The position numbers and the translations under genes are program-made. Shown here piece by piece: positions 1 through 64,000 of a stretch of DNA of 64,000 nt. Below the pieces are notes generated by a model. That model was given only the letters and a program-made list of their open reading frames with translations. It did not search any database and was not told the origin of the DNA. Position 1 is the first letter of the stretch. Every line of letters starts with the position of its first letter. Source of the DNA: an uncultured Chloroflexia bacterium (GTDB lineage: Bacteria; Chloroflexota; Limnocylindria; Limnocylindrales; CSP1-4); NCBI GenBank assembly GCA_963746845.1, contig CAVVCZ010000004.1, forward strand, positions 736,001 to 800,000. Reading direction: 5' to 3'.

Positions 1-582
1 GCGGTCCGTCTGGTTGACCCGGACCGCCGCCGTGCGATGGCCGAGGTCCGTCGGCATCCCGAGCGCCTGGAAGCTCGGCGGTCGCAGGTCAAAGATGACC
101 CCGGCGGGTCCCGCGAGCTCGGCCAACAGGCCCGGCAGCACGGTTCGCCACGTTGGCTCGACACGACCGATGCCGACGAGGTTCGACCACGAACGCATTC
201 GGTAGGCCGGGATCCGATCGCCCGGCCGGAGCGCGCCCCACAGCGCGGACGTGATCACGACGCTGCGCTCGGCTCGCTCCACGGCGGCCCCGGTGAGGGA
301 CGCGAGATCGAGGCCGCCATGCAACGGACCTGCATAGACGTCGCCCGCCCGTCGCGTTGGAAGCTCGAGGAGGCGCGTGTTGCGCGCGATCAGGCCGGCC
401 ATCGACGGCCGCTCGAACAGCCGCTCGAAGGCATCCGCGCCGGCACTGGTCTCGATCAGGGCGTCGAGGATCCGCGTCCGGACGGGTGTCAGCGTCGGAA
501 ACGACAGCTCCCCGAGGTCGACTGGTCGGCCATGGTCCGGCGGCGGCCGCTTCGTTTCCGACGGCGGCAGGATGATCAGCAC
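1..582 (-). CDS. yaaA: Peroxide stress protein YaaA (DUF328), runs off the window edge
   Basis: Manual translation (absent from ORF track): [12 protein letters not shown]...[11 protein letters not shown]...[17 protein letters not shown]...DLRP, typical YaaA motifs; GTG start 6 nt after TAGAGT. Confidence 0.85.
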
Positions 583-636
583 GGCGACACTCTAGGAGGC
601 GCATGACCCGCGATGCGTCGGGCGATCGACGAGATC

Positions 637-663
637 GGTCACGTCGAAGCCGGCTCACGGGTC
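637..663 (+). promoter_or_regulatory. ECF41-type promoter upstream of the sigma factor gene
   Basis: GGTCACG-n16-GGTC, resembling the ECF41 consensus TGTCACA-n16-CGTC; repeated at 1602-1628. Confidence 0.6.
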
Positions 664-698
664 AAGCCATTACCGAACCAACCGCACGAATGGGATCG

Positions 699-1584
699 AT
701 GCACGACCAGGATTGGCTCGCCGAACGGTTCGAGGACAACCGCTCGCACCTGCGCGGCGTCGCCTTCCGGATGCTCGGCTCCGTGACCGAGGCGGACGAC
801 GCCGTCCAGGAAGCCTGGATCCGCCTGAGCCGCACCGACACGACCGACGTCGACAACCTGCGGGCGTGGCTGACGACGGTCGTCGGACGGGTCTGCCTGA
901 ACATGCTGCGATCGCGCCGGACGCGCCGCGAGTCGTCCCTCGAGACCCACATCCCGGACCCGATCGTGAGCCCCGAGGCCGGCCTCGATCCCGAGCAGGA
1001 GGCGCTGCTGGGCGACTCGATCGGGCTCGCCCTGCTCGTCGTCCTGGACTCGCTGACGCCGGCCGAACGCGTCGCCTTCGTCCTGCACGACGTGTTCGCG
1101 GTGCCGTTCGACGAGATCGGGCCGATCGTCGGTCGGACACCGACGGCGTCGAGGCAGCTCGCGAGCCGGGCCCGTCGCCGCGTCCAGGGTGCGCCCGTGC
1201 CGGACGTCGACCTGGATGGCCAGTGGGCCGTCGTGGACGCGTTCCTGGCTGCCGCGCGTGAGGGCGACTTCGAGCGCCTCCTCGCGGTCCTCGACCCAGA
1301 CGTCGTCCTGCGGTCCGACGGCGGCGACGCGCGTCCGGGCCTCCGGACCCTGGTCCACGGCGCCGAGACCGTCGCGCGGCAGGCGCTGACCTTCCGCCAG
1401 TTCGCCGCCTCGGCGTCGCGCGTCCTCGTCAACGGGACCCCCGGCGGCGTCGCGTGGAAGCCGGACGGAAACCCGTTCGCGGTCATCGCCCTGACGGTCC
1501 GGGGAACGCGGATCGTCGCGATCGACATCCTCGCGGACCCGGATCGGCTCGGCCGGTTGGACCTCACCGAGGTCGCCGCGCTGA
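699..1584 (+). CDS. ECF sigma-70 factor, SigJ/ECF41 type with C-terminal SnoaL-like extension (probable 1-nt indel before the stop)
   Basis: DDAVQEAWIRL, AWLTTVVGRVCL, PDPIV linker, ERVAFVLHDVF, sigma4 RQLASRARRRV, SDGG and DPDRL motifs; TGA 1582-1584 is one base out of frame, so the ORF reads on to 2219. Confidence 0.85.
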
Positions 1585-1601
1585 GCGTCGTTCCAGGCAA
1601 C

Positions 1602-1628
1602 GGTCACGTCCGCGCCTTCGTGCGGGTC
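1602..1628 (+). promoter_or_regulatory. ECF41-type promoter upstream of the F420 nitroreductase-like gene
   Basis: GGTCACG-n16-GGTC, same boxes and spacing as 637-663. Confidence 0.6.
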
Positions 1629-1674
1629 CTCTCATCGAGACCACGAACGATGTCACGCACGAAGGAGCACAGCC

Positions 1675-2133
1675 ATGACCGAACCGACCGCCGCCGCCGT
1701 CAACGTCCCACGCTGGGTCACGATGTTCAGCCCGATCACCAGGCCGCTGCTGGCCGCCGGCCTCCCGATGGGGCCCAACGGGCTCATCACCGTCCGCGGC
1801 CGGACGAGTGGCCTGCCTCGCACCACGCCCCTCGCGATCATCGCGCTGTCCGGCCGGCGCTGGATCTGGTCCCCCTGGGGCGACGTGCACTGGGTCCGCA
1901 ACCTCCGCGCCGCTGGGCACGCCACGATCACCGTCCGCGGCAAGGACGAGGAGGTGGATGCGACCGAGCTGGACCCGACGCAACGCTTCGAGTTCATCCG
2001 CGACACGCTGGGTCCGGTCGCGCGGAGCATCCCGTTCGGCGTCCGGTTCGTCCGGATGCTCGACGGGGTCGACGTCAATCACCCGGAGAAGGCCGCCGAG
2101 GGCCGCGTGGTGTTCGAGCTGCACCCACGTTGA
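1675..2133 (+). CDS. Deazaflavin (F420)-dependent nitroreductase family protein (Ddn/DUF385-like)
   Basis: LITVRGRTSGLPRTTPL and WVRNLRAAG motifs; SD AAGGAG. Confidence 0.8.
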   Translation: MTEPTAAAVNVPRWVTMFSPITRPLLAAGLPMGPNGLITVRGRTSGLPRTTPLAIIALSGRRWIWSPWGDVHWVRNLRAAGHATITVRGKDEEVDATELDPTQRFEFIRDTLGPVARSIPFGVRFVRMLDGVDVNHPEKAAEGRVVFELHPR

Positions 2134-2181
2134 ACGTCTCGACCCGGTCGAACCGATCCAACGGCCGGCGTCGGGGTCCGG

Positions 2182-3180
2182 CTACTCCTCGCGGTGGTGT
2201 GCTGCGGCGAGCTCGGTGAGGGCAGCCGGTTCGAGGGCGTCCGCGGGCACGCTGGCCACGCGGCCGGGCGTCCGCGCCCACAGGGTGGCGGTCCGGGTGC
2301 CGTTGTCGAGGCTCGCCCGCTCCCCCACGACGGCGCCCGGGCCGACCTCGGCCACCTGCTCGTCGTCGATCGCGACGACGAACATGCCGTCCAGGATCAG
2401 GAAGACGTCCGTGCCCTCGTCGCCCTGGCGAATCAGCTCCTCGCCGGCGGCCACCGAGCGGATCTTCGGCTTCGTCCCATGGGCCATGATCACTGACGAG
2501 AGCGATCGTTCGAGGGCCGATTCGACCTCGGCGACGACGGCCGGCGAATCCGCTTCGCCCCACGGCGTCCGGTCGCCGAACGCATGGTTGAACCACTTGC
2601 CGAAGTCGATGACGCCGGACTTCTCGACGAGCCGCCCGTCGTCGTCGTAGATCCAGTGGCGCGGAAACGGGCTCGCGCCGACCAGCTCGTGACTCGACGT
2701 TCCGTCCGCGTTGATCGTCAGCGCGAGGGTCGTCCACGCGATCGACGGCCAGAACTGGACGAACGGCTTGTGCGGCACGGGTCGCGGCGTCGGCAGGCCC
2801 ATCCGGCCACCGACGGTCTGGACGAACCTGACGGAGTCCGGACCGATCTCCGGCTCGTGCTGGATGTCCGGCAGCTGGACGGCCGGGAACCGAACGGCCG
2901 CCGGTCCCACGCGGACCGTCGTGGCCCCGATGTGGCCCTGCCCGAGGTGGCCCGCACGGACGATCCGTCCGTCCTCGACCTCGATGAACGCCCGCAGCTC
3001 GTTGGCCTCGCGGAAGCGATCGGTCGTGCGCAGCTCCTCGAGGTCGTCGAGGTGGTCCGGTGGCGGCTGGTCGTAGTGGGTGACGCCGAATTCGAACGGG
3101 ATCTTCGAGGGACCCGTGATCGCCTCCGACGGAATCCAGGACACCGCGGTAACCGACGACTCGAAACGCGTCGTGGACAT
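2182..3180 (-). CDS. Protein with uncharacterised N-terminal domain and C-terminal cyclic-nucleotide-binding domain
   Basis: C-terminal LIRQGDEGTDVFLILDG...GAVVGERASL...RTATL phosphate-binding cassette. Confidence 0.85.
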   Translation of the reverse strand: MSTTRFESSVTAVSWIPSEAITGPSKIPFEFGVTHYDQPPPDHLDDLEELRTTDRFREANELRAFIEVEDGRIVRAGHLGQGHIGATTVRVGPAAVRFPAVQLPDIQHEPEIGPDSVRFVQTVGGRMGLPTPRPVPHKPFVQFWPSIAWTTLALTINADGTSSHELVGASPFPRHWIYDDDGRLVEKSGVIDFGKWFNHAFGDRTPWGEADSPAVVAEVESALERSLSSVIMAHGTKPKIRSVAAGEELIRQGDEGTDVFLILDGMFVVAIDDEQVAEVGPGAVVGERASLDNGTRTATLWARTPGRVASVPADALEPAALTELAAAHHREE

Positions 3181-3298
3181 GGCCTGGTCACCTCATGCGG
3201 GCGGGCCGGTCAGCGCAGCCTGCGACGAGGTGAGTATGGGCGCCCAATCCGGTACGCTGCTGGCCTTGACCCCACGGGGTGGGGAGGGGGCCCTCCGG

Positions 3299-6200
3299 AT
3301 GACGAGCTGCCCGTCCTGCGGCCGAGCGAACCCAGTCGATGCTTCGTTCTGCATGGGCTGCGCGACTCCGCTCGGCGCCGTCGCCAACGTGCATGAGACT
3401 CGCAAGACGATCACTGCGCTCTTCTGCGATCTCGTCGGGTCCACGGCGCTCGGCGAGCAGCACGACCCCGAGGTGCTCCGCCCGCTGCTCGACCGCTACT
3501 TTGCCGCGATGCGAGAGGCGGTGGATCGTCATGGCGGACGCGTCGAGAAGTTCATCGGCGATGCCGTGGCCGCGGTGTTCGGGCTGCCGGTCGCGCACGA
3601 GGACGACGCCCTGCGGGCGGTCCGAGCCGGGGTGGAGATGCAGGAGCGCCTGGCCGAGCTCAACGCGGGCTCCGTGATCCCGCTGGCCGGTCGCATCGGG
3701 ATCACGACCGGCGAAGTGCTCTTCCGCGGGATCGGGGCACCGCCGATCGGCGACGTGATGAACACCGCCTCGCGCCTCCAGTCGAGCGCGGCTCCCGGGA
3801 CCGTCGTCATCGGCGAGCCGACATTCCGCCTCGTGCGCGACGCCGTCGTGGTCGAGTCCCTCTCGGCGCTCACGCTCAAAGGCAAGGCGAAGCCCGTCGC
3901 CGCCTACCGGGTCGTCCAGGCGGCCCAGAGGACCTTCACGCGGACGCGGCGCCTGGAGGCCCCGATGGTCGGGCGAGCTCGGGAGGCGGCCCTGTTGAGG
4001 ACCAGCTTCGAGAGGACCTCGGGGGACAGCGCCTGCCAGTTGTTCACCGTCGTCGGAGTGGCGGGAGCGGGCAAGAGTCGTCTCGTCGAGGAGTTCCTGG
4101 GCTCGCTCACTCGCGACGACGCCACGGTCTTGCGCGGCCGCTGCCTTCCGTATGGGGAGGGCATCACCTACTGGCCGGTGGCGGAGCTTGTGAGGAGCGC
4201 GACGGGGATCGCGGACGGGGACACGGCTGCCGAAGCTCGCGACAAGGTCGACGCGTTCTCATCCGGGCTGTCGGAGGCGACCGCGGTCGCGCGAGGGCTG
4301 GCCGGGATCGTCGGTCTCGACACGCAGGTGACCCACGACGAGCTGCTCTGGGCCTTTCGCCGGGTGCTCGAGCACCTTTCGGCGGGACGAGCGCTCGTTG
4401 TCGTGCTTGATGACATCCATTGGGCGGAGCCGGCCCTGATTGACCTGATCGAGTCCGTGGCCGACCTCGCGCGCCACTCGCCGATCCTCTTCGTGTGCGA
4501 GGCCCGACCGGACTTCCTCGAGAGCCGCCCGACCTGGGGTCGCGGCAAGCTCAACGCCACGACGATCCTGGTCGAGCCCCTCGGCGAGGAGTCTGCTCTC
4601 ACCCTGATCGATGCTCTTGTGTCGGGACGCCCGCTTCCCGCCGCCGTGCGGGCGAGGATCGCCGAAGCGGCGGAGGGCAATCCGCTCTATGTCGAGGAGT
4701 TCGTCGGCATGCTGATCGACGATGGCTCCGTCGATCGGGGAGGCTGGACTGCCGCGGTGGACGAGGCTGCGATCACCGTACCCCCGACCATTCACGCGCT
4801 CCTGTCGGCGCGCCTCGATCGGCTGGCCGAGCCTGAACGGACGGTCGCCGAGCGCGCTGCCGTCGTTGGCCGAACCTTCGACGCACCGGCGGTGATGGCG
4901 ATGTTCCCCAAGCCGGACCGAGCCGCTGTGCCCGACGCGCTCCGAGCACTGGAGCGCACCGAGCTCATCGGCTTCGACCGCACAGCGCATGGCCCAGGCC
5001 AGACCTTTCGGTTCCGGCATCTGCTCATCCGGGATGCCGTCTACGAGGGGATCCCGAAGTCGGAGCGAGCCGAGCTCCACGAACGGCTCGCGGACTGGTT
5101 CGCCGAGACCTCCGGCGATCGCCAGGGGGAGCTCGATGAGATCCTCGGCTACCACCTCGAGCGAGCGTATCGATACCGAGCGGAGTTGGGTCCAGACGAT
5201 GCCCACGCCCGCTCGATCGCCCGCAGAGCCGCCGACCGATTGACAGCTGCCGGCCTGCGCGCCCACGAGCGATCCGACATCACGGCGACGGTTGGGATGC
5301 TGGGCCGCGCTTCGCAGCTGCTCGAAGCGGACGATCCAGCCCGGCTCGCCATGCTGCCCGACCTCGCCCGCGCACTCGACTCGAACGGACGTCTCGACGA
5401 GGCGCGAGCCTGCTACGACGAGGCGATCCGACGTTCAGAGGCGGCCGGTGACGAGCGAGCCTGGGCAACGGCCCGCGTCCTGCGGTGCCTCTCCTCGAGT
5501 GTGGAAGTCGATGCCGACGAGCGCGCCCGAGCTGCCGACGAATGCCAGCCTCTGTTCGAGCGGCATGGAGACGAGCGCGGGCTGGCGCTCTGCTGGAGGC
5601 TGCGAGGCGAGGCGTCGTGGCGAGAAGGCCGAGGGGTTGGCGACGAGCCGGCCCTTGCGGTGGCGCTGGCGCATGCGCGACGAGCCGGTGCCCACCGCGA
5701 GGAGGTGCTGATTGCGGATGGCTTGAGTGCCAGCCTCGCGCTTGGGCCGACATCGGTCGAGGATGGCATCAGGCGTTGCCTCGACGTGCAGGGAGAAGCT
5801 CCGGACGACCGAGGGATCGAGATGGCGATGTCGCATGCCTTGGCGCATCTCCATGCTCGACGTGGCGATTTCGACGCGGCCCGGCCGCTTGCCACGAGAT
5901 GTCGGGAGATTGCGATCGAAAGCGGGCAGCGCGCCGAGGCGGCGCATCTCACAGAGGTCGCCTGGGACGTGGAATACCTGGCGGGCGACTACGCAGCGGC
6001 GGAGCGTGCCATCGCTGAAGGGTGTTCCGCCTTCGAGGCGCTCGGAAAGCCGCATGCGATGCTCGAGGCGTTCCGGGCTCTGGCGCAGGTGGCGCAGGGA
6101 CGCGTGCCGGATACGGACCGCCTCAGGACCATGGCCTCCCGAACGCAGCAGGCGACGAAGGCCCTGCTCGAGGTCGCCATCGGCAACGCCGAGCTGCTTC

Positions 6201-6442
6201 GTGGGGACGTCGAGGCAGCCGAGGCAGAGCTGCGTCGAGCTGTCCTCTACTTCGAGACGACGGACCTCGTGACCATGCATGCGCATGCATGCATGGTGCT
6301 GGGGGATGTCCGCCGCGCTGCGGGCAGGGCGGACGATGCCGAGGCGCACTATCAACGTGCGCTCGACATGCACGAGCGGAAGGGGAACGTGGTGGAAGCG
6401 CTCGTCGTCGCGTCGCGGTTGGCCGGCCTGCACGCCAGCTGA
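3299..6442 (+). CDS. Zinc-ribbon + class III adenylate/guanylate cyclase + STAND-type AAA ATPase + TPR-like protein
   Basis: CPSC..CMGC; FCDLVGST, EKFIGD, NTASRL; Walker A GVAGAGKS, Walker B VVLDD, GNPL; helical C-terminus. Confidence 0.9.
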   Translation: MTSCPSCGRANPVDASFCMGCATPLGAVANVHETRKTITALFCDLVGSTALGEQHDPEVLRPLLDRYFAAMREAVDRHGGRVEKFIGDAVAAVFGLPVAHEDDALRAVRAGVEMQERLAELNAGSVIPLAGRIGITTGEVLFRGIGAPPIGDVMNTASRLQSSAAPGTVVIGEPTFRLVRDAVVVESLSALTLKGKAKPVAAYRVVQAAQRTFTRTRRLEAPMVGRAREAALLRTSFERTSGDSACQLFTVVGVAGAGKSRLVEEFLGSLTRDDATVLRGRCLPYGEGITYWPVAELVRSATGIADGDTAAEARDKVDAFSSGLSEATAVARGLAGIVGLDTQVTHDELLWAFRRVLEHLSAGRALVVVLDDIHWAEPALIDLIESVADLARHSPILFVCEARPDFLESRPTWGRGKLNATTILVEPLGEESALTLIDALVSGRPLPAAVRARIAEAAEGNPLYVEEFVGMLIDDGSVDRGGWTAAVDEAAITVPPTIHALLSARLDRLAEPERTVAERAAVVGRTFDAPAVMAMFPKPDRAAVPDALRALERTELIGFDRTAHGPGQTFRFRHLLIRDAVYEGIPKSERAELHERLADWFAETSGDRQGELDEILGYHLERAYRYRAELGPDDAHARSIARRAADRLTAAGLRAHERSDITATVGMLGRASQLLEADDPARLAMLPDLARALDSNGRLDEARACYDEAIRRSEAAGDERAWATARVLRCLSSSVEVDADERARAADECQPLFERHGDERGLALCWRLRGEASWREGRGVGDEPALAVALAHARRAGAHREEVLIADGLSASLALGPTSVEDGIRRCLDVQGEAPDDRGIEMAMSHALAHLHARRGDFDAARPLATRCREIAIESGQRAEAAHLTEVAWDVEYLAGDYAAAERAIAEGCSAFEALGKPHAMLEAFRALAQVAQGRVPDTDRLRTMASRTQQATKALLEVAIGNAELLRGDVEAAEAELRRAVLYFETTDLVTMHAHACMVLGDVRRAAGRADDAEAHYQRALDMHERKGNVVEALVVASRLAGLHAS

Positions 6443-6460
6443 CGGACTGGCGGCCCGGTC

Positions 6461-8440
6461 CTACCCGCGTCTCGCGAGCGAACGCGAGCCAGGCGTCACG
6501 GTCGAGCGGGCTCGGGGCCTGAGCGTTCGCCGCTTCGGCGGGTTCTCCCCGATCGGCTGGTAGCCGCCGGGACGGGTCTCGAGGACGCCCTCCCCCATGG
6601 ACAGGCCCGGCAGCTGGTGCTGAAGCGACCGCACGCGGGCGACCGGCAGCACCGCCGAGGCGCGGGTGAGGCCGTTCGCTGAGAACTGCCCGGTCACCCG
6701 GCCGCCGAGCCGGCCGAGCGCGGCGAGCACGCCCGGCGCGGTCGACGAGGGCATCTCGAGCGCAAGGTCCGCCAGCGGCTCGCACACCCACGTCCCACCA
6801 CGGTCGAGCGCGGTCATCAGCACGAGCTGGGTCAGCCGCCGGAAGTCCGCTGCCGTGGTGATCGGCGAGGCGTAGCCGCAGTCGGTCATCGTCACGAGGC
6901 AGTCCGTCACCCCCCAGCCGGCGAGGCCCTCGGTGAGCGCCTCGCGGACGTACGCCTCCATCTGGCTCAGGAAGGTGTCGCCCGTGTGGAACAGGTACAG
7001 CGGGACGAGGCGGGGCTCGACGTCGGCATGGAACGCGATCCCCGAGCCGATCGGCGCCGGCTCGATCCGGAGGGCGAGCGTCGCCTTGAACGGGTTGGTG
7101 CTCAGCGGCGAGCTCCGCCCGGTGATGTTCGTCTTGACCTTCGCACGGATGACCTCCTCGGCCGCGCCCGCACGTGCGGGCCGCTCGATGCACACGACCG
7201 TCGTCTCGCGGAAGTCGGCCGCGATGCCGTAGTCGCGCTCGAGCGTGGCCTGGATGACCTCCTTCTGGACCTCGCCGTACAGCGACACGGAGATCTCGTG
7301 TCGGTGGTCGTCCTGGCGGACGTCGATGAGCGGATCCTGCTCCGCGAGCTGGGAAAGCGCAGCCCGCAGGCTGCCGGACTCGTCCGGCCGGAGCGGGAAC
7401 ACGACGGCCTCGAGCGCCGGCCGCGGGAAGCGCGCTGTTTCGGTCTCGCCTGGCGGCGGCTCTCCGATGGCGTCGCCGACCCGCACGGCCCCCAGGCCGC
7501 GGACAGCGGCCATCTCCCCGGCGGCGAACACCTCGCGCCGATGCGCACCGGCCGGCGCGAACACCCTGATCGATGTCGGCTTGGCCTCCTCCCCTCCCCC
7601 GACGCGCACGCGCTGGCGCGGACGGAGCGTGCCGTCGAACAGGCGGACGTAGGCGACGCGCTCGCCGGACGTCGTGCGCTCGATCTTGAAGACGCGGCCG
7701 GAGACGTCCGCATCCGGGTCGCCGGAGGCGCCCGAGAGGAGCTCGTCGACGCCGGCGAGGAGCCGGTCGATCCCCTCCCCGGTCGCCGCCGACCCGAAGT
7801 ACACCGGGTGCACCCAGCCCGCCCGGGTCTGCCGGGCGAGCTCCCGGTGCAGACGGACCGTCGAGGGCGCGGCTTCACCGCCGACGAACCCCTGGAGGAG
7901 GGCCTCGTCGTGCTCCGCGAGGATCTCCGTGAGCACCGTCCGGTGCTGATCGTCGGAGGCGGTCAACGGTGGGCCCATCGGCACGACGCCTGGCGACAGC
8001 CGTCGCGCCATCGCCTCGAGGACCCGCTCCGGGTCCGCACCGGCCCGGTCGACCTTGTTGACGAAGATCAGCGTCGGGACGCGGAGCCGGCGCAGGGCGC
8101 GGAAGAGCAGCGGCGTCTGCGGCTGGACGCCCTCGACCGCCGACACGACGAGCACCGCGCCGTCGAGCACGCCGAGGACGCGTTCGACCTCCGCGATGAA
8201 GTCGGGGTGACCGGGCGTGTCGACGAGGTTGACCGCGAGGTCGCCGACGAGGAACGAGGCGACCGCGGACCGGATCGTGATGCCGCGTTCGCGCTCGAGG
8301 TCGAGCGAGTCGGTCTGGGTGGTGCCGGCGTCGACGCTGCCGACGTGGTCGATGGCGCCGGCGGTGAAGAGGAGTCGCTCGGTGAGGGTGGTCTTACCGG
8401 CGTCGACGTGGGCGAGGATGCCGAGATTGAGCGTGCGCAT
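6461..8440 (-). CDS. OtrA/TetM-like ribosomal protection family translational GTPase
   Basis: NLGILAHVDAGKTTLTE, ERERGITI, DTPGH, NKVD, LYGEVQKEV, domain IV YASPITTAADFR (TetM YSPVSTPADFR-like); last ~20 codons appear frame-shifted. Confidence 0.85.
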   Translation of the reverse strand: MRTLNLGILAHVDAGKTTLTERLLFTAGAIDHVGSVDAGTTQTDSLDLERERGITIRSAVASFLVGDLAVNLVDTPGHPDFIAEVERVLGVLDGAVLVVSAVEGVQPQTPLLFRALRRLRVPTLIFVNKVDRAGADPERVLEAMARRLSPGVVPMGPPLTASDDQHRTVLTEILAEHDEALLQGFVGGEAAPSTVRLHRELARQTRAGWVHPVYFGSAATGEGIDRLLAGVDELLSGASGDPDADVSGRVFKIERTTSGERVAYVRLFDGTLRPRQRVRVGGGEEAKPTSIRVFAPAGAHRREVFAAGEMAAVRGLGAVRVGDAIGEPPPGETETARFPRPALEAVVFPLRPDESGSLRAALSQLAEQDPLIDVRQDDHRHEISVSLYGEVQKEVIQATLERDYGIAADFRETTVVCIERPARAGAAEEVIRAKVKTNITGRSSPLSTNPFKATLALRIEPAPIGSGIAFHADVEPRLVPLYLFHTGDTFLSQMEAYVREALTEGLAGWGVTDCLVTMTDCGYASPITTAADFRRLTQLVLMTALDRGGTWVCEPLADLALEMPSSTAPGVLAALGRLGGRVTGQFSANGLTRASAVLPVARVRSLQHQLPGLSMGEGVLETRPGGYQPIGENPPKRRTLRPRARSTVTPGSRSLARRG

Positions 8441-8498
8441 GGGACCTCATGTCGTGCAAGGAGGCGGTGACCTTCTGGCTGGACATGGGTGCTCCCAT
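8394..8498 (-). CDS. Putative 34-aa leader peptide overlapping the start of the TetM-like gene
   Basis: GAAAGGAG SD, ATG 8498 (alternative ATG 8486); MGAPMSSQKVTASLHDMRSHAHAQSRHPRPRRRR*; TAA lies within the GGT-AAG codons of the main gene. Confidence 0.45.
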   Translation of the reverse strand: MGAPMSSQKVTASLHDMRSHAHAQSRHPRPRRRR

Positions 8499-8600
8499 CT
8501 CGCTCCTTTCCGTCTCGCGTCGTCGCGCGGCTGCGCCCGAACAGGGTCGCACGCCCGGTCAAGCAGTGGGACTACTGGGACATGCATGTCGTGGGGTTGT

Positions 8601-8633
8601 GGCCAGCGCCCGGCACGAGCCGTGGCGCTGGCC
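8601..8633 (-). terminator. GC hairpin after the secreted-protein gene
   Basis: GGCCAGCGCC...GGCGCTGGCC 10-bp stem, no U tract. Confidence 0.4.
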
Positions 8634-8659
8634 GAGGCGCGCTGGTCGCCCGATGGGGG

Positions 8660-9142
8660 CTAGAAGGACAGGTGGCCCTTGTACACGGCGCAGCCGTTGG
8701 GCAGGTCATGCATCTGGAGCACGCCACTCACGCCGGCGAAGCCACCGTCGCCGCCAACGATCGGGTGATGGCACCGCCCATGAACCTCGACCCCATCGAC
8801 GACCTTGTAGGTGAACGTGTAGGTGGTCCAGAAGTGCCCGCAGCGGTCCCCGTTGAGGCACCCGGAGAACACTTCGGTGCCGCTCGCCTGCGTCGCGCCG
8901 GACGGGGTCTCGTTCCGGATCGTCCACTCGTCGATGTACCAACAACCGATCAGATTTCCGGTGACCGTGTAGGTCGCCACGGACTGGGCATCCTCGACAC
9001 AGACGCCCGCGGTGTCCGGTGTGAGCAGGCCTGCCACCTGGGTCTGTGACTTTGCCGCCACCGGTGTGGCCGACAGCGCGACGACGAGCATGGTCGCGAT
9101 GCTCATCGTCAGTCCGAATCGCCGGAATGCGTGTTTCGACAC
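8660..9142 (-). CDS. Secreted hypothetical beta-rich protein with six Cys
   Basis: GTG start with AAGGAG SD; signal peptide (…LVVALSATPVAA); GGDGGFAGVSG..YKG tail resembles dirigent/AOC/DUF3224-like barrels (fold tentative). Confidence 0.65.
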   Translation of the reverse strand: MSKHAFRRFGLTMSIATMLVVALSATPVAAKSQTQVAGLLTPDTAGVCVEDAQSVATYTVTGNLIGCWYIDEWTIRNETPSGATQASGTEVFSGCLNGDRCGHFWTTYTFTYKVVDGVEVHGRCHHPIVGGDGGFAGVSGVLQMHDLPNGCAVYKGHLSF

Positions 9143-9209
9143 CCTCGTCTCCTTTGCGCTCGATCCATCGTGGATGGCGGCGAGTGTCCGGCCACCCGAA
9201 GCCGTGGCG

Positions 9210-9241
9210 CCAGAGACGGAATGCATGGAACCGGGGCAAAA
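9210..9241 (-). promoter_or_regulatory. Putative GlxA/AraC operator, copy 1
   Basis: TTTTGCCCCGGTTCCATGCATTCCGTCTCTGG, 28/32 identical to 10353-10384. Confidence 0.65.
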
Positions 9242-9273
9242 CGGCCATCGCCTGGGCGAGCCGGGCGCGGGCC

Positions 9274-10323
9274 TCAGCTCGCGGCGAGACCCGACCGTGG
9301 ACGATCGGCGTGAGGCGCGATGGTCGCGAACTTGCGCCGATATGCGGCGGGTGTCAGCCCGGTCTTGCGCTTGAACAGGCGTCGGAAGAACGTCGGGTCC
9401 CCGTAGCCGACGCTGAACCCGACGTCGTCCACGGCGATGGAGCTGGATTCGAGAATCCGTCGAGCCTCGTCGATCCGGACGTCGTGCACGTATTCCATCG
9501 GCCGTCTACCGGTCGCGACGCGAAATCGACGACCGAACGTCCGCGGCAGCAGCGCCGACCGGTCGATCATCGCGGCAACCGGGTTGTCGGTCGCGTAGTT
9601 GTCGGCGATCCACGCCTGGGCGCGGACGACCGCCGCATCGTCCGGGTCGGTCCGGCGGACCATCGCGGCGTACGGGAGCTGGCCGTCCTGGTGTCCGGTC
9701 AGGAGGTGGACCTTGGCGGTCCGGACCGCGTGCTCCGCCCCGCACAGCCGGGCGATGACATGCAGGGCCAGGTCCTGCCACGCCGTCACTCCGCCGGCCG
9801 TGATGACCCCGTCGGTCTCGGTCCCGAGCACGAGGGTGGCGGCGACGTCGAACTTGACCCCCGGGTACTCGGACCCGAACAGGTCGGCGTAGGCCCAATG
9901 GCCGGCGCAGGCTCGGCCCTCGAGGAGGCCGGCTTCGGCGACGAGCAGCGATCCGGTGCACACAGAGGCAACGAGCGATCCGCGCGCGTGCATCTCGCGG
10001 ATCCAGGCGGCTTCTCGCGCGTACCGGCCCCCGGGTGCCGTGGTGATCGGCGTGTAGAGGTCGCACACGATCACGACGTCGTAGCGGTCGGCGACGTCGA
10101 TGGCGGCGTGCGGCTCGATGAGGACATTCCCGAAGCACCGGAATGGCTCCGCCCCCGCCGCAACGATCCTGACGTCGAGGAGCGCATCTCCCGGCTGCCC
10201 TGTCGTCATGTCCGGGTAGACCGCGCCGACCGAGCTCAGGACGTCATAGAGCCCGAACAAGATCGCAGGCGACGACTCCGGCGCGGCGAAGAGCGCGACC
10301 CGGGGCTTGTGCGGACCGTCCAC
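9274..10323 (-). CDS. GlxA-family AraC regulator (DJ-1/PfpI + AraC HTH)
   Basis: SVCTGSLLVAEAGLL, ITAGG, C-terminal VGYGDPTFFRRLFKRKTGLTPAAYRR. Confidence 0.92.
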   Translation of the reverse strand: MDGPHKPRVALFAAPESSPAILFGLYDVLSSVGAVYPDMTTGQPGDALLDVRIVAAGAEPFRCFGNVLIEPHAAIDVADRYDVVIVCDLYTPITTAPGGRYAREAAWIREMHARGSLVASVCTGSLLVAEAGLLEGRACAGHWAYADLFGSEYPGVKFDVAATLVLGTETDGVITAGGVTAWQDLALHVIARLCGAEHAVRTAKVHLLTGHQDGQLPYAAMVRRTDPDDAAVVRAQAWIADNYATDNPVAAMIDRSALLPRTFGRRFRVATGRRPMEYVHDVRIDEARRILESSSIAVDDVGFSVGYGDPTFFRRLFKRKTGLTPAAYRRKFATIAPHADRPRSGLAAS

Positions 10324-10352
10324 GGGATCCCTCCTGTCGTCGAGCGAGTCAC

Positions 10353-10384
10353 TTTTGCCCCGGATTCATGCAATCTGTCTCTGG
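10353..10384 (+). promoter_or_regulatory. Putative GlxA/AraC operator, copy 2
   Basis: TTTTGCCCCGGATTCATGCAATCTGTCTCTGG upstream of the FAD oxidoreductase. Confidence 0.65.
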
Positions 10385-10468
10385 TTGCATCCTACGGCCC
10401 CGCAGACCATCCGATGCACGGACCGCGGCCGAGCATCAATGCCGGCGGCGGCGACGCGGCGGGAGAGG

Positions 10469-11905
10469 ATGATGAACCTCGTGGCTGGCCAGGATCTCGA
10501 CGCGTGGACGGAGCTGGGTGATGAGGCCGTCGGCGCCCTGCGACGGACCGTGGGCGGCGACGTCCTCGTGGCCGGCGATCCCGAGTACGACGCGGCTCGA
10601 GCCGTCTGGAACGCGATGATCGACCGCCGTCCCGGCGTCATCGTCCGATGCCGAACGACGGCCGATGTGATCGCCGCGGTCACGTTCGCTCGCGAGCACG
10701 GTCAGCCGATCTCGATCCGTGGTGGCGGGCACAACGTGGCCGGCCATGCGGTCGCCGACGGGGGCGTGATGATCGATCTCTCGGCGATGAACAGCGTCCG
10801 CGTCGACCCGGAACGTGCTCGTGCGTTCGTCGAGGGTGGCGCAACGTGGGCAGCCGTCGATCGCGCGACGCACGAGTTCGGACTCGCGACGCCGGGTGGC
10901 CTGATCTCGGACACCGGCGTTGGCGGGCTGACCCTCAGCGGAGGGATCGGTTGGCTGCGCAGCCGATACGGCCTGGCGATCGACAATCTCGTGTCGGCGG
11001 AGGTCGTCATCGCCGACGGCCGGCTCGTGCGCGCAAGTGCCACCGAGAACGAGGATCTGTTCTGGGCGCTCCGCGGCGGCGGCGGCAACTTCGGCGTCGT
11101 CACCGCCTTCGAGTTCGCCCTGCATCGGGTCGGTCCGACGGTGATGTTCGCGGCGCCGATCCTCCCGATCGAGGCGGGCGCCGGCCCGATCCGGGCGTGG
11201 CGCGACTTCCTGGCCGACAGGCACGGGGACGTCGGCTCGCTGATCGAGTTCTCGACGATCCCTGCGGTCCCCGACTACCCGGAGGCCGCCTGGGGTCGGC
11301 GCGTCTACACGGTCGCGGCGCTCTATGCGGGCGACCCCGACGAAGGCGAGGCGATCCTTCAGCCGCTGCGCGAGCTTGGCGAGCCGCTCGTCGACTTCAC
11401 CGGGCAGATGGCGTATCGCGATGTCCAGCAGCTGTTCGATGCGGTGATCCCGTTCGGCAAGCACCGCTGCTACTGGAAGAGCCGCTACCTGCGCGGCCTC
11501 GACGATGAGGCGATCGACCTGATCGTCGCCGGCAACCAGCGGCCGCCATCGCCGAACACGCTGTCGTCGATCTGGAACTTCGGCGGCGCCACGGCCGCGG
11601 TCGATGCCGACGCCACCGCGTTCGGCGATCGCTCGATGCCCTGGATGGTGTCGATCGACTCGATCTGGGACACCGCAGACCAGGACGACGCCAACATCGC
11701 CTGGACCCGTGCGTTCTGGGAGCGCCTCGAGCCCCATGCGGACCGCGGCCGGATCTACCTGAACTTCGCCGGTCACGGCGAGGACAACGACGAGCTGACT
11801 CGCCGGACGTTCGGACCGAACTACGGACGGCTGGCGGAGATCAAGCGTCGGTACGACCCGACGAACATGTTCCGCTTCAACCAGAACATCCAACCGGCGA
11901 CCTGA
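10469..11905 (+). CDS. FAD-binding oxidoreductase, BBE/6-hydroxy-D-nicotine oxidase-like
   Basis: RGGGHN (covalent FAD His), GLTLSGGIG, ALRGGGGNFGVVT, YLNF, KRRYDPTNMFRFNQNI. Confidence 0.92.
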   Translation: MMNLVAGQDLDAWTELGDEAVGALRRTVGGDVLVAGDPEYDAARAVWNAMIDRRPGVIVRCRTTADVIAAVTFAREHGQPISIRGGGHNVAGHAVADGGVMIDLSAMNSVRVDPERARAFVEGGATWAAVDRATHEFGLATPGGLISDTGVGGLTLSGGIGWLRSRYGLAIDNLVSAEVVIADGRLVRASATENEDLFWALRGGGGNFGVVTAFEFALHRVGPTVMFAAPILPIEAGAGPIRAWRDFLADRHGDVGSLIEFSTIPAVPDYPEAAWGRRVYTVAALYAGDPDEGEAILQPLRELGEPLVDFTGQMAYRDVQQLFDAVIPFGKHRCYWKSRYLRGLDDEAIDLIVAGNQRPPSPNTLSSIWNFGGATAAVDADATAFGDRSMPWMVSIDSIWDTADQDDANIAWTRAFWERLEPHADRGRIYLNFAGHGEDNDELTRRTFGPNYGRLAEIKRRYDPTNMFRFNQNIQPAT

Positions 11906-11932
11906 GCGTCCGACCAACGGCGGGTGCGCGAA

Positions 11933-11961
11933 GCGCCCGGCCGACTCTGTCGACCGGGCGC
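11933..11961. terminator. Hairpin between convergent genes
   Basis: GCGCCCGG-C-CGAC-TCT-GTCG-A-CCGGGCGC. Confidence 0.45.
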
Positions 11962-11991
11962 CGTTGATCCGAGGGGCTGTGAGCCCCGCGG

Positions 11992-12807
11992 CTAGAACTC
12001 GATGCGCTCCATCCGCCACGAGGCGAACCCCGCCAGCGCGACGACCGAGGCAGCCCAGACGATCGGGGTCACGATCCCCGCGTCCGCTCCGCCGATCAGC
12101 GCCAGGGTCCAATTCATGATCGACGTCGGCAGGAACGCCGAGATGTCGACCGGCAGCAGGCTCACGAGGATCTGCGGCAGGAGGAAGACCGCGAACCCGA
12201 TCGCCGCGACGGCGGCCTGGTTCGGGATGACGGTCGAGACCGCGAGCACGACCGCGACCATGAACGCGATCGAGGCCGCGACCCCGAGCGCCGCCAGCGC
12301 GAACGTCCCGAGGCCCGCCGAGCCGTAGAGCACGACCACGACCCCGAAGGTCGCCGCCATCGGGATGAGCCCCGCGACGATCGTCACGACGATCGCGGCG
12401 GCCGTCCACTTGGACAGCCAGATCGCTCCGCGCGAGACCGGCTTCGACGCGACCCAGGCGAGCGTCCCGCGCTCGCGCTCGGCAACGAGCAGGCTCATCG
12501 CCGCGAAGATCGCGACGATCACGAAGATCTGGGACGCGATCGCCCCGAGGAAGTTTGTCGTCGGATCGAGCGAGATCGGCCCGGCGTGCACGGTCGCATC
12601 CGGGATGTTCGCGACGATCCAGGTGTTGAGCGCGGCGTTGGCCGCGGTCAGGACCATGAACGCCGTCGTGACCCCGAGGATCACCCACAGGCGCTTGCCG
12701 TGGGCCCACTCGTGGAGCTCCTTGCGGAACAGCGGGCCGAAGCCCGCGACGCGGTCGGCGGAGGTCCGCCCGGAGGTCCGGACGGGAAGCGAGATCGAGG
12801 CGGTCAT
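11992..12807 (-). CDS. ABC-2 type exporter permease
   Basis: Six TM segments; ERERGTLAWVASKPVSR..K motif. Confidence 0.88.
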   Translation of the reverse strand: MTASISLPVRTSGRTSADRVAGFGPLFRKELHEWAHGKRLWVILGVTTAFMVLTAANAALNTWIVANIPDATVHAGPISLDPTTNFLGAIASQIFVIVAIFAAMSLLVAERERGTLAWVASKPVSRGAIWLSKWTAAAIVVTIVAGLIPMAATFGVVVVLYGSAGLGTFALAALGVAASIAFMVAVVLAVSTVIPNQAAVAAIGFAVFLLPQILVSLLPVDISAFLPTSIMNWTLALIGGADAGIVTPIVWAASVVALAGFASWRMERIEF

Positions 12808-13763
12808 GCCGCAGGCTCCTTGGTGTCGACGAGGCGAAGGAAGACGTCTTCCAGCCCGAGGCGGACGACGTGGTTCTCGGTGACGGTCTGGCCGTGGTCG
12901 GCGGCGAACCGGGTGATCGCGGCCTGCACGGCGGCCGTGGCGTCCGGCGCGATCCGGACGACGTAGCTGCGAAGGTCTCCGGTGCGGCCGGCCGGTTCGA
13001 CCGACACGACACCGGGGATCGAGGCGATCGCTACGGCGGTCGCATCGTCGGCGCCGCCGATGACGACCCGGAGCTGGTCCTGATCGAAGCTCGCGAGGAG
13101 CTCGGCGGTGGGGGCGGAACGGACGAGCCGGCCGCCGTCGAGGATCGCGACGTGATCGCTGACGCGCTCGACGTCGTCGAGGATGTGGGTCGAATAGAAG
13201 ACCGTGACCTCGCCCCGGAGCTCGCGCATCAGGTCGAGGACCTCATGGCGACCGATGGGGTCGAGGGCGCTGACGGGTTCATCGAGCAGCAGCAGCGCCG
13301 GCGAGCCGATGAGCGCCTGGGCGATGCCGAGCCGCTGCCGCATCCCGCCCGAGTAAGTCGAGGTGCGTCGGTCGGCCGCGTCGGCCAGGCCGACCCGGTC
13401 GAGAATGGCGGCGACCTTCGCCGCATCCGCCCGACCCGTGGCCGGATACAGCGAGGCGACGAACTTGAGGGTCTCCCGACCGGTCATCCAGTCGTAGAAG
13501 GTGGGCTCCTGGGCGAGATAGCCCACCTCGCGCCGGTAGCCGGGGCCCGCGGTCACGGGGATGCCGGCGACCGACGCGCTGCCGCCTGTCGGCTTCGTGA
13601 GCCCGGCCAGCATCTTGATCGTGGTCGACTTGCCGGCGCCGTTGGGGCCGAGGAAGCCATAGATCGAACCCACCGGCACCTCCAGGCTGAGGTCGGTCAC
13701 GGCCGCCACGCCCGGGTAGTGCTTGGTGAGTCCGGCCATCGAGATGGCCGAGTCGAGGGTCAT
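12804..13763 (-). CDS. ABC exporter ATP-binding protein
   Basis: GPNGAGKS, YSGGMRQ, LLLLDEP, STH. Confidence 0.93.
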   Translation of the reverse strand: MTLDSAISMAGLTKHYPGVAAVTDLSLEVPVGSIYGFLGPNGAGKSTTIKMLAGLTKPTGGSASVAGIPVTAGPGYRREVGYLAQEPTFYDWMTGRETLKFVASLYPATGRADAAKVAAILDRVGLADAADRRTSTYSGGMRQRLGIAQALIGSPALLLLDEPVSALDPIGRHEVLDLMRELRGEVTVFYSTHILDDVERVSDHVAILDGGRLVRSAPTAELLASFDQDQLRVVIGGADDATAVAIASIPGVVSVEPAGRTGDLRSYVVRIAPDATAAVQAAITRFAADHGQTVTENHVVRLGLEDVFLRLVDTKEPAA

Positions 13764-13895
13764 CGTGGTAGATCTCCTGAGTCAGGCGAACTGGGCCGTT
13801 CGCCGTGACATCAGGTTCGCCCGCGCGCTCGCCGGCGTCGTCGGTCCCGGGTCTCGAAGTCCGGACCCGATGTGGCTCGGTTCCCGGGCGTCAGC

Positions 13896-14597
13896 TCATC
13901 CCGTGGTATCGGCCGCGTCTACGACCGACCCGGGCCGGATGAGCCCGGCCTCGTAGGCGAGCACGACCGCCTGGGCCCGGTCGCGCAGCCCGAGCTTGTC
14001 GAACACGTGCGAGACGTGGGTCTTCACCGTCGGTTCAGCGAGGACGAGCCGATCGGCGATCTCGCGGTTCGACAGACCGCGACCGACGAGCTTCAGGACC
14101 TCGATCTCGCGCTCGGTCAGGTCCCGGAGGGCCGCGTTGCGCTCGTCATTGACGGGCGGCAGGCGGTCCGCATACCGGTCGAGCAGACGCCGTGTCACCG
14201 CCGGGGCGAGGAGCGCATCGCCGTCGGCGATGGTCTTGATCGCGATGACGAAGTCGGCCGGGGTCACGTCCTTGAGCAGGAACCCGCTGGCCCCGGCCCG
14301 CAGGGCCTCGACGACGTTCTCGTCGGCATCGAACGTGGTGAGGATGAGGACCCGGGCGTTCGGTGCGGCACCGTCGCGAACGATCCGCCGGGTCGCCTCG
14401 ATCCCATTCAGGACCGGCATCCGGATGTCCATCACCACGACATCGGGGTGGAGACGCTCGGCGGCCTCGACCCCTCCCCTGCCATCGGCCGCCTCGCCGA
14501 CCACCTCGATGCCCGGCTCATCCTCGAGGATCATCCGGAACCCGGTCCGCACGAGCGCCTGGTCGTCCACCAGGATCACCCGGATCGCGTCGCTCAT
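13896..14597 (-). CDS. NarL/LuxR-family response regulator
   Basis: LVDD, MDIRMP, GFLLK, LuxR HTH GLSNREIA..TVKTHV. Confidence 0.93.
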   Translation of the reverse strand: MSDAIRVILVDDQALVRTGFRMILEDEPGIEVVGEAADGRGGVEAAERLHPDVVVMDIRMPVLNGIEATRRIVRDGAAPNARVLILTTFDADENVVEALRAGASGFLLKDVTPADFVIAIKTIADGDALLAPAVTRRLLDRYADRLPPVNDERNAALRDLTEREIEVLKLVGRGLSNREIADRLVLAEPTVKTHVSHVFDKLGLRDRAQAVVLAYEAGLIRPGSVVDAADTTG

Positions 14598-15793
14598 GCG
14601 GCGGCCACCGGCTCTGGTTCGATCGGCAGGCGGGCGCGGACCCGGAACCCGGTCGGCGTCGGACCCGCTTCGAACTCGCCCCCGAAGATCGCCACCCGCT
14701 CCCGCATGCCGATCAGGCCACGACCGCCGCCCTCGGTCTCGCCGACGTCACGCCGGCCGGCCCCGCCCTGGTCGGTGACCTCGATCTCCAGAGCCTTGGG
14801 TTCGTAGGCGAGACGCACGCGGGCACGGGCGCCACGAGCGTGCTTCAGTGCGTTCGTGAGCGCCTCCTGGACGATCCGGTAGGCGGACAGCTCGACGCCG
14901 GCGTCGAGCGGACGCCGGACGCCGTCCAGGGACAGCTCCACCGGGAGCCCGGCGGCCCGGACCTCCTCGATGAGCTCACCGAGGCGCTCGAGACGCGGCA
15001 TCGGGGCTCGCGCCTCGTCGCCCGCCGCCGACGTGCCGGGCGCGTCGCCGAGGATGCCGAGCATGCGCCGCATGTCGATCAGCGCCTCGCGACTCGTCCG
15101 GTCGATCGCCTCGAGCGCCGCTCGGGCCTCTTCCGGTCGTCGAGCGAGCGCGGTCAACCCGGCACCCGCCTGGATCACGATCACGCTGACATGATGCGTG
15201 ACGATGTCGTGCAGCTCGCGGGCGATCCGCTCGCGCTCGGCGTCGACCGCGCGGCGCGAGCGCTCCTCGCGTTCGGCCTCCTGGAGCCGGGCGTTCTCCT
15301 CGATCGCGGCGGCGTACTTCGTCCGCGTCCGGGCCCAATCGCCGAGTGCCAGGATGATGGCGACCGACAGCATCGTCTGGATGGTCCCGGCGACGGCAAC
15401 CTGCGTGCCGGCCTTGGCCACGATGACCCCGAGGAAGGTGGCGGCGACGCAGAGGGCCGCGACGATCGCCACGCGCCGTTCGTACCGCTCCGCGACGGTG
15501 AACAGGGCCACGAGCGCCCCCAGGCTCTCGTTGACGACCGGGCCCTGGACCAGGGAGGCATGAAGGGCGGTGGCGGTCAGCGTCACGACGAGGACCGGGA
15601 TCGGCCAGCGCCGGCGGACGAGGAGCGGGAGCGTCTCGAGCAGGAGGAGCGCGATGCTGAGGGGATCGCTCTGCCCCGCGTCGGGCGAGCCGCTCGCCAC
15701 GGCAAACAGCGACAGCACGGCCAGGCCCAGGGCGATCGTCGCGTCGACGAGCCACGGGAGCACGGGCAGCCGCGCGCGGAATCGTGTCATCAC
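14594..15793 (-). CDS. Membrane sensor histidine kinase (HisKA_3)
   Basis: TM helices, ERERIARELHD, QEALTNALKH, GRGLIGMRER; GTG start 7 nt after TACGCT. Confidence 0.92.
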   Translation of the reverse strand: MMTRFRARLPVLPWLVDATIALGLAVLSLFAVASGSPDAGQSDPLSIALLLLETLPLLVRRRWPIPVLVVTLTATALHASLVQGPVVNESLGALVALFTVAERYERRVAIVAALCVAATFLGVIVAKAGTQVAVAGTIQTMLSVAIILALGDWARTRTKYAAAIEENARLQEAEREERSRRAVDAERERIARELHDIVTHHVSVIVIQAGAGLTALARRPEEARAALEAIDRTSREALIDMRRMLGILGDAPGTSAAGDEARAPMPRLERLGELIEEVRAAGLPVELSLDGVRRPLDAGVELSAYRIVQEALTNALKHARGARARVRLAYEPKALEIEVTDQGGAGRRDVGETEGGGRGLIGMRERVAIFGGEFEAGPTPTGFRVRARLPIEPEPVAAA

Positions 15794-15877
15794 GCCGGGA
15801 AGCGTAGAGGTCCGGTTCGGGCGCGACATCATGCCGCGGGTGGAGATCCGGCCACGACCCGGAGATGAGCCGTCCTC

Positions 15878-15912
15878 TTGACAGGCTCGTGATACAACCG
15901 TATGGTTGTATC
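15878..15912 (+). promoter_or_regulatory. Sigma70 promoter with overlapping ArsR operator palindrome (leaderless)
   Basis: TTGACA-17-TATGGT-7-ATG; GATACAACC-gtat-GGTTGTATC at 15891-15912. Confidence 0.8.
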
Positions 15913-15913
15913 A

Positions 15914-16249
15914 ATGCAGCTCGCCTTCAACGCCGACCACCTCTTTGCCGCCCTGGCCGATGCCACCCGACGGGACATCGTCCTGCGCGCATTGAACGGC
16001 AACGAAGGCGTCGCCGAGCTGGCCGGCCACTACCCGATGAGCTTTGCGGCCGTGCAGAAGCACGTCGCCGTGCTGGAGCGGGCCGGCCTGATCACCAAGG
16101 AGCGCACCGGCCGCCGCAAGGTGGTGCGCACGAACATCGAGGCGCTCCGTCTTGCGCGGGGCCTGCTCGATCAGTACGAGGCGCTGTGGCGCGGTCGCGT
16201 CGACCGCATGACCGAGCTCATCACCAGCACGGAGGAGACCATCGCATGA
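15914..16249 (+). CDS. ArsR/SmtB-family transcriptional regulator
   Basis: FAALADATRRDIV, AVQKHVAVLERAGLI. Confidence 0.9.
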   Translation: MQLAFNADHLFAALADATRRDIVLRALNGNEGVAELAGHYPMSFAAVQKHVAVLERAGLITKERTGRRKVVRTNIEALRLARGLLDQYEALWRGRVDRMTELITSTEETIA

Positions 16250-16761
16250 CTGTCACCGCTGTCCGGAAGGATCCGGAGACCCTGACCATGACCCTGACCG
16301 CCGAGTTCGAAGCGTCACCCGAGCGCGTCTGGGACCTGTGGGCCGATCCGCGCCAGCTCGAGCGCTGGTGGGGTCCGCCGACCTACCCCGCCACCTTCAC
16401 GGCCCATGATCTCGCGCCAGGCGCTCGCGTCGAGTACTACATGACAGGCCCCAGCGGCGACCAGCCGCACGGCTACTGGGACGTCGTCGAGGCGGATCCG
16501 CCGCGCCGGCTCGTCTTCGTCGATGGGTTCGCAGGTCAAGACGGCACCCCTGACGACGCCTTTCCGCGCAACGAGGGCCGCGTGACGATCGAGCCGATCG
16601 CCGCCGGTCGGACCCGCATGTCGATCGTGAGCCGCTTCCCGAGCATCGAGGCGATGGAGCAGGTCCTCGCCATGGGCATGGAAGAGGGCCTCACCCAGGC
16701 CGTCGGCCAGATCGACGCCATCCTCGCCGAAGGGGCCGTGACGACAGGAGGGACCCGATGA
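16246..16761 (+). CDS. SRPBCC/AHSA1 domain protein
   Basis: ERVWDLWADPRQLERWWGP, MGMEEG; ATGA overlap with ArsR. Confidence 0.9.
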   Translation: MTVTAVRKDPETLTMTLTAEFEASPERVWDLWADPRQLERWWGPPTYPATFTAHDLAPGARVEYYMTGPSGDQPHGYWDVVEADPPRRLVFVDGFAGQDGTPDDAFPRNEGRVTIEPIAAGRTRMSIVSRFPSIEAMEQVLAMGMEEGLTQAVGQIDAILAEGAVTTGGTR

Positions 16762-17643
16762 CCACGCTGACCGAGCCCACGACGCGCACCCTGGACGCAC
16801 CCGGCGCGACCCTGACGTACGACGTCCGAACGGCCGTCTCTGGCGCCTCCCCTGCCCCGGTTCTCCTCCTGATCGGATCGCCGATGGGCGCCGGCGGGTT
16901 CGGCACGCTCGCCGGGCACTTCACGGATCGAACCGTGGTGACCTACGACCCGCGGGGCGTCGAGCGAAGCACGAAGGCCGATCCAGCCAGCCCGTCGACG
17001 CCCGACGAGCACGCCGACGACCTGCATCGGATCATCGACGAGCTCGGCGCAGGCCAGGTCGACCTCTTCGCAAGCAGCGGTGGCGCGGTGAATGCGCTCG
17101 CCCTGGTTGCGAAGCACTCCAAGCAGGTCCGGACGCTCGTCGCGCACGAGCCGCCGCTCGCGTCGATCCTGCCCGATCGCGAGGGCGCTATGGCCGCTCA
17201 CCGAGGCGATCCGCGACACGTACCAGCGCAGCGGGTTCGGTCCCGCCATGGCCCAGTTCATCGTCGCCGTGAGCCACAAGGGTCCGATGACGCTGGAGTT
17301 CGCTCATCAGCCGGCTCCGGACCCCGCGATGTTCGGACTACCGGCCGGCGATGACGGCACCCGCACTGATCCGCTGCTGGCCCAGAACATCGTGACCTGC
17401 ACGCACTACGAGCCCGACTTCGACGCGCTGCGGTCAGCCTCGACCCGGATCGTCCTCGCGGCCGGCGCCGAATCCGAGGGCGAGATGGCCCATCGCGGCG
17501 CGGAGGCCGTCGCCGAGCGACTCGGCACGCCCGTGGCCGCTTTCCCGAGCAACCACGGTGGCTTCCTCGGCGGCGAGTACGGCCAGACGGGAGATCCCGA
17601 CGGCTTCGCCACGAAGCTGCGCGAGGTCCTGGCCGGGGCCTGA
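16758..17643 (+). CDS. Alpha/beta hydrolase (frameshift near 17195)
   Basis: YDPRG, ASSGG, HEPP in ORF 16758; C-terminal half (…FPSNHGGF) in ORF 17092..17643. Confidence 0.8.
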
Positions 17644-17652
17644 ACCCGGGGG

Positions 17653-18042
17653 TCAGTTGTCGGAGGGGTCGCGATCCGGCTTCGCGGCCCGCTTCGACCG
17701 CGGTCGGCTCGCGCTCGGCGACGCGGTCGCCTTCGGGGTGCGCGTCCGCGGGCGCTTCGCCGGCTTCGGTGCGTCGGTCGACACGGCGCTCGCACCAGCG
17801 GGCTTGTCGGCCACCGGGGCGGATAACGCCGCGGGCGCGGCTGCCGGTGCGGGTTTCGCACGCGGCTTCGCCCACTCGGGCGAGAACTCGGCGGGATCGA
17901 ACAGGATCTGGCGGAAGATCGCGGCCGGCAACAGCACGGGCAGCGGTTCCCACATGGCATCCTCGAGCGCGACCGCGCCGCCGTTGACCGGCGGCCGGTC
18001 GGCTCCTGGGCGGCGTCGCGAGAGGAAGGGGACGCGAGGCAT
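17653..18042 (-). CDS. Small hypothetical protein with basic Pro/Ala/Lys/Arg-rich C-terminal tail
   Basis: ATG 6 nt after TACTCT; fills the gap between genes; MPRVPFLSRRR...KPAKRPRTRTPKA. Confidence 0.55.
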   Translation of the reverse strand: MPRVPFLSRRRPGADRPPVNGGAVALEDAMWEPLPVLLPAAIFRQILFDPAEFSPEWAKPRAKPAPAAAPAALSAPVADKPAGASAVSTDAPKPAKRPRTRTPKATASPSASRPRSKRAAKPDRDPSDN

Positions 18043-18110
18043 GAGCCGAGAGTAGGCGTCGCGGGGCCGCGCGTCTGTGGCGACAACGACCGAATCGGCT
18101 GGTACGTTCG

Positions 18111-18773
18111 TCATTCGTCCGCGGTTGACGGCGGGTCCGGAACCACGGTGTAGAAGGCGGTCGTGTTCGCGACGGCCTCGGCGGCCGCGGCCGGCTCGGC
18201 ACCGGCAGCCTCGTTCGCGGCTCCCCACGCGACGCTGCTCCGCGTCGAGAACTCGCGGCCCTCCTCGGACAGCTGCCAGGCGACCGGGTCGCCGACGGAT
18301 CCGCCGCGCAGATGGAGCGACAGCCCGAGGAGGCCGCCGTCCCAGCCGACGCCGACCGCGCCCGGACCGAACTGCGCCCACATCTCGTCCGGCACGACCG
18401 CCGTGTGCTCGAGCTCGAGCGTCGTCGTCCCCTCCGGCATCGCCGTGAGCCGCACCTCGAGCACTGAGGCATCGGCGGTGCCGGCGGCCTCGCCGTATTC
18501 CCAGGTCACCCGGAACCGATTCGGCGGCTCGCAGCTCAGGACCTCACCGCCGGCGTTGCCCGTCAGCTGATACCGCCCGCCCACGTGCAGGTCGCCGCTG
18601 ATCGGGAGGAACCAGCGGCTGATCCGCTCGGGGCTCGTCACCGCGTCCCAGACGTCCTCGATCGTCGCGTCGTACGTCCGGACCAGGCGGACCACGCGCG
18701 CCTCGCCCGCCGATGTTCGGGCGGTGCCCACCTCGCGTCGAACGGCCTCGATCTCGCGAATGATGTCGATCAT
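18111..18773 (-). CDS. SRPBCC/AHSA1 family protein
   Basis: DVWDAVTSPERISRWFLP, GPGAVGVGWD. Confidence 0.88.
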   Translation of the reverse strand: MIDIIREIEAVRREVGTARTSAGEARVVRLVRTYDATIEDVWDAVTSPERISRWFLPISGDLHVGGRYQLTGNAGGEVLSCEPPNRFRVTWEYGEAAGTADASVLEVRLTAMPEGTTTLELEHTAVVPDEMWAQFGPGAVGVGWDGGLLGLSLHLRGGSVGDPVAWQLSEEGREFSTRSSVAWGAANEAAGAEPAAAAEAVANTTAFYTVVPDPPSTADE

Positions 18774-19141
18774 CGATCTGGGTCCTCCTGTCGGGTGTCG
18801 GTGGCCGTGGCGGCGACGCGTCGCCCCCGTCTGCCACGAGCGATCTCGGTGGCGAGGGAGTCGAGGCGCTGCTCCCAGAAGCGGCGGAATCGGTCGAGCC
18901 ACATGTCGACCTCCTCGAGCGGCCCGGACTCGACGGCGTAGAGCCGACGGGCTCCGTCGGGACGGACGGTCGCGAAGCCGCTCTCCCGCAGGACCTTGAG
19001 ATGCTGCGAGACGGCCGGCTGCGTGATCCCGAACTCGGCCTGAACGACGTCGGTGATCGACCCGGAGCTGAGCTCGCCTTCAGAGAGCAGCTCCAGGATC
19101 CGGCGTCGGACCGGGTCACCGAGAACATCGAACGCGTGCAC
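18770..19141 (-). CDS. ArsR-family regulator
   Basis: HAFDVLGDPVRRRILELL, QPAVSQHLKVLRESG. Confidence 0.9.
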   Translation of the reverse strand: MHAFDVLGDPVRRRILELLSEGELSSGSITDVVQAEFGITQPAVSQHLKVLRESGFATVRPDGARRLYAVESGPLEEVDMWLDRFRRFWEQRLDSLATEIARGRRGRRVAATATDTRQEDPDR

Positions 19142-19147
19142 GGGCGC

Positions 19148-19177
19148 ATCGTATAAGCGCCACGTGATATAAGTCAA
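19148..19177 (-). promoter_or_regulatory. Sigma70 promoter, leaderless, AT-rich spacer with probable ArsR site
   Basis: TTGACT-18-TACGAT-6-GTG. Confidence 0.7.
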
Positions 19178-19229
19178 TACTGAACTTCTGGGCAACCCTG
19201 TGTGTGCCGACATCCGTACGCTACCGAGC

Positions 19230-19898
19230 ATGATGAGCTCACTCCGGCTGATCCTCGAGGTCGGCAAGAAGCGCCGGGTCGTCGCCGGCGCCATGGACTG
19301 GCCCGGTCTCGATCGCTGGGGCACGTCGGAGGACGACGCGATCGAGAAGCTGCGCTCCTACGTCCCGCGCTACGCGGCGGTCGCCGATCGGGCAGGCCTG
19401 GCGTCGGCATTCGCGGCAGTACGTGACGTCGACGTCATCGAGCGGGTGCCCGGATCGAGCTCGACGGATTTCTGGGGCATCGCCCACGTGCCGTCGGAGA
19501 TCGAGCGGGAGGTCCTCGCGCCGGCGGATCTGGATCGGCGGCTCGTGCTCCTGGAGGCGTGCTGGGCCGAGTTCGACGACGTCGCCGTGCGCATCACCGG
19601 GGAGCTGAGGCCCGGCTCGAGGAGCGCCGGTCGCACCCTCGACCAGATCGTTCGGCACGTGTACGCCAGCGAGCCGGAGCAGTTCTCCCGCAAGGTCGAG
19701 GTGCGGACGCCGCGCGAGGTCGCGCTCACGCCGGCCGGCCTCGTCGACCATCGCGCGGCCTACCTCGCCGCGATCCGTGCCTACAACACGGAGGGCAAGC
19801 CCGCCCGGACCTGGCCGATCCAGTTCCTGGTCCGCCGAACCGCCCATCACGTGATGGACCATGCGTGGGAGATGGAGGACCGGGACCCCGGGGCCTGA
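19230..19898 (+). CDS. Hypothetical protein, HicB-like N-terminus and DinB-like C-terminus
   Basis: DWPG..RWG...A.EKL N-terminal motif; IVRHV...RRTAHHVMDHAWEMED His triad. Confidence 0.7.
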   Translation: MMSSLRLILEVGKKRRVVAGAMDWPGLDRWGTSEDDAIEKLRSYVPRYAAVADRAGLASAFAAVRDVDVIERVPGSSSTDFWGIAHVPSEIEREVLAPADLDRRLVLLEACWAEFDDVAVRITGELRPGSRSAGRTLDQIVRHVYASEPEQFSRKVEVRTPREVALTPAGLVDHRAAYLAAIRAYNTEGKPARTWPIQFLVRRTAHHVMDHAWEMEDRDPGA

Positions 19899-19931
19899 GC
19901 GACCGATCCGCCGCCGGTCTACGATCCCGTC

Positions 19932-20894
19932 ATGACACCCTGGTTCGGCCTCCATCTCCCCAGCTACACCCACCCCGACGCCGCCCCCGCGGAGCTCTTC
20001 GACCGGGTCGTGGCCCAGGCAAAGGCCGCCGAGGCGGCCGGCTTCCGGCTCGTCACCGTCATGGACCACCTGTACCAGATCGGCGGCGTCGGGCAGGTCG
20101 ACGAGCCGATGCTCGAGGCCTGGTCGACGCTCGCCGCGCTCGCCCGTGAGACGAGCCGGGTCCGGCTCGGGACCCTCGTCACCGGCGTGACCTACCGGAA
20201 CCCGGCCCTGCTCGCGAAGCAGGCGACGACCCTCGACACGATCTCGGGCGGCCGGGCGATCTTCGGGATCGGCGCGGCGTGGAACGACGTCGAGCACGCG
20301 GGCTACGGCTACGACTTCCCGCCGGTCCGCGAGCGGATGGACCGGCTCGAGGAGGCCCTCACGATCGCGAAGGCGATGTTCACGGAGGATCGCCCGTCGT
20401 TCACGGGCACGTACTACCGGATCGACGAGGCGTTCAACGTGCCACGGCCGGTCCAGCCCGGCGGCCCGCCGATCCTCGTCGGCGGCGGCGGCGAGCAGCG
20501 GACGCTGAAGATCGCAGCCCGGTTCGCCGACATGGCCCACTGGTTCCCGCTCGGGCTCGACGTCCTGCACCACAAGACCGAGGTCCTCGCGGGCCACTGC
20601 GAGGCGATCGGGCGGGATCCGGCGACGATCGAACGGACGATGGCGACGCCGGTCACGGTCGCCGCCACCGAAGCCGACGCGAAGGAACTGCTGGCGGGCG
20701 TGCCGCCCGAGCGCCGACCGTACGTCTTCGCGGGCACGCCGGAGCAGGCCGCCGACGGGCTTCGGCCATACCTGGACGCCGGCTTCACGGGCTTCACGTT
20801 CAACAACTCGATCTACCGAACGCCCGAGCAGATCGCCGTCATCGGCGAGCTGCTCCAGCTGGTCGGGGGCGCCGCGCCGGTCGCCGCCGGCTGA
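19932..20894 (+). CDS. LLM-class F420-dependent oxidoreductase (TIGR03560-like)
   Basis: VMDHLYQI, LGTLVTGVTYRNPALLAK, DTISGGR, ILVGGGGEQRTL. Confidence 0.9.
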   Translation: MTPWFGLHLPSYTHPDAAPAELFDRVVAQAKAAEAAGFRLVTVMDHLYQIGGVGQVDEPMLEAWSTLAALARETSRVRLGTLVTGVTYRNPALLAKQATTLDTISGGRAIFGIGAAWNDVEHAGYGYDFPPVRERMDRLEEALTIAKAMFTEDRPSFTGTYYRIDEAFNVPRPVQPGGPPILVGGGGEQRTLKIAARFADMAHWFPLGLDVLHHKTEVLAGHCEAIGRDPATIERTMATPVTVAATEADAKELLAGVPPERRPYVFAGTPEQAADGLRPYLDAGFTGFTFNNSIYRTPEQIAVIGELLQLVGGAAPVAAG

Positions 20895-20945
20895 GGAGGG
20901 CGATCGTCTCCGGCCCTCTCCGCCCCTCGGTCCCTCGGCCCATTG

Positions 20946-21116
20946 CAAGAACGCGTATCTGACCGGTCTTCTGGCTCGCTCTCGGCCTGGTGATGCCATC
21001 CCATCACCAGGAGGCGTGCCGTCGACCGCAAGCGAGGCGACCGACCCGGGCCGGCGCATGAATCCAGCCGTTTCGGCGCGCCCGACCGCCTGAATGCCAT
21101 TCGATACGCCTTCTTG
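20946..21116. repeat. Intergenic element with terminal inverted repeats and internal hairpin
   Basis: CAAGAACGCGTATC / GATACGCCTTCTTG (13/14 complementary); CCTGGTGATG-n6-CATCACCAGG at 20986-21011. Confidence 0.55.
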
Positions 21117-21162
21117 AGATCCGCACGCGGTGGCGCCGGGCCGAGGTGCCGCCGGCTGAGCA

Positions 21163-21195
21163 TCGCGGGCGGATCGGAACAGTCGCGGGCGGATC
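21163..21195 (+). repeat. 13-bp direct repeat, period 20
   Basis: TCGCGGGCGGATC at 21163 and 21183, just upstream of TTGACC (21203). Confidence 0.6.
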
Positions 21196-21267
21196 AGATC
21201 ACTTGACCCGCGGTGCGATCCTTCGATCGGCGCCGGGGTTGTCCCCGCCGCCGCGGGAGGGTGGAAG

Positions 21268-21810
21268 ATGGAAACCGGATCTTCGGCGCTGACGGTCGGC
21301 TCCGGCGAGGAGCGCGGCAGCTGGCCGACCTGGCTCGCGACCTTGGTGGCCCTGATTCCGCTCGGGATCGGTCTGACGATCGCGATCGCAGTGAACGGCA
21401 AAGCCGGGCTTGGGCCGCTGACGGCCGACCAGATCCTGTGGTGGATCCTCCTGCCCCTCGGTGCGCTGTACCCGGCCATCGCCTCGATGGCGCGCATCCG
21501 TGCCTATGCGCCGACGACCGTGCTCGTCGTCGCGGCCCTCGCGCCGGGCGCGTTGTACGCGGTCAGGCTGCTCCTGGACGCGATGCCGACCGACGGAGCC
21601 GGACGCACCCCCGTGTCGCTGACGACGATCGCCAGCACGGCGATTCCGCCCGCGATCCTCGCCGGCGGCACGTTCGTCGCGATCGAGATCGCGACTGCCG
21701 GGATCCGGCGCGGGGTCCTGCTCGGCGTCGCCGGCTCGGTCGTCGGCGCGGCGGTCCTCGGCCTGGCGGCGGCGGCGAGCGTCTTCCTGCCCGGGATGAT
21801 CACGACGTAG
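21268..21810 (+). CDS. Hypothetical integral membrane protein (~5 TM)
   Basis: Hydrophobic helices, GGAGG SD, GC3-biased codons. Confidence 0.7.
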   Translation: METGSSALTVGSGEERGSWPTWLATLVALIPLGIGLTIAIAVNGKAGLGPLTADQILWWILLPLGALYPAIASMARIRAYAPTTVLVVAALAPGALYAVRLLLDAMPTDGAGRTPVSLTTIASTAIPPAILAGGTFVAIEIATAGIRRGVLLGVAGSVVGAAVLGLAAAASVFLPGMITT

Positions 21811-21827
21811 CCGCCGCGGGGAACATG

Positions 21828-21861
21828 GAACACGGCACACCCGAACGGGCGTGCCGTGTTC
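21828..21861. terminator. Hairpin between convergent genes
   Basis: GAACACGGCAC...GTGCCGTGTTC 11-bp stem. Confidence 0.55.
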
Positions 21862-21880
21862 GCCGCTTGACGAGGGACCG

Positions 21881-22899
21881 TCAGTGCTCGACGACGGCCT
21901 CCAGCTTGCTCGCGTCGGCGATCCAGCCCGTGATCTGCGCCTCGCCCGGAATGCGATTCACGATCCCGGGGCGAGCCGCGACGACCGACTGGAACGTGTC
22001 CTCGAGGTTCTTGGCGTTCCGGTGCGACAGCTCGGCGGGCGAATCCACCCCGGCGGCCTCGAGGAGGTCGCTGTACTGGGGTCCGACACCCGGGATCCGC
22101 ATCAGGTCGACGTGGTTGACCCACTCGAGGATCTGCTTGGTGCCGATTCCCGTCGTCTTCGCGAGCTGGTCGCGACCGGACGGCTTGGCGCCGCGTCGAC
22201 AGCAGGTCCGCGGTCGTGGTGATGCCGGCCGCCGCGAGCTTGCCCGCTTCGGCCGAACCGATGCCCTCGATCTCGGCGATGCTCATCGGGGCGGTCTCGC
22301 GGTAGATGTCCGGCTCGGCCGCCGCCGGGGTGGCAACCACCGCCGCCAGCCGCGACCACGGCCGGAGCCGGGATCTCGATCTCCTCCGGAACGGGCTCGG
22401 TCTTCGGGTCCGCGAGCAGCCGCTCGACCTCGGCGGTGTCCTCGGCCACGATCTCGGAGACGACGACCGTCCCGCCGAAGCCGTACGACCGCATCCGCTC
22501 GACCGCGAGCGACCAGTTCGCGTGCTCGATCAGGATCGCGACCGCCGACTCGGAGGAGGTCATGTCCTGACCCAGCTCCTTGAGCAGCTTGTTCTTGATG
22601 CCCCGATCGAACGAGGCGAACAGACCGCCGGCGGCCGCGCCCATGGCGATCCAGCCCACGGGTCCGAAGAGCAGGGCGAACAGGGCGCCGATGACGCCGC
22701 CCTTCACGAACCCCTTGCCGATGGTGTCGTCCTTCGTCTGGTGGATCTTGACCTTGCCGTTCGCGGTCTTGGTGATCGCGACGGCGTCGCGGAGCTTGAC
22801 CAGGTCGTCGTCTGCCATCTCCTTCAGGACCGTCAGCGCCTCCGCGGCGGTGCCGGCCTTCGGGTACTTGATGACGAGGAAGCTGTATTCGTGCGCCAT
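21881..22899 (-). CDS. DUF1269 membrane domain + DUF4332 (HhH-repeat) fusion, two apparent frameshifts (~22345, ~22195)
   Basis: N-terminal DAVAITKTANGKVKIHQT..GGVIGAL..DRGI..ELG; C-terminal IEGIG..LAAAGI, WVNHVDLMRIPGVGPQYSDLLEAAGVD..EL.HRN spread over three frames. Confidence 0.7.
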
Positions 22900-22999
22900 G
22901 TCCCCAACCTTTCCAGTCCTGTGGCGCGCAATCGACGCGGGCAACGGGCGACGACTGCGAGTGCGGTGAGACCGATGATCGTCGGCGCGTCACGTCGAC

Positions 23000-23033
23000 G
23001 CCACCCGGCGGACCGGCATGACCGCCGGGTGGC
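23000..23033 (-). terminator. GC hairpin downstream of the cyclase gene
   Basis: GCCACCCGGCGG...CCGCCGGGTGGC 12-bp stem. Confidence 0.45.
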
Positions 23034-23069
23034 CGTACGCAGATCGGCCGGTGTCGTGTCGGCGGTCGG

Positions 23070-25043
23070 CTACGCCCAGGTGATCGCCGCCACCTCCACG
23101 GGCGCCGTTGCGCCGCGGACCTCGGCGACCCGGGCTTCGCCCGACTGAACATCGCCGGCGGCGGCCAGCGAGTCGGACGACGCGAGGATCTCGCCACCCT
23201 GGGCCAGGGCGCCGATCCGCGCGGCGACATGCACGCCGAACCCGCTGTAGTCGCTGCCGCGTCGGGTCGCCTCGGCCGTGTGGATCCCGATCCGGACCGC
23301 GATCGCGAACCCGGTCCGTGCCCGGTGGTCGCGGAGCGTCCGCTGGATGGCGACCGCGGCGTCGACCGCCGGCCGGGCGGACTCGAAGGCCGCGAAGAAC
23401 CCGTCGCCGGTCGTCTTGACGATCTCTCCCCCACCCCGCTGGACGAGGCCGCGGAGCGTGTCGTCGTGCCAGCGCAGGAGCTGCTCCCACGCCGCGTCGC
23501 CGAGCGCCTCGGCGAGGCCCGTCGACCCGACGATGTCGGTGAACATGAACGTCCGGCGCGCCGTCTGCGGCCCGGACCGCCGATCGGCAATCTCGCGCTG
23601 CTCGCGCTCGGCTGCTTCGAGGTCGACCTGCGCGCCGAGCCGCCGGAACTCGTCGAGCGCCGTTTCCAGCTCCAGGTCCGCGTCGTCATCGTCCTCGGTC
23701 GCTCGCAGCGCGCGCGACAGCACGGTCTGCGCCCGCGCGACCTCGTACGGCGCCCCGACTTCGCGCCAGCCCTTGATCCCGATCCGGAGCTGCTGCGCGG
23801 CGGTCTCTGGGTCGTCCTCGGCCAGGAGGACCCGACCCATGGCCACCCGACAGCCCGCCTCGAGCGCGGGCGACGGGTAGCCCGTGACCGTCGACTTGAG
23901 CTCGTCGACGGCCGTCCGGGCCTGTGCGATGCGGCCTGCGGCGACGCTGATCTCGATCTGGGCCGGCAGGAGGCGGGCACGGGCCCACTTGTCCCATGTC
24001 TGTTCGGCGACGGCCGCGTCGATGGCCTTCACCGCGCCCTTGACGTTGCCCTGCGCGAGACGGATGAGCGCGAGCGCCGGCTGGGGCGACCGGCCGCGGG
24101 CATGGGCCTCGCGCAGCGCGGCCTCGGCACCGACGAGGTCACCGCGCAGCCGGCGGATGTCACCGATGGCGTAGAAGCCGTCGGCCTGCGGCGGCGTCGC
24201 CCGGAACGGCTCGAGCTCCGTCGTGGCCCGCTCGAGCTCGTGCTCCGCCCGCTCCCACGCGCCACCAACCGCAGCGACCTCGGCCCGATGGATCCGACAG
24301 ATCCCGGGAAATCCCTCGAGCGACTGGCGGTCGCAGTACTTCTCCGTCGCCTCGATCCACTCGCTGGCCCGGCGGTAGTCGGTGAGGTCGCGACACGCGC
24401 CGATCATCCGGCAGGCCGTGAGTCCGCTCTCGAACGGTGAGAGCTCGCCGTTGACGGCCGCGATCGACGCCTCCTCCATCATGGCGAGTCCGTCCGTCGT
24501 GGCGCCGGACGCGATCTTCAGGGAGCCGAGGGTCATCTGGGCCGACGCGGTCAGGTCACGGTCGCCGGCCTTGATCCCGATGGACACCGCCCGCTCGGCC
24601 AGCCGCAACGCGGTGTCGAAGTCGCCGGCCGCCGCCGCGCCCTCGCTCCCGATCATCGCGAGGTAGCCGTGTGCGTAGGTCTCGCCCTCGGGCCCGATCA
24701 GGCGCTCGGCACGGCGCGCCCAGGCCGACGCGATGGCGTACTTGCCCTCGTAGCCGTACAGACGCGCGAGATCCGCGGCAATGTACGCGGCACGGAGGAC
24801 GTTCCCGTCCGCCTCGTGACGCTTGAAGGCACGCTCCTTCGCGTCCTCCTGGACGTCGGGTCTGGCCACGAAGAATGCCGCGAGGGCGAGGGCCTCGAGG
24901 TCGTCTCCCGTGAGCGCGCCCGGGCGATCCGCCTCGGAGAACCGGTCGAGCGCCTCGTGCCACGCATGGGCGGCGAACGCCGCACGCGCGGCTTCCAGGG
25001 GATCTGCCGCCGCTGGAGCGGTGACGGGTTCGGTGTCGGGCAT
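23070..25043 (-). CDS. TPR (MalT-like sensor) + C-terminal class III adenylate cyclase
   Basis: Helical repeats; FTDIVGST, VKTTGDG, RIGIH, DYSGFGVHVAARI. Confidence 0.88.
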   Translation of the reverse strand: MPDTEPVTAPAAADPLEAARAAFAAHAWHEALDRFSEADRPGALTGDDLEALALAAFFVARPDVQEDAKERAFKRHEADGNVLRAAYIAADLARLYGYEGKYAIASAWARRAERLIGPEGETYAHGYLAMIGSEGAAAAGDFDTALRLAERAVSIGIKAGDRDLTASAQMTLGSLKIASGATTDGLAMMEEASIAAVNGELSPFESGLTACRMIGACRDLTDYRRASEWIEATEKYCDRQSLEGFPGICRIHRAEVAAVGGAWERAEHELERATTELEPFRATPPQADGFYAIGDIRRLRGDLVGAEAALREAHARGRSPQPALALIRLAQGNVKGAVKAIDAAVAEQTWDKWARARLLPAQIEISVAAGRIAQARTAVDELKSTVTGYPSPALEAGCRVAMGRVLLAEDDPETAAQQLRIGIKGWREVGAPYEVARAQTVLSRALRATEDDDDADLELETALDEFRRLGAQVDLEAAEREQREIADRRSGPQTARRTFMFTDIVGSTGLAEALGDAAWEQLLRWHDDTLRGLVQRGGGEIVKTTGDGFFAAFESARPAVDAAVAIQRTLRDHRARTGFAIAVRIGIHTAEATRRGSDYSGFGVHVAARIGALAQGGEILASSDSLAAAGDVQSGEARVAEVRGATAPVEVAAITWA

Positions 25044-25078
25044 CGCGGGCATTGTGCACCCGCCCCGTTCGGAGTGGA

Positions 25079-25855
25079 TCAGACGCTGCCCGTCGGCTCA
25101 ACCCCAGCCTGGCCGGCGAGGAGATGCCAGCCGTAGCGCCAGAGGGCCAGGTTCGCCGCGAGCCACCCGAACAGGATCGGGATCAGGAGCGGGCTGCTGG
25201 TGGCGGGACCGGTCAGCGTGCTCACGGCGATCAGGTCGATCAGGAGATGAACGACCAGGCACGGCCACAGGCTGCCCGTCCGAATCCGGACCGCGGCCAG
25301 GGCGATGCCGCCCGCCGTCGTCGCCGCCACCTGCATCGCCACGAACGGCGGATAGACGCCCGCCACGAGGTTCGCGAGGTGCGATGCTCCGAACGCCGCC
25401 GATGACCAGATGACCGCCGAACGCATCCCCGACGGCTGGAGGAGGCCCAGGAGGACGCCCCGGAAGAAGAGCTCCTCGTTGAGGGCGATGAGTGGCAGGC
25501 CGACGACCAGCACGGGCACGACCGATGCTGCATCGAGGTTGTAGCCGAACAGCAGGAACGGCAGGCTGGCCGCGACCAGCGGCCAGGCCAGCCAGGCCCA
25601 GCCTGACGTCGGTCGATCGCCCAGGCCGGTCCGGACACCCGCGACCGCTGCAGCCGCGACGGCGAAGGCGGCGTAGATCGCCCAGCACACGGGGCCGAGC
25701 CATGGACCGAGGTCGGGGAACGCGGACGTGATGACTCGTCCCCCGTCCCATGCCAGCAGGACATGGAGGGCCATGAACGAGGCGTACAGGGCGACCGCCG
25801 CAGCCGCAGTGCGCCGACGAACCAGGATCGCCGAGGCGCCGTTGATCGCTCTCAC
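25079..25855 (-). CDS. CPBP (Abi/CAAX) intramembrane glutamic endopeptidase
   Basis: NEELFFRG, FGASH, TGSLW..VVHLLID. Confidence 0.88.
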   Translation of the reverse strand: MRAINGASAILVRRRTAAAAVALYASFMALHVLLAWDGGRVITSAFPDLGPWLGPVCWAIYAAFAVAAAAVAGVRTGLGDRPTSGWAWLAWPLVAASLPFLLFGYNLDAASVVPVLVVGLPLIALNEELFFRGVLLGLLQPSGMRSAVIWSSAAFGASHLANLVAGVYPPFVAMQVAATTAGGIALAAVRIRTGSLWPCLVVHLLIDLIAVSTLTGPATSSPLLIPILFGWLAANLALWRYGWHLLAGQAGVEPTGSV

Positions 25856-25865
25856 GTCTACGCGC

Positions 25866-26444
25866 TCAGGCCGGCACCGTCGACGGCTCCAGCGCCGCCG
25901 CGATCTCTCGAGCCCAGGCCTCGATGACGTCCCACTGGCGGAAGTCGCCCGCCGGGAGGACGCGCTTCGCCGCCGGCATCATGCGGACGAGCCGCTCGGA
26001 CATCGCCCGGGGTGGCTCCTGCGGGTCGAACGCGCCGAGGAAGACCCGGTGGTCGCGCGGATGGATCGTCGCGCTGAGCTCGGCGATCTTCTTCCGGCCA
26101 CCGCTTCCCGGGCCGCTCTCGGGACCGAGCGCGTCGGTGAGCAGGTCCTGTCCGCTCGTCGGAGCCGCCGGGTCCCGGACCGGTCCGCTGCTGAACAGCC
26201 ACACCGGACGGGCAGCGAGGACGTCCGTGTGCTCCTCGATGAATGCGAGCGGCTCCTTGAGCCAGCTCCCCATGTAGACGCCGCTCCCGATCACGAACGC
26301 GTCGGCGCCACCGACGTCGCCGACCCGGTCCGCGGCCGCCAGCTCCGAAGTGAGACCCTCGGCCCGGAGCACCTCGCCGATCCTCTCGGCGATGCCGGCC
26401 GTCCCTCCGTGCCGGCTGCCGTACACGATGAGCACCTTCGTCAT
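25866..26444 (-). CDS. Flavodoxin-domain protein (HemG-like)
   Basis: VYGSRHGGTAGIAERI, IGSGVYMGSW, WLFSSGP, GDFRQW. Confidence 0.88.
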   Translation of the reverse strand: MTKVLIVYGSRHGGTAGIAERIGEVLRAEGLTSELAAADRVGDVGGADAFVIGSGVYMGSWLKEPLAFIEEHTDVLAARPVWLFSSGPVRDPAAPTSGQDLLTDALGPESGPGSGGRKKIAELSATIHPRDHRVFLGAFDPQEPPRAMSERLVRMMPAAKRVLPAGDFRQWDVIEAWAREIAAALEPSTVPA

Positions 26445-26489
26445 CACATCCTCCGTTCCGACCCTCCGACGCCCGGTCGGAGGGGTTCC

Positions 26490-27047
26490 TCAGGCGGGCG
26501 ATCCGATGGGCAGCAGGTCGGCGGCGATCTCGTTCGCCCAGGCCTCGATCGCCTGCCAGTCGCGGAAATCGCCGGCTGGAACCGCCTCGCGGATCGCGGG
26601 CGACGCGCGCATGAACCTGGCCATGAGGCCCTCCGCCAGACCAACCGGTGGCGCGTCGGGATCGTAGGCGCCGAAGAACACCCGCTCGCCGCGTGGTCGG
26701 ATCGTCCGGGCGAACTCCGCGAACTCCTTCGGCTCGGACGCGATCAGCTGATCGCGTCCCTTCGCGTCGACCGCGGCGGAGCCCGTCGGGCCGCTGCTGA
26801 ACAGCCAGACCGGACGCGACGCGAGGACATCGTGATATCGCCGGACGAACGCGCTCGCGTCGCCCAGCCAGCTGCCCATGTACGCGGCGCTCCCGATGAC
26901 GAACGCGTCATACGCCACGACCGAGCCGGCGCCATCGGCCGGGCGGAGGGCGACGTCGAGACCGGCGCTCTCGAGGGTCGCAGCGATGTGCTCCGCGATC
27001 CCCCGGGTGGCGCCATGTCGGCTGGCGTACACAACGAGGATCTTCAT
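26490..27047 (-). CDS. Flavodoxin-domain protein (HemG-like), tandem paralog
   Basis: VYASRHGATRGIAEHI, IGSAAYMGSW, WLFSSGP, GDFRDW; SD AGGAGG. Confidence 0.88.
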   Translation of the reverse strand: MKILVVYASRHGATRGIAEHIAATLESAGLDVALRPADGAGSVVAYDAFVIGSAAYMGSWLGDASAFVRRYHDVLASRPVWLFSSGPTGSAAVDAKGRDQLIASEPKEFAEFARTIRPRGERVFFGAYDPDAPPVGLAEGLMARFMRASPAIREAVPAGDFRDWQAIEAWANEIAADLLPIGSPA

Positions 27048-27202
27048 GTCTGGCCTCCTGCCGGATCCAGCGTGTCGCGCGAACGCTCGACCGGACAAGG
27101 GCCAGAGGTCATTGTCTGGGCATTCCTGACGACACCTGTCAGCGACGCCGTCCACACTGGTCCTCGACGGCGATCCCGCCGCACGAACGCGAGGAACCGG
27201 AC

Positions 27203-28117
27203 GTGACCGTCGTGGACTGGCTGCTCGACGCCGACCCCGCGATCCGCTGGCAGGTGATGCGGGATCTCATGGACGAGCCGGCCGACGTCGTGGCCGCCGA
27301 GCGGGCGAAGGTCGCGACCGAGGGCTGGGGCGCCCGGCTGCTCGCCCTCCAGGCACCGGACGGGGACTGGGCCGGCGGCTCGCTGTTCCCGAAGCAGCTG
27401 GCGACGACCTCGAGCCTGATGCTCCTGTACGCGTTCGGGTTGGATCCGGCCGGCGACGAGGCCCGTTGCGCCATCGCCCTCGTTCGCGAGCACAGCCGCT
27501 GGGATCACGAGGGCCAGCCGTTCTTCGAAGGCGAGGTCGAGCCGTGCATCAACGGCCGGGCCGTCACGATCGGCGCGTACTTCGGGGAGGACGTCGGGGG
27601 CATCGTCGACCGCCTGGTGACCGAGCAGATGGCAGACGGCGGGTGGAACTGCAACCAGGAGATCGGCTCGACACGCGGCTCGTTCCACTCGACGATCAAC
27701 GTCCTCGAGGGCCTGCTCGAGCACGAGCGAGCCACGGGCGCAACGCCGGCCGTGACCGAGGCGCGTCGCCGCGGCGAGGCGTACCTCCTGGATCGTCGCC
27801 TGCTCCGTGGTCTGTCCACCGGCGAGGTCATCGACGTCGACTGGACCCGCTTCTCGTTCCCGACGGACTACTACTACGACGTCCTTCGCGGGCTCGAGTA
27901 CCTGCGGGTTGCCGGCGTGACCCTCGACGAACGGGCCGCCGAGGCGATCGGGCTCGTCCGGTCCCGGCGCGACGCAGAAGGGCGATGGCCGGCCGAGAAC
28001 CCCCATCCGGGCGAGCTGCACTTCCCGTTGGACGACGGCGAGGGCCGGCCAAGCAGGTGGAACACCCTTCGGGCGTTGCGGGTGCTGCGCTGGGCCGAGG
28101 CCGGACCCCGTGCCTGA
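27203..28117 (+). CDS. Prenyltransferase/squalene-cyclase-like alpha-toroid protein of unknown function
   Basis: QW-like repeats QAPDGDW, QMADGGWNC, RDAEGRW; EPCING, PSRWNTLRAL; no DxDD. Confidence 0.75.
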   Translation: MTVVDWLLDADPAIRWQVMRDLMDEPADVVAAERAKVATEGWGARLLALQAPDGDWAGGSLFPKQLATTSSLMLLYAFGLDPAGDEARCAIALVREHSRWDHEGQPFFEGEVEPCINGRAVTIGAYFGEDVGGIVDRLVTEQMADGGWNCNQEIGSTRGSFHSTINVLEGLLEHERATGATPAVTEARRRGEAYLLDRRLLRGLSTGEVIDVDWTRFSFPTDYYYDVLRGLEYLRVAGVTLDERAAEAIGLVRSRRDAEGRWPAENPHPGELHFPLDDGEGRPSRWNTLRALRVLRWAEAGPRA

Positions 28118-28754
28118 GGCGAGACCGCCGGCCTGGGCCATCCTCACGGACGCCGTCACGATCGTCCCGGCGAACGAGGCGTCGTGCGAGGACCTGGAGG
28201 CGATCTTCGGGATGCGTGGCTATCCCGCCCCGTGCCAGTGCCAGCGGTTCAAGATCGGGCCGCAGGAGTGGACCGCACCACCCGTCTCGGAACGCCGGCA
28301 ACGCCTCCACGACGAGGCCCGCTGCGGCGATCCCGGCTCCCCGACGACGAGCGGTCTCGTCGCGTACCTCGAGGGAACACCCGTGGGCTGGTGCGCAGTC
28401 GAGCCGCGGACGGCCTACCCGCGGCTCCTGCCCGCCCGTCTCGCCTGGAAGGAGCGTGGCGAGGACAAGGACGACGGGAGCGTCTGGGCCGTCACCTGCT
28501 TCGTCACACGGGCGGGCTACCGGCGGCGCGGCATCACGCGCGCCCTGGCACGCGCCGCCGTCGGCTTCGCCCGTCAGCGCGGCGCCCGGGCCCTCGAGGC
28601 CTACCCGATGATCACGGAGCCCGGCAAGGAGATCACGTGGGGAGAGACCCACGTGGGCACACGGAGCGTCTTCGCCGACGCCGGACTGGCGGAGGTCTTC
28701 CACCCCACGCTCCGTCGCGTCGTCATGCGGATCGACTTCCAGCAGGAGGGCTGA
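28110..28754 (+). CDS. GNAT acetyltransferase
   Basis: CQC, PVGWCAVEPR, WAVTCFV..YRRRG, LEAYP. Confidence 0.88.
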   Translation: MPEARPPAWAILTDAVTIVPANEASCEDLEAIFGMRGYPAPCQCQRFKIGPQEWTAPPVSERRQRLHDEARCGDPGSPTTSGLVAYLEGTPVGWCAVEPRTAYPRLLPARLAWKERGEDKDDGSVWAVTCFVTRAGYRRRGITRALARAAVGFARQRGARALEAYPMITEPGKEITWGETHVGTRSVFADAGLAEVFHPTLRRVVMRIDFQQEG

Positions 28755-28759
28755 GCGAG

Positions 28760-29497
28760 ATGGCCAGCGCACCGATCATCCTGGTTCCCGGCTTCTGGCT
28801 CGGCGCGTGGGCCTGGGACGAGGTCGCCGCGACGCTCCGTGCGGCCGGCCACGACGTGACGGCGCTGACCCTGCCCGGGCTCGACTCCGTCGACGCGGAC
28901 CGGTCCGGGATCACCCTGTCGGACCATGTGGGCGCGATCGTGAGCGCGATCCGAGCCGCCGACGGACCGGTCGTCCTCGCCCTGCACAGTGCGACCGGGT
29001 TCTCCGGCTACGCCGCCAGCGACGCGGTCCCCGAGCGAATCGCTGCGATCGTCTACGTCGACACCGCGCCGGGCAAGGGTGCCCTCGACCCGGACTTCGC
29101 CGACACGGAGAAGCCGATGGTCTGGGAGGAGATCAAAGCGGACGAGAACCTCGATGGACTCAGTGAGGAGCAGCTCGAGACGTTTCGGCGGCGATCCGTC
29201 CCGGAGCCGGGCGGACTGATCCGGGAGGGAGCCGAGCTCACCAACGAGGCTCGACGCGACATCCCCAGCACGATCGTCGCCACCGCCTACACCGCGGAGG
29301 CGTACCAGCGCTACGCGACCGAGCACCCCGTGCCGGCATTCCTTGCAGGCATCCCCGAGCTGCGGGACATCACGTGGATCGATCTGCCGACGAGCCACTG
29401 GCCGATGTGGTCCCGACCGACGGAGCTCGCCGCGATCATCGGCGACGCCGCGACGGCGGCCGCATCCGCGGGCCCGACGCGATCGCTCGCTGGGTAG
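28760..29497 (+). CDS. Alpha/beta hydrolase
   Basis: LVPGFWLGAWAW, ALHSATG, VYVDT, LPTSHWPMWSRP. Confidence 0.88.
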   Translation: MASAPIILVPGFWLGAWAWDEVAATLRAAGHDVTALTLPGLDSVDADRSGITLSDHVGAIVSAIRAADGPVVLALHSATGFSGYAASDAVPERIAAIVYVDTAPGKGALDPDFADTEKPMVWEEIKADENLDGLSEEQLETFRRRSVPEPGGLIREGAELTNEARRDIPSTIVATAYTAEAYQRYATEHPVPAFLAGIPELRDITWIDLPTSHWPMWSRPTELAAIIGDAATAAASAGPTRSLAG

Positions 29498-29628
29498 GAT
29501 CGACGTCCGACGGCCGTCGCCTGCGGAGGTTCGCGAGCCCGTCGACAATCGTCGCGTTTCAGTGCCCGCCTGAAGCGCCGCGGCATCGGTCGGAGTGACC
29601 AATGAATGCCCTGCGTCCGGCGGACGGC

Positions 29629-29817
29629 TCAGCCGTGACGCAGGATCGAGAGCGCGGCGACGAAGAGCCGGAGCCGGCGATGACCGCCGTGACTGCCCGC
29701 TTGCCGCGGTGCCTGGTCCGTGATGGTCTCTGCCGCCTCGGAGGGCGGCCGGCGAGCCTCTTGCCGAAGCTCGGCGAGGCGATCCTGGGCAATGGTCTCG
29801 AGTGCGAAGTGGTTCAT
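29629..29817 (-). CDS. Small hypothetical protein (62 aa)
   Basis: MNHFALETIAQDRLAELRQEA...; purine-rich SD-like stretch; fills the intergenic gap. Confidence 0.5.
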   Translation of the reverse strand: MNHFALETIAQDRLAELRQEARRPPSEAAETITDQAPRQAGSHGGHRRLRLFVAALSILRHG

Positions 29818-29996
29818 CTCCGGACCCCTTGATGTCGCCCCCCGATCGGGGGGATTCGATGTCGAGACTGGGTCTCGGCATCGCGGCGCGCATCGGGCAG
29901 ACGCCGGAGGACGACCTCGGTCTACGCTCCGTTTGATGACGGGGCGACGTCGGACGAATCGCGGCCCATCGGTCATCTGACCGATGGGCACTCGCG

Positions 29997-30947
29997 CTAG
30001 GACGCCGCGGGCCCCTCGACCGGTCGCGGCCCACGTCGCGGCAGGGACCATGAGGCCGTCGGGCCGATCCCGAGGACCAGCACGAGGCTGACGAGGATCA
30101 GCCCGAACCCGACGATCAGCTCGAGCCCGACCGGCTCGGCCAGCACGAGGGCGGCCCATGCGAGGGCGAACGCCGGGACGATGAACGTCACCGTGCTCGC
30201 GGCCGTCGGGGTCGTTCGGCGCAGGACCCGGAAGAAGATCGGCCAGGCGACCGCCGTCGACAGGGTGCCGACCGCGACGAGCGAGATGACGCCGTCGACC
30301 GCCGGCATCCGCGGCGGCCCACTGATCAGCGCGACCGGCAGGGCCACCAGGGCGCCGGCGACGAGCATCCCGGTCGCCAGCTCCAGCGGCGGGACCGCGT
30401 TCATCCGGGCCCGGACGTAGTTGCCCGCGATCGCGTAGCTCGCCGGCGCGCCGAGCCCGGCCGCGACCGCGAGCAGCGTCGTCAGGTTCGGATCGAGCGG
30501 CGACCACCCGACGAGTACGACGACCGCGACCACGCCGACTACCAGACCTGCGACGACGCGCGACGACAGGCGATTGCCGAGGAAGGCAACGCCGATCGCG
30601 GCGGTGAACAGGGGCGTCGCGGCGTTCAGGAGCGCCGCGAACCCGGCAGGCAGCGTCAGCGTGGCGATCGCGATGAACGTGAAGGGCGCCGCCGAGAACA
30701 GGGCCCCGGTGATCAGGAACCCGACCAGGCGGCCGCGAGCCGCGGCCAGGGTCGCCCGACCCGCGACGAGAACGAGCAGGGCGGCGCCGATGGCGATCCG
30801 GATCTCCGCGGCCCAGACCGGTCCGACCTCCGGGGCCGCGATCCGCATGAACAGGAACACGGCACCCCACACGGCACCGAGGAACAGGAGCGAGCCGAGG
30901 TCGATGAACGAGAGCGAGCGCCCGGAGGCCGGTGTCGGGGAGGTCAT
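29997..30947 (-). CDS. DMT/EamA transporter
   Basis: Ten TM; WGAVF, NAATPLFT, STVTFIVP. Confidence 0.88.
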   Translation of the reverse strand: MTSPTPASGRSLSFIDLGSLLFLGAVWGAVFLFMRIAAPEVGPVWAAEIRIAIGAALLVLVAGRATLAAARGRLVGFLITGALFSAAPFTFIAIATLTLPAGFAALLNAATPLFTAAIGVAFLGNRLSSRVVAGLVVGVVAVVVLVGWSPLDPNLTTLLAVAAGLGAPASYAIAGNYVRARMNAVPPLELATGMLVAGALVALPVALISGPPRMPAVDGVISLVAVGTLSTAVAWPIFFRVLRRTTPTAASTVTFIVPAFALAWAALVLAEPVGLELIVGFGLILVSLVLVLGIGPTASWSLPRRGPRPVEGPAAS

Positions 30948-31035
30948 CCGGAGATGCTCGACCCTCGCCGCCGTCACACCCACGGACATCGGTCCCGGAC
31001 CGACATCGTCATCCGACGATGGCGCGCGGCGGGTG

Positions 31036-32712
31036 TCAGGCCACCAGGCGCTTGTACCGGATCCGGCGCGGCTGGTCCGCCGCGGTGCCGAGCTCCTTGT
31101 GGCGGAACGCCTCGTAGTCGCTGACGTTGCCCTCGAAGAAGCGGACCTGGCTGTCGCCCTCGAACGCGAGGATATGGGTCGCGATCCGGTCGAGGAACCA
31201 GCGGTCGTGGCTGATCACGACGACGCAGCCCGGGAAGGACTCGAGCCCCGCCTCGAGCGCCCGGAGCGTGTCGACGTCCAGGTCGTTCGTGGGCTCGTCA
31301 AGGAGCAGGACGTTGCCGCCCGTCTGGAGCAGCTTCGCGAGGTGGACGCGGTTGCGCTCACCACCGGACAGCGTCCCGACGAGCTTCTGCTGGTCGGTGC
31401 CGCGGAAGTTGAACGAGGAGACGTAGGCGCGCGCCGGGATCTCGCGGTTGCCGACCTTGATCGCCTCGACGTCGTCGGTGATCTCCTGGAAGACGCTCTT
31501 CTCGGCACGCAGCGCGTCGCGGCTCTGGTCGACGTAGCTGAGCTGGACGGTTTCCCCGATCTCGATCGCGCCGGCGTCCGGCGCCTCCTCGCCGACGAGC
31601 ATCCGGAAGAGGGTCGTCTTGCCGGCCCCATTCGGGCCGATGATCCCGACGATGCCCGAGCGGGGCAGCGAGAACGTCAGATCCTCGATCAACAGCCGGT
31701 CGCCGTAGCCCTTCCGGAGGTCCTTCACTTCGATGACCGCGTCGCCGAGCCGCGGCCCGGGCGGGATCGCGATCTCCAGCTCGCGAGCCGTCTCCTTCGC
31801 GTCGTTCGCCTCGGCGAGCAGCCGCTCGTAGGCCGTCAGCCGAGCCTTGCCCTTGGCCTGCCGCGCCTTCGCGCCCATCCGGACCCATTCGAGCTCGCGG
31901 GCGAGCGTGCGCTGGCGCGCGTCGCCCGCCTTCTGCTCGCGCGACATCCGCTCGAGCTTCTGCTCCAGCCAGCTCGAGTAGTTGCCCGAGAACGGGACGC
32001 CCCTCCCCCGGTCCAGCTCGAGGATCCACTTCGCGACGTTGTCGAGGAAATACCGGTCGTGGGTGACGGCGACGACCGTGCCCGCGTACTCGTCCAGGAA
32101 GCGTTCCAGCCACTCGACCGACTCCGCGTCGAGATGGTTCGTCGGCTCGTCGAGGAGCAGCAGATCCGGGTGCCGGAGCAGGAGCCGGGCCAGCGCGACC
32201 CGCCGCTTCTCGCCACCGCTGAGCGTGGCGACCGACGCGTCGTCCGGCGGGCAGCGGAGCGCTTCCATCGCGATCTCGACGTTGCGCTCGACGTTCCACG
32301 CGTCCGCGGCGTTGATCCGGTCCTCGAGCACCGACTGCTCCGCCCCGACCGCGTCGTAGTCGATGTCCGGCTCGGACCACTTCGCCATGACGGCGTTGTA
32401 CTGGTCGATCAGCGTCTGGACCTCGTGCACGCCGTCCATGACGTTGCCCTTGACGTCCTTCGCCGGGTCGAGCTGCGGCTCCTGGCTCAGGTAACCGACG
32501 GTGAAGCCCGGCGTGAGCCGCGCCTCGCCGCTGAAGCCGTCGTCGAGACCGGCCATGATCCGGAGGAGGCTCGACTTCCCTGCTCCGTTGGGGCCGATGA
32601 CCCCGATCTTCGCCCCCGGATAGAACGAGATCGAGATGTCCTCGAGGACGGTCCGATCCGGCGGGTAGTGCCGGGCGAGCCGGTAGGTGCCATAGATGAA
32701 CTCGGCGGGCAT
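31036..32712 (-). CDS. ettA: Energy-dependent translational throttle EttA (ABC-F)
   Basis: ISFYPGAKIGVIGPNGAGKS, ALRCPP, ELEWVR..KARQAK.KARL, IPPGPRLG, two ABC domains. Confidence 0.95.
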   Translation of the reverse strand: MPAEFIYGTYRLARHYPPDRTVLEDISISFYPGAKIGVIGPNGAGKSSLLRIMAGLDDGFSGEARLTPGFTVGYLSQEPQLDPAKDVKGNVMDGVHEVQTLIDQYNAVMAKWSEPDIDYDAVGAEQSVLEDRINAADAWNVERNVEIAMEALRCPPDDASVATLSGGEKRRVALARLLLRHPDLLLLDEPTNHLDAESVEWLERFLDEYAGTVVAVTHDRYFLDNVAKWILELDRGRGVPFSGNYSSWLEQKLERMSREQKAGDARQRTLARELEWVRMGAKARQAKGKARLTAYERLLAEANDAKETARELEIAIPPGPRLGDAVIEVKDLRKGYGDRLLIEDLTFSLPRSGIVGIIGPNGAGKTTLFRMLVGEEAPDAGAIEIGETVQLSYVDQSRDALRAEKSVFQEITDDVEAIKVGNREIPARAYVSSFNFRGTDQQKLVGTLSGGERNRVHLAKLLQTGGNVLLLDEPTNDLDVDTLRALEAGLESFPGCVVVISHDRWFLDRIATHILAFEGDSQVRFFEGNVSDYEAFRHKELGTAADQPRRIRYKRLVA

Positions 32713-32768
32713 GGCGACAAGCCTACCGAGTTGTCGGCGCGTCGGGCGGCTGCGATCATGCGGGCCGA

Positions 32769-33738
32769 GTGAGACTTCCAACGATCCTGGCGGTGTCGGC
32801 GGTCCTCGTGGTCGGGTGCTCGGGCGGTTCGCCGTCGGCGGCGCCACCGGCCTCATCCTCCAGCGCCCCATCGGCCGCCCCATCGGCGTCGGTCGCCCGC
32901 GTCGCCGACGTCGTCGTCGGTGGCGATCGGCCCGTGACGGTCCACGTTCCGCCGGGCTACGACCCGAGCCGACCGGCTCCACTGATCATCCTGCTCCATG
33001 GCTACGGCTCGTCCGGCGCGGAGCAGGACGCGTACCTCCATCTTGGCGACGCGGCGGCCAAGCGAGGCTTCCTCTTCGCCGCTCCCGATGGCACGAAGGA
33101 CAAGCTCGGCAACAGCTTCTGGAGCGCAACCGACGCGTGCTGCGACTTCGACCGGACCGGCGTCAACGATGTCGCCTACCTCGACGGTCTGATTACCGAG
33201 ATCGAGGGAAAGCGTGCCGTCGATCCGAAGCGAGTCGACTTCGTCGGCCACTCGAACGGCGGGTTCATGAGCTACCGGATGGGGTGCGCCCACGGGGATC
33301 GGATCGCCGCCCTTGTCAGTCTCGCCGGCGAGTCCTTCGCGAACCCTGCCGACTGCGCGCCGGGCGCGCCAGTCGCGGTCCTCCAGATCCAGGGGACCGC
33401 GGACGACGTCGTCCATTACGACGGCGGCACGCTCGAGGGGATCGGGAGCGGCGCGTCGATGTCGTCCTACCCAGGTGCCGAGGCCAGCGCCCACGCGTGG
33501 GCGACGTACGACGGCTGTTCGACGACGCCGGACACGCCGGCGGAACGCGTCGACGTCGACGCGGGGATCGCCAACGCGGGCGTCCCCGGAGGAATCGACC
33601 GTCACCCGCTGGTCCGGCTGCCGGCCCGGCGGCGCCGTCGAGCTCTGGACAATCCCCGGCGGAGGCCACGTTCCGAACATCTCCGGCGCGTTCCCGGACG
33701 CCGCCCTCGACTTCCTGACCGCGCATCCCAAGGCCTGA
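32769..33738 (+). CDS. PHB-depolymerase/LpqP-like esterase lipoprotein (frameshift near 33580)
   Basis: Lipobox VVGC; LHGYG, WSATDACC, GHSNGG, GTAD; catalytic GGGH in another frame ending 33738. Confidence 0.8.
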
Positions 33739-33763
33739 TCGGCCGGCAGAAGGCAGCCGTCGG

Positions 33764-34876
33764 ATGCGGATCCTCATCGTGGGCGGTGGGATCGCCGGCC
33801 TGTCGACGGCGCGCGCCCTGGGGCTGCGCGGTCTCGAGAGCGAGATCGTCGAGCGGGACGCCGCACCGCGGATCGCCGGCGCGGGCGTCTTCCTCCCGGG
33901 CAATGGGATGGCCGCCATGCGGCGCCTCGGCCTCGAGGACGCGGTTCTCGCGCGCGGCGCGATCATCGAACGGCGGCGATTGATCGATGATCGCGGCCGT
34001 CACCTGCTGGACTTCGACGAATCGACGTTCTGGCGATCCGTGGCGCCGTCCGTGGCCCTGCATCGACATGACCTGCACGAGATCCTCGCCCACGGCGCGT
34101 CGGACATCCCGATCCGGTTCGGGATCACGGTGACGTCGCTCGTTGACGATGGTGCCGGCTCGATCGGCGTCACGTTCAGTGACGGCGCGGCATCCGTCTA
34201 CGACCTCGTGATCGGCGCGGACGGGATCCATTCCGGGATCCGGGCGATGGTGTTCGGCGGTCCACGCCCGTCGCTCGTCGGCCAGGCCGGCTGGCGGTTC
34301 GTGGTCGACGGCCACCCCGACATCGCGGGCTGGAACGGATGGCTGGGCCGGGATCGTGGGTTCCTCGCTCTGGCCATCGGTCGCGGCCGCGTCTACTGCT
34401 ACGCCGATGTCCGGTCCGGCACCGCGACAGACCCGACCGCGGGCGACATGACGCGCCTGGCGGCGTTGTTCACGGCGTTTCCCGAGCCCGTGCCAGGCCT
34501 GTTCGCCCAGGCGCCTCCGGCGGCCGACGTCTGGTTCTCGCCGGTCGAGGAGGTGCCGCCCACCTGGTCGCAGGGCCGTGTTCAGCTGGTCGGCGATGCG
34601 GCCCATGCCAGCTCACCGAACATGGCGGAAGGCGCGTCGCTCGCGATGGAGGACGCGCTCGTGCTCGCCGAGGTGCTGGCGTCGAGCGACGACGTCGGAG
34701 CGGCCCTCGAGACGTTCCGGGCGCGGCGCTCGGAGCGGGTCGAGTGGGTCCAGCACACGACCCATCGTCGCGATCGGATCCGCTACCTGCCGCCCGCCTT
34801 CCGGATCGCGATGATGCGGGTCGCCGGCCAACGCACGTTCCGTGCCCACTACCGTCCCCTCCTCGAGCCACCATAG
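33764..34876 (+). CDS. FAD-dependent monooxygenase (aromatic hydroxylase family)
   Basis: GGGIAG, GADGIHS, LVGDAAHA.SPNMAEGASLAMED. Confidence 0.92.
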   Translation: MRILIVGGGIAGLSTARALGLRGLESEIVERDAAPRIAGAGVFLPGNGMAAMRRLGLEDAVLARGAIIERRRLIDDRGRHLLDFDESTFWRSVAPSVALHRHDLHEILAHGASDIPIRFGITVTSLVDDGAGSIGVTFSDGAASVYDLVIGADGIHSGIRAMVFGGPRPSLVGQAGWRFVVDGHPDIAGWNGWLGRDRGFLALAIGRGRVYCYADVRSGTATDPTAGDMTRLAALFTAFPEPVPGLFAQAPPAADVWFSPVEEVPPTWSQGRVQLVGDAAHASSPNMAEGASLAMEDALVLAEVLASSDDVGAALETFRARRSERVEWVQHTTHRRDRIRYLPPAFRIAMMRVAGQRTFRAHYRPLLEPP

Positions 34877-34998
34877 GCCAGGCCGATCGGGCGCAACGGC
34901 CCGTCGCTCCAGCGGCGAACGGGCGGTCCGGCACTGGCGGGGACATGGCGATCGCTGCTCGAATGACATCGGATCCCGTTGACGGGGCGAGGTGTCCG

Positions 34999-35484
34999 AT
35001 GCCGCGAACGATCCGAACGATCGGCCTGGTGACCGGCCCGAAAGCCGATGAGATTCCGGCCTCTCATCGCGACCTGATCGAATGCCCGCCGGTAGCTGCC
35101 TTGACGACGCTCATGCCCGACGGTTCGCCCCAGACGACGGTCGTCTGGTGCGACTCGGAGGGCGAGCTCGTCCGCGTCAACACGATGCGTGGGTTCCAGA
35201 AGGAACGGAACATGCGGCGGGACCCCCGAGTGACGCTGCTCTGCTACGACCCGCGCAACCCGCTCCGGTACCTGGAGATCCGCGGCACCGTGATCGAGAT
35301 GACCGAGGACGGGGCCGGGCGACACCTGGATGCCCTGGCGTCGAAGTACGCGGGACGGACGATCCGGTACTTCGGCGACGCGATCCCGGTGCGGTTCGCG
35401 GAGACGGAGATCCCGGTGCTCTGCACGATCCGCCCGCGCCACGTCGTGGCGGTCGACGCGACGCCGGGGAAGGACGCGCCGTGA
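34999..35484 (+). CDS. PPOX-class F420-dependent oxidoreductase (start uncertain, alternative GTG 35029)
   Basis: LTTLMPDGSPQTTVVW, KERNMRRDPRVTL, YLEIRG. Confidence 0.85.
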   Translation: MPRTIRTIGLVTGPKADEIPASHRDLIECPPVAALTTLMPDGSPQTTVVWCDSEGELVRVNTMRGFQKERNMRRDPRVTLLCYDPRNPLRYLEIRGTVIEMTEDGAGRHLDALASKYAGRTIRYFGDAIPVRFAETEIPVLCTIRPRHVVAVDATPGKDAP

Positions 35485-35924
35485 CCGCGAATGCGGGATC
35501 GGGCACGATCCCGATCCCGATCGACCACCTCGACCTGCTGACGCGGCCGATCTGCGGCGTCCTCACGACACTGGAGCCCGACGGTTCGCCCCAGTCGAGC
35601 CTCGTCTGGCTCGACTTCGACGGCGGGTGCGTCCGGGTGAACACGACGCTGGAGCGCCAGAAGGGCCGCAACATCCGGCGCGACCCGCGGGCGAGCCTGC
35701 TGGTCGTGGACCCGGACAACACGGCCCGGTTCATCCAGATCCGGGGCGAGGTGGAGCTCGTGTTCGAGGGGGCCATCGCGCACCTTGATCGGCTGACCCG
35801 CCGGTACACCCGCCACCCGTCGTACTACGGCAGCATCTACCCGGCCGAGCAGCGCGACCACGAGACTCGGGTGATCTGCCGGATCCATGCCCGGCGGATC
35901 ACCCTCGACGCGATCCACGCCTGA
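35481..35924 (+). CDS. PPOX-class F420-dependent oxidoreductase, tandem paralog
   Basis: LTTLEPDGSPQSSLVW, KGRNIRRDPRASL; GTGA overlap. Confidence 0.87.
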   Translation: MTANAGSGTIPIPIDHLDLLTRPICGVLTTLEPDGSPQSSLVWLDFDGGCVRVNTTLERQKGRNIRRDPRASLLVVDPDNTARFIQIRGEVELVFEGAIAHLDRLTRRYTRHPSYYGSIYPAEQRDHETRVICRIHARRITLDAIHA

Positions 35925-35949
35925 GCCAGGCCTCGGAACCGGCGTACGG

Positions 35950-36190
35950 CCGACAGATCCTCGTGGGGTGTCGAGTAGCGGCGAAAGCGCCTGAAATTGG
36001 TGCCAGATCGACACGCGATGTCGACTCGGCGGGCTGCAAAGCCATCATCGCCAGTCAAGCACGCGTGGATCGGCGGCTCGGCCGTGCGGATCGCGTGGCC
36101 GAGATGGCCTCGTCGACACCGGGCGACGATCTGGCACCCAATCGGCGGGGTTTCGGTGGTCATCGACAGGGGATGTCGATCTGGCAGGGT
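35950..36190. repeat. REP/MITE-like imperfect inverted-repeat element
   Basis: TGCCAGATCGACA (36001-36013) complementary to 36174-36186; a second CGATCTGGCA copy at 36127 (period 50). Confidence 0.6.
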
Positions 36191-36201
36191 CGAGCCGGAA
36201 T

Positions 36202-37449
36202 TCATCCGGGCGGGGTATCCCCCGCGTGGACGATGTGGTCGAGCTCGCGCCAGAGGGCCACGACGAGCACCGCCGAGCCCACGAACGCGAACCAGAACGG
36301 CGCCGTGATCCCGAAGAACTGCGCGAGCAGGCCACCGATCGGGACGCCGATCACGAGGCCGCCCATGATCGCCACGCGGTAGACCCCGCCGACCCGGCCC
36401 AGCAGCTCGTCGGGCACCGCCCTCTGGCGGACGACCGTCGAGGTCGTGCCCCACACGAAGGCGTGGGCCCCGAAGATCACGAGCGTCCCGAGCGCCCAGA
36501 CCGGCGACGTCGTCAGGGCGAGCGACAGGTGGGTCACGGTCTCGATCAACAACCCGACCCGCATGATGTCCGCGAGGGAGAACCGCCGCTCGAGGGCGCC
36601 GTACGAGACGGTCCCGATCAAGCCACCGACCGCCACCGCGGTCGTGAGGAGGCCGAACCCGACGGCGCTCATCCCGAGCCGCTCCTGGGCATAAAGGACG
36701 AGCACGGAGAACGCGGCACCGTAGGTCACGTTGAACGTGAAGATCGTCAGCGCGAGGGTTCGCATCGGCGGGTTGGTCGTCAGCCATCGGATCCCCTCGA
36801 CCATCTCCGCCCGGAGACCGCTGCCCTCCCCCGTGCGCACGGGGCGGCTCGTGATCACGCGGGAGATGAGGACGGCGCCGAGCACGAACGCCGCGGCGTT
36901 GACGGCGAACGGGATCGCCATCCCCACCACGAACAGGAAGGCGCCGATCGGCGGCAGGAGCAGCTGGTTCGTCAGGACGAACGCGCCCTGCATCCGGGCG
37001 TTGGCGATGCCGAGGTCCTCGCGGCCGACGAGACCCGGGACGAGCGTGCTGCTGGCGGAGTCGGCGAACGTCTCGGCGGTCGCCAGCGCAAACAGCGCGA
37101 CGAGGACCAGGACGATGCTCACCGTCCCGCTGACGATGGTGAGGACCAGCCCGACGAGGACGGCCGACCGGACGAGGTTGACGACGATGACCATCCGCTT
37201 GCGGTCGAAGCGATCGGCCATGGCGCCGCCCAGGACGCCGAACAGGAGCACGGGCAGGTACTCGCTCAGGAGCGCCAGCGAGACGAGGAACGGGTCGCGG
37301 GTATGCGAGGCGACGAGGAGTGGGCCCGCCGCGAGGGCGACCCCGTCACCGGCGTTGTTGACGAGGGTCGACGAGAGCAGCCAGCGGAAGCTCCGGCCGA
37401 GACGCGGCGGCGCAATGGTGTCGACGAGCCGGGTGGGCAGGAGACGCAC
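36202..37449 (-). CDS. MFS transporter (DHA3/macrolide-efflux-like)
   Basis: Twelve TM, GAMADRFDRKR motif A, LLGRVGG. Confidence 0.9.
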   Translation of the reverse strand: MRLLPTRLVDTIAPPRLGRSFRWLLSSTLVNNAGDGVALAAGPLLVASHTRDPFLVSLALLSEYLPVLLFGVLGGAMADRFDRKRMVIVVNLVRSAVLVGLVLTIVSGTVSIVLVLVALFALATAETFADSASSTLVPGLVGREDLGIANARMQGAFVLTNQLLLPPIGAFLFVVGMAIPFAVNAAAFVLGAVLISRVITSRPVRTGEGSGLRAEMVEGIRWLTTNPPMRTLALTIFTFNVTYGAAFSVLVLYAQERLGMSAVGFGLLTTAVAVGGLIGTVSYGALERRFSLADIMRVGLLIETVTHLSLALTTSPVWALGTLVIFGAHAFVWGTTSTVVRQRAVPDELLGRVGGVYRVAIMGGLVIGVPIGGLLAQFFGITAPFWFAFVGSAVLVVALWRELDHIVHAGDTPPG

Positions 37450-37471
37450 CGGCCGGAGGATAGCAACGCGG

Positions 37472-39331
37472 TCAGTGCCCGGAGGTGATCCCTTCGGCGA
37501 ACGCGAGCATCCGTGCGTGCTGGGCGATCGCGAGCTCGTCGTTGGCCGCGCTGCCCGTGTGGCCGGCGTCGAACCAGTCGATCTCGACGGGGTGGCCGCG
37601 GGCCTCGAGCCGCTCGACGTAGCGCTCGATCGGTCGGGCCGGCGTCCGGGTGTCGTTGCGGCCCTGGAGGATCAGGACCGGCGCCCGGACGTCGTCGACG
37701 TAGGTCAGCGGCGAACCGGCGCGCATCGCGTCGGCCTTCTGGTCCGGACCGCCACCGAACAGCATCCGCTGGTACGAGCGGAGCAGGTCCGTCGAGTCCT
37801 CGTAGTTCATCACCCAGTCGGCGATCGCGATGCCGGCCATGCCGCCCGCCCACAGGTCGGGCTGGCGCCCGAGGCCGAGGAGCGTGAGATAGCCCCCGTA
37901 CGACCAGCCGGTGAGCAGGATCTGGTCCGGGATCGCGATCCCGTTCTCGATCAGCCACGCCCGGGCGCCGGCCATGTCCTCGAGCTCGAGCTCGCCGAGC
38001 CGCCCCCAGATCGCATGCTCGAAGTCGCGCCCGAACGTCGTGGATCCGCGGTAGTTCACCGACAAGACCGCGAACCCATGGTCGAGGAACGCCTGGGCTC
38101 CGGGGTGGAAGTTGGCGAACTGCGCCGCCGTGGGGCCACCGTGCGTCTCGAGCACCAGCGGATACGGTGGCTCGCCGTCGGGGACGCCGAGCCAGGCCTG
38201 GATCGGCGTCCAGTCTGTCGACGGGAACGTGATGCTCCGGAAGGCGCGACCGCGCGGCACATCGCCGCTGGCCAGGATCGTGCGCGTCTGGCGCCCGGTC
38301 GCCGGATCGAGGCCGATGAGCCGGCGCGGCGAGGCGAAGTCCTCCCAGCGGCAGACGATCTCGGACCCATCGGGTCGGAAGTACGCCGCGCCGAACCGGG
38401 CGTAGCCCAGGACGGCGCCCGCCGGGTGGTCGAGGATCCGGACGGCGCCGTCCTCGAGGTTCCAGACGAGGAGCCGCTGCTCCGCCCCGTCGATGTTGCA
38501 GAGCAGGATCTCGCGATCGTCCGGTGACCAGTCGAGCCCGATCAGGTCGCCCGCGGGGGCGTCGGTCGGGAGATCGATCCGCGCGCCGGTCGAGGCGTCC
38601 CAGACGAGCGCCCGCTCCCGTCCCGACGCGTTCGTGGTCGCGAGCAAGCGGTGGTCGTCGCGACCGTGCGCGAAGGCGTGCGCGACGATGCTCGTGTCGG
38701 GGCCGTCCCACAGCTCGGGTCCTGGCTCGTCAGTGACCGTGTCGACGGTCAGGACGCTGAACTCGAAGCCGGCGGACCGGTGGGCGGAGGAGAACGCCGC
38801 GACCCGTCCGTCGGAGCTCAGGGCGAGGGTCCCGAGCGCCGCCTCGGAGTGGTGGATCGAGCGGAGGCTCTCGACCGGGCCGTCCTCGTGCATCGTCCCG
38901 TACCGCACCGCGAACCGGTCATCCGACGCCGTGATGATCGCGACCCGCCGGCCGAACCGGCTGAAGGCGATGTCCTCGGAGGCGTAGGGCGCGAGGTGCG
39001 GCGTCAGGTCGACCGGCTCGCCGCCGCGCGACGGCAGCGCGACCCAGTGGCCGATCTCGTCGCCGGCCGTGTCGCGCAGCCAGACGACCCAGCGGCCGTC
39101 CGGTGTCAGGTCCCCGACGAACCGACCTCCGGCCTCGAAGGTCAGCTGGGTCAGGCCACCGGAGATCGTGTCCCAGTGATGGAGCTGGGCGAGGCCGGTC
39201 GCGTTCGTCGCGACCAGCCCCGTCGTCGGATCGTCGAACGCGATCCGGCTGGCGAGGATCGCGGATGCCCGGAAGCGCGCCTGCCAGGCCGTGCCGCTGG
39301 TCGCGCGGGGATCGGACGACGCGATGGACAC
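37472..39331 (-). CDS. S9 prolyl oligopeptidase/acylaminoacyl peptidase
   Basis: Beta-propeller N-terminus; HGGP, NYRGS, GWSYGG, GRND, GH; start approximate. Confidence 0.9.
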   Translation of the reverse strand: MSIASSDPRATSGTAWQARFRASAILASRIAFDDPTTGLVATNATGLAQLHHWDTISGGLTQLTFEAGGRFVGDLTPDGRWVVWLRDTAGDEIGHWVALPSRGGEPVDLTPHLAPYASEDIAFSRFGRRVAIITASDDRFAVRYGTMHEDGPVESLRSIHHSEAALGTLALSSDGRVAAFSSAHRSAGFEFSVLTVDTVTDEPGPELWDGPDTSIVAHAFAHGRDDHRLLATTNASGRERALVWDASTGARIDLPTDAPAGDLIGLDWSPDDREILLCNIDGAEQRLLVWNLEDGAVRILDHPAGAVLGYARFGAAYFRPDGSEIVCRWEDFASPRRLIGLDPATGRQTRTILASGDVPRGRAFRSITFPSTDWTPIQAWLGVPDGEPPYPLVLETHGGPTAAQFANFHPGAQAFLDHGFAVLSVNYRGSTTFGRDFEHAIWGRLGELELEDMAGARAWLIENGIAIPDQILLTGWSYGGYLTLLGLGRQPDLWAGGMAGIAIADWVMNYEDSTDLLRSYQRMLFGGGPDQKADAMRAGSPLTYVDDVRAPVLILQGRNDTRTPARPIERYVERLEARGHPVEIDWFDAGHTGSAANDELAIAQHARMLAFAEGITSGH

Positions 39332-39345
39332 CGTCCGGCCGGCGG

Positions 39346-39585
39346 TCAGGCCGGAGACTGCGCGACGGCGTGCTTCTGGAGGGCCGCGATCATGTCGCGG
39401 GCCTGCTGATGGTCCTTCTCGTTCGGCTCGACGTGGTCCGCGACGATCCCGCAGTACACGTCGTGGATCGCCCGGCTCATCGTGTCCTCGTCCGCGACCG
39501 CGAGCCCGCTGTCCTTGAGGTAACGCGCGGTGTCGCTGTCCGCGGGGAGGTGCATCGCCTGGACCAGGGAATCTCGCATCGTCAT
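39346..39585 (-). CDS. Small hypothetical protein (79 aa)
   Basis: GGAGG SD, GC3-biased codons; IHDVYCG..DH motif. Confidence 0.7.
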   Translation of the reverse strand: MTMRDSLVQAMHLPADSDTARYLKDSGLAVADEDTMSRAIHDVYCGIVADHVEPNEKDHQQARDMIAALQKHAVAQSPA

Positions 39586-39719
39586 CGTGATCGCCTCCGT
39601 CGCCGGTTGGGTTCAGAAGCGTACGCCCGCCCGAGGCGACGCGTGAAGCCGGCGGGCGGCACATGGTGCGGGCCACCGGCCCGGGATCTGCAGACCGCCC
39701 CGTCGCGTATCGTCTCGTG

Positions 39720-41276
39720 ATGGAGCCAGGCCCGAGCCCGTCCCTCGAACCAGTCCCCGACTCGGCGGTGCCGACGTCGCCCGTGCCGGCCCGCTCGGGC
39801 AGGCGGGTGCTCGCCGCGCTCGCGGTCGCCGCCGTCGCGGTCGTGGTGGCGGTGGGCGCCCTGTGGGTCGTGCCGGGGCTCTCGAGGACGTCCGCGCCCG
39901 GATCCTCGGCCGAACCGGCGGGCTCGGCCGCCGCCATCGCCCAGTCACCGGTCAGCCCGATCGCGAGCCTCGAGCCGAGCCTCGCCCCCACCCCCATCCC
40001 GACTCGCCCCGCGCCGACACTGCTCCCCGGCGGTCCGTTCGCTTCGAGGGGGGCCATGGTCGTGATCGGGACCGACGAGGCCCTGTCCATCGTCGGGGCC
40101 TCCGGTCGCCGCACGGTGCTGGAGCCATCATCGGATGCCCAGTTCCGGTTCCCGACCTGGTCGCCCGATGGCTCGAAGATCGCCGTCCTCCGATACACGG
40201 CCAACGCGAGCCAGATCCTCGTCTTCGATGCCGCTGCCGCCACGAGCAACGGCTCGGCCGCGCCGGTCGTGATCCTCGACAGCACGACGATCGGGGCGTT
40301 CTACCTCTCCTGGACGCCGGACGGCAAGACGGTGTCGTACCTGGCGAACGAGGGAACCGGGCAGTCCCTGCGCCGCGCACCAGCCGACGGCAGCGCCCCG
40401 GTCGACGGATCCGGGCCGGGCTCGACGATCCGGAGCGGGTTCCCCTTCTACTTCGACTGGATCGGCACGGACCGGCTCCTGGCCCACATCGGCGATGGAA
40501 CGAGCGCGTTCCTCGGTGAGATCGGGCTCGACGGATCGGCCCGGACGGCGCTCGACTCGCCCGGCGACTTCCGGCCGCCGGTCGCCAGCCGCGACGGCCG
40601 GTTCATCGGCTACGTCCGGACGGCCGGGGCCGGCGGGTCCTTCGTCGTCGTATCCGGCCGGGACGGGTCGAACGAGCGCACGATCCCGGTGTTCGGGCCG
40701 GCGGCCGTCACGTTCGACCCGGTGGGCGACACGCTCGCCACCATCGGGGCGATCGCCGCGCCGGCCACGCCCCTGGCGATCCCGGTCGGGCCGGTCCGGC
40801 TGATCGACGCCGCGTCCGGCAAGGCGCGCACCATCCTGGACGGATCGGTGGTCGCCTTCTGGTGGTCACCGGACGGCCGCACGATCGCGGCGCTCCGCGT
40901 CCAGCCGGTGGCGGTTCCGGCCCCGTCCGGGGGCCCCAGCCCCGGAGCTGGCGCCTCTCCGGCGGCGAGCGAGGTCGCCTCGGCAGGCCCCGACGCTTCG
41001 ACGGCCCCGCAGAGCGAGGTCAGGCTGGTCTTCGTCGACACCGCCTCCGGCCTGATCCGGTCCCAACCGCTGGTGAGCCCCGGGCAACTGTTCATCGAAC
41101 AACTGCTCCCCTTCTTCGACCAGTACGCGCTGAGCCACCGGCTCTGGGCCCCGGATGGCTCGTCGCTGTTGATGCCGATCATGCTGCCGGACGGTCTGAC
41201 GCAGCTGTACGCGATCCCGGCCGATGGCGGCCCGGTCCGCACCCTCGACGGGATCGCCGGGTTCTGGAGCCCGTAA
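39720..41276 (+). CDS. Membrane-anchored TolB-like (PD40) beta-propeller protein
   Basis: N-terminal TM + Pro/Ser linker; repeated W(S/T/A)PDG. Confidence 0.82.
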   Translation: MEPGPSPSLEPVPDSAVPTSPVPARSGRRVLAALAVAAVAVVVAVGALWVVPGLSRTSAPGSSAEPAGSAAAIAQSPVSPIASLEPSLAPTPIPTRPAPTLLPGGPFASRGAMVVIGTDEALSIVGASGRRTVLEPSSDAQFRFPTWSPDGSKIAVLRYTANASQILVFDAAAATSNGSAAPVVILDSTTIGAFYLSWTPDGKTVSYLANEGTGQSLRRAPADGSAPVDGSGPGSTIRSGFPFYFDWIGTDRLLAHIGDGTSAFLGEIGLDGSARTALDSPGDFRPPVASRDGRFIGYVRTAGAGGSFVVVSGRDGSNERTIPVFGPAAVTFDPVGDTLATIGAIAAPATPLAIPVGPVRLIDAASGKARTILDGSVVAFWWSPDGRTIAALRVQPVAVPAPSGGPSPGAGASPAASEVASAGPDASTAPQSEVRLVFVDTASGLIRSQPLVSPGQLFIEQLLPFFDQYALSHRLWAPDGSSLLMPIMLPDGLTQLYAIPADGGPVRTLDGIAGFWSP

Positions 41277-41301
41277 CGACGGTCCCGCGAGGACGCGAGG
41301 G

Positions 41302-42057
41302 TCAGCGCACGTAGCTCGCGCCGTTGATATCGATCGTCGTACCGGTCGCGTGACGGGCGAGCCCGGAGGCGAGGAAGGCGATGACGTTCGCGACGTCCTG
41401 GGGCTGCGCGACTTCGCCGAGACCGGTGTCGCTCGCGGCCGCTGCAACGCCGAACTTCTCGGCGAACGGCCGATTGAACGCGGTGTCGACGTAGCCCGGG
41501 GCGACGGCGAACGCCGTGACACCTTGGCGGCCGTATTGGCGGGCGATCGTCCGCGTCATGGCGACGACACCAGCCTTGGCCGCGGCATAGTGCCAGAACT
41601 CCGGGTCCTCGCCCCGGAACGCCGCCCGACTCGCGAGGTTGATGATGATCCCACCACCCTCCTGGACCGCGTAGGTCGCGATCGCCTCGCGGCACAGGAT
41701 GGCTGGAGCGATCAGGTTCACCCCCAGCGACAGGTCCCAGACTGCCGTCCAGTCCTCGAGCGAGCGGTCCAGCTCCGCGGGTGGGTAGATCCCGGCGTTG
41801 TTGACGAGGGCGTCGATCCTGCCGGTGACCGCGAGGGCATCGCGCCACAACGCCTGCGTCGCCGCTCGATCGCGAAGGTCCACTGGCAGCGGGTGGGCCG
41901 CCGGCCCGAGCTCGGCGGCGAGCGCCGCCAGGGGCGCGGCGTTCACGTCGTGGATGACGACCGTCGCGCCGGCACCCGCCAGGGTCCGGGCGGTGGCCGA
42001 GCCGATCCCACCGGCGGCTCCGGTGATCAGGACGACGCGGCCCGACAGATCGATCAT
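41302..42057 (-). CDS. Short-chain dehydrogenase/reductase
   Basis: TGAAGGIG, NNAG, YAAAK; SD GAGGAAGAG. Confidence 0.92.
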   Translation of the reverse strand: MIDLSGRVVLITGAAGGIGSATARTLAGAGATVVIHDVNAAPLAALAAELGPAAHPLPVDLRDRAATQALWRDALAVTGRIDALVNNAGIYPPAELDRSLEDWTAVWDLSLGVNLIAPAILCREAIATYAVQEGGGIIINLASRAAFRGEDPEFWHYAAAKAGVVAMTRTIARQYGRQGVTAFAVAPGYVDTAFNRPFAEKFGVAAAASDTGLGEVAQPQDVANVIAFLASGLARHATGTTIDINGASYVR

Positions 42058-42122
42058 CTCTTCCTCCCGATCCCGGCCGATCCGGCCGGCAGATCGACCC
42101 GCCGACGGCCGTTGCGAGCGGC

Positions 42123-42151
42123 TTGACCCCGATTGGCCCAAGCGCAAGACT
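42123..42151 (+). promoter_or_regulatory. Sigma70-like promoter of the ABC importer operon
   Basis: TTGACC-17-AAGACT, GTG 6 nt downstream. Confidence 0.55.
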
Positions 42152-42204
42152 GTCGGCGTGAGGAGCGGGCCAGTGCTCGGAAATGATCCGTCGCTGTCTG
42201 ACGG

Positions 42205-43044
42205 ATGACAAGCCCGGGACACCAGCCCCCTTCCATCGCGAACCCAGCAGATGTCGAGCCGGCACCGGTCGGTGACGCCCTGCTCGAGGTCCGCGGGCTG
42301 TCGAAGTCGTTCCGCGGACTCCAGGCGCTCAGCGACTACGACCTGAGCCTGCCGGCCGGCACGATCCATGGGGTGATCGGGCCGAACGGAGCCGGCAAGA
42401 CGACCTTGTTCCACGTCCTCTCGGGGTTCCTCCGGCCGTCCGTGGGATCGATCCGGTTCGAAGGTCGCGACATCACCGGATCGCCGGCCTACCGGGTCGC
42501 GCGGCTGGGGATCGCCCGGACCTTCCAGAACATCCGCCTGTTCGGCGACCTGCCGGTGATCGACAACGTCAAGGCCGGGCTCCAGGGCGACGCCCGACGG
42601 TCCCTCGTCGGGATGCTCCTCTCGAGCGGCGGCTTCCGGAGCCAGGAGCGCGAGCTGACCGACCGGGCACTCGAGCTCCTTCGGCTGTTCGGGCTCGAAG
42701 GGCGACGGGATCGCCTGGCGAAGCATCTCCCGTACGGAGATCAGCGGCGGCTCGAGATCGCCCGGGCCGTCGGCACGGGACCGCGGATCCTCCTGCTCGA
42801 CGAGCCGAATGCGGGGATGAACCCGGTCGAGACCCAGGAGCTGCTCACGCTGATCCGTCGGATCCGCGACGAACGGTCGATCACGATCGTCCTCGTCGCG
42901 CACGACATCCCGCTCGTGATGAACCTGTGCGAGCGGATCCAGGTCCTCAACTACGGTCGGATCATCGCCGAGGGCGATCCGGCCGCCGTCCGGTCCGATC
43001 CCGACGTGATCGCCGCCTATCTCGGCCAGGCTCGTCGTGCTTGA
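42205..43044 (+). CDS. HAAT (Liv-type) ABC ATP-binding subunit, LivG-like
   Basis: GPNGAGKT, ARTFQNIRLF, LPYGDQRRLEIARA, LDEP.AGMN. Confidence 0.92.
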   Translation: MTSPGHQPPSIANPADVEPAPVGDALLEVRGLSKSFRGLQALSDYDLSLPAGTIHGVIGPNGAGKTTLFHVLSGFLRPSVGSIRFEGRDITGSPAYRVARLGIARTFQNIRLFGDLPVIDNVKAGLQGDARRSLVGMLLSSGGFRSQERELTDRALELLRLFGLEGRRDRLAKHLPYGDQRRLEIARAVGTGPRILLLDEPNAGMNPVETQELLTLIRRIRDERSITIVLVAHDIPLVMNLCERIQVLNYGRIIAEGDPAAVRSDPDVIAAYLGQARRA

Positions 43045-43756
43045 GCTGGCCGACGTCCACGTCCGGTACGGCAGCATCCGCGCCCTCCAGGGCGTGTCGT
43101 TCCGCGTCGAGACCGGGGAGCTCGTGGCCCTGATCGGCTCGAACGGCGCAGGCAAGACCACCACGCTCCGGACGATCTCGGGACTTCTTCGGCCGACCCA
43201 GGGCACCGTCACGTTCGAGGGGTCCGACATCACGAGTGCGTCGACGGATCGGATCGTCGGCCTGGGAATCTCCCATTGCCCCGAGGGACGACGGATCTTC
43301 GGGAGCCTCTCGGTGTCCGACAACCTCCGCCTCGGGGCGGTCACGAGATCGGACGCGGCGGAGGTCGCCGCCGACCTGGAGATGGTGTTCGAGCTCTTTC
43401 CGCTGCTCCGCGAGCGCGTCGGTCAGGCCGGCGGAACGCTGTCGGGAGGCGAGCAGCAGATGCTGGCGATCGGGCGGGCGCTGATGAGCCGGCCGCGGCT
43501 GCTCCTGCTGGACGAGCCGTCGCTCGGGCTGGCCCCGCTCATGGTCGAGCGGATCTTTGCGACGATCGCCGCCCTCAAGGCCCAGGGGCGGACGATCCTG
43601 CTGGTCGAGCAGAACGTGCACCAGGCGCTGGATGTCGCCGACCGGGCGTACGTCGTCGAGACGGGTCGGATCACCCTCGACGGTCCGGCCGAAGTCCTCC
43701 GCCACGACCCCAAGGTCGAGCAGTCGTACCTCGGCGTGGGGAGCGTCGCCCTGTGA
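43037..43756 (+). CDS. HAAT ABC ATP-binding subunit, LivF-like
   Basis: GSNGAGKT, PEGRRIF, LSGGEQQMLAIGRALM, DEPSLGLAP. Confidence 0.93.
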   Translation: MLELADVHVRYGSIRALQGVSFRVETGELVALIGSNGAGKTTTLRTISGLLRPTQGTVTFEGSDITSASTDRIVGLGISHCPEGRRIFGSLSVSDNLRLGAVTRSDAAEVAADLEMVFELFPLLRERVGQAGGTLSGGEQQMLAIGRALMSRPRLLLLDEPSLGLAPLMVERIFATIAALKAQGRTILLVEQNVHQALDVADRAYVVETGRITLDGPAEVLRHDPKVEQSYLGVGSVAL

Positions 43757-44727
43757 TCGACTACGCGATCCAGCAGGTCGTCAACGCACTCAGCGCGGGC
43801 AGCCTGTACGCCCTGATGGCCGTCGGGCTCGCCATGGTCTTCGGCATCCTCCGGCTCATCAACTTTGCCCACGGTGACCTGATGATGATCGCGGCGTACG
43901 TCGCGGTCTTCTGCCTGGGTGCGGGTCTCTCGCTCGCGGTGGCCATCCCGGTGATGATCATCGGGACGGTCGGCGTCGGCCTGCTGATGGAGCGGGTCGC
44001 CTACCGGCCGATCCGCGGCGCGCCGGATGTGGCGATGCTGCTCACATCGTTCGCGGTCGGGCAGATCCTCCAGAACGGCACGCTGCTCACGACCCGTCTC
44101 GCCGGACAGCCGACGCTCATCGCGTTCCCGAGCCCGGACCTGTTGAACGGCGTCGTGACGGTCGGCGCGATCACGATCCCGAAGGTCAACCTCGCAAGCT
44201 TCGTGTCCGGGATCGTCCTGCTCGGGCTGCTCAGCCTGTTCGTGACGCGGACGACCCTGGGGCTGTCGATGCGGGCGGCCGCCGAGGACCTGGCCGCAGC
44301 CCAGTTGATGGGGATCAACGTCAACCGCGTCGTCGCGACGGCGTTCGCGATCGGCGCGGCGCTCGCGGCCGTCGCCGGGCTGCTCTATGCGGTCCAGGCC
44401 GGCCAGATCAACCCGTATATGGGCTTCACGCCGGTCCTCAAGGCATTCATCGCCGCAGTCATCGGCGGCTTCGGGAGCATCAGCGGTGCCGTGCTGGGCG
44501 GTTACGTCCTCGGCTTCCTGGAGGTCTTCGTCACGTCGATCGCGGGGATCGGCGACCTCCTGCCCGCGGGCTCGGTCCCGCCGGAGATCAGAGTGTTCCT
44601 CCAGCAATGGCTGCCGAGCGGGCTCGCGAGCTGGCGCGACGCCGTCGTCTTCGTCGTCCTGATCCTCGTCCTCCTCGTCCGGCCCCAGGGAATCCTCGGC
44701 CGCCGGGTCCGGGAGGACGAGCTGTGA
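43753..44727 (+). CDS. HAAT ABC permease, LivH-like
   Basis: YALMAVGL..FG...INFAHG, KAFIAAVIGGFGS, RPQGILG. Confidence 0.92.
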   Translation: MIDYAIQQVVNALSAGSLYALMAVGLAMVFGILRLINFAHGDLMMIAAYVAVFCLGAGLSLAVAIPVMIIGTVGVGLLMERVAYRPIRGAPDVAMLLTSFAVGQILQNGTLLTTRLAGQPTLIAFPSPDLLNGVVTVGAITIPKVNLASFVSGIVLLGLLSLFVTRTTLGLSMRAAAEDLAAAQLMGINVNRVVATAFAIGAALAAVAGLLYAVQAGQINPYMGFTPVLKAFIAAVIGGFGSISGAVLGGYVLGFLEVFVTSIAGIGDLLPAGSVPPEIRVFLQQWLPSGLASWRDAVVFVVLILVLLVRPQGILGRRVREDEL

Positions 44728-45788
44728 GCGCGCGCCGCGCCGCCGGACCCCTGCTGGTCGTCGCCCTGGCGTCGGTGGCGCTGGCGCTGCTCGAGGCGAG
44801 CGGCCAGTCGTTCTGGCAGGGCCTCGTGATCAACCTCGCGATCTTCACGATCCTCACGGTGTCGCTGAACCTGACGAGCGGCTTCACTGGCGTCTTCTCG
44901 CTCGGCCAGATCGGGTTCATGGCCCTCGGCGCGTACATCTCGGCGATCCTCACCCTGCCCCTCCCGGAGAAGGCCTCGTACCTTCCGAACCTGCCGTCGT
45001 GGCTGGCCGGCGTCCACCTCGACCAGCGAATTGGCCCGGTGCCGATCGGGTTCCTCGCGGCGACGCTGATCGCGGGTGTCGTCGTGAGCGTCATCGCGTG
45101 GCTCGTCGGACGGATCCTGATGCGGCTGTCAGGGCACTTCGTGGCGGTGGCGACGCTCGGCTTCCTGGTGATCGTCCGGGTCGTCCTGTTCAACGCCGAT
45201 TCCTTCACGCGCGGCTCGCGGACCTTCTCGAACGTGACGCCGTACACGAACCTGTGGTGGTCGTGGGCCTGGGTCCTCCTCGTCGTCTACACCGTCTGGC
45301 GGATCAAGCGCTCCGCGTATGGCCGCGACATGTTCGTCCAGCGCGACGATCGCGTCGCAGCCCAGGCGGTCGGCATCCGGGTGATGGAGCCGCGACTCCT
45401 GGCGTTCGTCATCGGCGCGTTCTTCTCGGCGGTGGCGGGCTCGCTTTACGCCCACTTCATCACGTCGTTCTCGCCGACCGTCTTCTACTTCGACTTGACC
45501 TTCCGGGTGATCACGATGCTCGTCATCGGCGGGATGGGCTCGGTCAGCGGATCCGTCCTTGGTGCGATCGCGATCGTGGGGCTGACCGAAGCGCTCCGCC
45601 GGGTCGAGGACGCGACCCTCCTGTACGGGCTGAGCCAGATCATCCTCGCCGTGATCTTCATCGTGGTGATCACCGTCCGGCGCGAGGGGCTCCTGGGCCA
45701 GCGCGAGGTCCCGCTGGATCGGCTGTTCGACCGCCGTCCGAAGCCACCGCCGACCGTACCGGAGCGTTCGTCGGGTCAGAGCCCGTAG
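44724..45788 (+). CDS. HAAT ABC permease, LivM-like
   Basis: SLNLTSGFTGVFSLGQ.GFMALGAY, AVATLGF, IGGMGS. Confidence 0.92.
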   Translation: MSARRAAGPLLVVALASVALALLEASGQSFWQGLVINLAIFTILTVSLNLTSGFTGVFSLGQIGFMALGAYISAILTLPLPEKASYLPNLPSWLAGVHLDQRIGPVPIGFLAATLIAGVVVSVIAWLVGRILMRLSGHFVAVATLGFLVIVRVVLFNADSFTRGSRTFSNVTPYTNLWWSWAWVLLVVYTVWRIKRSAYGRDMFVQRDDRVAAQAVGIRVMEPRLLAFVIGAFFSAVAGSLYAHFITSFSPTVFYFDLTFRVITMLVIGGMGSVSGSVLGAIAIVGLTEALRRVEDATLLYGLSQIILAVIFIVVITVRREGLLGQREVPLDRLFDRRPKPPPTVPERSSGQSP

Positions 45789-46903
45789 ACGGCCTCCGAG
45801 TTGCGCCACAGGATGCACTCGGCCCAGTCGAGCGCGACCCGCTCGTCGATCGCGCCGTCGGCGATGTGCTCGTCGAGCACCCGCGCAAGCGCACGCCGGC
45901 CCAGCCGTGCGCCGACCCAGTAGAGCTCGGGGACGAGGGATGCATCCGTGCTGAAGAGGAGCTTGCTGGCCGGGGCGAGCCCGAGCAGCTCGCGATAGAT
46001 CCCGGTGCCCTCGCCCGCGGCGAAGAGGATCGCCTCGCCCAGGTCCGCGTAGACGTTGGGAAACATCGCGGCCAGGTACGCAAGCGAGCGGACGTACGGA
46101 TAGCCCGTGTGGAGGAGCACGATCGGCGCCGCCCGGAAGCGCTCGGCAAACAGGATCCGCAGGGCCGCCGGATCGACGAGCGTGAGATCGAGATCCGGGT
46201 CGCCGAGTCCGGTGTGGAACTGGATCGGGATGCCCTGCCGAGCCGCCTCCTCGACCGCGATCACGATCAGGTGATCGAGCAACGGCTTTGACTCGATCCG
46301 CAGCCGGCCCGCCCGGCGGCCGATCTCTCGGACGGCGGTGAACGCCGCCGCCGCATCGTCGCGGTCCACGTCCTGGACGTGGAGGCCCGTCCGGTACGCA
46401 ATCACCGACTTCATCCCGACGATCCCGCGGCTCCGCAGGTCGCCGATCTCCGCTCGGTAGGCGTCGAGGAAGCCGTCGAAGCCATCGGACTCGAGGATCA
46501 GCCGCTCGATCATCGGCTCGAGGCGCAGGATCTCCTCGATCCGGCAGGGCGCGAGCGTCCGCAGCTCATCAAGCGAATAGGTCGTGTCGCCGCCGTAGCC
46601 CGTGTCGATGAGCCACGTCTTGAAGGCGCCGCGCCGGACGATCTCGCGGGTCAGCCATTCGACGCCACGGGCCCGCCGAGCGGCATGGACCGCCTCGGGC
46701 GTCGGCTCGCAGTCAAGGAGGACCGCGAGCTCGCGCAGGGTCCACTGATAGAGCAGCGAGGTCGGAACGTGGTCGTGGGCGATCGCCTCGAACGTCGACT
46801 CCGTCAGGTGGATCCGGAACGCGTCGTCGTCGGGCGGCTGGTGACGCAGCAGCGAGTGGCAGTGGTTGTCGACGATCGGGACCGCGCCCAGGTCGAGGGC
46901 CAC
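45776..46903 (-). CDS. Amidohydrolase_2 family protein (FluG N-terminal-like)
   Basis: DNHCH, KSVIAYRTGL, QFHTGLGD, LLHTGYPY, KLLFSTD. Confidence 0.9.
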   Translation of the reverse strand: MALDLGAVPIVDNHCHSLLRHQPPDDDAFRIHLTESTFEAIAHDHVPTSLLYQWTLRELAVLLDCEPTPEAVHAARRARGVEWLTREIVRRGAFKTWLIDTGYGGDTTYSLDELRTLAPCRIEEILRLEPMIERLILESDGFDGFLDAYRAEIGDLRSRGIVGMKSVIAYRTGLHVQDVDRDDAAAAFTAVREIGRRAGRLRIESKPLLDHLIVIAVEEAARQGIPIQFHTGLGDPDLDLTLVDPAALRILFAERFRAAPIVLLHTGYPYVRSLAYLAAMFPNVYADLGEAILFAAGEGTGIYRELLGLAPASKLLFSTDASLVPELYWVGARLGRRALARVLDEHIADGAIDERVALDWAECILWRNSEAVYGL

Positions 46904-46916
46904 GTCGACCGCCGCC

Positions 46917-48266
46917 TCAGTACTTGAAGAAGTGCTGGTCGAGCTCGAACGCCTCGTCCTTCTCGGCATACGCCGCGGCCTCGGCGCGTCGGACCTTCAG
47001 GTACTCGGCGGCAAGCCCCGGACCCATGGCGCCCATCAGCACGTCGTCCCGCTCGAGCTCGTCGAGCGCCTGGCTTGCGGTCAGCGGGAAGCGGCGGATC
47101 CCGCGCCGGTCCCGCTCGGCGTCCGTCAGGTTGCCGGGGTCCTGGTCAACCGGTTCGCCCGGATCGAGGCCGCGCTCGATCCCGTCGAGGGCCGCCGCCA
47201 TGACGCCGCCCAGGGAGATGTACGGGTTGGCGCTCGCGTCGCTGGCCTTCAGCTCCAGGTTCGTCGAGCCGGCCACGTCGTCCCAGTAGCGGCTCGGGAC
47301 GCGCACGGCGGCCTCGCGGTTCTCGATCCCCCACGCCGTGTAGGCGGAGCTCCAGTAATGCGGTTGGAGCCGGCGGAACGAGTTCACGCTCGGGGTCGTG
47401 AGGGCCAGGAGTCCCGGCAGGTGGGCGACGACCCCGGCGATCGCCTGACGGGCGAGGGTGCTGAGGCCCGCCGGGCCGCCGTCCTCCGCCAGCCGGTTCA
47501 CGCTGTGGTCGGCGTTCCAGATGCTCCAGTGGAGATGGGCCCCGCTGCCCGCCTGATCCGCCCACGGCTTCGGGGCGAGCGAGGCGACCATGCCGTGCTG
47601 GGCGGCGACGGCGCGGACCGTCTGGCGATAGGTGATCTGGTTGTCCGCGGCCCGCACGGCCGGCGCGTGCCGGATCGACAGCTCCTGCTGGCCCCAGCCG
47701 AGCTCCGGGTGCGACAGCTCCACCGTCAGGCCCTGGGCCGTGAGGGCGGCGATGATGTCCTGGATGACGGGCTCGGTGGATTCCATCCCGATCGCGCTGA
47801 AGCACAGGCTCCGATCGACCGGGGCATAGCCATCGTCCTGCCGGTAGGCGAGATAGAACTCGTTCTCGAAGGCGGCATCGAACGAGAGGCTCCGGTCCGC
47901 CGCACTCGCGACCATGCGTTGCAGGAAGCTCCGTGGGTCCAGGGCCCACGGCTGATGGTCGAGCTCGATCATGTTCGCGATCATCTGGCCGCTGCGCGGC
48001 GCGTACGGGAGGACCACGAACGTGTCCGGGTCCGGCACGAGCCGAATCTCCCCGACCGGGCCATAGGTCGCGTCGGGGGCGAGGAAATCCAGGCTCGTGA
48101 ACGACTGCATGCCTTTCACGAGCCCGATGCCGCTCGACATCCGGCGCGCGAGCTGCCCGACGTGGGTGCTCTTGCCACGGATCACGCCGCCGTTGTCGCA
48201 GTACAGGAAGCGAACGAGCTGGAGACCCCGCTCGTTCGCCTCGCTGACGATCTCCTCTGGTGTCAT
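46917..48266 (-). CDS. Glutamine synthetase-like gamma-glutamyl-amine ligase (GlnA3/FluG C-terminal-like)
   Basis: FENEF, HPE.G.GQQE, GSGAHLH, NREAAVR, ELK..D..ANPY; Trp (HYWSS) at the GS Glu-flap position. Confidence 0.88.
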   Translation of the reverse strand: MTPEEIVSEANERGLQLVRFLYCDNGGVIRGKSTHVGQLARRMSSGIGLVKGMQSFTSLDFLAPDATYGPVGEIRLVPDPDTFVVLPYAPRSGQMIANMIELDHQPWALDPRSFLQRMVASAADRSLSFDAAFENEFYLAYRQDDGYAPVDRSLCFSAIGMESTEPVIQDIIAALTAQGLTVELSHPELGWGQQELSIRHAPAVRAADNQITYRQTVRAVAAQHGMVASLAPKPWADQAGSGAHLHWSIWNADHSVNRLAEDGGPAGLSTLARQAIAGVVAHLPGLLALTTPSVNSFRRLQPHYWSSAYTAWGIENREAAVRVPSRYWDDVAGSTNLELKASDASANPYISLGGVMAAALDGIERGLDPGEPVDQDPGNLTDAERDRRGIRRFPLTASQALDELERDDVLMGAMGPGLAAEYLKVRRAEAAAYAEKDEAFELDQHFFKY

Positions 48267-48283
48267 GGGCTGCCTCGACGACG

Positions 48284-49531
48284 CTACGGTGCGGGCACCT
48301 TCTCCGGGACCACCTCGGCGCCCAGGGTGAACTTGCCGCCCTTGACCGAGATGACCGTGACGCCCTTCTGCGGGACGTGGGAGTCTGCGGAGAAGGTGAT
48401 CTTGCCGGTGATCCCGGGGAAGTCCTTCGTCGCCTCGATCGCCCCCTTGACGGCGGCCGAGTCCGTGCTGCCCGCGCGCTTGATCGCGTCGGCCATCAGG
48501 AAGACGGTGTCGTAGCCGAGGGCCGCGAACGCGTTCTCCGGGTCGTTGCCGTACTCGGCCTTGTAGTCGGTCATGAACTTCTTGATCCCGTCGGTGCCAC
48601 CGGTCGCGTCCATCAGGGCATGCGTCGTGAAGAACACGTTGTCGGCGGCCGCGCCGGCGACCTTGATCAGGTCCGGGGTGTCGTAGCCGTCACCGCCGAC
48701 GATCGGACCGGTGATCCCGGCATCCCGGAACTGCTTCACGAGTGGGCCGATGTTGTACGGCATCGCCGCGACGTAGTAGAAGTCCGGCTGCGGGCTGAGG
48801 GCCTTGATCTTCGTGATCTGGGCCGAGAAGTCGGTCGCCTTGTCGTCGTACGAGTCCTCGAGGGCGATCGTCCCGCCGAGCTCGGTGAACCGGCTCTTGA
48901 AGTACTGCCCGAGGAGCGTCGTGTACTCGACGCCCTTGTCCCACAGGAAGTACGCGTTCTTGCCGAACGTCTTGAACGAGTACTCGGCCCCGACCGCCGC
49001 CTGGACGTTGTCGCCGAAGCAGGCGAGGAACATCATGTCGCCGACCTGGGTCGGGATCTTCGGGGACGTCGCGCCGACCGTGATGAACGGGATCTTGGCG
49101 CTCTGGAACGTCGGACCCGAGGCGAGGACCGAGTCGGTGTCCGTGTAGCCGATCATCAGCGGGACCTTGTCCTGCTCGACGAACTGCTTCGCCGTCTGGG
49201 CCGTGACGTCCATCTTGTACTGGCTGTCGTGGACGATGAAGTCGATCTGCGAGCCGTTGACGCCGCCGGCCGCGTTGATCTGCTTGACCGCGAGCTTCGC
49301 CCCGTTGGCCGCAGGCAGGTCGAGCGCGGACTCGTCGCCGGTGAGCGCGAAGCCGCCACCGATCTTGATCGGGCCGGCGGCCACGGGGCTGCCACCGGCC
49401 GCCGGGCTGCCGGCGGGCGCGACCGATGCCGGCGCGGACGCGCCACCACCGCCCGATGCGCTCGGGGTGCTCGTGGTGCAGGCGGCGACCAGAACGATCG
49501 CGCTTGCCAGCGCGAAGACGTTGCGGGCCAT
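48284..49531 (-). CDS. HAAT ABC substrate-binding lipoprotein (LivJ/K-like)
   Basis: Lipobox LVAAC, INAAGGVNG, TDFSAQITKI, GGDG, ALGYD; SD GAGGAGGAG. Confidence 0.9.
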   Translation of the reverse strand: MARNVFALASAIVLVAACTTSTPSASGGGGASAPASVAPAGSPAAGGSPVAAGPIKIGGGFALTGDESALDLPAANGAKLAVKQINAAGGVNGSQIDFIVHDSQYKMDVTAQTAKQFVEQDKVPLMIGYTDTDSVLASGPTFQSAKIPFITVGATSPKIPTQVGDMMFLACFGDNVQAAVGAEYSFKTFGKNAYFLWDKGVEYTTLLGQYFKSRFTELGGTIALEDSYDDKATDFSAQITKIKALSPQPDFYYVAAMPYNIGPLVKQFRDAGITGPIVGGDGYDTPDLIKVAGAAADNVFFTTHALMDATGGTDGIKKFMTDYKAEYGNDPENAFAALGYDTVFLMADAIKRAGSTDSAAVKGAIEATKDFPGITGKITFSADSHVPQKGVTVISVKGGKFTLGAEVVPEKVPAP

Positions 49532-49717
49532 GTCTCCTCCTCGAATCCACCGACGCCCTGGGATGCGGGACCTTGACCGCGCTGCTGCAAGCGTAAGACG
49601 ATCGACCGCGCTGAGGCGCCGGAGGTGGGGCAACTATCCCCCACCGACTTTCGGATGACAAGGCCTGTATCGGGGAGCCTTACACGACCACCAGACGGGA
49701 TTCCTCTTTCGCATCCG

Positions 49718-50460
49718 ATGCGGCCGAGCCGGCTCCGCTGATCGTCGTCACCGTCGCGGCCCCCGCCGATGCGCCGGATCCCGACCTCGCGACCCGCCGC
49801 AACGACCGGTACGTCGCCGCGGTGGCCCGGCACGGGGCCGAGACGATCCGCCTCGACGTCCGCGCGACCGCATCGGCGCGCGACGACGCGTTCCGGGTGA
49901 TGGACGGCTTGCTCCTGACCGGCGGCGCCGACCTCGATCCGCGACGGTACGGGCAGTCGATCGACGGGGCCGAGCATGTCGACCGCGCCCGCGATGACCT
50001 CGAGGCGGCGGCCTGGGAGACCGCGAACGAGCGGCGCGTCCCGGTTCTCGGGATCTGTCGTGGCCTGCAGGCGATCAACGTCTTTGCGGGTGGGTCCCTC
50101 GTCCAGCACGTCGAGGGCCACGCCGGTGCGGCCTGGGGCAGCGGGACGCCGGCCACCCATCCGCTTCGGGTCGTGCCCGGGACCCGGCTCGCGACACTCC
50201 TGGGCCCTGCCGAGATGCTCGAGGTCAACGCCTACCACCACCAGGGCGTCCGCGAGCAGGACCTCGCCCCGGGGCTGCGCCCGGCCGCCTGGGCCGACAG
50301 CCCAGCCGGACCGCTCGTCGAGGGGCTGGAGGCGGTCGACGGGCGGTTCGTGGTCGGAGTCCAGTGTCATCCGGAGCGGACCGAGTCGACGCCCGCTGCA
50401 TTCGAGCGGCTCTTCGCCGCGTTCGTCCTGGCGGCCGCGGTGGCGGCGCGGAGCCGGTAG
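49718..50460 (+). CDS. Gamma-glutamyl-gamma-aminobutyrate hydrolase family (peptidase C26, PuuD-like); start apparently frameshifted near 49730
   Basis: GLLLTGGAD, RD, LGICRGLQ, VNAYHHQG, GVQCHPE; homology continues upstream to PLIVVTV (49735) without an in-frame start. Confidence 0.85.
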
Positions 50461-50632
50461 GCCGTTCGCGATCCGGCGTCCATCCGTCAAACGACCGACG
50501 GTGGACGGGCCGCCGGCCGACACTCCCTCTCGCTCGATGCGTCGTTCGCCCGATGACCCGGACGTCGCCCGGGACCAGTGTCCCCTCGGGGATCGCGCCC
50601 AGGCGATCCCGATGCGGGAAGGGACGACGACG

Positions 50633-51316
50633 ATGAGCACGCAACTGCTGCACGTGATCAGTACCCCGCGCGGGCTGGCGTCGAACACGGGCCGGGTGTC
50701 GAGCGCGCTGCTGGAGGCGATCCTCGAGCAGGACGAGGATGTCGACGTCCGGACGCTCGACCTGTTCAAGACCGACCTGCCGTCGGTCGCCGGCCGGAAC
50801 ATCGAGTCCAAGTACAAGCTGATGACCGGGCAGACGCTCGACGAGGCGTCGCGCGATTCGTGGCACGAGATCGAGGCGACGATCGAGCAGTTCCTCGCGG
50901 CCGACGTCTACGTGCTGACGGTCCCGATGTGGAACCTCGGCGTCCCGTACGTGTTGAAGTACTACATCGACGCCATCGTCCAGCCTGGCTACCTCTTCCG
51001 GTACACCGAGCAGGGGACGGTCGAGGGCCTGGCGAAGGACAAGAAGATGATCTGCGTCACGTCGCGCGGCAGCGACTACTCGAGCCAGCCGATGAAGGCG
51101 TTCGACTTCGTCGAGGGCTACCTGCGGACGATCTTCGGGTTCGTCGGGATCACGGACGTGACGTTCTTCAACGTCCAGCCGATGGACATGGGGCAGGACA
51201 TCCGGAAGTCGGCCCAGCGCTCCGCGATCCGCGATGTCCGCGAATACGCCGCCAGCGGCGCCTGGCGGATCGACGCCGGCCTCGCGCTGCCCGAGCGGGA
51301 GCTGGTCGCCGTCTGA
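50633..51316 (+). CDS. azoR: FMN-dependent NADH-azoreductase
   Basis: STPRG..S, PMWNLGVP.VLKYYID, FRYTEQG.VEGL, SRGSDY, YLRTIFGFVGI. Confidence 0.88.
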   Translation: MSTQLLHVISTPRGLASNTGRVSSALLEAILEQDEDVDVRTLDLFKTDLPSVAGRNIESKYKLMTGQTLDEASRDSWHEIEATIEQFLAADVYVLTVPMWNLGVPYVLKYYIDAIVQPGYLFRYTEQGTVEGLAKDKKMICVTSRGSDYSSQPMKAFDFVEGYLRTIFGFVGITDVTFFNVQPMDMGQDIRKSAQRSAIRDVREYAASGAWRIDAGLALPERELVAV

Positions 51317-51384
51317 TCGCAACCCACCGGCAACCGAGACGTCACCTTCCGCCTCATCGAGCGCCGGGCTATGATCGGCGCTCG

Positions 51385-51474
51385 ATGATCGCTGACCCCC
51401 TGCTCCAGATCGGACGCTGTTGCTCCTGTCCCCGGCGAGTGCCGGCTCGGACAGTGGCGCGCCCGGTCATCTGA
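51385..51474 (+). CDS. Putative Cys-rich leader peptide (29 aa)
   Basis: TATGAT (51370-51375) 9 nt upstream, no SD; MIADPLLQIGRCCSCPRRVPARTVARPVI*. Confidence 0.65.
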   Translation: MIADPLLQIGRCCSCPRRVPARTVARPVI

Positions 51475-51582
51475 CCTCCGGCAGCACCCGAGCGGGTCCT
51501 CGCACCACCCCTTTCCGTGGTGAGCAGGCGCATCTGACGCCGCTCCCACGCGCGTTGCCCGCCTTCCGGAGGTCCCCACGTG
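51427..51582 (+). promoter_or_regulatory. Putative translational attenuator (alternative helices sequestering the SD)
   Basis: GACCTCCGG 51473-51481 complementary to CCGGAGGTC 51566-51574 (SD); competing TGCCGG 51440-51445/CCGGCA 51478-51483; hairpin 51427-51453. Confidence 0.6.
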
Positions 51583-52089
51583 TCCCTGCTCACGCCCCCT
51601 GCGCGCCGCATCGATCCACGCGGTCAGCGCTTCGGCGCCGGCGTCTCGGCCGTCGTCCTCATCGTCTCGCTGATCCTCGGCGAGCCCTGGCTGGCCCTGC
51701 TCGTCGGGCTCAACCTCGCGGTCTCGGCCGCGTTCGGCACGCGGCTGTTCCTGCCGGGGCGCCTGTGGCCCACCGTCCGCTCGTCGCTCCGGCTCGGGCC
51801 ACCGGCCGAGCTGGAGCATGAATACCCGCCCCGGTTCGCCCAGGCACTGGGCGCGACCGCGCTCACCCTGGCCGCCGTGTCGTTCCTGGTCGGCGCGACG
51901 ACCCTCGGTTGGATCCTCGTCGGCCTGGTCGCGGCACTGCAGACCGTCCTGGCCGTGACCGGGATCTGCATCGGCTGCCGGCTCTACTTCCTGCGCTGGT
52001 GGATCCCGGCGCTCGCCGCTCGCCTGTTCGGACGGGCGGACCGACTCGTCGGCGTCGCCGTCGTCCCGATCCGGTACCCCGAGCGGTAG
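51580..52089 (+). CDS. DUF4395 family membrane protein
   Basis: IDPRGQRFGAG, E..PPRFAQALG, AVTGICIGCRLY. Confidence 0.88.
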   Translation: MSLLTPPARRIDPRGQRFGAGVSAVVLIVSLILGEPWLALLVGLNLAVSAAFGTRLFLPGRLWPTVRSSLRLGPPAELEHEYPPRFAQALGATALTLAAVSFLVGATTLGWILVGLVAALQTVLAVTGICIGCRLYFLRWWIPALAARLFGRADRLVGVAVVPIRYPER

Positions 52090-52118
52090 CCCGCGCCGAT
52101 CTCTGAGAAGATCGGACG

Positions 52119-53009
52119 ATGACCCAGCGCGGCCTCGTCCTCTTCGCCCTGATGTCGGTCATCTGGGGCATCCCCTACCTGTTCATCCGGGTCGCGGTCG
52201 CGGAGGTCACGCCCGCGTTCCTCGTCCTCGCCCGCACGTCCCTCGCCACCGCGATCCTGCTGCCGATCGCCCTCGCCAAGGTCGACCTCCGGCCGATCCT
52301 GGGCCGATGGCGCTGGCTGGTCGCGTTCGCCCTGATCGAGATCGCCCTCCCGTGGCTGATGCTTGGCTCGGCCGAGCAGCACCTGACGAGCTCGCTCACC
52401 GGCATCCTCATCGCCGGCGTGCCGCTCGTCGGCACGGTGTTCGCCCTGCTGACAGGCGGATCGGACCGGCTCGGCCGGACGGCGTGGCTCGGGCTGTTCG
52501 TCGGCCTGGCGGGCGTCGTCGCGATCGTCGGCGCCGACCTCGGCACGAGCGACGCGCTGGCGTTCCTCCAGGTCGGGGTCGTCGTCGTCTGCTACGCGGT
52601 GGGGCCGGCCATCCTCGCCCGACGGCTCGGCGGGCTGCCGTCGCTCGGCGTGATGGCCCTGTCCCTGTTGGGCTGTGCGCTCCTCTACCTGCCGATCGGG
52701 CTGGCCCAGTGGCCGGCGACGACGCCATCGACGAACGTCGTCGTCTCGATCCTCGTGCTCGCCGTGGTCTGCACCGCGGCCGCGTTCCTCGTCTTCGCAG
52801 CGCTGATCGGTGAGATCGGCCCGGTCCGGGCGACCGTGATCACCTACATCAACCCCGCCGTGGCGGCGATCCTCGGCGTGCTCGTGCTCAACGAGACCCT
52901 GACCCCGGTCATGCTCGCCGGGTTCGTCCTCGTGATCGTCGGCTCGGTCCTCGCGACACGTCGGCCGACGGCCGCGCCGCAGCCCCGGGCCATCGCGGCC
53001 GAAGCCTAG
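52119..53009 (+). CDS. DMT/EamA transporter
   Basis: IWGIPYLFIRVAV, GPVRATVITYINPAVA, ten TM. Confidence 0.9.
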   Translation: MTQRGLVLFALMSVIWGIPYLFIRVAVAEVTPAFLVLARTSLATAILLPIALAKVDLRPILGRWRWLVAFALIEIALPWLMLGSAEQHLTSSLTGILIAGVPLVGTVFALLTGGSDRLGRTAWLGLFVGLAGVVAIVGADLGTSDALAFLQVGVVVVCYAVGPAILARRLGGLPSLGVMALSLLGCALLYLPIGLAQWPATTPSTNVVVSILVLAVVCTAAAFLVFAALIGEIGPVRATVITYINPAVAAILGVLVLNETLTPVMLAGFVLVIVGSVLATRRPTAAPQPRAIAAEA

Positions 53010-54010
53010 CCCGCGACCTCGGGGGCCTCGCCCGCGGCGGGCCCCGGCCCGGTCGCGAGTCGGACCTCATCCCGGAGGGGCTCGCCGGCGAGGAACCGGG
53101 TGATGTTCGCGGTGCAGCGCTCGACGACGCCGGCCATGCTGTTCCGGCTGCCGCCGCCGAGATGCGGCGTGACGATCACCTCGGGCACGTCGGCGAACGG
53201 GTTCGTCCCGTCCGTCTCGCGTTCCAGAACATCGAGGCCGGCCCCGGCCAGGTGGCCGGTCCGGATCGCGTCCCGAAGCGCGACCTCGTCGACGAGGCCG
53301 CCGCGCCCGCAGTTCACGAGGTACGCGCCGATCGGCATCCGCGCCAGCTCGGCCCGTCCGATCAGGTGGTGGGTCTCGGGCGTCAGCGGGACGTGCAGCG
53401 TCACGATCGTGGACACCGCGAGCAGCTCGTCCAGTGGGAGCCGCTCCGCGCCGAACCTCGCCTCGATCTCCGGCATCGGTCGGCGCGACTGGAAAAGGAG
53501 GCGCGATCCGAACGGCACGAGTCGCTCCGCGACGCTCTGGCCGATCTGGCCCATGCCGACGATCCCGACCGTCGCGTCGGCCAGGTCGTCGATCCCGCGC
53601 CGGATGATCTCGGCCGGGGCGAACCAGCCGGCCCGCGTGGCGGGTTCCGTCAAGGGCAGCCGCTTCACCAGGGCGAGCATCAGCATGACGGCGTGCTCGG
53701 CTGCACCCGTGCGGTTGACCCCGGGGTTGTAGGCCACCCGCACGCCCGCAGCCGAGGCCGCGGCCTGGTCGATCGTGTCGATCCCGACCCCGATCGCCTG
53801 GAGGAACCGCGCATTCGGCGCCGACGCCAGCGTCGCGGCGTCGATCGGACGGCGGGCGTTCACGAGGACGACGGCGTCGGCGGCCACCCGAGCGAACTCC
53901 TCGACGTCGAACGAGGTGACCGCGGCGACCTCGACACCGGGCGGGAGGCGCTCCGCGAAGCGTCCGGCGAGGTCGGCGAGGGCCGGATCGACCAGAAGGA
54001 CCTTGACCAT
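53006..54010 (-). CDS. D-isomer-specific 2-hydroxyacid dehydrogenase
   Basis: AEHA, GIVGMGQIG, LHVPLTPET, NCGRGG, DVLERE, TPHLGG. Confidence 0.92.
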   Translation of the reverse strand: MVKVLLVDPALADLAGRFAERLPPGVEVAAVTSFDVEEFARVAADAVVLVNARRPIDAATLASAPNARFLQAIGVGIDTIDQAAASAAGVRVAYNPGVNRTGAAEHAVMLMLALVKRLPLTEPATRAGWFAPAEIIRRGIDDLADATVGIVGMGQIGQSVAERLVPFGSRLLFQSRRPMPEIEARFGAERLPLDELLAVSTIVTLHVPLTPETHHLIGRAELARMPIGAYLVNCGRGGLVDEVALRDAIRTGHLAGAGLDVLERETDGTNPFADVPEVIVTPHLGGGSRNSMAGVVERCTANITRFLAGEPLRDEVRLATGPGPAAGEAPEVAG

Positions 54011-54179
54011 GGGCTCGCAGTCTAGCCAGCGACGCGGCGAAATAACGGGTCCCGCGCCGCCCGGGTAGCCCGTTCTCCCGATGTCCGGCGGCGCCTTTAG
54101 CCCGAGTCTGGAAGACGCCACGGGACCACGAGCTCTCGAACCACCACCCACCAGCGACAGAACCCGGAAGGGGGACTCC

Positions 54180-55049
54180 ATGACGATCGCGCACGTGACA
54201 GCCACGCCGAACCCGGCGGCCACGATGACCACGGCGCTCCCGGCGCCCGACTTCGAGGCGATCAAGGTCCGCCAGCAGGCGACCTGGGCCAGCGGCGACT
54301 ACCACATGATCGCGACCCAGATCCAGATCGTGTCGGAGCTGATGATCGAGGCGCTCGACCTGCGCTCCACCGAACGCGTCCTCGACGTCGCGACCGGCAG
54401 TGGCAATGCGGCCATCGCCGCGGCACGACGCGGTTGCCAGGTCGTCGGCGTCGACTACGTCCCGGCACTGCTCGAGCGGGCGCGCCAGCGCACGAAGGCC
54501 GAGGGTCTTGCCGTCGACTACGTCCAGGGGGATGCGGAGGCGCTGTCCTTCCTCGACGGCAGCTTCGACGTCGTCGTCTCGGTCTTCGGCGCGATGTTCG
54601 CCCCGAACCAGGAGCAGACCGCGGCGGAGCTGGTTCGCGTCACCCGGCCCGGCGGCCGGATCGGCCTGGTCGCGCACACCCCCGACGGCTTCATCGGCCA
54701 GCTGTTCCGGACGATCGCGAAGCACGTCCCGCCGCCGGCCGGACTCCGATCGCCCATCCAGTGGGGCACCGAGATCCGGCTGCACGAGCTGTTCGGGGAC
54801 GAGATGTCGTCCCTCCAGGCGACGAAGCGCGAGTACGTGTTCCGGGAGCGCTCGCCCGAGGCCTGGGTCGAGTACTGGAAGCGCTACTACGGGCCGACGA
54901 AGAAGGCCTTCGAGGCCGTGAGCGGGGTCGCCGGACGGGTGGCCCTCGAACACGACCTGCTCGAGCTGATCGGGCGGTTCAACCGCGCCGATGACGGCAC
55001 GATGGTCGTCCCGACCGAGTACCTCGAGGCGGTGATCACCAGGGCGTGA
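54180..55049 (+). CDS. Class I SAM-dependent methyltransferase
   Basis: WASGDY, VLDVATGSGN, GDAEAL, FGAMFAP, RPGG, YYGP. Confidence 0.9.
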   Translation: MTIAHVTATPNPAATMTTALPAPDFEAIKVRQQATWASGDYHMIATQIQIVSELMIEALDLRSTERVLDVATGSGNAAIAAARRGCQVVGVDYVPALLERARQRTKAEGLAVDYVQGDAEALSFLDGSFDVVVSVFGAMFAPNQEQTAAELVRVTRPGGRIGLVAHTPDGFIGQLFRTIAKHVPPPAGLRSPIQWGTEIRLHELFGDEMSSLQATKREYVFRERSPEAWVEYWKRYYGPTKKAFEAVSGVAGRVALEHDLLELIGRFNRADDGTMVVPTEYLEAVITRA

Positions 55050-55234
55050 CCCAGCGGCGGCCCCGTCGCGGCATGGCCGCCCCGACGAGACGCCGCCCGC
55101 TCCTTCCCGGCGCCGGCACCGATCGACAGTTCTCCCGCGTCGATCGGTGCCAGCGCGCGTCTGCGCGCCTGTGCCCGCGCAGTGGACAGCCCGCCTTCGG
55201 GTGACCGACACGCCGGGCCGGCTACGATGCGGTC

Positions 55235-55690
55235 ATGCCGTTGACCGGGGAGTACGAGCCGAGCACGGCCGGCTGGGCACGCAAGCAGGCCGAGGCCTAC
55301 GAGGCGTCCGATGGTCGCGAGGCGGCGACGCTGCGCGGCCGCCCGGTGATCGTCCTGACATCCGTCGGCGCCCGGACCGGCAAGCTCCGCAAGACCGCGC
55401 TGATGCGCGTCGAGCGCGACGGCGTCTACGCGGTGGTGGCGTCCCTCGGGGGCGCTCCGCACCACCCGGTCTGGTACCACAACCTCGTCGCCAACCCGCA
55501 GGTCGAGCTGCAGGACGGCCCGAACCGGCGCGACTTCCTCGCGCGCGAGGTCGGGGGCGACGAGAAGGCGGTGTGGTGGGCGCGCGCCGTCGAGACGTGG
55601 CCGGACTACGCGCGATACCAGGAGAAGACGGACCGCGAGATCCCCGTCTTCGTCCTGGAGCCGCTCGAACCCTCCGCGTCGCCGGGCTGA
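55235..55690 (+). CDS. Deazaflavin (F420)-dependent nitroreductase family protein (Ddn-like)
   Basis: [39 protein letters not shown]. Confidence 0.92.
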
Positions 55691-55702
55691 GGCGAACCGG
55701 CC

Positions 55703-56113
55703 TCAGGCGGTGACGGGCTCCATCTTCTCGACGAATTCGGCGCGCCACGCCGGAGCCTCGAACGGGTTCGCGAAGTATTCGGTCATCTTCGCGATCTTGC
55801 CGTCGCGCAGCTCACCGATCCCGACCCAGCTGACGGGCACGCCGTCCCCGTAGTCGATCGTGCCCTCGACGACGAACACGTCCCCGCCCCCGAGCATCCG
55901 CTTGTACTTGAACGTCGGCGAGGTACCGGACATCTCCGGGTAGTGCTCGGCCAGCCGCGCCGACGAGGCCTTCGACAGGCGCTCTCCGGACTGCGGCCAC
56001 TCCTCCACGAAGTCGTCGGTCCCATAGGCCCCGATGAACTGGGTCAGCTTCCCGAAGTCGCCCGTCTTGAGCACGGCCTCCATGGCCGCCGCGAGCTCTC
56101 TCGTGTCCCCCAT
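55703..56113 (-). CDS. SnoaL/NTF2-like protein
   Basis: EEWPQSGE, DGKI...TEYFANPFEAPAWR; SD AAGGAGG. Confidence 0.85.
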   Translation of the reverse strand: MGDTRELAAAMEAVLKTGDFGKLTQFIGAYGTDDFVEEWPQSGERLSKASSARLAEHYPEMSGTSPTFKYKRMLGGGDVFVVEGTIDYGDGVPVSWVGIGELRDGKIAKMTEYFANPFEAPAWRAEFVEKMEPVTA

Positions 56114-56178
56114 CGGAACGCCCTCCTTGATGGTGTGGACGGCTAGCGTGGACCCGTGGCCCACTCCCCGCAAGCGGC

Positions 56179-56814
56179 TTATCCACCAACTCCGTCGCTC
56201 GTGGCCCACGGCGATCGGGCCATCCAGCCGACGAGGTCGGTCTGGTTGAGGAGCCTCGCGCTCTGGCAGGTCGGCCGGCGGTTCGCCTCGCGGCGGATCG
56301 CGTCGCCGAAGTGGCGGTCGAACGGGCCGCGCGGGAACGCACGCACGACGCCCGGTCGAACCTGATCGACGAGCTCGTAGCCGTCGCCACGGACGTCGAG
56401 CCCGGTGGCTCGATCGAGCAGGACAGCCTCGACGCCGTCCGCGAGGGTCACGCCCGGCTGCATGTGGAGGATGATCGCGACCGCCACCCGGTCGGCGGCG
56501 TCCGCGGGCAAGCCGCGCCGCTCGAGGAAGCGCCGCGCGAACTCCGCTCCTTCGACCTCGAAGCACATCGTGTTGCGCGGGATGCTCGTCAGCCCACCGT
56601 CGTGCATGAGCGAAGCCGTCCACAGGATCTGCGGGTCGACCGACCAGCCCTCGCGCTCCGCGATCGCCGCCCCCCAGCAGTACGCCCGGACCGAGTGGGC
56701 CAGGAGGTAGTCAGGCAGCGATCGGTGCGCCCACGACCAGGTCGCCGCGGACACGTCGTCCTGGGGCACCGCGAGCCCGCCGATGGCCGTCGGGAGCCGC
56801 GGGCTGGGTCGCAT
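56179..56814 (-). CDS. HD-domain protein (cyanamide hydratase-like subgroup)
   Basis: HSVRAY, LMHD, FEVEGA, AIILH, D..G, FPR. Confidence 0.82.
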   Translation of the reverse strand: MRPSPRLPTAIGGLAVPQDDVSAATWSWAHRSLPDYLLAHSVRAYCWGAAIAEREGWSVDPQILWTASLMHDGGLTSIPRNTMCFEVEGAEFARRFLERRGLPADAADRVAVAIILHMQPGVTLADGVEAVLLDRATGLDVRGDGYELVDQVRPGVVRAFPRGPFDRHFGDAIRREANRRPTCQSARLLNQTDLVGWMARSPWATSDGVGG

Positions 56815-56833
56815 CGTCCGCGATCCCCGGCCG

Positions 56834-57538
56834 TCAGATCCGGCCTAGCAGGTCCGCCTTCTTCGCCTCGAACTCCTCGGTCGTGATCGCGCCGGAGTCG
56901 CGGAGCTTCGCCAAATCGGCCAGCGTCGCGGTCAGCTCGGCGGTCGACGGAGCGGCGGCAACGGGCGCGGCCGCCGGCTGGCTCGCCTGGGCCGACGCGA
57001 CGGCCTGCATGGCCGCCTGGCGGTCCGTGGCGGCGGCCGAGCCTGTCTTCTGCTCGACGATCGACTTCTTGAACGCATCGACGCCGCGAATCGACGTCAG
57101 CGTGTAGGCGCCGGCGTCGCCCGACGCCGAGATGATCCGGAGGTTGCCGTACCCGAGCGCCCGCCCGACAGCGGGGACCGTGCTGCGGACGTCCGCGATC
57201 GAGGTGAGGAGCGTGTCGTAGTTTCGCTGCCGGAGGAGACCCTCGTGACCCACGACCCGCTGCGTGGTCACGGCAAAGTCCGCCGTGCGCCAGGCCACGA
57301 TGTTGTAGGCGATCGAGCCGAGCGCACCGAGGACCAGGACGAGCTGACCCAGCCCCAGGAGGCGGTTGAAGAAGCCCATGACCCCGTTCGTCTGATCGCC
57401 CTGCAGCCACGCGAGGACGACCCCCAGGATCAGCAGGAGGATCGCCCATTTCGAATCGGCGAGCGGCGAGATCCAGTGCTTCGTCGTCCGGGTGACGATC
57501 GACTCGCCGGCGATGAGCTCTTCCTCGATGTTGCTCAT
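56834..57538 (-). CDS. Membrane protein with bacterial PH domain and C-terminal SHOCT
   Basis: Two TM, FAVTTQRV..GLL, GYGNL, LAKLRDSGAITTEEFEAKKADLL. Confidence 0.85.
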   Translation of the reverse strand: MSNIEEELIAGESIVTRTTKHWISPLADSKWAILLLILGVVLAWLQGDQTNGVMGFFNRLLGLGQLVLVLGALGSIAYNIVAWRTADFAVTTQRVVGHEGLLRQRNYDTLLTSIADVRSTVPAVGRALGYGNLRIISASGDAGAYTLTSIRGVDAFKKSIVEQKTGSAAATDRQAAMQAVASAQASQPAAAPVAAAPSTAELTATLADLAKLRDSGAITTEEFEAKKADLLGRI

Positions 57539-57722
57539 GGGGTCCCACCTCGGTGCGGTCGCCGACGACGGTGTCGGGGATCGGCCAGCAGCGTCGCGGC
57601 CGCCTCCTCGCTCGTCAAGGGGAGGCCCACCCGTGCGACCGGGGGGACGCACGGAGGCGGAGGGCGCCGGCTTGCGGCTCCCTCCGCCGATGGATGCGGA
57701 TCGATAGGGATCGATCGTGCCG

Positions 57723-58127
57723 TCACGACGGCGCAGGCTTCTCCTGGACCGCCCAGCCGTTGCCGTCCGGATCGCTGAAGAAGGCGAACGAGTTCCACGG
57801 CCCGCCGTGGCCGTCCTTCCACTCACCGCCCTCGAACGAGCGGACCGGCGTGATGTCGACGCCGGCATCGGCGAGCTGCTGACGAGCCGCGTCGATGTCG
57901 GTCACGCACAGCTGGAGGCCCTGGAGCGTGCCGGGCTCCATCTTCGCCAGGCCCTTGCCGATCGAGATCGAGCAGGCCGATCCGGGCGGGGTCAGCTGGA
58001 CGACGCGGAACTCGTCGCCGACGGCGTGGTCGACATCGACGTTGAAGCCGCAACGCTCGCTGTAGAAGGCCTTCGCCCGATCGACGTCCGACACGGGGAC
58101 GACGACGAGCTCGAGGGTGAAGTCCAT
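57723..58127 (-). CDS. VOC/glyoxalase family protein
   Basis: PVSDVDRAKAFY, VQLTPPGS, FSDPDGNGWAVQE. Confidence 0.9.
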   Translation of the reverse strand: MDFTLELVVVPVSDVDRAKAFYSERCGFNVDVDHAVGDEFRVVQLTPPGSACSISIGKGLAKMEPGTLQGLQLCVTDIDAARQQLADAGVDITPVRSFEGGEWKDGHGGPWNSFAFFSDPDGNGWAVQEKPAPS

Positions 58128-58153
58128 GGCGGGCTCCTTCGCGTGACCGTCGA

Positions 58154-58633
58154 TCAGACCGGCGTGGCGAGACGGGCGAGCAGGTCGTCGAGGCGGTCGA
58201 ACCCGTCGTTCATGCCGTCCGCCATCCCGTTCTCGATCATCGCGTCACGCGCCTCGACCGTCTGGTACACGGAGTGGGTCCGGGCGATCGTCCGGCCGTC
58301 GCGCTCCTCGAGCACCAGCTTGTCGAGCGAGACGTGCCCGGGGGCTCCCTCGAACTCGAAGGTCTGGACCATGCCGTCGGGGCTCAGGTCGCCGTGGAAG
58401 ACGCCGTGGAAGCCATAGGCGTTGGTGCCGTCCGTGTGGACGTAGCGATAGCTGCCGCCCGCCCGCGGCTCCCACGTGTCGATGACCATCTCGTACTTGC
58501 GTGGCCCGAGCCACTGGACGATCAGGTCCGGGTCCGTCCAGGCCCGGAACACGAGCTCGCGCGGGGCATCGAACTCGCGGCTGACGTCGATGAACGGTAC
58601 GCCGGCCGGTGCGCTGATCTTCGTCTCGGACAT
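58154..58633 (-). CDS. SRPBCC/AHSA1 family protein
   Basis: REFDAPRELVFRAWTDP, QTFEFEG, ARDAM..GM. Confidence 0.9.
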   Translation of the reverse strand: MSETKISAPAGVPFIDVSREFDAPRELVFRAWTDPDLIVQWLGPRKYEMVIDTWEPRAGGSYRYVHTDGTNAYGFHGVFHGDLSPDGMVQTFEFEGAPGHVSLDKLVLEERDGRTIARTHSVYQTVEARDAMIENGMADGMNDGFDRLDDLLARLATPV

Positions 58634-58668
58634 CGCTGGTTCCTCCAAGTGCTTCCCGGATCGATCGG

Positions 58669-59031
58669 TCACTCCGTCGGCTCGGCGGGCGCCGAGGTCG
58701 GGGTCGGGTCTGCCTGGAGACGGGCCAGCAGCGCGTCGAGACGGCCGTGGCTCTCCTCCCAGTACTGCTGGTAGCGGGCCAGCCACGCCGAGGCGTCGCG
58801 CAGAGCCTCCCCTTCGAGATGGCTCAGGCGGGCGGTCTGGCGGCGCTTGCGCGAGATCAGCCCGGCCCGTTCGAGGACCTTCAGGTGTCGCGAGATCGCC
58901 GGCTGAGAGACGCGGAAGGGTGCCGCCAGCTCGGCGACACTCGCGTCACCGTCGGTCAATCGGGCGAGGATCGCCCGTCGCGTCGGGTCGGCCAGCGCCC
59001 CGAACACCGCATCCAGCTGCTCCACCACCAC
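58669..59031 (-). CDS. ArsR-family regulator
   Basis: FGALADPTRRAIL, SQPAISRHLKVLERAGLI. Confidence 0.92.
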   Translation of the reverse strand: MVVEQLDAVFGALADPTRRAILARLTDGDASVAELAAPFRVSQPAISRHLKVLERAGLISRKRRQTARLSHLEGEALRDASAWLARYQQYWEESHGRLDALLARLQADPTPTSAPAEPTE

Positions 59032-59034
59032 TCC

Positions 59035-59050
59035 ATAACTACTACGTTAT
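59035..59050. promoter_or_regulatory. ArsR-type operator palindrome
   Basis: ATAAC-n6-GTTAT immediately upstream of the ArsR start in an AT-rich patch. Confidence 0.6.
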
Positions 59051-59089
59051 AGAACAATGTGGTGATTAAAGCGGTAGGCAGCGTGGTTG

Positions 59090-59605
59090 TCAACCCCCGT
59101 CGGCCGACCTCCCGGTCGGGAGGCCGCCCAGCGGCTCGGGCTCCGGTTCGTCGTACCGGTCTCGATGGACCCACACCCACAGGGCCACGAGGAATCGTGC
59201 GAGCAGGCTCAGGCCGTAGCTCGCACACCAGACGCAGACGGCTCCGATCACGAACAGCTCGAGGTAGGTGAAGTACAGCTCGAAGATCACCCCGCCCAAC
59301 GACAGGCCGTAGTGCAGCGCGAGGAGCCGGCCGTCACCCGTTCGCCACCAGGCGATGGCGAGGCTGAACAGGACGAGCGACAGCGCCACGCCGAAGACCG
59401 CGACCGGGACGCCACCGATCCGGCTGTACGTCGACCGGGCGACCTCCTCGCAGCCGTGGAGGGGGCCGCAGACCGGCAGCTCGCCCCGAAGCTCCACTGA
59501 GGCGAGATACCCGGCGATCGCGAGCCCCACGAGGTCGAGCGCCGCCAGAACGGCGGCCGGGTGGAGCCGGCGCATCCGTCGCCAGCCGCCGGCGACGGAC
59601 GTCAC
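59090..59605 (-). CDS. Vitamin K epoxide reductase (VKOR) family protein
   Basis: C-x5-C (CGPLHGC), conserved S, CVWC, TM helices. Confidence 0.9.
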   Translation of the reverse strand: MTSVAGGWRRMRRLHPAAVLAALDLVGLAIAGYLASVELRGELPVCGPLHGCEEVARSTYSRIGGVPVAVFGVALSLVLFSLAIAWWRTGDGRLLALHYGLSLGGVIFELYFTYLELFVIGAVCVWCASYGLSLLARFLVALWVWVHRDRYDEPEPEPLGGLPTGRSADGG

Positions 59606-60357
59606 CTGGCCGCCGCCTCGAGCGCGGCCGAGAGCTCGGCGTATCCCGCGCCGGGGAGCAGCCGCCCGTCGATCACGACCATCGGCGTCGAGTCGATCCC
59701 GGCCGCAGCCGCCGCGGCCCGGGCGTCGGTCACCGCCTTCGCTGCCGCCGGGGAGTCGATGTCGGCGAGGAACGCGGCGCGGTCAAGGTCGATGAGGTCG
59801 GCCATGGCCACGAGGCGATCGGGGGTGAAGGCTCCGCTGTTCTCCTGGAGGCCCTGATTCGCGTACAGCGTCGCCCACATGTCCCAGAACCGGCCCTGAC
59901 GATCCGCCGCCCAGGCCGCCTTCGCGGCCAGCACGGATTCGGCTCCGAGGAAGGCATACGGGTGGAAGACCAGCTTCGCAGTCCCGTCGGCGAGCTCATT
60001 CCGGACCAGGCTCGGGAACACGTCCCTCCCCCACCGGAAGCAGCCCGGGCACTGGAAGTCCTCGTAGATGTCGATCGTCGCCGGCGCGTCCGTCCGCCCG
60101 AGGACGAGCCCGTTCGCCGCGATGCCGGCCGGCGCCGTCGCGCGGACGAGCTCCGACGCCGGGGTGGCCTGCGGGCGCCCGCCGAGGATGATCATCGCCG
60201 CGATCAGCCCGAGACCGGCAAGGACCGCGACAGCCGACATCTGGACGATGCCAATCCGCGATCGCCGACGGACCGGGACGCGGGATGCCGCCCGCCGGGC
60301 GGCCAGCTGGGTTGCTCGGCGTTCGCGGCGCCGGGCGCGCGAGGTGGATGTGGTCAT
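59602..60357 (-). CDS. Membrane-anchored DsbA-family thiol-disulfide oxidoreductase
   Basis: TM anchor, YEDFQCPGC, GIDSTP cis-Pro; overlaps the VKOR start. Confidence 0.88.
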   Translation of the reverse strand: MTTSTSRARRRERRATQLAARRAASRVPVRRRSRIGIVQMSAVAVLAGLGLIAAMIILGGRPQATPASELVRATAPAGIAANGLVLGRTDAPATIDIYEDFQCPGCFRWGRDVFPSLVRNELADGTAKLVFHPYAFLGAESVLAAKAAWAADRQGRFWDMWATLYANQGLQENSGAFTPDRLVAMADLIDLDRAAFLADIDSPAAAKAVTDARAAAAAAGIDSTPMVVIDGRLLPGAGYAELSAALEAAAR

Positions 60358-60509
60358 GGCTCTCCCCGGAACGTGGATGCTCCCTCCACGATCGCCGGGC
60401 GCGATCGCCGACGACAGGTGCCGTTCGGCCCGTTCGAGGCCCGCCACTGGTCGCAATGTCGTCGTCGCCATGCCATCCGTCAGGTGGGCTCGGGATCCGC
60501 CCGTAAGTA

Positions 60510-60540
60510 GTTGCATACGCAACGATCCATGTGGTACGGT
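60510..60540 (+). promoter_or_regulatory. Leaderless promoter with palindromic operator over the -35
   Basis: TTGCAT-18-TACGGT-6-ATG; GTTGC-ATAC-GCAAC 60510-60523. Confidence 0.6.
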
Positions 60541-60546
60541 GCGACC

Positions 60547-61662
60547 ATGCAACTCGGAGTCTTCACCGTCGGCGACGTGACGCCGGACCCCACGACGGGC
60601 CACGCCGTGAGCGAGGAACAGCGGATCCAGATCATGGTCAAGGTCGCCCTGAAGGCGGAGGAGGTCGGTCTCGACGTCTTCGCCACGGGCGAGCACCACA
60701 ACCCGCCGTTCGTCCCCTCCTCCCCCACCACGCTGCTGGGGTACATCGCGGCGAAGACCGACCGCCTGCTGCTCTCGACGGCGACGACCCTGATCACGAC
60801 GAACGATCCGGTCAAGATCGCCGAGGACTACGCGATGCTCCAGCACCTGGCCGACGGCCGCGTCGACCTGATGATGGGTCGCGGCAACACGGGGCCTGTG
60901 TACCCGTGGTTCGGCCAGGACATCCGCAACGGGATCGCCCTCGCCTACGAGCACTACGGGCTGCTCCACCGCCTGTGGCGCGAGGACGTCGTCGACTGGG
61001 AAGGCAAGCTCCGGACGCCGCTGACCGGGTTCACGTCGACGCCGCGACCGCTCGACGGTGTCCCGCCGTTCGTATGGCACGGCTCGATCCGCAGCCCCGA
61101 GATCCCCGAGCAGGCCGCCTACTATGGCGATGGCTTCTTCCACAACAACATCTTCTGGCCGGCGGACCACGTGAAGCGGATGGTCGAGCTCTACCGGCGC
61201 CGCTGGGAGCACTACGGCCACGGCCCGTCCGATACTGCGATCGTCGGGCTTGGCGGCCACGTCTTCATGCGCAAGAACTCGCAGGACGCGATCCGCGAGT
61301 TCCGGCCGTACTTCGACCATGCGCCCGTCTACGGCGGCGGCCCGTCACTCGAGGACTACATGGCCCAGACGCCGATGACGATCGGCAGCCCGCAGCAGGT
61401 CATCGATCGAACGCTCGGCTTCCGCGAGTTCGTCGGCGACTACCAGCGCCAGTTGTTCATCGCCGACCATGCCGGGCTCCCGCTCAAGACCGTCCTCGAG
61501 CAGATGGACATCCTCGGAGCGGAGGTCGTGCCGGTGCTCCGCCGGGAGTTCGCGGCCCTCAAGCCGGCCCATGTGCCCGAGGCTCCCGTGCACCCTCGCG
61601 TCGCGGCGGCACGTGGCGTGGCGAACCCCGTGGCCGCGAGCCCCGAGGCGGTGCCCGCATGA
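60547..61662 (+). CDS. FMN-dependent luciferase-like monooxygenase (CE1758-like)
   Basis: GEHHNPPF, TTNDPVKIAED, MGRGNTGPVYPWFG, WHGSIRS. Confidence 0.92.
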   Translation: MQLGVFTVGDVTPDPTTGHAVSEEQRIQIMVKVALKAEEVGLDVFATGEHHNPPFVPSSPTTLLGYIAAKTDRLLLSTATTLITTNDPVKIAEDYAMLQHLADGRVDLMMGRGNTGPVYPWFGQDIRNGIALAYEHYGLLHRLWREDVVDWEGKLRTPLTGFTSTPRPLDGVPPFVWHGSIRSPEIPEQAAYYGDGFFHNNIFWPADHVKRMVELYRRRWEHYGHGPSDTAIVGLGGHVFMRKNSQDAIREFRPYFDHAPVYGGGPSLEDYMAQTPMTIGSPQQVIDRTLGFREFVGDYQRQLFIADHAGLPLKTVLEQMDILGAEVVPVLRREFAALKPAHVPEAPVHPRVAAARGVANPVAASPEAVPA

Positions 61663-62321
61663 GTGCGTCGATCCCGGGCGATCTCCCTTCCACCGCTCGG
61701 TCGCTCGTAGTCGTCAGCGCGGGGCTCGGCGTCCCCTCGTCGACCCGGCTGCTGGCCGATCGCCTGGCGGCGGCGACCGAGCGCCATCTCGGGGACGCCG
61801 GGATCGCGCCCACGATCCGGGTCGTCGAGCTGCGCGACCACGCCCAGGACCTGATCAACCACCTGCTGACGGGCTTTCCCGCACCGGGTCTCCAGGAGGT
61901 CATCGATGCGGTCGTCGGCGCGGACGGGCTGATCGCGGTCAGCCCGGTGTTCAACGCCTCCTATAGCGGCCTGTTCAAGCTGTTCTTCGACGTCGTCGAC
62001 AGGGACGGGCTCTCGGGGATGCCGACGCTCCTCGGCGCGACCGGCGGCACGACGCGGCACTCGCTGGCGATCGACCACGCGATGCGTCCGCTGTTCGCCT
62101 ACCTGAATGCGTCCGTGGTCGCGACCGGCGTCTACGCGGCGGCCGAGGACTGGGGCAGGAGTGGGCTCGCCCAGGACAGCGGGCTGGTCGAGCGGATCGA
62201 TCGTGCGGCGGCCGAGCTCGCGTCGGCGATGGCCGTCCGGTTGCGCACCAACGCCGTCGATCCGTTCGCGGATCCTGTCCCGTTCGAGCAGCTGATGGGG
62301 TCGAAGCCGCCCGTCGGCTGA
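61659..62321 (+). CDS. NADPH-dependent FMN reductase (CE1759/MsuE-like)
   Basis: SAGLGVPSSTRLLAD, PVFNASYSGLFK, ATGGTTRHSL; ATGA overlap. Confidence 0.92.
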   Translation: MSASIPGDLPSTARSLVVVSAGLGVPSSTRLLADRLAAATERHLGDAGIAPTIRVVELRDHAQDLINHLLTGFPAPGLQEVIDAVVGADGLIAVSPVFNASYSGLFKLFFDVVDRDGLSGMPTLLGATGGTTRHSLAIDHAMRPLFAYLNASVVATGVYAAAEDWGRSGLAQDSGLVERIDRAAAELASAMAVRLRTNAVDPFADPVPFEQLMGSKPPVG

Positions 62322-62343
62322 CGAGCCACTCGCGGGTTGGCGA

Positions 62344-62889
62344 TCAGCCGTCCGCCCAGAGGGCGTAGCGCCAGTCGTTGCACCGGCTCCAGTGCCCCTT
62401 CGGGTACTCGATCTCCGTCTCCTCGACCAGCTCGAACCCCACACCCGCGCACATCCGGTTCGACGCGAGGTTGTCGACGTGCGGGAAGGCGTGGACGAAC
62501 CGGTGCCGGCCGTCGCCCGCGGCGAGCGCCAGGAGCTGCCGGAACGCGACCGAGCCGATCCCGCGGCCCTGCCACGGCGGAAGGACGCTGAGGCCGGCCT
62601 CCCACACGACCCGGTCGTGGTGCTCCAGCTCCCAGAAGCCGGCCCACCCGACGCCATCTGCCGCAGCCGGATCGTCGTCGACGGTGATCGCGAAGAGCCC
62701 ACCCGGTGCCGTGTCGGCCAGCAGGCCCTGATGCCGCGAGCGGATCCGCGCATCGCTCTCGGGGCCGCCCAGGTAGACCGTCATCGCCGGGTCGCCGACG
62801 ATCGCCCGCATCAGGTCGAGGTCGCCCTCGGCCCACGGGCGGAGCGCGACCGGCACCTGCTCGCGGGTGGGACCACCAGGTTCATGCAC
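62344..62889 (-). CDS. GNAT acetyltransferase (RimJ/RimL-like)
   Basis: WQGRGIG, HAFP.VDNLASN, GF; GTG 62889 lies 6 nt after GAGAAT (ORF extends to 62961). Confidence 0.85.
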   Translation of the reverse strand: MHEPGGPTREQVPVALRPWAEGDLDLMRAIVGDPAMTVYLGGPESDARIRSRHQGLLADTAPGGLFAITVDDDPAAADGVGWAGFWELEHHDRVVWEAGLSVLPPWQGRGIGSVAFRQLLALAAGDGRHRFVHAFPHVDNLASNRMCAGVGFELVEETEIEYPKGHWSRCNDWRYALWADG

Positions 62890-62987
62890 CGGCGGATTCT
62901 CGCGCAAAACGGATGGAACCCGATCGCGATCGCGTGGCTCGTATTGTGTGAACGCGGCCACATGAGCCGTGTCGCATCGGTGGCGAC

Positions 62988-63398
62988 ATGCAGATCGAGC
63001 TCGTCGAACGAGCCATCGCCGGCGACCGCGACGCCTTCTCCGTGTTGGTGAAGACGTCGGTTCCCCGCCTGCACGGCGCCGCCCGCCTCATCCTCCGGGA
63101 TCCGGATCGCGCCCAGGACGCGGTCCAGGAGGCGCTCGTGCTGGCCTGGCGGCACATCGGCGCCCTCCGTGACCCCGGGGCCTGGGACGCCTGGCTGTAC
63201 CGGCTCACCGTTCGTGCCTGCTACCGGTCGGCACGGACGGTCCGTCGCCGGAACGTGGTCGAGCTGCACGTGATGCCCGACCTGGAGCCGACGTCGAACA
63301 AGGACTTCTCCCTGTCCGTGGTCGAGCACGACGCGATCGGTCGCGCCATGGGGCGTCTGCCGGTCGACCAACGAACGGTGATGGTCCTGCGGCCTCCG
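62988..63398 (+). pseudogene. ECF sigma-70 factor truncated in region 4
   Basis: GDRDAF, AQDAVQEAL..AW, WLYRL, then LPVDQRTVMVLR; similarity ends before the HTH and the frame runs antisense into the VOC gene. Confidence 0.75.
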
Positions 63399-63788
63399 TC
63401 AGAAGTCGCGACGGCCCGCGAAGCTCTCGATGACACCCGGCCGGGTCAGCTCGTAGATCGCGAGCCGCTGGCCGCCCGGCGCCTCGAACGAGCGGACCGG
63501 TCCCTGCGGGATCTCCAGGTCGTGGCCGCGCGGCCAGCCGCGGGCGTCCAGCTCGTGCTCGGCGGCGGCCAGGTCCGGGACGCGGTACACCAGGATCGGG
63601 CGGTCGCCCTCGAGATGGCCCGCGAGGACGATCCGCGGCGGCGCGTCGGTCAACTCGACCATCGCGACCCGGGTGCCCATCGCGTCGATCGCGAAGACGA
63701 GCCTGGCGCCGAGGGCGTCCGTGAAGGCGGCGACGTCCGCTGCGACATCGCGGCTCGGGACATAGACATAGTCGAGCGACTCGAACAT
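63399..63788 (-). CDS. VOC/glyoxalase-like protein
   Basis: LDYVYVPSRDV, LVYRVPDL, EIPQGP..SF.APGGQRLAIYE. Confidence 0.82.
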   Translation of the reverse strand: MFESLDYVYVPSRDVAADVAAFTDALGARLVFAIDAMGTRVAMVELTDAPPRIVLAGHLEGDRPILVYRVPDLAAAEHELDARGWPRGHDLEIPQGPVRSFEAPGGQRLAIYELTRPGVIESFAGRRDF

Positions 63789-63793
63789 CGCGG

Positions 63794-64000
63794 CTAGCCC
63801 GGCGACGGTTCCGGCGTGTCCGGAAGGACGGCCTGTGCCGGTTCGGGCGTCCCGTAGAACTCGCGGTAGACCACGTTGACCGCCGCCGCGATCGGCACGC
63901 CGAGGAGCCCGCCGAGGATCCCGTACACGTTCAGCCCGACGAGCACGGCGAAGATCGTGATCACCGGGTGGAGGTGGACCGCCCGGCCGATGACCTGTGG
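63794..64000 (-). CDS. AI-2E family transporter, C-terminal fragment
   Basis: Manual translation: PQVIGRAVHLHPVITIFAVLVG..YGILGGLLGVPIAA...*. Confidence 0.85.
   Translation of the reverse strand, partial: PQVIGRAVHLHPVITIFAVLVGLNVYGILGGLLGVPIAAAVNVVYREFYGTPEPAQAVLPDTPEPSPG

Follow-up and report, generated by a model that had tools for sequence, protein, structure and literature searches.

Upstream of a DUF4395 gene in an uncultured Chloroflexota genome lies a short open reading frame (sORF) with three Cys codons among four, which raises the question of whether a ribosome on this sORF reads the cysteine supply and relays it to the genes behind. We addressed this question in a 64,000-nucleotide stretch of DNA (the window) and at related loci. 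An earlier note, written from the sequence alone, had predicted a cysteine-sensing leader with an anti-Shine-Dalgarno (anti-SD) switch here, and this prediction is supported by the cysE-cysK context of related leaders, by codon conservation, and by co-variation of the pairings 2:3 and 3:4 among four RNA segments. The features concerned are as follows.

51370..51375, + strand: −10-like box TATGAT, 9 nt ahead of the sORF start
51385..51474, + strand: leader sORF, 29 codons, SD-less, encoding MIADPLLQIGRCCSCPRRVPARTVARPVI and a stop (from sequence and 96 distinct copies)
51418..51429, + strand: putative sensor codons TGT TGC TCC TGT (Cys-Cys-Ser-Cys), kept in relatives
51422..51458, + strand: predicted hairpin P1 (segments 1 and 2), 51422-36 with 51441-58 (MFE)
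51473..51503, + strand: segment 3, the anti-SD GACCTCCGG (51473-81) and the region to the invariant block CGGGTCCTCGC (51493-51503) (MFE, swap tests)
51516..51550, + strand: predicted central spacer hairpin (MFE), its length and sequence varying between copies
51552..51574, + strand: segment 4, the SD region, GGAGG (51568-72) inside CCGGAGGTC (51566-74) (sequence, MFE)
51580..52089, + strand: DUF4395 membrane protein gene, GTG start (Pfam PF14340, E 4.2e-29)
52119..53009, + strand: EamA-family (drug/metabolite transporter) gene (Pfam PF00892, E 3.9e-29)

A Cys-codon sORF conserved among Limnocylindrales

The sORF (51385-51474), which forms the tail of a listed ORF and contains GRCCSCPRRVPA, starts at an ATG (51385) with no GGAGG-like SD ahead and stops at TGA (51472-74). 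Its 29 codons, the TATGAT box 9 nt ahead, and the three Cys codons among four all lie where they had been reported. Three Cys within at most four codons occur 399 times in the 7.1 million six-frame codons of the genome, for an expectation of ~0.0015 per 29-codon frame, and the window holds 7 such clusters. Because the leader is conserved in relatives, the sORF is, judged by sequence, not a chance frame; the strong argument is this conservation and not single-sequence statistics.

The leader recurs in 96 distinct copies, nearly all from MAGs labelled Chloroflexota or Candidatus Limnocylindrales and not actinobacterial, in line with the suggestion of a non-mycobacterial lineage. Every one of the 27 DUF4395-adjacent loci recovered through DNA similarity had the sORF, and all 29 CM-found loci had it with its C-x-C; a pattern scan returned the sORF together with DUF4395 and/or cysE at 75 of 76 Chloroflexota-labelled loci. 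In the genus to which the window belongs, the leader occurs at only 4 of 30 DUF4395 loci. Four pattern matches outside the phylum (Janthinobacterium, Massilia, a Thermoanaerobaculaceae MAG, and a Gammaproteobacteria MAG) lacked both the sORF and the gene context and were set aside as chance. A search of the own genome with model R1 recovered the window copy only, the next matches having E ≥ 0.28, and one extra regex match there lay within a gene and was likewise taken as chance.

Conservation of the Cys codons upstream of DUF4395 orthologues had been proposed as a check. Cys-x-Cys proved invariant, and the start and stop positions were kept. The motif TGC-TCC-TGT (TGT-ACG-TGT or TGC-GCC-TGT in some copies) was found in 30 of 30 aligned leaders and at 3 extra loci, 11–13 codons from the sORF start, with synonymous TGT/TGC swaps that preserve Cys. 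ATG and GTG interchange at one aligned start position among the aligned relatives, as do TGA, TAG, and TAA at the stop, while N- and C-terminal residues of the peptide vary. The adjacent Cys pair of the window (codons 12-13, TGT TGC) is missing from many family leaders; only C-x-C is invariant family-wide. Searched against NCBIfam at E up to 10, the sORF peptides of the window and three relatives matched nothing.

A −10-like box ahead of the sORF

Relatives have a TANNNT box at the corresponding aligned position. Its spacer to the start codon measures 6-7 nt at 17 of 26 CM-found and 49 of 75 pattern-found loci, compared with 9 nt in the window, and leaders of the L047/L048/L056-59 type carry a TTGAC −35-like box ahead of the −10. 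A consensus scan of the window returned no sigma-70 promoter. The 9-nt spacer after TATGAT predicts a 5′ UTR of 1-3 nt, such that a leaderless start is not assured for the window copy. Among sequencing runs, the best DNA runs share 0.24-0.30 of sampled words; two RNA runs, which are probably duplicate entries of a single data set, share 0.04 and are available as contigs only, and hence give no transcription start site (TSS), strand, or level. One RNA-library contig, from a 94%-identical relative, starts at 51369 and runs through the −10 box; such contigs show no transcript ends and could derive from DNA.

Genes behind the leader

The DUF4395 gene has its SD 8 nt ahead of the GTG at 51580. The product contains Cys130-x-Gly-Cys133, of which C130, G132, and C133 do not vary among 53 homologues taken from loci with the leader. 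The EamA gene follows 29 nt downstream and is probably co-transcribed; its product best matches YedA among NCBIfam models, far under the cut-off. E. coli EamA exports Cys and O-acetylserine. The DUF4395-EamA unit that the earlier note placed under leader control is thus confirmed by Pfam for both genes in the window, where the leader precedes these two only, but EamA stands behind DUF4395 at only 3 of the 96 leaders. The statement that no sulfurtransferase lies adjacent to the window locus was borne out.

Across the family, DUF4395 follows 71 of the 96 distinct copies. An operon with cysE and/or cysK lies behind 49 of 96, frequently in the order leader-DUF4395-cysE-cysK; 23 leaders are directly ahead of cysE(-cysK), and 26 are ahead of DUF4395 followed by cysE and/or cysK. 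These operons tie the leader to cysteine biosynthesis. At L049, the ORFs matched cysE (TIGR01172, 1e-46, below cut-off) and cysK (TIGR01139, 1.5e-68, a partial ORF). In the window's own genome, tblastn at 1e-8 recovered no cysE and the best TIGR01172 score was 41 bits against a cut-off of 210; because the genome is 92% complete, we regard cysE as not found instead of absent.

A second Cys-x-Cys leader (RCRC) occurs in the same genome, ahead of a MoeZ-like gene; a CysM-like gene lies farther downstream. The CCSC/CSC and RCRC leaders may share a module, TGC-NNN-TGT with a CCGG hairpin immediately after.

Predicted folds of the leader RNA

The hairpin that had been described after the Cys codons was recovered by the unconstrained MFE, as 51422-36 with 51441-58. 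Its core (CCGGC 51432-36, a GAGT loop, and GCCGG 51441-45) begins 2 nt past the last Cys codon in every copy and is 97.3% paired in 30 leaders, with G.U changes only. Column-wise covariation over these 30 leaders found no compensatory double changes in the core, so peptide or sequence constraint may explain its conservation.

Beyond the sORF, the anti-SD GACCTCCGG overlaps the TGA stop and is, as had been noted, the exact reverse complement of CCGGAGGTC. The free-RNA fold joins GACCUCCGG at the sORF stop to the DUF4395 SD, and segment 3 pairs in the MFE at 51473-84 with 51563-74, 51492-97 with 51557-62, and 51501-03 with 51552-54. CTCGC within segment 3 is invariant in 30 of 30 leaders; in segment 4, CCGGAG(G) is nearly invariant ahead of DUF4395 in relatives.

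Folding energy of the whole window leader was modestly low (z = −1.79 versus shuffles). Opening its SD costs 9.3 kcal/mol, versus 6.3 ± 2.1 for shuffled sequences (3 of 50 at least as high), and the cost is likewise high in L033, L004, and L034. In 7 of the 12 DUF4395 leaders tested (e.g., 27 and 30 of 50), and in most cysE leaders, the SD was sequestered no more than in shuffles. Of 68 DUF4395 leaders, 17 have the stop-overlapping element as the strongest duplex partner of the SD; the window leader is one of them, with a duplex of −19.7 kcal/mol versus −9.6 for the Cys-codon stretch. Pairing of the Cys-codon tract itself with the next gene's SD was found for 4 of the 18 cysE leaders, L083 and L052 among them, and not for the window.

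An Rfam scan of 50800-52300 (E up to 5) returned at best 18.5 bits (E 3.2) against a gathering score of 53.7, and no terminator-like site was found in 51000-53300, including between the DUF4395 and EamA genes. Neither result offers an alternative mechanism.

Two relay pairings co-vary

Helix covariation, the second check proposed, was assessed by partner-swap tests on 86 leaders with 200 permutations; effects were ~1 kcal/mol and the sequences are related, such that the counts are not probabilities. Cognate 2:3 pairs averaged −17.02 versus −16.08 ± 0.24 for swapped partners, and cognate 3:4 pairs −16.48 versus −15.36 ± 0.26, with 0 of 200 permutations as good in either case. The control pairings 1:3, 2:4, and 1:4 made no difference (41, 25, and 40 of 200). 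In the cysE subset (n = 18), the 3:4 test was not significant (53/200). Complementarity of 2:3 is maintained by differing sequences in different clades; a column-wise 2:3 test on alignment A2 was dropped, as MAFFT shifts the register between clades. Covariation was thus found for 2:3 and 3:4 but not for the hairpin core. Since these two pairings co-vary while the three controls do not, the sequence comparison supports a four-segment, ermC-like relay.

The particular relay pairing put forward at first, TGCCGG (51440-45) with CCGGCA (51478-83), is complementary but was not preferred by constrained folds or duplex searches, and its CCGGC partner is absent from two of three close relatives (L003 and L005). 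Both approaches placed the best relay pairing of the window at 51441-50 with 51488-97. A ribosome mask on Cys12 or Cys13 caused the window MFE to lose 3:4 and gain this pairing, and the SD opening cost went down to 5.7-6.6 kcal/mol under masks on the Cys codons (9.3 without a mask). The window MFE retained 3:4 when the A site was placed at the final Cys codon (51427), which is invariant. Across 27 leaders, the median cost was 7.3 kcal/mol free versus 5.8-6.3 with the mask on Cys codons, and masks 4-10 codons upstream lowered it about equally. Masking thus makes SD opening cheaper, as the earlier note would have it, but in this equilibrium model the effect is modest and not specific to the Cys codons, and we count it in favor of the relay for the window alone.

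Proposed mechanism and alternatives

We favor, with moderate confidence, translational attenuation mediated by the ribosome, with charged tRNA-Cys as the signal that is sensed. From a promoter whose −10 lies at 51370-75, the mRNA would start at, or a few nt ahead of, the sORF start. When cysteine is plentiful, the ribosome would clear the 29 codons and depart, and the RNA would fold into 1:2 (P1, 51422-36 with 51441-58, enclosing Cys codons) plus 3:4 (51473-51503 with 51552-74). The 3:4 helix would bury the DUF4395 SD, leaving DUF4395 and the downstream EamA poorly translated. When Cys-tRNA is scarce, the ribosome would pause at the Cys-Cys-Ser-Cys codons (51418-29) with its footprint over segment 1. 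Segment 2 (51441-55), thus freed, would take segment 3, best at 51488-97, loosening 3:4 and exposing the SD. We infer the TSS, the stalling, and a translational rather than transcriptional output; the direction, ON at low cysteine, is suggested by the association of the leader with cysE-cysK.

Pausing at Cys codons could instead have a transcriptional output, with Rho-dependent termination or polarity in the C-rich untranslated spacer of ~100 nt and alternative folds that hide or expose a Rho loading site and not the SD. The spacer past the stop is indeed C-rich and G-poor and carries an invariant block, CGGGNCCTCGC, without a proven partner; SD sequestration, moreover, does not exceed shuffles in many family members, and Rho dependence has been proposed for candidate actinobacterial cys leaders (PMC1262725). 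We nonetheless judge this outcome unlikely given that no intrinsic terminator is present, that the 3:4 pairing with the SD region co-varies, and that the primary event in mycobacteria is reported as translational, with polarity secondary (10.1101/834739).

Opposite polarity is more improbable again. A ribosome at the stop codon (51472-74) would cover the anti-SD (51473-81) and open the SD, giving high expression with plentiful cysteine and lower expression on upstream stalling. Such behavior would suit a Cys/O-acetylserine exporter of the EamA type, and with a mask on the stop codon, SD opening costs 5.4-6.4 kcal/mol, no other position giving a larger drop. Yet the same leader precedes cysE-cysK, expected to be induced by Cys shortage, EamA accompanies just 3 of the 96 copies, in most family members the anti-SD lies clear of the stop, and a terminating ribosome dwells only briefly. 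Least probable, by a small step, is that the sORF product is a small protein with a function of its own, such as a CxC peptide that binds thiols or metals and works together with DUF4395; its Cys codons would then be kept for the peptide and not for sensing. In favor, the peptides keep the motif C-[ST]-C-[PR]-R-R-x-P and the hairpin lacks compensatory change. Against this, the remaining peptide varies freely, substitutions that are not conservative (V to E or A within the loop, and P to S) preserve RNA pairing via G.U, the first genes behind the peptide are unrelated to one another (DUF4395, cysE, SCO4226-like), and the peptide matches no NCBIfam family.

Significance

Ribosome-read cysteine attenuators have, to our knowledge, been demonstrated in mycobacteria only and predicted in few other Actinobacteria. 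The translational attenuator proposed here is most likely a variant of the mycobacterial switch, present in about a hundred copies in uncultured soil Chloroflexota, with a different sensor (Cys-x-Cys) and, apparently, a relay in place of direct SD occlusion. These copies form a natural variant set for asking how few hungry codons suffice and how pausing becomes SD exposure. Regulatory and operon evidence also points to a place for the uncharacterised DUF4395 membrane protein, with its invariant CxGC, in cysteine or sulfur supply, making its function testable. A full-text literature search returned mentions of DUF4395 in only two papers and nothing on Chloroflexi cysteine leader peptides or Limnocylindria leaderless mRNAs. 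More tentatively, and with doubt outweighing confidence, Limnocylindria may have evolved a "Cys ribulon" of their own, independent of that in mycobacteria, in which at least two leader families (DUF4395/cysE-cysK and MoeZ...CysM), with a shared module and a four-segment translational relay, would co-ordinate both cysteine-synthesis routes, and DUF4395 would be a core, unrecognised membrane component that supplies sulfur to cysteine synthesis.

Comparison with known systems

The closest counterparts are Ms5788A and Rv0815A, the polycysteine leaderless sORFs of the mycobacterial "Cys ribulon" (Canestrari et al. 2020, 10.1101/834739; Shell et al. 2015, PMC4633059). As those accounts describe them, they share with the window leader a short, SD-less, Cys-codon sORF beside a −10 box, placed ~100 nt ahead of a gene for a small hydrophobic protein (Ms5788 is described as such, with 159 aa; 10.1101/834739), an SD buried in a leader helix, and a design repeated at several cysteine-related operons of one genome. 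Leaders of the present family, like the Ms5788A type, precede cysteine or sulfur metabolism genes (49 of 96), and the window sORF shares with that type two consecutive Cys codons. The present leaders differ in belonging to Chloroflexota, in a leader peptide without detectable sequence similarity (NCBIfam, E up to 10), and in having 2-3 Cys codons broken by Ser where the mycobacterial sORFs are described as ending in a C-terminal run of 8 Cys. At the window locus, moreover, there is no adjacent sulfurtransferase and the Cys codons are not themselves the anti-SD, so a relay through the hairpin would be needed; only 4 of 18 cysE leaders of this family resemble the direct mycobacterial design.

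That relay resembles ermC and cat, as they are presented in the discussion of 10.1101/834739: four segments, a ground state of 1:2 plus 3:4 with the SD in segment 4 (predicted here), and, as we propose for the window, a stall on 1 that frees 2 to take 3 and release the SD, with translation initiation as the output. Unlike ermC and cat, which respond to a drug and nascent-peptide arrest, the proposed trigger here is a hungry codon and uncharged tRNA-Cys, and control falls on metabolic or membrane genes. Candidate actinobacterial cys leader peptides (Seliverstov et al. 2005, PMC1262725) are similarly described as terminator-less Cys-codon sORFs ahead of cys or cbs operons; they differ in that Cys runs lie near the stop in Mycobacterium, P. 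acnes, and B. longum, and that account suggests Rho and leaves the mechanism open. With the trp, his, and leu attenuators, finally, the leader shares a peptide rich in the regulatory amino acid and alternative RNA folds, but in place of a terminator hairpin and U-run, its last segment holds the SD.

Anatomy of the leader in the window

Read directly, the sequence contains every element that the earlier note had listed for the Cys-codon leader, at the same coordinates:

51370-75, + strand: -10-like TATGAT, separated by a 9-nt gap from an ATG with no SD ahead of it
51385-51474, + strand: 29-codon sORF MIADPLLQIGRCCSCPRRVPARTVARPVI*
51418-29, + strand: Cys-codon cluster TGT TGC TCC TGT
51473-81, + strand: anti-SD GACCTCCGG, overlapping the sORF stop and exactly complementary to CCGGAGGTC
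51566-74, + strand: CCGGAGGTC, with the SD of the GTG-started gene at 51580

The genes behind the leader match DUF4395 (E 4.2e-29) and EamA (E 3.9e-29) in Pfam. Upstream lies an azoreductase-like flavodoxin-fold gene on the same strand, ending at 51316, and the other neighbor is a convergent 2-hydroxyacid dehydrogenase gene; Pfam matches of the neighboring genes included no sulfurtransferase adjacent to the operon, as had been noted earlier. No Rfam family and no terminator matched the leader region. Unconstrained folding enclosed the Cys codons in a long hairpin (51422-36 with 51441-58), formed a separate central hairpin, and sequestered the SD in a long-range helix (51473-84 with 51563-74). 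The statistics of the window sequence alone are unimpressive: the whole-leader folding energy has z = -1.79, opening the SD costs 9.3 kcal/mol versus 6.3 +/- 2.1 in shuffles, of which 3 of 50 reach that cost, and three Cys in at most four codons are expected by chance 0.0015 times per 29-codon frame.

The leader is conserved across genera of Chloroflexota

With one genome taken per species, a motif scan gave 88 stretches; 80 were fetched. Titles such as "Candidatus Limnocylindrales bacterium" or "uncultured Chloroflexia/Chloroflexota" head 76 of the 80, and two of these records carry the sORFs found in G007 and G011, genomes of the window's genus. Record titles and taxonomy of the matches therefore place the window in Chloroflexota, which bears out the earlier suggestion of a non-mycobacterial lineage; the host belongs to class Ca. 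Limnocylindria, not Actinobacteria.

Among the relatives, whose same-genus and same-family genomes are MAGs, a protein search found DUF4395 in 46 of 61. Within the own genus, the sORF precedes only the window gene and its three closest orthologues (71-75% identity), or 4 of 30 DUF4395 loci, a count that takes in locus L016 of G010, an unpublished genome. In two more loci a longer upstream frame contains a Cys-Cys pair without the motif; the rest carry a more distant DUF4395 (48-59% identity) with a different, operator-like promoter. These latter loci (L006-L031) have no Cys sORF; some 60-120 nt upstream of DUF4395 they share, L016 of G010 included, a promoter-like region in which CTAG/ACTAG words recur and, farther upstream, a palindrome-like TGCATGACTATACA...TGCATA.TCATGCA that looks like a transcription-factor operator.

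Many other genera possess the leader. A DNA search of 401 family genomes matched 178, many solely over the coding start, and the sORF is present in each of the 27 fetched loci having DUF4395. A covariance model built from 30 leaders matched 38 of 151 genomes that were at least 85% complete, spread over 13 of 39 genera (10/10 in genus g37, 9/11 in genus g8, 0/8 other genomes of the own genus), and all 29 loci it returned contain a C-x-C sORF. Removal of exact duplicates left 96 distinct leaders, among which L159, from a Massilia record, probably matched by chance. The window leader is real and conserved, and very probably regulatory.

DUF4395 and cysteine biosynthesis genes share the leader

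In g37, a copy of the leader with about 81% identity over 87 nt (sORF MTTR...CCSCPRRVPARGTVAVAR*) stands ahead of two genes, the first matching serine O-acetyltransferase at 1e-46 (TIGR01172, under the curated cut-off) and the second, a partial ORF, cysteine synthase A (TIGR01139, 1.5e-68). We scored gene content behind all 96 distinct leaders, with a Pfam check on 26 loci.

Genes following the leader, by BLAST-based tally
DUF4395 alone, within fetched DNA: 41 copies
cysE-cysK: 22 copies
cysE: 1 copy
DUF4395-cysE-cysK: 15 copies
DUF4395-cysE: 9 copies
DUF4395-cysK: 2 copies
DUF4395-EamA: 3 copies (window, L033, L156)
Other: 3 copies (L004, L095, L159)

L004, missing from the BLAST database behind this tally, does have DUF4395 next, which brings the copies preceding this gene to 71. 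The conserved unit is therefore the leader with DUF4395 and/or cysE-cysK, and EamA, found in only 3 of 96, is a local addition. No cysE-grade match was found in the own genome, which is 92% complete. The most useful by-product of the survey is that DUF4395, whose CxGC is invariant, is repeatedly linked with cysE-cysK by operon and regulation.

Individual loci vary. A divergent leader in L095 (G147:C79; sORF ...ERCCPCRRRVSAGMRASI) lies ahead of a gene encoding an SCO4226-like domain (nickel-responsive protein-like), in place of DUF4395 or cysE. L055 (G305) has an extra 33-codon ORF with its own CCCCGGAGG SD between leader and cysE, its TGA overlapping the cysE ATG (ATGA), and the leader may control cysE there through this coupled intermediate ORF. 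Two overlapping frames share DUF4395 in L070 (G226) and L160 (Pfam positions 1-85 and 84-127 in separate ORFs), and a cysE-like hexapeptide region comes after it in the same long frame; a frameshift or misassembly may explain the split.

The sORF bears signatures of translation

ATG and GTG interchange at a single aligned position, 11-13 codons ahead of the motif, as do TGA, TAG, and TAA at a single stop position; TGT and TGC swap in two of the Cys codons, and flanking residues vary freely. As patterns in aligned sequence, the alternating starts and stops and the synonymous Cys changes are signatures of a translated frame. A TANNNT box precedes the start by 6-7 nt in most copies, the spacing expected of a leaderless mRNA, and by 9 nt in the window's subclade.

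The expression data are assembled contigs only. In a soil metatranscriptome library, represented by two runs that are probably the same data set, a contig of 250 nt matches 51369-51619 at 94% identity and bridges the sORF and the DUF4395 start. It differs by five changes in N-terminal sORF codons, by spacer changes (51508-57), by one change at 51576, and by a synonymous substitution at 51441 that disrupts the pair closing the hairpin core; no change touches the Cys codons, the anti-SD, or the SD. The contig starts upstream of the predicted TSS, which, if it is RNA-derived, argues weakly against a leaderless start.

In sORFs of the L040/L045/L053/L054 type (…RCSCRRRVPVQGARAVGC*), one or two extra Cys codons immediately precede the stop, a possible second pause site at the start of segment 3 (defined below). 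The leader of L050 (G275:C15), about 250 nt long, has three tandem units of about 21 nt (CGCACGTCCCCGCGATCCTT-like) in its leader-SD spacer.

A four-segment relay is the best-supported candidate mechanism

We divided the leader into segments 1 (Cys codons and hairpin 5′ arm), 2 (hairpin 3′ arm), 3 (stop and anti-SD to an invariant block), and 4 (SD region). Invariant nucleotides comprise the C-x-C codons, the hairpin core, CTCGC about 25 nt past the stop, and CCGGAG at the SD. The core is 97.3% paired across 30 leaders with only G.U changes, so its pairing is neither proof nor disproof of a putative RNA constraint. According to duplex searches, the partner of the SD varies by clade: the stop-overlapping GACCUCCGG in the window type (-19.7 kcal/mol in the window; best partner in 17 of 68 DUF4395 leaders), a CUCCGGG element beside the invariant block in g8, and, in several cysE leaders, the run of Cys codons itself, as in L083, where GCUGCUCCUG and CAGGAGCAGC form a 10-nt perfect complement.

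Because alignment columns could not be matched across clades, we assessed each pairing by exchanging partner segments between leaders, 86 distinct ones in all.

Partner-swap test (200 permutations)
2:3 (hairpin 3′ arm and flank with stop-to-block): cognate -17.02, permuted -16.08 +/- 0.24 kcal/mol; 0/200 as good
3:4 (stop-to-block with SD region): cognate -16.48, permuted -15.36 +/- 0.26 kcal/mol; 0/200 as good
1:3 (control): no difference; 41/200 as good
2:4 (control): no difference; 25/200 as good
1:4 (control): no difference; 40/200 as good
1:2: nearly invariant, uninformative; 169/200 as good

By this test, 2:3 and 3:4 co-vary. Clade-specific sequences keep the 2:3 complementarity (GCUCGG/CCGAGC in the window, GCGCGGGG/CCCCGCGC in g37, GGGAG/CUCCC in g8), and with the swap results this is the signature of a putative four-segment switch. 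At rest, segments 1:2 and 3:4 would be paired; a ribosome on segment 1 would leave 2 to pair with 3. The earlier note had assigned the alternative pairing to 51440-45 with 51478-83, which exists in the sequence but is not preferred; its partner is absent in the related loci L003 and L005.

With a ribosome mask placing Cys12 or Cys13 in the A site, the window MFE drops 3:4 and pairs 51441-50 with 51488-97, but with Cys15 there it retains 3:4. Masks on the Cys codons lower the SD opening cost from 9.3 to 5.7-6.6 kcal/mol, masks farther upstream ease it nearly as much, and over 27 leaders the median reduction amounts to only about 1-1.5 kcal/mol. Leaders of the window's type sequester the SD more strongly than shuffles do; those of the g8 type and most cysE leaders tested do not. 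Given this small, unspecific mask effect and type-limited sequestration, the relay is the best-supported candidate and no more.

A second Cys-x-Cys leader in the own genome

Contig C5 of the own genome carries a second sORF, MTPIDERRCRCRRPA (...ERRCRCRRPA), on the - strand at about 523774-523727 (L187:2328-2375). Its layout resembles the first, with TGC-NNN-TGT (here TGC-AGG-TGT) directly followed by a CCGG hairpin, whose loop holds the sORF stop codon. Upstream, a NifU_N gene ends in a TGA that overlaps the sORF ATG; about 100 nt downstream begins a MoeZ-like gene (rhodanese+ThiF), followed by a CysM/CysK-like PALP gene. Of 30 fetched loci, 29 keep this leader, and one of them, L207, shows a compensatory change (C-G to U-A) in its hairpin. 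The leader has DNA matches in 133 of 201 family genomes, a tally that includes the unpublished G141.

Comparison with known cysteine leaders

Full-text literature searches returned nothing on cysteine leader peptides in Chloroflexi or leaderless mRNAs in Limnocylindria, and just two papers naming DUF4395, both outside title and abstract. The principle was demonstrated for Ms5788A of M. smegmatis (10.1101/834739); Shell et al. 2015 (PMC4633059) and, earlier, Seliverstov et al. 2005 (PMC1262725) had foreshadowed it. The Chloroflexota leader probably works like these mycobacterial and actinobacterial Cys leaders and is not a member of them by sequence; a pairing of the Cys-codon stretch with the SD, as in L083, is exactly the mycobacterial design. 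What differs from the known Cys leaders is the host, Chloroflexota being a different phylum from that of Ms5788A and the earlier examples; the sensor, which is Cys-x-Cys with or without a third Cys, unlike that of Ms5788A-type leaders; and the proposed ermC-like relay, which the leader in the window would need and Ms5788A-type leaders do not.
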